The notes beneath the pieces are model-generated. The model worked only from the letters and a program-made list of their open reading frames with translations, was not told the origin of the DNA and made no database searches. A stretch of 32,000 bases of DNA from Zygophlyctis sp. KS116 (Eukaryota; Fungi; Chytridiomycota). Made by a program: the position numbers and the translations under genes. The first letter of the stretch is position 1. The number at the start of each line of letters is the position of its first letter. Shown here in pieces: positions 1 to 32,000 of the stretch. The stretch covers positions 1 to 32,000 of the forward strand of contig BAAFSQ010000077.1 in NCBI GenBank assembly GCA_054661495.1. Reading direction: 5' to 3'.

Positions 1-3000
1 TTCAGTTTTAGCTTCAGATTCAGTTTTAGCTTCAGATTCAGCTTCAGTTCAAGGGCCAGGCTCGGATCGGTCCTGGGCAGAGTGAGTTTTTTAAATTAAA
101 TTCCAGTTGTGTATCCCCGCAAAAAGTTGCAAGTAGGTTCCTGTCACCACACCTTAAAGTTGATGCTGATGATTTGGAAAAGAAACAGGCAAAGGCACAG
201 GAATTAAGACAGTCGGCATTGGATATTAAAACAGAACAATGGAAGTCAAAGGCAGGAAAGGTATTTTTTATAAATTCTAAAAAAAAGATTGAGGCTGTAC
301 GTAAAATTCAGGCTGAAAATTTAAAAATGTTAAAGGATTCTTTAGTGGAGAAGCAAAAAAATGCTCAAGTGGTATTTATAATGACCTGAAATATTAGCAA
401 CGTTCACTCTATTTAAATTCTAGGAAATGGGAAGGTTCTTCTATTCCTGGGTATTTTCAAATACTTATAAATAGGTCGCCAGTAAAAGCTATTGAGACTG
501 CTGAGGAAGAAAAGGATGAAGATGATGACTCTAATCGTAGAATGCATACGACTTCTATGCAGGTCGCTGCCATGGAGCGTCGTAAATTACAGGAAGAGCA
601 AAAAAGTTTGAAACGGGCGCAGGATGATCAAAAGCGTCGTAATATGGAGGCTAAAAAGGCTGAAGAAAGGCAAAAAAAAGATGCTGATAAACTTGCCCAA
701 AAACAAGAAAAAGTATAATGAAAAATTTAAAGAGTAGTTGCGTCGAATAGAAGAAATTAAGATTTCAAAGCAAGCCGAAGAAGATTCATTTGTAAGAATT
801 CAAATGTTTAATGAGTAGAGAAAAGAACTGGAAGAAAGGCTAGAGAAGGGCTCAAAGAGAAAAGAAGAACAAATGCGACAGGTGCGCCAAAAGGCTGCTG
901 CTGCCAATGAACAAGCTAGAGTAAGATCATCGCTAATTCAAGCATGCCGCTCTAATCCAGACAGTCAAGTTTGTTTAGTTTGCAATGTTGAGGTATTTTC
1001 GTAAATTTTGATCGTAGTTTCATCAAGATGATTTGCTTGCGCATAATGGTCATGAAATTTATCAAAGTGGTCGTAGTCCATCACCGCAGCATGTTTTGGC
1101 ATACGAAGGAAGTAAGAGTTGTTTAGTTCTCATTATATAGTGATTCCAAATGACAGATCCAAACTTTTAAAGAAGAGAATACGGAAGATCAGACAGGTTT
1201 GAATAATTCTAAATTTACATGCTTAGAAACTTCGAGAGAATGGAGCAGATTATATTTATATGCAAGAGCCACAAGATGGATCTAAACTTGCGATATTGCC
1301 GATATCACAAAATCTGATTCCTATATTTCAACAAGTACATTTAACTCGCACATTCAAGCATGACTCTAGTTCAACTGACTCAAGTCTGCGCGATTTATGT
1401 ACATTAATAGAGACAGATGTATTTTTGCTTCATTTCTAATTAAAAGGATCTTGCAAACTCTCTATACTTTTTTTCTTCGGGTCTAGTTAATGCTTTGGTT
1501 TTGGCATGCTCTTCTGTTGATGCAATGGGTAGACCCACACTGCCTCTAGAGTACATTATTAAAGTCTAATTTTAAGTGTACTTAATATGTGTACAAAGGC
1601 TCTTCAATATGCAACCCGTCAACACATTGCAAATGCTGAATTTCTTTTGTGTAATGAGAATATTTTGCTGTTGGAAATCATCGAAACACTCTCAAGAGTA
1701 ATGCATTATTGTACTCCTACTTCTGATATTTGCTTGATTGTAGCTTCAAGGCTTATGTCTATTATTACATCATGTCTTCTTTTGGAGGCTACAGAGCTTA
1801 TATCTACTCAAGAAACTATCATTAGGTGATATTTTTATGCTGAATTCATAGTTATTTATTAAATATTGACCTTGTCCAGAAAATTAGAAATTTTTATATC
1901 ATAGTTCACGGCCCAGTCACTTCAGATTCACCAATTCTGTCGTTTTTAAAAGATAGTAGCAGTCTTCTGCAAGCAATGACCAAATGTAGAAGGTGAATGA
2001 TGTTTTTCTAAACCGCAGTAGCTTACCAGTCTATTCTAGTCAAAAGATCTCAAACGGAAGCAACCATGATTTATTCTTAAAAGCATTTTTTGAAACCGAT
2101 TTAGTATGTATTATTACTATGCTTGACGCTCTACTTCTATTTAAAGGTGGACCAACTATATCTGCTGTTGAGCAAACATTACCGGAAGATTTAATTTATA
2201 TATCATATATGGGAATCAAGACACTTAATCAATTCTTTAATTATGACTTAATAATGGTAAATGCAAAGAAATTACTTATGCAAACCTTGGGGAAGCATGT
2301 GACAAAAAAAAAGGTGTATTATGCAAAAATGGTAACAACTGTGAGAATAAAAAATGTTGTATTAAGGACGGGAAAATTGTTACTAAATCTCAAAAAAGTG
2401 ACTGCTGACATGCGCTGCTGGGACAGACTTTAAAACTTTAAAAAAATGAAATTATCTCTCTTCACTCTGATTGCTTTTCTTTCGATTCCTATGGCAACTA
2501 CTGCAAAACTTAAAGTTGATGAAAAATGTTCCGCTCCAAATGCTTGTGCCAGTGGTCTTTATTGTGGTATCTACTCAATCAATCTTAAATGCAGAAGGCA
2601 TGCGCTTACAACTTTTCCATTTGGTAGTCTTCTGGATATATTATTGGAAGTCGCATGTATCATCATCCATCAATTTGGATAATCTTTTTCATGAAGTACT
2701 ACTTCTCCTTGGCTATACTTCCCTTTCAGACACACGTGGTCAAGAGATGCTCAGATTCGGACAAGGTACAGCCATCATCACCGTCTTGGCAGATTTAGAT
2801 TTTCATTATTATCTGGATCCAAGGTATATTTATTTACTATTGATATTAACTTTAAGACTGAAGGAGATCCTTTTCCCCACATTAATCAGTGCTATTTTCC
2901 AAGATGAATTAAATATCTCAATTTTAGAAGAAGACTTATCATTAGAGTTCTTGAAAGAGTTTATAGAAAATAGGCCTTTAGAATTGAAACTGGACCCGCG

Positions 3001-3061
3001 ATTCGCTCTCGAAAATCGCATACCAAGTCATTTTTTGGCTGAGATCCTAACCAGGCATTGA
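1..3061 (+). CDS. SCAPER: SCAPER-like protein (S-phase cyclin A-associated protein in the ER); 5' end outside the window, many mini-introns, interrupted by a 316-bp insertion at 2254-2569
   Basis: Spliced translation gives SWAD..LEKKQAKAQELR, a long K/E/R coiled coil and a CLVC..H zinc-finger-like segment (about 970-1050). C-terminal motifs ETDLVCIITML, QSILNAEG, LFHEVLLLLGY, YYLDPRLKEILFPTLI and ALENRIP match the SCAPER C-terminus as I recall it. Example introns: 82-106, 261-287, 372-397, 451-474, 2824-2856. Confidence 0.82.
2..49 (+). repeat. Short coding tandem repeat (18-nt unit TCAGTTTTAGCTTCAGAT, encoding SVLASD)
   Basis: Two full copies plus a degenerate third at the window start, in the SCAPER frame. 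Confidence 0.7.
2254..2569 (+). other. 316-bp TA-bounded insertion in a SCAPER exon carrying a circularly permuted small secreted Cys-rich gene
   Basis: TA occurs at 2252-2253 and 2568-2569. Removal gives ..NYDLISTQSILNAEG.. in frame. Internally, the Cys-rich C-terminal half (2254-2408) precedes the signal-peptide N-terminal half (2446-2569). Confidence 0.8.
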
Positions 3062-3141
3062 AGTTGGAGGATATTAAAGATAAAATAATGTTTCATACTA
3101 AAACTTTTAATGTAAACTATTAATGAATTTATTGAGTTTCA

Positions 3142-3689
3142 CTAGATCAAATAGCAAAGATTGAAGAATATCATTAATCCTATCAAACTTGTTTCATATG
3201 CTAACTCAGCAGATGAGGTTGCTTGAGGTTTTGCAGTAACAGCAGATGTAAGATTACTTGGGATCTTTGCAGTTGCAACCAACAGCTTTGTTTCTTGATC
3301 AAACAGACGGAATTCACTGAAATCTCTAAAGGAGACTTGTGCTCCTGCGACACTTCTAAACTTGAATGTTTGCTCTCCATTTGATGCTGATGGATTAATA
3401 TTATCATCGGACAATGTCACACCATCTGCATTATCTCCCATGCCTCCATACCACTTACTGGTGCGAGCATTAAAGAATGTGAAATTAGTAACCTTAAACT
3501 ATGCATTAGATCTTTATAACTTACAGTACAACCATCAACAATCTGAATATTTCCAGACACTTGAATAGGAGAAGCCGTTAATACCTTTGTGATTGGAATA
3601 GTGATTGGTCCTTTAACATCTGATGGATCACATTTGGAGTAAGAACTGACCAATCCTAAGAAGGCAATAATAATCGCTGCAGAGATCAT
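3142..3689 (-). CDS. Secreted, probably GPI-anchored protein with a divergent DM13-like domain (paralog A, copy 1)
   Basis: Signal peptide MISAAIIIAFLGLVSS and a 26-nt intron at 3499-3524. VSGNIQIVDGCTFKVTNF..WYGG resembles the DM13 N-terminal strands. It ends in an S/T/A linker and a hydrophobic C-terminal tail. Confidence 0.7.
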
Positions 3690-3819
3690 TTTATTTTTTT
3701 CAAAAGTCTTTGAATAGATTTTGTATTTTTAGCTGACCTTGTTTCCAATCCCTAAAAATAGCCAAATTATACTCTTATATAAATAAATACAAAATTGTAC
3801 AATAAGTTTATTGTCTGTT

Positions 3820-4493
3820 TTATAATGCCAAAAGCATCATCAATAGTCCGACAAGATCGGATGGATTAGCCGTAAATGCACTAGAATCAATACCGGTGGG
3901 ACGTGATGTCGGATAGTTTCCATTTCCAACACCAGTTGATTTTGGCCCAGAAGATCCTGTTCCTGTTCCTGTTCCAGTAGATCCTGTAGTTCCTGTTCCA
4001 GTAGATCCTGTAGTTCCAGTTCCAGATGATCCTGTTCCTGTACTACTTCCTAGTCCAGATAAAACGCTTGCTGGAACTGCAGCAGTGGCGATAAGTGTCT
4101 TTGTAGAATCATCAAAAAGACGGAACTGGTTAAAGTCTCTGAATGATACTTCTGATCCAACAACATTTCTAAATGTAAATGTCTGACCTCCAGAAGGATT
4201 AACTACATCATCAGCTACAGTAATCCCAGCTGGACCAGATCCCATCCCTCCATACCATTTAGCAGTTCCAGAATTTGTAAGCGAGAATCCAACAACTTTA
4301 AACTATGCATTAGATATTTATAACTTACAGTACAACCATCAATAATTTCAATACTTCCAGACAATTGAATGGGAGATGTTATTAAAACCTTGGTGATTGG
4401 AATAGTGATGGGTCCCTTGACATCTGATGGACTACATTTGGAGTAAGCTGAAACTGCACTTAAGACTGAAGCTAACACTGCGATTGAGATCAT
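3820..4493 (-). CDS. Secreted, probably GPI-anchored DM13-like protein with a Gly/Ser/Thr stalk (paralog B, copy 1)
   Basis: ATG at 4493 (MISIAVLASVLSAVSA) and a 26-nt intron at 4303-4328 in the same position as paralog A. Contains GTGTTGST repeats and a hydrophobic tail LVGLLMMLLAL. Confidence 0.72.
3950..4050 (-). repeat. Low-complexity coding repeat (GTGTTGST-type, about 24-nt unit); copy at about 7896-7996
   Basis: Repeated GATCCTGTAGTTCC(T/A)GTTCCAG on the + strand. Confidence 0.85.
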
Positions 4494-4648
4494 TTCTTTT
4501 TTCGAGAGATCTATAAATAGATCATGGCTTAAATCCTGTGATTCTATTATTAGCCAGTCTATTATTAGAAACATCGCATGACCAAATTACATCATAAATA
4601 TTTCTATAGATATCGAGATAGTTAACGATAGCGCTTAATAAATTAAAA

Positions 4649-5436
4649 ATGTACCAAGAGTTGAAGGGAATTTCATTTGAATATGCTCCAGAATTGCCAA
4701 AACTATCGCAGTTGAGTTTTATACAAGTTGCTGCAGAATCGCTACATTCTTTTGCTTTGGAGGAAACAGTAATCAGAGAATATCATGAGCGACTTCAAAC
4801 CATGTCTGCGCTCAAGGACGCCCGTGAATTTAGGAATAAGCAACGGATAGAACATTGGAAACTGCAAGAAATAAGAAAAGCCCCAGGATATTCTGCTAAA
4901 ACTCTTGAGCCGACTCCATCTACAGGCTTAAAGCCAGTCGCTAGCACATCAAAAACGTTTGATCTTGGAGAATTTGAAGCCAATTACTCTGCCGATCCTT
5001 GGGAATTGAATTCAATGGAAAATGAATTAAATGTGCTGCAGGACGTACTATCATCATCGTCCAATCTTACATCAAATGCATCTTCGCCGATCAAACCAAT
5101 TAATGCCATAAACTCTACTAATACAGTTAATATTAGAAAGTTTACTCAAATGGGATTTCTGTCTCAAGATGTGGAAGTTATCATTGACAAGTTTGCAAGT
5201 AAATCGGACTCTGAGGTATTTTTTAAATTTCTAAATTATAGATTATTGAATATCTGGTCAATTTTCAGAATTTAAAGAAACAAGGATTTGTTCAAAAAAC
5301 TATTATTGATGCACTTGAATTATATACTGAATATGAAATAAGAAATAAGTATTGTGGAATGGTTTTATCATTGTCCGATATGGGTTTCGATTATCCATGC
5401 AAACTCTCTATACTTTTTTTCTTCGGGTCTAGTTAA
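4649..5436 (+). pseudogene. C-terminally truncated, chimeric UBAP1-like copy created by the duplication junction
   Basis: Identical to 8595-9343. After MGFDYP it runs out of frame into SCAPER sequence (CKLSILFFFGSS*, TAA 5434-5436). Confidence 0.8.
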
Positions 5437-7007
5437 TGCTTTGGTTTTGGCATGCGCTTCTGTTGATGCAATGGGTAGACCCACACTGCCTCTAGAGTAC
5501 ATTATTAAAGTCTAATTTTAAGTGTACTTAATATGTGTACAAAGGCTCTTCAATATGCAACCCGTCAACACATTGCAAATGCTGAATTTCTTTTGTGTAA
5601 TGAGAATATTTTGCTGTTGGAAATCATCGAAACACTCTCAAGAGTAATGCATTATTGTACTCCTACTTCTGATATTTGCTTGATTGTAGCTTCAAGGCTT
5701 ATGTCTATTATTACATCATGTCTTCTTTTGGAGGCTACAGAGCTTATATCTACTCAAGAAACTATCATTAGGTGATATTTTTATGCTGAATTCATAGTTA
5801 TTTATTAAATATTGACCTTGTCCAGAAAATTAGAAATTTTTATATCATAGTTCACGGCCCAGTCACTTCAGATTCACCAATTCTGTCGTTTTTAAAAGAT
5901 AGTAGCAGTCTTCTGCAAGCAATGACCAAATGTAGAAGGTGAATGATGTTTTTCTAAACCGCAGTAGCTTACCAGTCTATTCTAGTCAAAAGATCTCAAA
6001 CGGAAGCAACCATGATTTATTCTTAAAAGCATTTTTTGAAACCGATTTAGTATGTATTATTACTATGCTTGACGCTCTACTTCTATTTAAAGGTGGACCA
6101 ACTATATCTGCTGTTGAGCAAACATTACCGGAAGATTTAATTTATATATCATATATGGGAATCAAGACACTTAATCAATTCTTTAATTATGACTTAATAA
6201 TGGTAAATGCAAAGAAATTACTTATGCAAACCTTGGGGAAGCATGTGACAAAAAAAAAGGTGTATTATGCAAAAATGGTAACAACTGTGAGAATAAAAAA
6301 TGTTGTATTAAGGACGGGAAAATTGTTACTAAATCTCAAAAAAGTGACTGCTGACATGCGCTGCTGGGACAGACTTTAAAACTTTAAAAAAATGAAATTA
6401 TCTCTCTTCACTCTGATTGCTTTTCTTTCGATTCCTATGGCAACTACTGCAAAACTTAAAGTTGATGAAAAATGTTCCGCTCCAAATGCTTGTGCCAGTG
6501 GTCTTTATTGTGGTATCTACTCAATCAATCTTAAATGCAGAAGGCATGCGCTTACAACTTTTCCATTTGGTAGTCTTCTGGATATATTATTGGAAGTCGC
6601 ATGTATCATCATCCATCAATTTGGATAATCTTTTTCATGAAGTACTACTTCTCCTTGGCTATACTTCCCTTTCAGACACACGTGGTCAAGAGATGCTCAG
6701 ATTCGGACAAGGTACAGCCATCATCACCGTCTTGGCAGATTTAGATTTTCATTATTATCTGGATCCAAGGTATATTTATTTACTATTGATATTAACTTTA
6801 AGACTGAAGGAGATCCTTTTCCCCACATTAATCAGTGCTATTTTCCAAGATGAATTAAATATCTCAATTTTAGAAGAAGACTTATCATTAGAGTTCTTGA
6901 AAGAGTTTATAGAAAATAGGCCTTTAGAATTGAAACTGGACCCGCGATTCGCTCTCGAAAATCGCATACCAAGTCATTTTTTGGCTGAGATCCTAACCAG
7001 GCATTGA
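5398..7007 (+). pseudogene. 5'-truncated duplicate of the SCAPER C-terminal half
   Basis: Copy of 1452-3061 without the upstream exons; out of frame with the upstream UBAP1-like CDS. Confidence 0.8.
6200..6515 (+). other. Second copy of the 316-bp permuted insertion (inside duplication copy 2)
   Basis: Same sequence at +3946. Confidence 0.8.
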
Positions 7008-7087
7008 AGTTGGAGGATATTAAAGATAAAATAATGTTTCATACTAAAACTTTTAATGTAAACTATTAATGAATTTATTGAGTTTCA

Positions 7088-7635
7088 CTAGATCAAATAG
7101 CAAAGATTGAAGAATATCATTAATCCTATCAAACTTGTTTCATATGCTAACTCAGCAGATGAGGTTGCTTGAGGTTTTGCAGTAACAGCAGATGTAAGAT
7201 TACTTGGGATCTTTGCAGTTGCAACCAACAGCTTTGTTTCTTGATCAAACAGACGGAATTCACTGAAATCTCTAAAGGAGACTTGTGCTCCTGCGACACT
7301 TCTAAACTTGAATGTTTGCTCTCCATTTGATGCTGATGGATTAATATTATCATCGGACAATGTCACACCATCTGCATTATCTCCCATGCCTCCATACCAC
7401 TTACTGGTGCGAGCATTAAAGAATGTGAAATTAGTAACCTTAAACTATGCATTAGATCTTTATAACTTACAGTACAACCATCAACAATCTGAATATTTCC
7501 AGACACTTGAATAGGAGAAGCCGTTAATACCTTTGTGATTGGAATAGTGATTGGTCCTTTAACATCTGATGGATCACATTTGGAGTAAGAACTGACCAAT
7601 CCTAAGAAGGCAATAATAATCGCTGCAGAGATCAT
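7088..7635 (-). CDS. DM13-like GPI-type surface protein, paralog A copy 2
   Basis: Duplicate of 3142-3689; intron 7445-7470. Confidence 0.7.
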
Positions 7636-7765
7636 TTTATTTTTTTCAAAAGTCTTTGAATAGATTTTGTATTTTTAGCTGACCTTGTTTCCAATCCCTA
7701 AAAATAGCCAAATTATACTCTTATATAAATAAATACAAAATTGTACAATAAGTTTATTGTCTGTT

Positions 7766-8439
7766 TTATAATGCCAAAAGCATCATCAATAGTCCGACAA
7801 GATCGGATGGATTAGCCGTAAATGCACTAGAATCAATACCGGTGGGACGTGATGTCGGATAGTTTCCATTTCCAACACCAGTTGATTTTGGCCCAGAAGA
7901 TCCTGTTCCTGTTCCTGTTCCAGTAGATCCTGTAGTTCCTGTTCCAGTAGATCCTGTAGTTCCAGTTCCAGATGATCCTGTTCCTGTACTACTTCCTAGT
8001 CCAGATAAAACGCTTGCTGGAACTGCAGCAGTGGCGATAAGTGTCTTTGTAGAATCATCAAAAAGACGGAACTGGTTAAAGTCTCTGAATGATACTTCTG
8101 ATCCAACAACATTTCTAAATGTAAATGTCTGACCTCCAGAAGGATTAACTACATCATCAGCTACAGTAATCCCAGCTGGACCAGATCCCATCCCTCCATA
8201 CCATTTAGCAGTTCCAGAATTTGTAAGCGAGAATCCAACAACTTTAAACTATGCATTAGATATTTATAACTTACAGTACAACCATCAATAATTTCAATAC
8301 TTCCAGACAATTGAATGGGAGATGTTATTAAAACCTTGGTGATTGGAATAGTGATGGGTCCCTTGACATCTGATGGACTACATTTGGAGTAAGCTGAAAC
8401 TGCACTTAAGACTGAAGCTAACACTGCGATTGAGATCAT
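7766..8439 (-). CDS. DM13-like GPI-type surface protein, paralog B copy 2
   Basis: Duplicate of 3820-4493; intron 8249-8274. Confidence 0.72.
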
Positions 8440-8594
8440 TTCTTTTTTCGAGAGATCTATAAATAGATCATGGCTTAAATCCTGTGATTCTATTATTAGC
8501 CAGTCTATTATTAGAAACATCGCATGACCAAATTACATCATAAATATTTCTATAGATATCGAGATAGTTAACGATAGCGCTTAATAAATTAAAA

Positions 8595-9424
8595 ATGTAC
8601 CAAGAGTTGAAGGGAATTTCATTTGAATATGCTCCAGAATTGCCAAAACTATCGCAGTTGAGTTTTATACAAGTTGCTGCAGAATCGCTACATTCTTTTG
8701 CTTTGGAGGAAACAGTAATCAGAGAATATCATGAGCGACTTCAAACCATGTCTGCGCTCAAGGACGCCCGTGAATTTAGGAATAAGCAACGGATAGAACA
8801 TTGGAAACTGCAAGAAATAAGAAAAGCCCCAGGATATTCTGCTAAAACTCTTGAGCCGACTCCATCTACAGGCTTAAAGCCAGTCGCTAGCACATCAAAA
8901 ACGTTTGATCTTGGAGAATTTGAAGCCAATTACTCTGCCGATCCTTGGGAATTGAATTCAATGGAAAATGAATTAAATGTGCTGCAGGACGTACTATCAT
9001 CATCGTCCAATCTTACATCAAATGCATCTTCGCCGATCAAACCAATTAATGCCATAAACTCTACTAATACAGTTAATATTAGAAAGTTTACTCAAATGGG
9101 ATTTCTGTCTCAAGATGTGGAAGTTATCATTGACAAGTTTGCAAGTAAATCGGACTCTGAGGTATTTTTTAAATTTCTAAATTATAGATTATTGAATATC
9201 TGGTCAATTTTCAGAATTTAAAGAAACAAGGATTTGTTCAAAAAACTATTATTGATGCACTTGAATTATATACTGAATATGAAATAAGAAATAAGTATTG
9301 TGGAATGGTTTTATCATTGTCCGATATGGGTTTCGATTATCCAGATATTAAAAAGGTTTTGATTGAAAGTGAATTGGATTTGAATTTGGCTACAGAGACC
9401 TTAATATCAAAGTATTCTAAATAA
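8595..9424 (+). CDS. UBAP1-like ubiquitin-associated protein (ESCRT-I subunit; C-terminal overlapping UBA repeats), intact copy
   Basis: N-terminal LKGISF, a central FDLGEFE..DPW...ELNVLQDVL motif and three UBA-like MGF/QGF/MGF units. Intron 9162-9187; stop TAA 9422-9424. Confidence 0.65.
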
Positions 9425-9467
9425 TGAACTTAGTCAATAAATAGCATATTGTATTAATAATTCGTTT

Positions 9468-12400
9468 TCAATCATGATAATCTGACATTTCAACAGGTAC
9501 AGGAATATTTGTATTTAAATCTCCTTTAGATTCAGAGGTAAAAGAGGGATTCTCCATTTGGGCCAAATTATGCGATTCTTCTGGCAATAATGGAAAAGGA
9601 TCTTGAGATAAATTTATAGAATCATCGAGATTTTCAGAATATGAGTCTTGTGGTACTTGTACTGTAGGTGATTCAAAGTTATTTTTAGGAATTGTAACAG
9701 GATAACCATACAATTTGGATTCTAACTCCAAAATTTTACTATTTGTCTTATACAAAGTTGTTGTGAGGAAGTTTAGTTCTCTAAGGGATGAATAAAATAT
9801 AATCATACCCTTTTAATACAGAGTTTTCAGAAGAAAATCGAAGTGCATCCTTGAATCGAGATTTTTTAGCCTTTGATTTTTGACTATCCATAACTTTGAT
9901 TGTTTTCTCTAATGCAATTCTAGAAACTTTGAATTTCTCTTCTGGGGTTTTATGGTTCTTTCCAAGATTTAGTTTCTGAGAACCACAGCATGATATAATT
10001 GAAGACGTGTCGATATTTAATTCACCATATTTATGAAACAACGAGACAATTAAAGGCTAAAAATATTATAAGCGATTAAATACCTTGGCCTTGCTGATAT
10101 CATCTTTATTTTTCCAGACCGTAGCCACTTCTCTGATTATTTCATTTAACAGTTTCTGAAAAGTTTCCTTCTTACGGATTAGTGAATTTTTTTCACTGTA
10201 AATTGCTCGGCTTTTTATCTGTAAATCATCCAATGAATTACGAAGAATGACTTCCTTAGATCCGTAACCTTTCAATTCACTAGATATTTCCTAATTTTAA
10301 TGAATTTTGCATTACTTCAATCTGGGTTCGCAATTCAACTATTCCCTGTTCTTTTGGCTCAATTTGCTTTCGCAGCTCAACGATTTTGTAATCCAGAACG
10401 AATTTAAACTTTTCTAGCTCTTGGTTTTTCTTTCTTAGATCAAAGATTCTCTTGTCCTTTTCAAGCATAGTATCTTCTCGTTCTTGAATCTATTCTTTAG
10501 TGAATTTTGTAAATACTTCTTTTCTTAATCCGATGATGTCCACCTCTAAACTGCGTATGACCTGGTGGATCCTTTTGTCCTCCTGCCCCATTTTTACTAA
10601 ATCTTCCTTATTGTTTTCAATTTGTCGTGCAAGAGTGTCATATTCAACTCGTATCTGCTGATTTTCTTCTTGCATTTTCAAGAGCTTATCTTGCTCCTGC
10701 TTAAGTTTGATCGCATAATGATTCTGAATCTGAATATATTCCTGATCGGCATCATCTTCGATTTCCTTAATATACGATTTGTAAACCTTTTCATTTTCTT
10801 TCATTGTCATTTTCATCTTAAAAATCAATTTTATAAGGCTTACATTTTCCATTCTTTCATCCTCTTCAATTAACTTCTTCTGGTAAAAGGAAGATAGTTC
10901 TGCTATTTTATATTCATGAATTTCTAAAACCTCTTTTTCCTGATTTTTAGCACTCTCATCCATTTTCTTTTGACGTTCTTTAAGATCTTCCAACTTAACT
11001 TTTTCAGCTTGAAATTTTTCTTCGAATGATTGAAGCAGTTCTTTTAATTTCTTTTCATGCTCTTCCCTCGCATTTTGCATTTTACGCTTATGAATTTCAG
11101 CGTTGTTATTTCTCTCTATAACAATATCTGCGCCAGCTTCTTTAAGTGCATTAATTTCAATCATGTATCGATTGATTGCATCAGAGGTTTTCTTCTCGTA
11201 TGCAATATCTTTAATTCGCTGCTGGCTTTCATTTAAAGAGCTGACGTCTTCAATTTTTGCTCGCAATTCATTCATTATTCTATAACTTTCCTTCATATCG
11301 GATTTAGTAGCAAGTATTTCTTCACTAAATACACACTCCTTAATTTTTTTAGAAGATGCGGCGTTATTCTTGTATATCCATAATAAACCGTCTTCTCCTG
11401 CTGTGAAAAGATACTGATCATCATGCGAAATTTTGATTCTTGTTATTGCCCCATTATGCCAAGTAAACGTGAATTGATCGCCGATTTCTTCTGAAGAAGA
11501 GATTTTAATGGGTACAACACTCCCAGATGATGTGGCACCAAATACGAAGTTAGAATTGCAGGTTGCTACCAAGCTTGAAATTGGCTCTTTAAGCGGAAAA
11601 GATGAAGTAACTTCTCGATCACACAATTCTTTTACTGTGAAATCATTAGCTAATACTAGAAATGATTTCAAATTGTGCCCAAACGTAACGGAACTATACA
11701 GTATGTTTTCCGTTTCAATTATCTGTTCATTCTTAAAAGTATGCATGTTCCAGATAGACAACGAGCCTTCAATGTCCGATGAGATAAGCTTCTTATCATC
11801 ATTGGACCATAAAATCGATTTAATTTTGGCTTTAGATCCCTTACATGTGCCTGCAATACGGAAAGACCATGTATGGTAAATCTGAATTGTGGGTCCTAAT
11901 ACAGCTGCAAAAAAATGTCCACCATTACTAAAAGAACATTCTTTGCAACTGGGAATGTTGCTTTCCCAATAAGGACGAATATCATCAATCAAAAGGGTCA
12001 TTAGCTTGATCGACTTTGTAAATGCTGCTAAGATATACAGTCCACTGGGATGAATAGATATCGCTGTAGCTTCTTCAGGAAAATATTTAATTAGTTCTAA
12101 TGTGTTTTCGATATAATTCCACACTCTAATTGATCTATCAGATCCACTTGTGATAATCAAAGGCTTCTGATAGGCAACATCCATTCCTATAATTGGTCCA
12201 GAATGAAAAGAGCTGAAAAAACGATCCGCCTTCACAACATCATCCTATTATTAGAGCCAGAAACTGTGCATACCTTTGTATCCGATTCAATAGGCAAAGT
12301 GTATATTTGTCCATTACTTAAACATGCCAAAGCATTTTTTTCAGTAGGATTGATTGATATTGTGGAAACATTAGAATCTTCCAAGAGAAATTCTTTGGAT

Positions 12401-13367
12401 TTTTTATACAGATAAGAGTCATCTGTTTTCTCAAAAAAAACAACCACTCCAGTCGAAATACCTGCTACCAAACCATTTGAATATGATTCAATCGACATAA
12501 TTTTAGCATCCCTGACTTCTGCATTATCAGAATTTGACGGCACGACGTAAGCGATTTCAAGTATATGTTCCCCAGAATCAAAAACAAGTAGTTTCGAGTC
12601 ATCTGTACCTGCAACAATCCGATTTTTATTAGCCCATGAATGACAAATCATATTCTATCTAATCATTCCAATCAAATCACCTTTGAGAGTTTCACTTGAT
12701 GTACTAATTTAAAGGTGGGATCTTCGAATTTGAAAACACGTAGAATCCCATTTCCGATGATGCAGAGTTGAATCGAACGTCCAAAAGGATTAATAGATAT
12801 TTCATTAATTTGGGAATTGGATTGATAACCCGTTTTAACATTTCCAATCAGTTTTCCTTTTTCTGTATTCCAAACATACACTGTACTAGTCTGTGAGGAA
12901 ATATAGTCATTACCCATTAGCATCTTCAGAAAGGGCGAAGAGATGTCTAGCATCTTTTGAAAAAACAATAGAAGTAAACTCCTAATTCTGAGATTTAATT
13001 TCTTACCATAGCATCATGAGATACATTCAGAGTTTTCTTCTTTTTGAGAGTCTCCAAATCATAAATTATAATATAAGCACCGGCTTGCTTCTCGTTAGCA
13101 TCATCAATATCAGGCGATCCTTTGATCGCTACTGCTAGCAGTTTACTGATCGAATTCGAGGCCATCGTTGTGATCGGCCCACTTTCACTGATCAATATAA
13201 ATCTTTGAGATTTCTGCAATTCATCAAATAGGATAATATGAGGTCCGGCGGGATAGATCACTGTCTGATAGTCCAAATAGATTAGATTATTATTGATTTT
13301 GGGATTGGTACCAAATACATGGCTATACATTAATTAAGAATAAGAGATACCTTGGGCTCAAGGACAT
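9468..13367 (-). CDS. CFAP57: Cilia- and flagella-associated protein 57 (WDR65): WD40 repeats plus a long coiled coil
   Basis: N-terminal [37 protein letters not shown] and the diagnostic [36 protein letters not shown]. Multiple mini-introns; the start codon is approximate. Confidence 0.9.
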
Positions 13368-13519
13368 TTGTGGGAAATACGGAGGAACAGGGAATTACAT
13401 CATCACTCACGCTCTGCAAGCTTGCTCGCTGTAAAGATCTATTAATGCTGAAATACATTTATTAAAGTATTTCTCACCCATAGATGTAGATAATATCCAA
13501 AAAATTACCAACTACTATT

Positions 13520-16500
13520 CTAACATTTGACGAGATTCTGAAGCTCTTTGAGTAGATTTTTTATCCATTTAGCATCTCCCATCTTTTTAGCCTCAATAAA
13601 TCCATTAATACTAGATAAAAGTTCCTCTTGATTCCAATTAAGAGTACGCTATTGCATTAATGTTTTAGAAATATTACATCTGAACAGATTCTTTTACCAA
13701 CTCTTATAATACTGATCAAGTCTTTCATAAGCTCTCTAAATCGTTCCCTATTTAATCCATGAGGCCCCTTGTCAATAGAAGATGATTCTACCAACTTGAT
13801 CGCTATATTTTTAGATATTTTTGGAGCAATGGAATCAATAATTTCACCAAGGCCGCTAACCTATAAATAATTAATGTGAAATAGAAAATTACATCCTTAT
13901 TTTGTTTGATGAGTGCCACTAATATATTATATCCTTGGACAAGATTATATGCCTTAATTTTTTCACCACTCAAGACATCAACCATCTTTATAATTATGTT
14001 CCATCCATACTGTGGGTAGCGATTGAACAGTTCCAAAAATAGAGAAGGCTTTAACTTTGATTTAGACTTTGTGATGAAGTTATTGAATGATTCAAAATAT
14101 ATTTGAGATATAACAGGCACGTCGTCTAAGATTTCTGACTGAACATGAGTCGCATTTTTTTGATCAGTCTTTTGCTTTTTAGCTGCCAATGAAGCATTTG
14201 GGGTTATTGAAGAAAGTACCTTGACAAGGAAAACAGAAGCTAAACTACATAAATTAGAAAAACTGGAGTCATTTATCCGGCCAGAAAGTTGATGAGCAGA
14301 TTTTAGCATAGATTCAGTTTTCAACATATCAATTTCCGGAGATGAGGGACATTCTTTCCGTGATAATATTTTCTTTAGAGCTGAAGTAAGACGTGCTTTT
14401 ACTTCTTTTTCATTAGAATGCTGTAGGATAAGACCTAGCATATTTTCGATTGTATAAAGAATAAGTAAACTTTGTGGTTGAGATTGAGAAAATGCTTCTA
14501 AAAGATCAATTACTCTAAGTTTAAAGTGCAATGCATGCTTCTTCATATCTTTTGTTTAACTAAGCATATATATTACCTTTTTTCTGGGTTTGATTTAGAG
14601 AACGCTGTTTAAAAATTTCTGCCAGTTTTGAGTCGTATTCTTCCATGTCATCATCATTTAGCCCATTATCTTCATCTTCCTCGCCAATTTGTTCCTGATG
14701 AAATACGTCAAGTTCATCGTCACTAGTGTCAGATGAATTATCATCTTGATCTGGCGTTATTTCTTCTTTGTTTTCATCCTGTACGTCTTCGATGTCTTCA
14801 TCTTCTTCAAAAATATCTTCGGCACCTGCAGGACCATTTGCACTTTTAAGAACATCAAAGATTATTTCCAAAGACTTTTCAGATATTTTCGAGGAAAAAA
14901 CTTTAAAAATGTCCAATATTAGCGCTCGTAATGGAGCTGAAGGTTTAGAAAGCAAGCTTAAAAAGATATCTACCAATACATCAACTGGAACAATATCGAT
15001 TTCTTCGGATGTTTTTCTCTTCTTTGAAATTGCTTCTTTCTGCCACATGTTTTTAAAACAAGTTTCCAAATCCTCGATAAGCGAGACAAGATCCGTAGGA
15101 TCAGAGTACGACTGTATTAAAACATGATTGATAAGAGACTCGAATGACGAGACTTCAATTAGCAATCCACTCGCTTCTGTATTTTCTTTGGCTAGTTTTT
15201 CTTTCTGATCGTTATTTTTTGATATGATTAATACCTTTTTTCGGATTGATTTTAAAAGTTTAGCTGTTTTTTGAAAAACGTTTTCTACAGTTTCGTCAAA
15301 TTCAATCACGAGGCACATTTCGTCTTTAATTTTAGATTCTTCGATCGTATCAAGCACAAATCGAGTCCAGGGCTCTCCATTAAGCATTAATCCATGATAT
15401 TTTCGCCCTAAAAAATAAAACGTAATATTATTATACCCTTATAACCTTCAATAATTATCGAATGTAATGAGCCCAACACAGATTCTAATTTCGATCGTGA
15501 ATATGCTTGCGTTTTTTGACTCAGAGCAGGTACTGGCATTCCATCCGATACTTTGCCTTTTTTAACGAAAAATCCATGAAAGACTAGAAATTTTAAAATA
15601 TTCTTGATCCAAATCTCCTCTTTAGGGATCTTTTGAATTTTGAAAAGAGTATGTAACTGATCCAGAACACGTTGACGAACCACTTCTGGGCCTTTCTCAT
15701 TATCTACTGTCTTTTCAGTTTCCTGATTAATAAAGATATCTTGTAAATGACTAATATAGTTTCCAACTTCTTCAGACGTAAGATTATTAAGCACTTTTTC
15801 CACCGTCTTTGTTTTGGAAATTGAATCAAAGTTTAAGCTTCCATAAGGACCAATCAACTGTAGTACAATCTTGAAAGCAGTTTCTGGACTATCTTGAGCC
15901 TTTTGAGAAATCTTTTCTGCAGTTTCATTTGCAATTGTATTCAAGAAAGTATCCTTATTTGAAAGATTATTCATCAAACAACGAAGAAAATTTGGAGTAA
16001 ATATGAAAATCACTTCTTCTGATGGTAGTCTAGACAAGAGATTCTGAAACACTGCAAATCCCAAACATTTTCGCTCATGAGTAGAAGTAAAAAGAGTTTG
16101 ATCAAGCAATTCCCAAAGCTCCAGTACTGAAATTCTTTTAGACTTTGGTACGTTTAGAATTGGTAAAAGAGCATCCCAAATCGGATGTAAATTTGGATTT
16201 AATATAGTAGAATCCTATTGCTAAGATAAAATATAAAATACCTTTAATATATTCACCAACTTGTTTATATTTTTACAATGTAAAGGATCACCATTATGCA
16301 AATTTGGTAATAAAGTCTTCCAATCATAATCTACCTATTACATTAAACATTTCTAATTCACCTCTTGATTTTGTAAAATCATCAACATCCAAATTTCTTC
16401 AATATATTCCCCACTAGTAATACATTTCAAAATAGAGTATGAAATCCCTTCAGAGCCCCATTTCAACTCCTTAATTTCATCTATTAAACTCAAAATAACT

Positions 16501-17035
16501 TCCATTGCTGGAATCCTTAGATAAATCTTTGAATGAAAAGTCATGATTAAAAAATCAATCAATCCCTGAACTTGTGTTAAAGATGCATTTGTTTTCAGTA
16601 ACCCAGAATTTATAATTGCCATAACTCCAAATATTCTACCAATAGCAATATCTCTTTCTTCCTGTCCCTTTGTGCTTCCTTGAGATTCAGTTAATTTAAG
16701 CAAGATCTGCCATAATAACCCAACATCAATCTTTGGCATAATCTTTAACAACTAAAAAATCAGTAAATAGATTTTACTTGTGATAATGTCATTGAGAATC
16801 CTAATCTAGCAGCATCTCTCGACGATGCCAAACCTCTTATGAGCCGTTTAAATGCATATGCCACATCCGGAGAACAAGCCTCTGATATCTCTGATTCATC
16901 TTGAATGACTAAATCTTTTGCATCGAGTCCAATTTTCAAATTCTCAATCAATGCATTCCCTGCCTTTAGTCTGATGGCATGATCATGAGAAGCCAAGTCC
17001 CAATAAAGTTGAAGATTGGTGCCACTTTGTTCCAT
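13520..17035 (-). CDS. POL5: Pol5/MYBBP1A ('DNA polymerase phi') nucleolar ribosome biogenesis factor
   Basis: LYWDLAS, YAFKRLIRGLASSRDAARLGF, THERKCLGF, NFLRCLMNNLS, an acidic DDDMEEYDSKLAEIF tract and HFKLRVIDLLE. The spliced last exon ends at TAG 13520-13522. Confidence 0.92.
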
Positions 17036-17185
17036 TTTTTTACTTTCAAAAAAAGAAAAATTTGTTGGTTGGATTATAAGGGTATAAAATTCTTTTATTA
17101 TTACGAGTTATAAAGAAAATTCTCAAAATACTCTCATTGACAAACCCAAAACTACAGCTACACTTTTGAAAAAAATTTAGGAAAA

Positions 17186-17909
17186 ATGAATTCTGAGCAA
17201 ACTTCAAAAGCGGTCAATGCACTTTTAAAGCACTTGAAAAATGAATCAAATGATCTCTTACCCAGTATTACCAATCTTTGGATCATTCTTACTTTGGAAG
17301 AAATGCCAACTAGGGTCTCTTTAAAGCCAATTCCGATTAAATTACCTAATCCGATTATTCCTCATGATGCATCAGTCTGTTTAATTGCAAAAGATCCTCA
17401 ATCAGAGACAAAGGAATTGGTCAAATCTTTAAATCTTTCAAGACCAATTAAAGTCATTGGAGTCTCAAAGTTGAGATCAAAGTATAAGCCATTTGAAGCT
17501 AAAAGAGCATTATTGGATTCTTTTGAATTGTTTTTGGCAGACGATCGAGTTATTCCAGTTTTACCAAGATTATTAGGAAAAAAGTTTTTTCTTAAAAAGA
17601 AACAGCCTGTTCCAATTCAAGTCAACAAGTCTTCACTGCTTAATAATTTAGAAAACATGTTTAGTAGTACATTTATGCATTATTCTAGTGGTGTTTGCAT
17701 GTAAGTTATTTAGGTTTAAGGTTAGGTCCATAAGAATTGGCACTACACAACTTTCTGTAGAGGAAAATGTTTCAAATATCATGGCTGGAATGGAAGAAAT
17801 TATAAAGAAAATTCCTAAAAAGTGGGATAATATTCAATCTATTCATTTAAAATCTTCAGAATCAATAGCACTGCCTATTTATGCTAAAAAATATTCAGAA
17901 AGTGATTAA
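17186..17909 (+). CDS. Ribosomal protein L1 domain-containing protein (RSL1D1/Cic1/Utp30 family)
   Basis: VCLIAKDPQ, LRSKYKPFEAKRALLDSFELFLADDRV, LLGKKFF and IHLKSSESIALPIY; 25-nt intron 17701-17725. Confidence 0.9.
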
Positions 17910-18047
17910 AATAAAGCACAAAAAGACTATAAACACTAGAATTTCTAATATTTAGTGACTCATCTAGAATTTGATTTGAAAATTTTCAATTCAAATTTTA
18001 CCGTAAAAATTTTCTGGTCCGGGCCAAAGAAATTTAAACTGATTAAA

Positions 18048-18669
18048 ATGATATATTCTCTTTTAATGATTGCAATCGTTGCTGCTGTCAAGCATCAAGG
18101 GTCTTCTGAACAAGTTGGAAGTATGTTCTCAACACAATGCTTAAATGCAATGGCTAAATGCAGAAGCAGCTGCGCAGGTCTAAAGGGGAAAGATGAGGTC
18201 AAATGCATCTGTGATAATACTCCTAAAATAATAAGATGGTAATTATTTCTCTTTAATCGCAAGTGCTTCTGGTATCTCTGTTTGTACGGTACAGGAAAGA
18301 GACGATTTAGTCAAGGGAATGCAATTGGCTCAGAAACTAATGTGTTCTGCTCCTTCTGTTGATGCATTTATTGATGGTAAAGGAAGATCATCTCATCAAC
18401 CACCAAAAGGGCATGGACAATCTGATAAGGATGACATTTTCAAAGATTTGCCAAAATTGAGCGATAAGAAGAAAAGTCCAAAGGGCAATAGTTTTGATGA
18501 TATTGATGATATTGAAGATTTGGAAGATTTGGAAAGTTTTATGGGAACTGGTAATTCTACAAAGTCCGATGCAAAGTCCGATAAAAAGGATGAAGTCAAG
18601 AACAAGAGTATGGGAAGTTTTAGTAATTCCATTTTTTACATTAGTCTGATTTTAATACTTGCCATTTAA
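18048..18669 (+). CDS. Small secreted 8-Cys (CFEM-like) protein with a charged linker and hydrophobic C-terminal tail (possible GPI anchor)
   Basis: Signal peptide MIYSLLMIAIVAA and intron 18239-18263. Eight Cys including a CxC; tail IFYISLILILAI. Confidence 0.6.
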
Positions 18670-18786
18670 TAATACGATTTCGTTTCTTAATACTCTTTTC
18701 GAACTGCTAGTCAACACTGACATTGGCCATCCTAGACCTCTATTGTACTTATTGTGGCACCTGTTTGGTATTTAATCAATCTAGTT

Positions 18787-21292
18787 ATGTTTGGTTTTAA
18801 GAGATACTTGATAGGAGATCGTTTGGATAAGCTTTATGTTTTGAAATTACCATTTGAGATTAATATAATGGAATTTATCGCCGTGAAAAGATTGGATTCT
18901 CAGCTACTTTTGTGCGTACATGAAGGCGGTATGGATCAAATGTTTAAATATACAGGAGCCAGTAGTATTATTCTAAATTATTCTGATGCGATCTCTATCG
19001 GAGATTCGGTTGGAGATCAGTCGCCAAATGTAGATGATCTTAAATTTTGGACTTTTCAGATAGTTTCAAAGTTGATCATTTTGGAACAAAATAATATTAT
19101 TAATGGAAATCTTTCAAAGGATTCAGTATACATTGATCAGTCGAAAAATGTGATTTTTAGAAATCAATTTCTATTCCATTTGGCAAATTACGAATTTCCT
19201 ATAGGGTACGAATTGTTGGCTGATAAGTAGGAAATTGAAATGTATTCCGCCAGAATGTATTTTGAAGGGTCAAGTTTGTAGTAAATTCGATGTTTGGTCA
19301 TTGGGGATGTTATTGGCGGAACTAGTTTTGGGTGAACAATTTTATGATGACTTTGCGCTTTTGGATGATATTCAAAATAGCTCGCCAATTCAAGAAATGA
19401 AATTTATACAGCTTGTAAAGGAGTTTGAAATGGACAATAGTCTCAAGGAGTTGATTTGTGATTGCTTAGAGTTCCTACCAGAGAGTAGGCCGTCACTTGT
19501 AGATATTTTAAAATCACAGTTCTTACACGATCTACAAACTGTAGATTCTAATCAAAGGGAATGGCCTATCATGGCGCATAATTATGATAATTCTTTAAAA
19601 GCAGAAGATATGTTTTACCTTTATCAGGTCCGAAATGGAAAGATTAGTCATGTAAAGACAGATCAACAGTTTCATGAAGCGGAACTACCATTGATTGTTC
19701 GGCTTTCAGACGATTTGGATTCTATTATCACTCAATTTCCAAAGAGAATCTCTCTTCCAATATGTTTAGAAGTAAATGAGATAGATGTCTCGGATTTGTT
19801 GGATATTTCGGCTTTAACTATTCGTAGTTATGAGTCATGGAAGAAATCTGATGTTTGGGGATTTAAAGAAATTAATGGTTCAATGATGATGTTTGCTAAA
19901 AAAGATAGGCTGTCTTTAGACTGGAATGAGAAGGAAAGAGATTTACTTTATCAACTTGAACGAACACGACTATTCAGAGATTTACTTATTCGGTTTCCAT
20001 TTTCAGCGGACGCTATTTTATCTGAAAGTACCGATGGATTTCCTACACATCTAAGAGCTCCTATATATTGTGCACTTTTAAATGCGGAAGGTGATGCTTC
20101 TATTTTGTTTGATGTTCTTGATTGTGAAATTTCTACATCAATGGATCAACAGGTATATAGATGCAATATTCACAAAAGATTTACAAAGACGTACGAAGAT
20201 GTCATCAATATCACACTCTCTTATCTTCTTCAAATGGACAAGATAGTCTGCGTAGAATACTTAAAGCATGGGTGATATATAATACTGGAAAGCAAGTGTA
20301 TTGGCAAGGACTAGACTCAATTGCTGCTCCATTTCTATCATTAATGTACCATGATGAAAGTTTAACATTCCTATGCCTGGCTAAATTTGTGTCTAAATAT
20401 TGCCATGAATTTTTTCTACCTGATAACTCCAAAACTATTAAAAAGTAACTTACTTTCTTAATTATAGATATATGACATCTCTTAAGAAGATTATTTCTTT
20501 TAACGACCCTGAACTATTCCTGTATATGGAAAGTATTGGACTCGAGCCACGTTTGTATGCGATTCCCTGGTTCATGACTTGTTTTGCACGTAAATCCGGT
20601 TTTTTCTAAAATATATAGATGTGCTACCAATTCATCATATATATCGATTATGGGACCATCTCTTGATCAGCAAACCAGAAATGACACTTTTTATAGCTTT
20701 TAGCATTCTGTATCAAACTCGTGAACAAATTCTTTCCAAAGACTTTAATCAAAACATGCTTTGGATATCATCGCTTAGTTTTGTAAACATTGAAAAATGT
20801 ATTTTGGATTCTAGTATATTTTCTAATATTACACCTCCGTCATTATATGATTTGAATGATTCTGAAAATGAAAAATCGGTAAATTTGGTTTATAATTTAA
20901 ATAGAAACTTTTAGGATCAATATCTGCATCTGACTTTATTGAAATGCGACATTATTCTCTCCTGATTGATTCAAGAAACCATTTTAATAATGATCACCTT
21001 ATTGGATCTATTAAATTTCCAAAATCAGCATCTGACTTGATAAATTTGATAAAGAAGCACTCAAGATTCTTCCTAATAATTGCTTATCAAGATGAGCCTC
21101 CAAAAAAGGTATTATATTTTTTAGACTCATTGCAAGAAGATTGAACAGTTATTAAGTACTTGTAATAATAGCAGCTTGAGTCGCGTTTGCTTACTTTCTA
21201 TTGATCTGATACAAGGTATAGACTCTTGTTTCTGTGCAATGCATTCTCAATCTAAAAAAACATGCATTAGTTTATCAAATTCAAATCATTGA
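18787..21292 (+). CDS. TBCK: TBC1 domain-containing kinase (pseudokinase + Rab-GAP TBC + rhodanese-like)
   Basis: PPE..KFDVWSLG kinase C-lobe, EKERDLLYQ, IYKDVRRCHQY (R finger), YWQGLDS (Q finger), AIPWFMTCFAH and LLIDSR. The start is uncertain. Confidence 0.88.
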
Positions 21293-21314
21293 TATAGAAA
21301 AATATGATTGTAAT

Positions 21315-21614
21315 TTATTTTTTGATAATACTTTCTAGCTCCGTAATACGATGTTTTAAACTTGATATTTCATTTTGCATATTTCTAATGATAACATGAA
21401 CTTTATCAGAATCAAAATCAGAATCGGAATCATACTTTTGAGTCCCATATTTTATAGGAGATAACTGATACCAGCGTGTTGAATCAAGATCACTTTCCTC
21501 AGACATTGATAAATTACAGGATTTATTGTCTATCGATGTCATTGAAGGACTTGATTTTGGTAAATAAAACAATGAATTAGTTTTCTTGACTGGTTTTATA
21601 GATGATACGTTCAT
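21315..21614 (-). CDS. Hypothetical 99-aa protein, Ser-rich with a C-terminal coiled coil
   Basis: ATG-initiated ORF filling the gap between TBCK and GPI1; ends in IRNMQNEISSLKHRITELE heptads. Confidence 0.55.
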   Translation of the reverse strand: MNVSSIKPVKKTNSLFYLPKSSPSMTSIDNKSCNLSMSEESDLDSTRWYQLSPIKYGTQKYDSDSDFDSDKVHVIIRNMQNEISSLKHRITELESIIKK

Positions 21615-21720
21615 TATTGATCAAGATCTGGCGGAGGCTGTTTGCATTTGTCCGAAACATGTAATTACATGGAATGCATAAATTCCAGTGGTTGGACACT
21701 CTTCCATTGTTAAATTTATA

Positions 21721-23913
21721 ATGAATAATCGTGATATAAGACCAGAAATCAATATATTTTGGCCGTTGGGCCTTTCTCATAAATCTGGATTTTTGTATGG
21801 ATGGATCGTTGAAAACTGTTGGATTGTTTGTTGTGTTGGGCCGTTGAGAGACTTGGAATTTCAATTGTCGGTTATCGGCTCACTAAATTACAATGAAAAG
21901 AGATCATCCAAGGATTGGATAGATTTAATAACTGTTGGATCTTGTCCTCAAATCAAAAATAACTTTACCGGAAGCGATTTGCAGTTTATATTGTATCATA
22001 GGCCACGATCGTATTTACAATATCTTTCAATCGACGAATTAAGCTTAAATCTGCTCTCAAAGGCTGAAACTTTCACTAAAAATGATATTCTCAAGGATAA
22101 TGTTAGTGCGCACATCAAATATCCACAAGAGTACAAATGCGTGAATATGGAGAAAATACTGGATTTGGTAAGAATTTAAACTGAATTTATTCAAGATTAA
22201 TCAGAGTAAACAGACGGAACAGATACTATTTCCTTCTACATTTTCATTGTTTATCAGATCCTTTAAAAGGATGAATAAGACTGGGAATCTTATTTGTGCT
22301 CTAGGATGGTACGCCATATGTCTAATAAGTCTATTTATAAGGATTCTAAATGGATGGATTTTATTTATTTTAAATGCAGAAATATTTTATGGTTATTCTT
22401 TAGTAAGAGTATCTGCGACATGTAAGTAGTTGATCTAAATCTTTTAGTTCAACAATTGGCGCAACGATTGGAACAAATGACATTTTGGCCATGGCAATAT
22501 TGTCTTTGGAGAATGGCTGGTAATAAAAAAACAATGTCGGCTCAAGCAAAATATATTGGGTTTTATAACTTGATTTGGTTGATTGGAAATGATTTGATTC
22601 TGGGATTTTCAATTGCTGGTTTAATATCACGAAATGAATCAATGTGTAATCATATTTTTAGTCTATGGATTAAAGTATATATTCAAATCTAATTGTTAGA
22701 AATATGTTACAAGTGATTTGAAAAATGCAATTATTTGGTTAATGGGATGGCCTGCTGGATTGAAATTGAATAAGGAATTGAATGTATTCTTGGGTAAATA
22801 GATAGTTTTAAAAAGATAGGTGATTTCTTTCTTTGGCTTATCAATCTTTCCCAAGGTAAATTACAAAAGATTGATTTTTAGTCATTTTATTTCAAATTCT
22901 GCAACATTTTCCATACTTTTTAAAATGTGTTGTATTTGGAAGATTTTTAGGTGCCTCTTTTATTCTGTCAGTATTTTCAGACTTGATCACTGTAACAACG
23001 TTTCATTTGAATTCTTTTTATGCAATCTCAAGCAAGATTTATCGATGGCAGTTATCTATAATTATTTCTTTATTTACAGTATTTAGAGGTATCATTTAAG
23101 AGATTAATGAATAGGAAGGCGTAATAATGTATTAAGAAACAGAATAGATTCTGCAGAATATGACTTGGATCAACTGATTTTGGCGGCATTGTTTTTCACG
23201 GTGCTAGTTTTTCTGTTTCCGACAGTTGCGGTCTATTATATTCTGTTCAGTGTTTGTAGAGTTGGTATTATCTTTTTTCAAGCCTTTCTTGAAATCCTAT
23301 TGGCTCTTTTGAATCATTTTCCATTATTTAGTATTCTGTTGCGATTCAAGGATCCTTATCGTGTTTCTTCTGGAATTGGCTTTGAATTGTACGATCCTCA
23401 AACGGACAGCCTTGCTTTTAACATTTTGGATTATCTCAGTTTTCCAAAACTAGAAAAGGACAAGAATTATAATCCAACAATCAAGAAAAGGGGTCGATCA
23501 CATACAAGAGGAAAAAATATACTTAAACAAGATTCTACCGTTATTAAAGAAATCAAATTAAACACATCATACCTGATCATGAAAGTAAGACAATAATCTA
23601 AATATTAGAGCGTTCCTATTACTTTTTCCTCAATATTTTACCAATATCAATACTTGGCAAATGTGTAAGTCCGAAATAATTTATAAAAATAGGATAATTA
23701 CAAATTACTTTACAAAAGCCAACTTTTCCTCAATACTATTTGGAGACAACCTTCGATACCTTCGTCATTTAAATGTATTAATTACAGTAATTCTAAACAT
23801 AGTATCCTTCTATTCCAAGTGAAAAGAATCACCAATTACCAGAGATTACAACCTTGTGGAACTTTTACTTGAATTTACCAAACAAACTCTCAAACAAGCC
23901 AAAATCAAATTAA
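21721..23913 (+). CDS. GPI1: GPI-GlcNAc transferase subunit Gpi1/PIG-Q
   Basis: IFWP, YIGFYNLIWLIGNDLILG, WLMGWPAGLKLN, NVLRNRIDSAEYDLDQL, LFFTVLVFLFPTV and LNHFPLF. The spliced final exon stops at TAA 23911-23913. Confidence 0.93.
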
Positions 23914-24946
23914 TTCCTGCAAGATTTAATAAAAGATTCCGCCAGTAACTTTTTATCTAAATTCTTTCCAATAAATACCAATTTTGATTCCCTTTCCTCA
24001 TCTTTCCATAAACTTCCCTGTTGCTGATCGTACAATTCCCTTACACCTTGAAAGATTATCTTGTTGTCTGAATCTTTAGAATTTATAAGCATTTTAAGCC
24101 TAAATATTTCCATTTCTTCAAAACAAGAACCATCAATGACTTTTTCCCATAATAAATCTCTAATCCAAATATCAATTTTATCAGTATTAAACTCCCCTTG
24201 TAAACTAAATGCAATTGTAACTACTAAACTATCAAAATGATTTACAGTCGTTGGAACTTTTTGAATTTCATCTTCTGTTCTTTTATCAAAAGAATGAATA
24301 TTTAGAACAAAATCAATTGAGACATTTGATCTTGTACACGTCTGTATTATAGCAGAACCATTTATAAGAGAAATTTTCTCCTTTATCCCTTGTAATTGAT
24401 CCAAATCTACCAAATCCATTTTATTTAGTATAATCCTATCAGCCAATGCAACTTGTTTAACTGCTTCATTGACTGCATTATCTGGTTTCTGAATTTCTAA
24501 ATATTCTAAAATGTATTTTGAGTCTACTACTGTTACTATTCCATCTAAATAAACTGAACTTTGTAATTCATCATCCAACCAAAACATTTTAGCAATCGGA
24601 CCTGGATCCGCGAGTCCATTTGTTTCTAATCTAGAATTAAATAAAATGTAAATTACAATATTGCATCAAACGATCCATCTTTTTCTAATATTTTCTCTAC
24701 AGCCAATACGCCATCTTCCTTTACCGAACAACATAAACAACCATTTTCCAATTCCAACCATTCTTCAAAAATTGCATCCTTCTTCTTGACCAAACTCTTA
24801 TCGATCCCAGCGGCCTCTCCAAATTCATTCAATAATACAGCGATTTTTATGCCATGCGTCCCATTTAAAAGATTAAGAATTAAAGTAGTTTTACCAGACC
24901 CTAAGAATCCAGTTATCAATGTAATTGGAACTTTTTTCTGATTCAT
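23910..24946 (-). CDS. COG0523/CobW-family Zn-regulated GTPase metallochaperone (ZNG1/CBWD)
   Basis: PITLITGFLGSGKTT, NEFG, ELENGCLCCSVK, ETNGLADPGP and ILNKMD; one mini-intron near 24630-24655. Confidence 0.93.
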
Positions 24947-25112
24947 CAACGATTCCTGATCCTATATCGACGCTTGATGCTTTCCAACTCCTCCTACTCT
25001 ATGATGACGCCATCCTACGCTGTCCCCTACTTGATCCATCCACCAATATCCCCTTGAACTGTCCGTCGATGGTCAGCCATGACACTGAACCTGAACCCCT
25101 TTGATTTGTTTA

Positions 25113-25175
25113 TAGTTTCGGACAAGTTTTGCTTTAGTTTCGGACAAGTCTTGAGTTAGTTTCGGACAAGTCTTG
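25113..25175 (+). repeat. Three direct repeats TAGTTTCGGACAAGT(T/C)TTG, 22-bp period, in a divergent promoter
   Basis: Copies start at 25113, 25135 and 25157. Confidence 0.9.
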
Positions 25176-25264
25176 ATACAGATCTAACAAGTTTCGGAAA
25201 TGTTCAAAAGTACGGAAATTAGGAGGAATACCAAGTAATTTACAATCAAATCACAAAACTCAGA

Positions 25265-26843
25265 ATGGGAACCTCTCAGAGCTCAATTACAAATCTAAAT
25301 TTATCAAATTCAAACTTGTCCGAATTTCCAAAAGTTAGTAAAATAGTTGAATCATTGAATTTATCTAATAATGAATTATCTACACTCTCTAGTCTTCGAG
25401 GTATTTTTTTAATATGGTTTAATTATTGTAGAATATCAAATGCTTTTCAATCTAAATTTAACGGGAAATAAGTTGGATGCTATTCCTCTTCTTCCGATTT
25501 CGATATCTTCACTATATGCTTCTAGAAATAGGTTATTCTTGTCTAGTTTGACTCATTTGGGGGATTTGGAAAGATTAGTAATATTGGATTTATCTCAGAA
25601 TGAATTAGAGTAATTTAAAATTGTTTTTAATATTAGGGATTTACCATGTTCTTTAAATGGATTGGTACAATTGAAATTCTTGTATTTAAGTGGAAATAAT
25701 TTCCATTTAGTTCCAAGAGTTATTTTTAAACTATATTCTTTACAGGTTTTAGATTTGTCATCTAATCTATTACAAGTATTGGAAGAGGATGTGGGTGGTT
25801 TAGAAAACTTGAAGGTATTTTTACTAAATTTAAAAAGAGGAATTATATATAAACAAGAATAAGATTCAAAAAATTACAGAATCAATAGGGAAATTAAGGA
25901 ATTTACAAGTCATGAATTTAAATCAGAATTTTTTAAAGTTTTTGCCAGATTCAATAGGATTTTTAGAGAAATTAAAGGATTTGGATATTTCAGATAATAG
26001 AGGCATAAAGAATTTACCAAGTACAATGTCACAATTACATGATTTATCTAAACTTGATATTTCAAGGACAGGATTTCCAAAATTACCAACTTCAATTGGA
26101 AATTTAAATGATTTAAAGGAATTTACTTGTAGAGATTTACTCTTGGCTGATAAAAGGCTTGATTTAAAGGTTTTAGAGTCTTTGGAAAAATTAGATGTTC
26201 GAGATTTGGGATTAGAGAAATTCCCAGAAACTTGTACTACTCTTTCAAAAATCAAATTTTTAAATGCCAAAAATAATAGTCTTGTAGAGGCTGAAATACC
26301 GATTGGGATTAGTAAATGGAAGGATTGTGTATATTTAAATTTGGCGTATGGTATTAATCCTTAAAAATATTAGGAAAAATAAGTTTTCTGGGATTTCATC
26401 AAGTATTTTTGGTATGACTAGATTAGTAGAATTGGATCTTTCAGACAATAATATCGAAATTATTCCAGATGAAATATCGAATTTGGAAAATCTAACAAAA
26501 TTATTTTTAAACCATAATCAGATTTCTAAACTGTCTAAATCATTGGGGTAATTCAATCTTTTAATTTGCTAACTCAAGAAATTTAAAGTTTCTAACAACA
26601 TTGGAATTAAGGGAGAATAGGATACGTGAAATTCCTTTAGATGTATGTAATTTAAGGAATTTGATTAAACTGGATTTATCAAATAACTTGCTAACAAACG
26701 TTCCCCAGGACCTTACTTTAATGACAAATTTAAAGATTTTAGATCTCAAAGGAAATAATTTTGATGATCCTGATATTCAAGTCAATTTAAGGAAATCTCT
26801 ACCTACACTACTGACATATTTATCGAAAAGGCAGGATAACTAG
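25265..26843 (+). CDS. Leucine-rich-repeat protein (LRR-only) with an N-myristoylation-like start
   Basis: Starts MGTSQS, followed by many LxxLxLxxN repeats across mini-introns; ends LPTLLTYLSKRQDN. Confidence 0.88.
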
Positions 26844-26894
26844 AAACTTTCAAGTAATTGTAACAAAAATTAAAATTATTGTAAAATATAAAAT

Positions 26895-27961
26895 CTATTC
26901 TTCCTTCTCTTCTTCTAATTGAAACTTGAAATATTCTGGATCAAATTTTTGTATTCTAACATACCCATCTTCTCCACCAGATGCAAATTCCATTCCATTT
27001 GGATGGAAAGCAATCGTATTAATGGGACCAAAATGACCCTTTAGTCTAGCTATTTCATCTTCAAATATTTTATGAAAAAATCTAAATATTAAATCTTGGA
27101 AACCACCTTGCGTCAAACTTTTCCTGTTTTGCAGAAGTTGTAGTAACTGCCATTGCATCTTGACCACCACCTAGAATAATCTAATCCATTAATCATTTTT
27201 AAAAACCTTACATGAGGTAAAATTGGAGACATTGCAGCAGAATTAACTGGTCTTTCAGTTGAAAAAGTTTTTAAAACCTTTAATGTTTCTGTTTCCCATA
27301 TTATAGCAGTATGATCTTTTGATGAAGTAATAAAATGACTTTGATCTTTACTAAATTGCATATCTGTGATAGTCCCATTGTGCTCTTTTGCATAATTTAA
27401 CTTTTCTCCAGTCTATTAAATTTAATTTCTTTTTCAAAATCCTACTTTAGCATCCCAAACTGTTATACCCCCATCGTCGTGCCCAGTATAAATCATTTCA
27501 TTTAATCCAACCCAAGATCCTGTCGTTGCTTTACTTCCTGAAATAGTAATCACTTGAAGTGGTTGATCACTAAAATCAGTCAATGAAATAATAAAAATCT
27601 TTGACAAATGCCCCATTGTAGCATCAGTAATATAAAATCCCAACTGATCTCCCATAGAAATCCCAACAACTCTTACAGCAGTTTTTGTTTCCCATTTAAA
27701 AATACATTTTCCATTAGACACATTCCATAATCGGCATGAATTATCTGCAGATCCAGTCATCATTTTACTAGAATCAAAAGAAATATCAAGATCCCAAACA
27801 GTTCCTGCATGGCCAACAAATGTTCCTAATCTTTCGCCGTTATCCGAAAACCAAACGGACGGTTGATTATCTTTAGAAATAGAGAATAATAGATCCCCAA
27901 GGCTGTTATACTTTACTTTAGTTAGCGATCGCTCATGTCCAGCCAACAGAATTGGTTTCAT
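26895..27961 (-). CDS. TIF34: Translation initiation factor 3 subunit I
   Basis: [35 protein letters not shown] and [17 protein letters not shown]. Confidence 0.96.
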
Positions 27962-28005
27962 TCTTTTCTTCCTCCTCGGCCTTCCCCTCTATTGACATAC
28001 TGTTG

Positions 28006-28845
28006 ATGGAGTCTCATGCATTGATAGCAGGAGGCATTGCCGGAATGTCGGTTGATCTTATTTTGTATCCGATCGATACTATAAAGACAAGGTAATCATC
28101 TCTTATAATTCTAGATTGCAATCAGTCAATGGCGTCAAAGTTTGTAATAAGAAATTATACTCTGGAATATCATCGGTCTTGGTGGGATCAGTTCCGTCGG
28201 CTGCATTGTTTTTTGGGACTTATGAATATACTAATAAGATTAATCATTCATCATCGAGGATTTTACAACATATGATTTCTGCATCTTTGGGTGAAATTGT
28301 GGCTTGTTTGATTAGAGTTCCAACAGAAGTTGTTAAACAGAGGATGCAGACAAGTGTTTATTCGAGTTTTAGAGGAGCGGTCGGAAGTATTTATAGGAAT
28401 TCAGGGATTATGGGATTTTATCAGGGATTTTATATGACGATATTTAGAGAAGTATTTGATTTTACTTTTAAATTTTAGATTCCATTTACTTGCATACAAT
28501 TTCCTTTATACGAGTTTTTAAGAGGGGAATGGATGATGAAATTTGGGGATATGCCGAATGCATTTGAATCTGGGATTTGTGGATCAGTTGCAGGTGGAAT
28601 AGCTGCAGGATTAACAACGCCTCTAGATGTTGTAAAGACACGAATTATGCTCTCAATGGTAAACAAGATTATAATAATTATAGGAAAAACCAAGGATTTT
28701 TTCAATGTTTTATAGTATATATAAAAAAGAAGGGATGACATCTTTTTTTAAAGGATTGGGACCAAGAGTTTGTTGGATATCATTGGGTGGTTTTATATTT
28801 TTAGGTGCATATCAAGGAGTTCGAGATTTTATAGATTTACGCTAA
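28006..28845 (+). CDS. Mitochondrial S-adenosylmethionine carrier (SLC25A26/Sam5-Pet8)
   Basis: Three PxD/ExxKxR signatures ([27 protein letters not shown]), [14 protein letters not shown] and [10 protein letters not shown]; introns include 28092-28114. Confidence 0.9.
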
Positions 28846-30254
28846 TAATTCATTTAAATTGAAAATTAAGAGATGGCATTCAAGAGATTCATCATTCTGG
28901 CAGCATTTTTGAATACAATTTCCTAAATTTTGTAGATTTAGAGATATTTTTGACAATTCAATGAGATTTTTCATTTTTAAGAATTTTAGTAAATTTAGAA
29001 TGTGAGAAATGACTTTAATACGATCTTTAAACAGTTCATTATTATTCATGATGTGATCAGAGTCTAGAGAGTAGATACTTGAATTGATATTTAGCAATTT
29101 TTGAGAAATTATAGAGTCGTAGAATGGAGTTTTAATGATTTCAGAATCTGTACTTTTAGAGATCAAATCTTTAAGTAATTGTAGCCCTGCTGTAATAACA
29201 CTTGATATAGGAGCATTAAGCATTTCTGTTAATACAATTTCAACTTGTTGATTGGATAGTCTATTAACCCATTTCTGAAATATTTTCCATGAATTAATTC
29301 GATCTTTTAGATTTGAATTACTGATCATCGATGTTAGCCATGCCTTTTATTAGGAATTTTAGATTACCCTTATTAATTTCTCTAAATCAATAGAGTCAAT
29401 CTCTTTATCATTTCCATCGTCAATCTTGTCTAAAGCAATCTTTATAAATCCAGAATTATGACTTTCAAATACTATAGATAAGTCAGATATATCGTAGTTT
29501 AAATTCAAGATACGTATCAATGAAAAAAATCGCAAATGTACGGAATCCACCACTCCATTGTTTAAAAAAACCAAGATATTAGATTCAGAAAGCTCCAACA
29601 AGTTTACAATTTGATAAATCTTTTCTTGTTTTTGATAAAGTATTCCATAATCATAAAACTTGAGTAATGAAGTTATCCACTTTGCAACAAATGAAACTCT
29701 TGCAATCCATAAATTTAAAAACAGTTGCAATTTAGCATTTGATTGTTGAATTTTACAAGGAGAGAGAATCCAATGTGCCGATTCAAAGCAAAATGTACTA
29801 ATGAATCCATTTATCCGTTCAATGTCTTTGGCATTACTAGCCTGATCAAACCAAACCAATCCTTTTTCAATTAGTAGAGTTAACGCTTCCAATTCATAGC
29901 ATATCTTATCTGGATTTACTTTATATTTAAGTACTACAGTTTAAAAATGTATTAATTCTTACCGTCCAAATATAGATTTCCATAATGTATGATCAATGGC
30001 TGATTTTGCGATTCCTCATAATCTAGAGCGGATAGAGCTTCAATACAACACATTATCATTTCTTTTGGGCTTGCATTCATTGCCAAATACTTTAGAATTT
30101 CAATCGCTTGAGGATCTTCAAGTCTTATTAAAGGAACCAAACGCTCTGCAACAGCCCAACCATTCTCTGCTAATTCCGGATGATTGGCGATTGATCGCAG
30201 AGTATCATGATTATTACAAGATTCGAAATCTCTTAAAAGATGTTTCAAATTCAT
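28837..30254 (-). CDS. Glomulin/ALF4/Ybp1-like helical protein
   Basis: N-terminal [10 protein letters not shown]...[18 protein letters not shown] and C-terminal [17 protein letters not shown] resemble this family; several exons. Confidence 0.55.
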
Positions 30255-31919
30255 TCCTTTATATTTTTCTTTTTAGAATCTGAAACGATTTGTCTCATCC
30301 TTGCATTCTTTTTAAGATCATACTGACTGATCTGATGAATTGGTTTTCTCTTGAGTGGAGCTTTCCTTGCCATTTTCTTTTCATTCTTTGACGGTTTCTT
30401 TAAATTAAGCATCCAGTCGGGAATATCACATCCAGACTGTTTCATGACATTGACAATTGTTTTTAAATATGGTAAATCATCCTTTGTAAAATAAGTAACT
30501 GCTTCACCATTTCTACCTGCTCTTCCGGTTCTACCAATTCTATGAATATAACTCTCTGCAGTTTGAGGAAAATCATAATTGATGACGAGATTTACTCCTT
30601 TGAAATCTATACCACGAGCCATTAATTCAGTTGTGATAAGTACCCAAATTTTACCACTTCTAAAGTTTGAAATAATCAAATCACGCTGTGCTCTACTTCT
30701 TCCAGAATGAATTACATCAACATTAATACCATCATAGATTAATTCTTTAAAGAGATCTCGTGCTCTATCAATAGATTGAACAAATAAAAGAACAGGAGGT
30801 TTCATTCCTTGTTGAATCAATTGACGAATAGCAATGATTTTTCCTTCTTCTTGTCCTACATATAATAATTTTTGTGTAATCGAACTTGTTGCAGCATTTT
30901 TTGCACCAATTACGATTCTTATTGGATCCTTCATAAAAGTATTTGCTAATTCTTCTACTCCAGATGATATAGTTGCACTAAACAGAGCCTTTTTAATTTT
31001 AGGACAAGTACAAGCAGCAAGTATTTCATCTACTTGATCAAGAAAGCCAATTTCCAAAAGTTTATCAGCTTCATCTAGTATAATATGAGATGCATTATCT
31101 AATTTGAGATATTCTTGCTGAATCGCATGAACTAATCTTAAAGGAGTAGAAATCAGAATATCTAAAAGATAAATTTTCCATTTTTAAAAATACCGTAATG
31201 TTTTAAAGAATCAGCCACTTGACTTGATTGAGCATTTGTAGCTTTACTTAAAACACAAATCTTGAATGGTTTTCCAACACTTAATTTGAGTATTTCCCTA
31301 TGAATCTGATTTGCCAATTCTCTTGTTGGAGATATAATCACTGCCCTAAAGCCTTGTTTCTCTGGACCTTTTAAATCTGCCAATATTGGTATTAAATATG
31401 CCAATGTTTTACCAGATCCTGTTGGAGCACAAGCAATTACTTCTCTACCATGAAGCATAATTGGAATTGCTTGCATTTGAATCGGTGTTGGAGCTGAAAA
31501 TGACTTTAAAACATTTTTCTTGATGTATGATTTGAATTTAAACCTATTTTTTAACTTTAAAACCATACTTTTCAAACAATTGACCAAATGATGAGAATGG
31601 ATATGGAACATCATTCCCATAAACTCTAATTTTGTATATTTTTCTAAATCTACCGACTTGATCATCATTTCCCAGTTCAACTTTTTCCTCTTGTAATCAG
31701 AATATTTAAAAATGAATTACCTTGATCATTAACTTTCTGATCATTAAAAGTCTTTAAAGTCTTGATCTCTGCATCTTTGCCATCATTAAAAAAATCCAAC
31801 TCTGGACTCAACACATTTGAAACGATTGGCAGACTACTACTTGATGCTTTTTCTGCATTAGATGCTATTGATGCATTATTGAATTTTATCCCAGTTCCTA
31901 GTATTTTAAAGATATCCAT
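30251..31919 (-). CDS. ROK1: DEAD-box RNA helicase Rok1/DDX52
   Basis: MDIFKIL start, PTPIQMQ, APTGSGKT, PTRELA, DEAD, FSAT, KPPVLLFVQS and HRIGRTGRAGR. Confidence 0.95.
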
Positions 31920-32000
31920 CCCAACGGTCAAGACTCGACGGCTAAAATTCTATGGCCAGACCTTGCACTCGAAATGAACAGTCAAACCAACATAAAATAT

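Follow-up and report, generated by a model that had tools for sequence, protein, structure and literature searches.

The window, a stretch of 32,000 nucleotides, begins inside a SCAPER-like gene that is interrupted in an exon by 316 bp of foreign sequence. The SCAPER-like frame ending in ..NQFFNYDLI stops at 2253 and the frame STQSILNAEG.. resumes at 2570, as the first-pass annotation had laid out. A TA at 2252-2253 and another at 2568-2569 bound the insert (2254-2569), which lacks terminal inverted repeats, in line with that annotation. The features of the locus are as follows.

1452-9343, no strand: two tandem units of 3,946 bp, with a blunt junction between 5397 and 5398 and one mismatch (1510/5456)
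2020-2253, plus strand: host SCAPER-like exon left of the insertion, ending ..NQFFNYDLI; 85% identical over 75 residues to residues 1-75 of the orthologue P0002
2252-2253, no strand: left TA, a single TA in the empty allele that flanks the insert on both sides in the filled allele
2254-2408, plus strand: segment B, the half of the captured gene fragment that lies towards the C terminus; 88% identical to G000:C414:6755-6916
2408-2409, no strand: ring-closure junction between the truncated coding end and the gene's own 5' leader, with TG microhomology relative to C414
2409-2445, plus strand: 5' leader of the captured gene (37 nt); 91% identical to the C414 leader
2446-2569, plus strand: segment A, with start codon, signal-peptide region and first Cys module; 79% identical to G000:C414:6930-7093
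2568-2569, no strand: right TA, read from the sequence
2570-3061, plus strand: host SCAPER-like exon(s) right of the insertion, to the stop codon; 92% identical to residues 76-159 of P0002
6200-6515, plus strand: second insert copy, in duplication unit 2; 100% identity

The proposed SCAPER-like nature of the host gene was supported by its homologues. A phmmer search with the C-terminal region yielded 205 of them, and the long ones, including P0026 and P0030, carry SCAPER_N and zf-met domains. The N-terminal host part present in the window had no Pfam match, and the contig begins inside the gene. The uninterrupted form was studied through natural contigs and proteins, with exons searched one at a time. 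The left and right host parts are contiguous in P0002, P0152, P0153 and P0154, and alignment of orthologues over the site likewise showed them to be uninterrupted and devoid of the insert. No complete copy of the C-terminal part of the host gene was found in the window assembly, and an exact look-up of the ORF spanning the filled right junction returned no record. A 26-nt intron at 1826-1851 is backed by an RNA contig, and introns in this genome span 21 to 36 nt. The 12-mer of the empty site recurs at 1800-1811, with only 5 matches genome-wide. As this upstream copy lacks conservation in the relatives L015 and L016, the recurrence was treated as coincidence.

Fusing 2446-2569 to 2254-2408 reproduced the 92-aa open frame with 10 Cys that had been reported for a ring made of the insert. 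Contig C414 of the same genome bears a linear paralogue with the order leader-A-B, whereas the insert has the order B-leader-A, a block flip. Once permuted, the insert is colinear with the C414 gene from the leader to ..GACTGCTG, and the C414 gene extends past this point. The insert leader is 91% identical to the 43 nt preceding the C414 ATG, with the likeness ending at the closure point, and the protein encoded by segment A matches residues 1-48 of the C414 protein. C414 is the only linear relative in the genome (79-88% identical, with a strongly diverged middle part), and P0001, at 69% identity, was the sole relative of the Cys-rich protein among 5.8 billion proteins.

Comparison with C414 placed a microhomology of TG (TGNTG if imperfect) at the internal junction between 2408 and 2409. 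This junction generates the TGA at 2406-2408 that ends the ring ORF. Because closure creates the stop codon and the relatives extend about 30 residues further, the ring holds a truncated 5' fragment with a stop accidental to closure, and not the complete gene that circularisation had been claimed to build. At the opening point, the insert ends adjoin in frame, but C414 and P0001 are both longer by 6 nt there. The insert is therefore one ring length within 6 nt and may fall slightly short of a full ring, and the unit-length argument discussed below is weaker for it. The two extra codons also give both relatives a Cx6C spacing at this point, against Cx4C in the ring, and the suggestion that the ring junction restores a Cys spacing is therefore unsupported. 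Pfam searches with all pieces of the insert and of the host gene gave no match, and look-alikes of the Cys-rich protein were weak leads only (all below 0.9; the best, Dickkopf_N-like, at 0.87). The family remains an orphan.

The first-pass annotation had proposed a search of the assembly for an unpermuted donor locus. This search returned the 79-88% identical C414 paralogue and no identical donor. Likewise, no identical linear donor was found in DNA and protein searches of the organism's own genome, in reads or in protein databases; the genome held no scar of donor flanks, viral contigs yielded nothing, and neither the junction between 2408 and 2409 nor a tandem donor was detected beyond the insert. 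The captured fragment begins 2 nt before an upstream ATG that is conserved, and from its position the start of the leader could be a transcription start.

Several other identities for the insert were rejected. A canonical or U12 intron does not agree with the borders (TA/AT..GG/TA), offers no exact-frame solution and is absent from the orthologues. An RNA identity, whether viroid-like, otherwise structured or from a known family, was dismissed on a folding z-score of +0.96 and the lack of an Rfam match. A transposon or MITE with TA target duplication was discarded, as the insert lacks inverted repeats and occurs only in the two units of the tandem duplication. A back-spliced circular RNA was set aside, as no GT follows the 3' closure point in the paralogue.

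The empty allele was found in several public data sets. Record 19 of X3 (L017; 10,031 bp) passes directly from 2251 to 2568 and shows no mismatch across 3.5 kb; this independent metagenome contig has flanks 100% identical to the window and is without exactly these 316 bp. The site is also empty in four further contigs from the same or a near species and in a sister species with approximately 78% identity. The empty acceptor site was present in L017 from X3, L016, L018, L019, the P0152 cluster and the sister-species contig L015; its joint carries a 2-nt ambiguity, and in L015-L019 it reads GACTTAATA directly followed by TCTACTCAA. In the sister species, represented by contig L015 and proteins P0002, P0153 and P0154, the gene is uninterrupted and the target is identical. 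Removal of the 316 bp thus gives a natural uninterrupted exon, as had been predicted. As several contigs and the sister species are without the insert, the empty site is the ancestral state and the insertion is derived.

The filled allele was found both in the metagenome study X1 and in the study X2 of a named organism ('organism A'). Contigs of X1 cross both host/insert junctions and the closure junction, and record 15 of X2 crosses the left junction. A contig across 2378-2463 (X1 record 5) occurs only in the insert-carrying run. In X3, which is without the insert, contigs part at the closure point into the flanks of C414. The read evidence consists of Logan contigs, not raw reads, in which rare forms are invisible and depths are rough: in X1, where only the filled form was seen, the insert-specific contig has a depth of 293 against 310 for the flank, and in X2 the filled and empty paths fork exactly at 2253, with a depth of 116 for the filled left-junction contig against 281 for the flank. 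Because the filled allele is present in X1 and X2, it is not an amplification or assembly chimera, an alternative that had been raised together with a ligation artefact. The insertion is real and polymorphic.

Of the two joints that the first-pass annotation had singled out for mapping, the contigs contained the empty site but not the circle junction, which was absent in three DNA runs. The ring junction (2569 to 2254) was not found in contigs of X1, X2 and X3, in the assembly or in JGI metagenome contigs, and no joint that goes back 316 nt, as a free circle would, occurred in the X1, X2 or X3 contigs. Because contigs drop rare forms, this does not prove that a free circle is absent. A 30-mer from the left flank had no match in the JGI metagenome contigs, from which entries near this genome may be held back.

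The insert lies within a tandem duplication. The region 1452-5397 is repeated at 5398-9343, giving 3,946-bp units with one mismatch, and it is because of this duplication that the insert occurs twice (2254-2569 and 6200-6515). In X1 and X2, coverage of the duplicated region was approximately 1.6 to 2.4 times as deep as in the flank upstream, with contig breaks falling at 1452-1511. Single/empty, duplicated/empty, duplicated/mixed and twice-filled duplicated haplotypes were observed. L018 is duplicated yet empty, and in that sample the 3.6- to 3.9-kb unit assembles as a closed cycle.

We consider it probable that the insert is a single, recent and heritable reintegration of a microDNA-sized circle, either eccDNA or circularised cDNA, via 2-bp microhomology. 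A flip from A-B/C-D to B-A/D-C order with breakpoints that show microhomology only is an accepted mark of a circular intermediate (PMC7450558), and since the insert is block-flipped relative to the linear gene, it bears this published signature. The insert also matches this signature in that its interior joins the two outer ends of the source at a shared TG. The 316 bp, spanning -38 to approximately codon 92, fall inside the microDNA size class and derive from a genic 5' region and exon. Furthermore, unit length follows automatically from a single opening of a circle, whereas models with template jumps need a coincidence. The earlier proposal, in which a circular molecule was integrated by way of a 2-bp overlap at TA, is thus the best explanation, and its more cautious form, a one-off capture of eccDNA or circular cDNA, is the one adopted here.

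Under the reintegration model, a fragment of approximately 316 bp, reaching from position -38 relative to the start codon as far as roughly codon 92, would have been closed into a ring by end joining at TG. Its source may have been an unsampled relative of the C414 gene, a paralogue or an allele, that encodes a small, secreted and Cys-rich protein, and the ring could have consisted of microDNA-sized chromosomal DNA, either excised or copied, or of a circularised partial cDNA. As the captured region is intronless, cDNA and DNA origins are indistinguishable. The ring would then have been opened at, or copied from, another point, a TA within ..GGTAATGG.., and joined, with a 2-bp overlap, to the ends of the SCAPER-like exon broken at the TA within ..TTAATATCT.., leaving TA on both sides and the order B-A. 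The insertion is predicted to shorten the SCAPER-like protein by about 165 residues, and the insert probably has no function of its own. The event may have taken place in a lineage that had, or later gained, the 3.9-kb tandem duplication; the various allele states could have arisen by homologous exchange between units (gene conversion, unequal crossing-over and pop-out of one unit), in an order of duplication, insertion and conversion that we can only infer.

Two models dispense with a free circle, and we regard both as unlikely. According to the first, which is RNA templated, a reverse transcriptase primed at broken host DNA copied the Cys-rich mRNA to its 5' end and then switched to an internal position in another copy of this mRNA, after which the product was joined to the remaining host end. 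The result would likewise be the B-A order, with the mRNA 5' end at the internal junction. The internal junction indeed sets the leader start, a plausible transcript start, against an internal coding site, the genome has at least 150 RVT_1 matches, many of which lie in open frames of more than 1000 aa, and every junction shows just 2-bp microhomology. The possible transcript-start position and the abundance of reverse transcriptases keep an RNA-templated origin under consideration. However, priming and termination at the same mRNA TA, or within 6 nt of it, would be a few-per-cent coincidence in AT-rich sequence, and there is neither a poly(A) tail nor a longer target-site duplication. Replicative template switching of the MMBIR/FoSTeS type, or capture from a head-to-tail duplicated donor, has about the same low standing in our assessment. 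Segment B would have been copied, followed by a switch back to the leader, copying of segment A and a return to the host, each through 2-bp microhomologies. The 2-nt microhomology at 3/3 junctions fits such a course, as does the blunt tandem duplication, itself a rearrangement product, at the same locus. In addition, the 8-mers that open segments B and A (TAAATGCA and CATGCGCT) are found again downstream of the target, at distances of 16 and 29 nt, a double recurrence with P ~6e-5 in a post-hoc simulation. Yet no switch order was found that uses both 8-mers and gives the observed arrangement; three switches are required on top of the unit-length coincidence, and the searches for a tandem donor or for the internal junction outside the insert were negative, as described above.

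The remaining alternatives are considerably less probable. Splicing of the insert from mRNA as a long or non-canonical intron, which we regard as very unlikely, could use GT-AG sites at 2257-2515 (adding 19 residues) or GT-TG sites at 2257-2566 (adding 2). At 2257, the sequence G/GTAAAT (slash at the exon border) makes a good 5' splice site, either option keeps the frame and leaves it open, and the window assembly has no intact copy of the host C-terminal part. However, these candidates are approximately 10 times longer than the introns of this genome, none is a canonical intron in exact frame, and no RNA contig covers the insert; moreover, this reading bears on the consequence of the insertion and not on its origin. 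The proposal of a precisely excisable element resembling a Paramecium IES, cut at its TA borders to restore the SCAPER-like gene and release a ring encoding a secreted peptide, is highly improbable, and we give as little credence to the broader idea that the reversible insert and the 3.6- to 3.9-kb unit mark a fungal locus at which circles continue to be excised and reintegrated. The TA at both borders, the scar-free removal, the exact branching of filled and empty paths at 2253 in X2 and the existence of both duplicated/empty (L018) and duplicated/filled haplotypes are in keeping with excision. The empty sites, however, represent the ancestral allele, found in the sister species and several strains; the X2 mixture fits one filled and one empty unit or mixed strains; the ring junction is missing from every run, with X1 filled only; the genome contains a single insertion event of this sequence; and the ring ORF is a truncated accident. 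Paramecium IES ends follow the consensus TAYAG. The ends of the insert do not match it. A search for a piggyBac-type transposase (PF13843) gave no match, but the control was also silent, and the result is uninformative. Given that both alleles occur in wild populations, we interpret the insert as a real, recent one-off insertion and not as a self-excising mini-gene. Least probable of all is an amplification, ligation or assembly chimera that is absent from the organism. At 1,175 contigs, the assembly is fragmented; a tandem duplication whose copies are both filled and identical could in part be the assembler's choice; and X1, the best holder of the insert, may be the sample behind the window assembly. 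Nevertheless, filled junctions occur in both X1 and X2 (in X2, the left junction only), a clean insertion would need two chimeric junctions at one base, and the insert and flank depths in X1 match.

The insertion is of interest for several reasons. Empty, mixed and doubly filled states are all available in public data from wild freshwater populations, and the locus permits direct testing of circle formation, reintegration and homogenisation between tandem units. It also calls for caution in annotation, as it is only by accident of closure that the ring seems to carry a 'complete' mini-gene for a secreted protein.

Among known systems, Paramecium IESs resemble the insert in having TA at both borders and, on paper, in their scar-free removal. 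They number in the thousands and share an end consensus, whereas here there is a single event, no consensus and an empty allele that is ancestral elsewhere, in a fungal host without nuclear dimorphism and with no sign of programmed excision. cDNA and DNA fragments can also be captured at double-strand breaks by end joining, as described for Ty1 cDNA and mitochondrial DNA in yeast and for templated insertions. As in such cases, a short foreign fragment lies at a break with minimal microhomology and without transposon features. However, break-captured linear fragments are colinear with their source, whereas the present insert is permuted and one unit long to within 6 nt.

MicroDNAs measure approximately 200 to 400 bp, with a preference for exons and 5'UTRs as their source (Shibata 2012, as summarised in PMC8040306). 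The insert shares with them and other small eccDNAs its size class, its origin at the 5' end and exon of a gene and its closure through short microhomology. MicroDNAs are free somatic circles, whereas what is seen here is a chromosomal, inherited product, the circle itself being unobserved. They are abundant in many eukaryotes, and their re-entry into the germ line with lasting marks is largely unexplored. Circular intermediates have been documented for colour sidedness at the cattle KIT locus (Durkin 2012), tilapia vasa (Fujimura 2011), industrial yeast strains and human segmental duplications (PMC7450558). The flipped order, the source ends fused inside the copy, the microhomology of approximately 2 bp and the heritability are common to those cases and the present one. 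They differ in that the insert is 316 bp, compared with 20 kb to Mb, and is exonic and gene truncating; its only known donor relative is a 79-88% identical paralogue, and it is found in a chytrid-like fungus, with both alleles segregating in wild populations. The proposed mechanism is thus already known, and its scale is unusually small: where documented circle-mediated insertions range from tens of kilobases to megabases, this locus offers a natural example at the scale of microDNA, in a conserved exon.

In the window, which is the beginning of contig C77 in an assembly (G000) of 12.7 Mb and 1,175 contigs, the host reading frame (..NQFFNYDLI) closes at 2253 and a second frame (STQSILNAEG..) opens at 2570. 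TA stands at 2252-2253 and at 2568-2569 with 316 bp in between, and joining 2446-2569 to 2254-2408 gives an open frame of 92 residues with 10 cysteines. The window sequence agrees with the first-pass annotation on the location and sequence of this insert, and the feature is real. Absent from that description was a tandem duplication with a single mismatch between its units, at 1510 (1 in 3,946 bases). The insert is therefore present twice.

Features of the window around the insert
1452-9343: 3,946-bp tandem duplication, 1452-5397 repeated at 5398-9343, with a blunt junction
2254-2569 and 6200-6515: the two copies of the insert
3389-3643 and 4193-4447, minus strand: 255-nt segment common to two adjacent genes, 77% identity

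The two minus-strand genes, both within the duplicated unit, are paralogues that encode small secreted or surface proteins. Contigs of two sequencing runs (X1 and X2) carry six extra nucleotides (TCCTGT) just after 3954, in the Gly/Ser/Thr-rich region of one gene of the pair, and so show a length polymorphism.

An exhaustive search with the exon 3' of the insert returned 205 homologues. SCAPER_N together with a C2H2 zinc finger is present in the longer proteins among them, so the host gene is SCAPER-like. The orthologue P0002 belongs to a sister species with ~77-79% DNA identity to the window; it aligns with the left flank through its residue 75 and with the right flank starting at its residue 76. 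In the underlying DNA, GACTTAATA runs directly into TCTACTCAA, exactly as the window reads once the insert is deleted. Proteins P0153 and P0154 likewise show no interruption, nor do homologues at greater distance. The uninterrupted exon is the ancestral state and the insert is derived.

Elsewhere in the host gene, exactly 26 nt with GT..AG borders, at 1826-1851, are missing from an RNA contig (X15 record 9). This confirms a 26-nt GT-AG intron and lends direct support to ultra-short introns in this genome; an intron-like stretch at ~1994-2019 is unspliced in the same contig. For removal of the insert in filled strains, only long, atypical splice options are predicted. The 12-mer of the empty site, ATATCTACTCAA, is also found at 1800-1811, 450 bp upstream in the host gene, with three further occurrences genome-wide; as the upstream copy is not conserved in relatives, it is probably a coincidence.

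The stretch was found at least partly in 20 public runs from 17 studies, nearly all of them freshwater metagenomes, and five runs held at least half of its words. Logan contigs of three DNA runs (X1-X3) and one RNA run were compared with window 1-5397. In the metagenome X1, contigs cross the closure junction (2408/2409) as well as the left and right host/insert junctions. The insert-specific contig is as deep (293) as the flank (310), so all copies in this run are filled. In X3, one 10,031-bp contig joins 2251 to 2568 with no mismatches in 3.5 kb, and thus shows the empty state in a strain that has no other difference from the window. As this contig is unbroken through 1452, the strain probably lacks the tandem duplication. 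In X2, a run labeled with an organism name, a contig ends exactly at 2253 with two paths onward, one filled (depth 116) and one empty (a 2,864-bp contig continuing to 5397). With a flank depth of 281 and a depth of 150 in the single-copy upstream region, these values are consistent with roughly one unit of each kind, filled and empty, in every genome, or else with mixed strains. An artifact is ruled out, since the filled junctions occur in two studies, and the insert does not show the defining features of a transposon, an intron, a structured RNA, or a back-spliced RNA. No empty site was detected in the window's own assembly. Exact-protein look-ups yielded more alleles of this species that lack the insert.

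Further empty alleles (identity to the window)
Contig L019: 99.8-100%
Contig L016: 96-97%, single-copy
Contig L018: ~99%, crosses the duplication junction 5397/5398 colinearly, then the empty site
935-bp contig in an NCBI assembly
JGI record

The insert had been proposed, more speculatively, to be an excisable element, a reading that is not supported. Active IES-like excision is compatible with the mixture of filled and empty paths in X2 but has no positive support. One insertion and ordinary exchange between near-identical tandem units explain the haplotype series without precise excision. Such exchange could take the form of conversion, unequal crossing-over, or pop-out. The ends of L018 overlap by 55 nt, so that it forms a 3,630-bp closed assembly cycle, the length of one duplication unit minus the insert. 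It has the same blunt junction as the window yet differs from it by ~1%, which, with the single difference between the window's units, argues for ongoing homogenization or turnover of the units. The junction and cycle of L018, and a strain 100% identical to the window (X3/L017) that seemingly has no duplication, suggest frequent unit homogenization or pop-out, or a free unit circle.

A whole-genome search revealed one other relative of the insert, on contig C414 (G000:C414:6685-7093; minus strand 1428-1832 of contig L003). There the sequence makes up a regular linear gene encoding 122 residues (134 when counted from an in-frame upstream ATG), with a block order opposite to that of the insert: leader, start codon, N-terminal half, then C-terminal half. 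Circularly permuted, the insert follows this gene colinearly over a stretch that begins 38 nt before the start codon and reaches ..GACTGCTG. At the internal junction 2408/2409, a truncated coding end meets the gene's own leader, with TG common to both sides, and the TGA closing the ring ORF is a product of this junction. The C414 protein and P0001, the one further relative known (found in a different metagenome, 69% identical), extend ~30 residues beyond the end of the ring ORF. The ring therefore represents a gene fragment, not the complete gene that circularization was thought to build. Likewise, the restored cysteine spacing noted at the ring joint is not a family feature, as both relatives have two extra codons at the ring-opening point; either the donor simply differed there, or the insert could fall 6 nt short of the whole ring.

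Identity between the insert and the C414 gene is a mosaic, nearly complete in the leader, signal region, and C-terminal part and about half in the first mature module, so the donor was a different paralogue or allele. The donor sequence was not found in the own genome, the contigs of X1-X3, or metagenome contigs. Neither the 2569-to-2254 joint nor a ring or identical linear donor was present in the contigs of the runs compared; as contigs lose rare forms, this negative speaks only weakly for true absence. The family is an orphan, with no Pfam domain, only weak Atlas look-alikes, and no match in viral contigs; a search of 5.8 billion proteins gave a single candidate. In the Cys-rich gene itself, the first mature module is strongly diverged while the leader, the signal region, and the C-terminal part hardly vary, a pattern typical for fast-evolving secreted proteins. 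The gene (C414 locus; L010) has a conserved in-frame upstream ATG peptide, MRCWDRLR(N/K)FKK, and its word depth, measured against single-copy DNA, differs by run (about 0.6x, 1.7x, and 2.8x).

Template jumps, by reverse transcriptase or replicative switching, could also have built the insert. Such models reproduce the block order, but they demand that the start and end of copying coincide. The first 8-mer of each block reappears beyond the insertion site, at distances of 16 and 29 nt downstream. A post-hoc simulation gives this a probability of ~6e-5; no switching order or model tried makes use of them.

Recurring 8-mers
2258-2265 and 2586-2593: TAAATGCA
2409-2416 and 2599-2606: CATGCGCT

As the captured region holds no intron, a chromosomal fragment and a circularized partial cDNA are not distinguishable. 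An RNA-templated route is kept open because the fragment begins 2 nt before the conserved upstream ATG and the genome (12.7 Mb) contains at least 150 reverse transcriptase (RVT_1) matches, many of them intact. Many lie in open frames of 1,000-1,700 residues, mostly on short contigs. This retroelement load is large, apparently active, and probably the cause of the assembly's fragmentation.

Circular intermediates leave a characteristic signature, as they close at one point and open at another (PMC7450558, citing cattle KIT, tilapia vasa, and yeast). The insert resembles it in its flipped block order, in source ends fused inside the copy, in copy ends that are adjacent in the source, give or take the 6 nt by which both relatives are longer, and in microhomologies of only 2 bp. 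The circle inference of the first-pass annotation was sound. Its size (316 bp) and origin from a gene 5' end and exon are like those of microDNA (PMC8040306). On these grounds, the insert is read as the reintegration of a single microDNA-sized ring, which would have occurred once, at a break in the SCAPER-like exon, with ring and host joined through the common TA. It would represent a new, unusually small, and population-documented case of a known rearrangement class.
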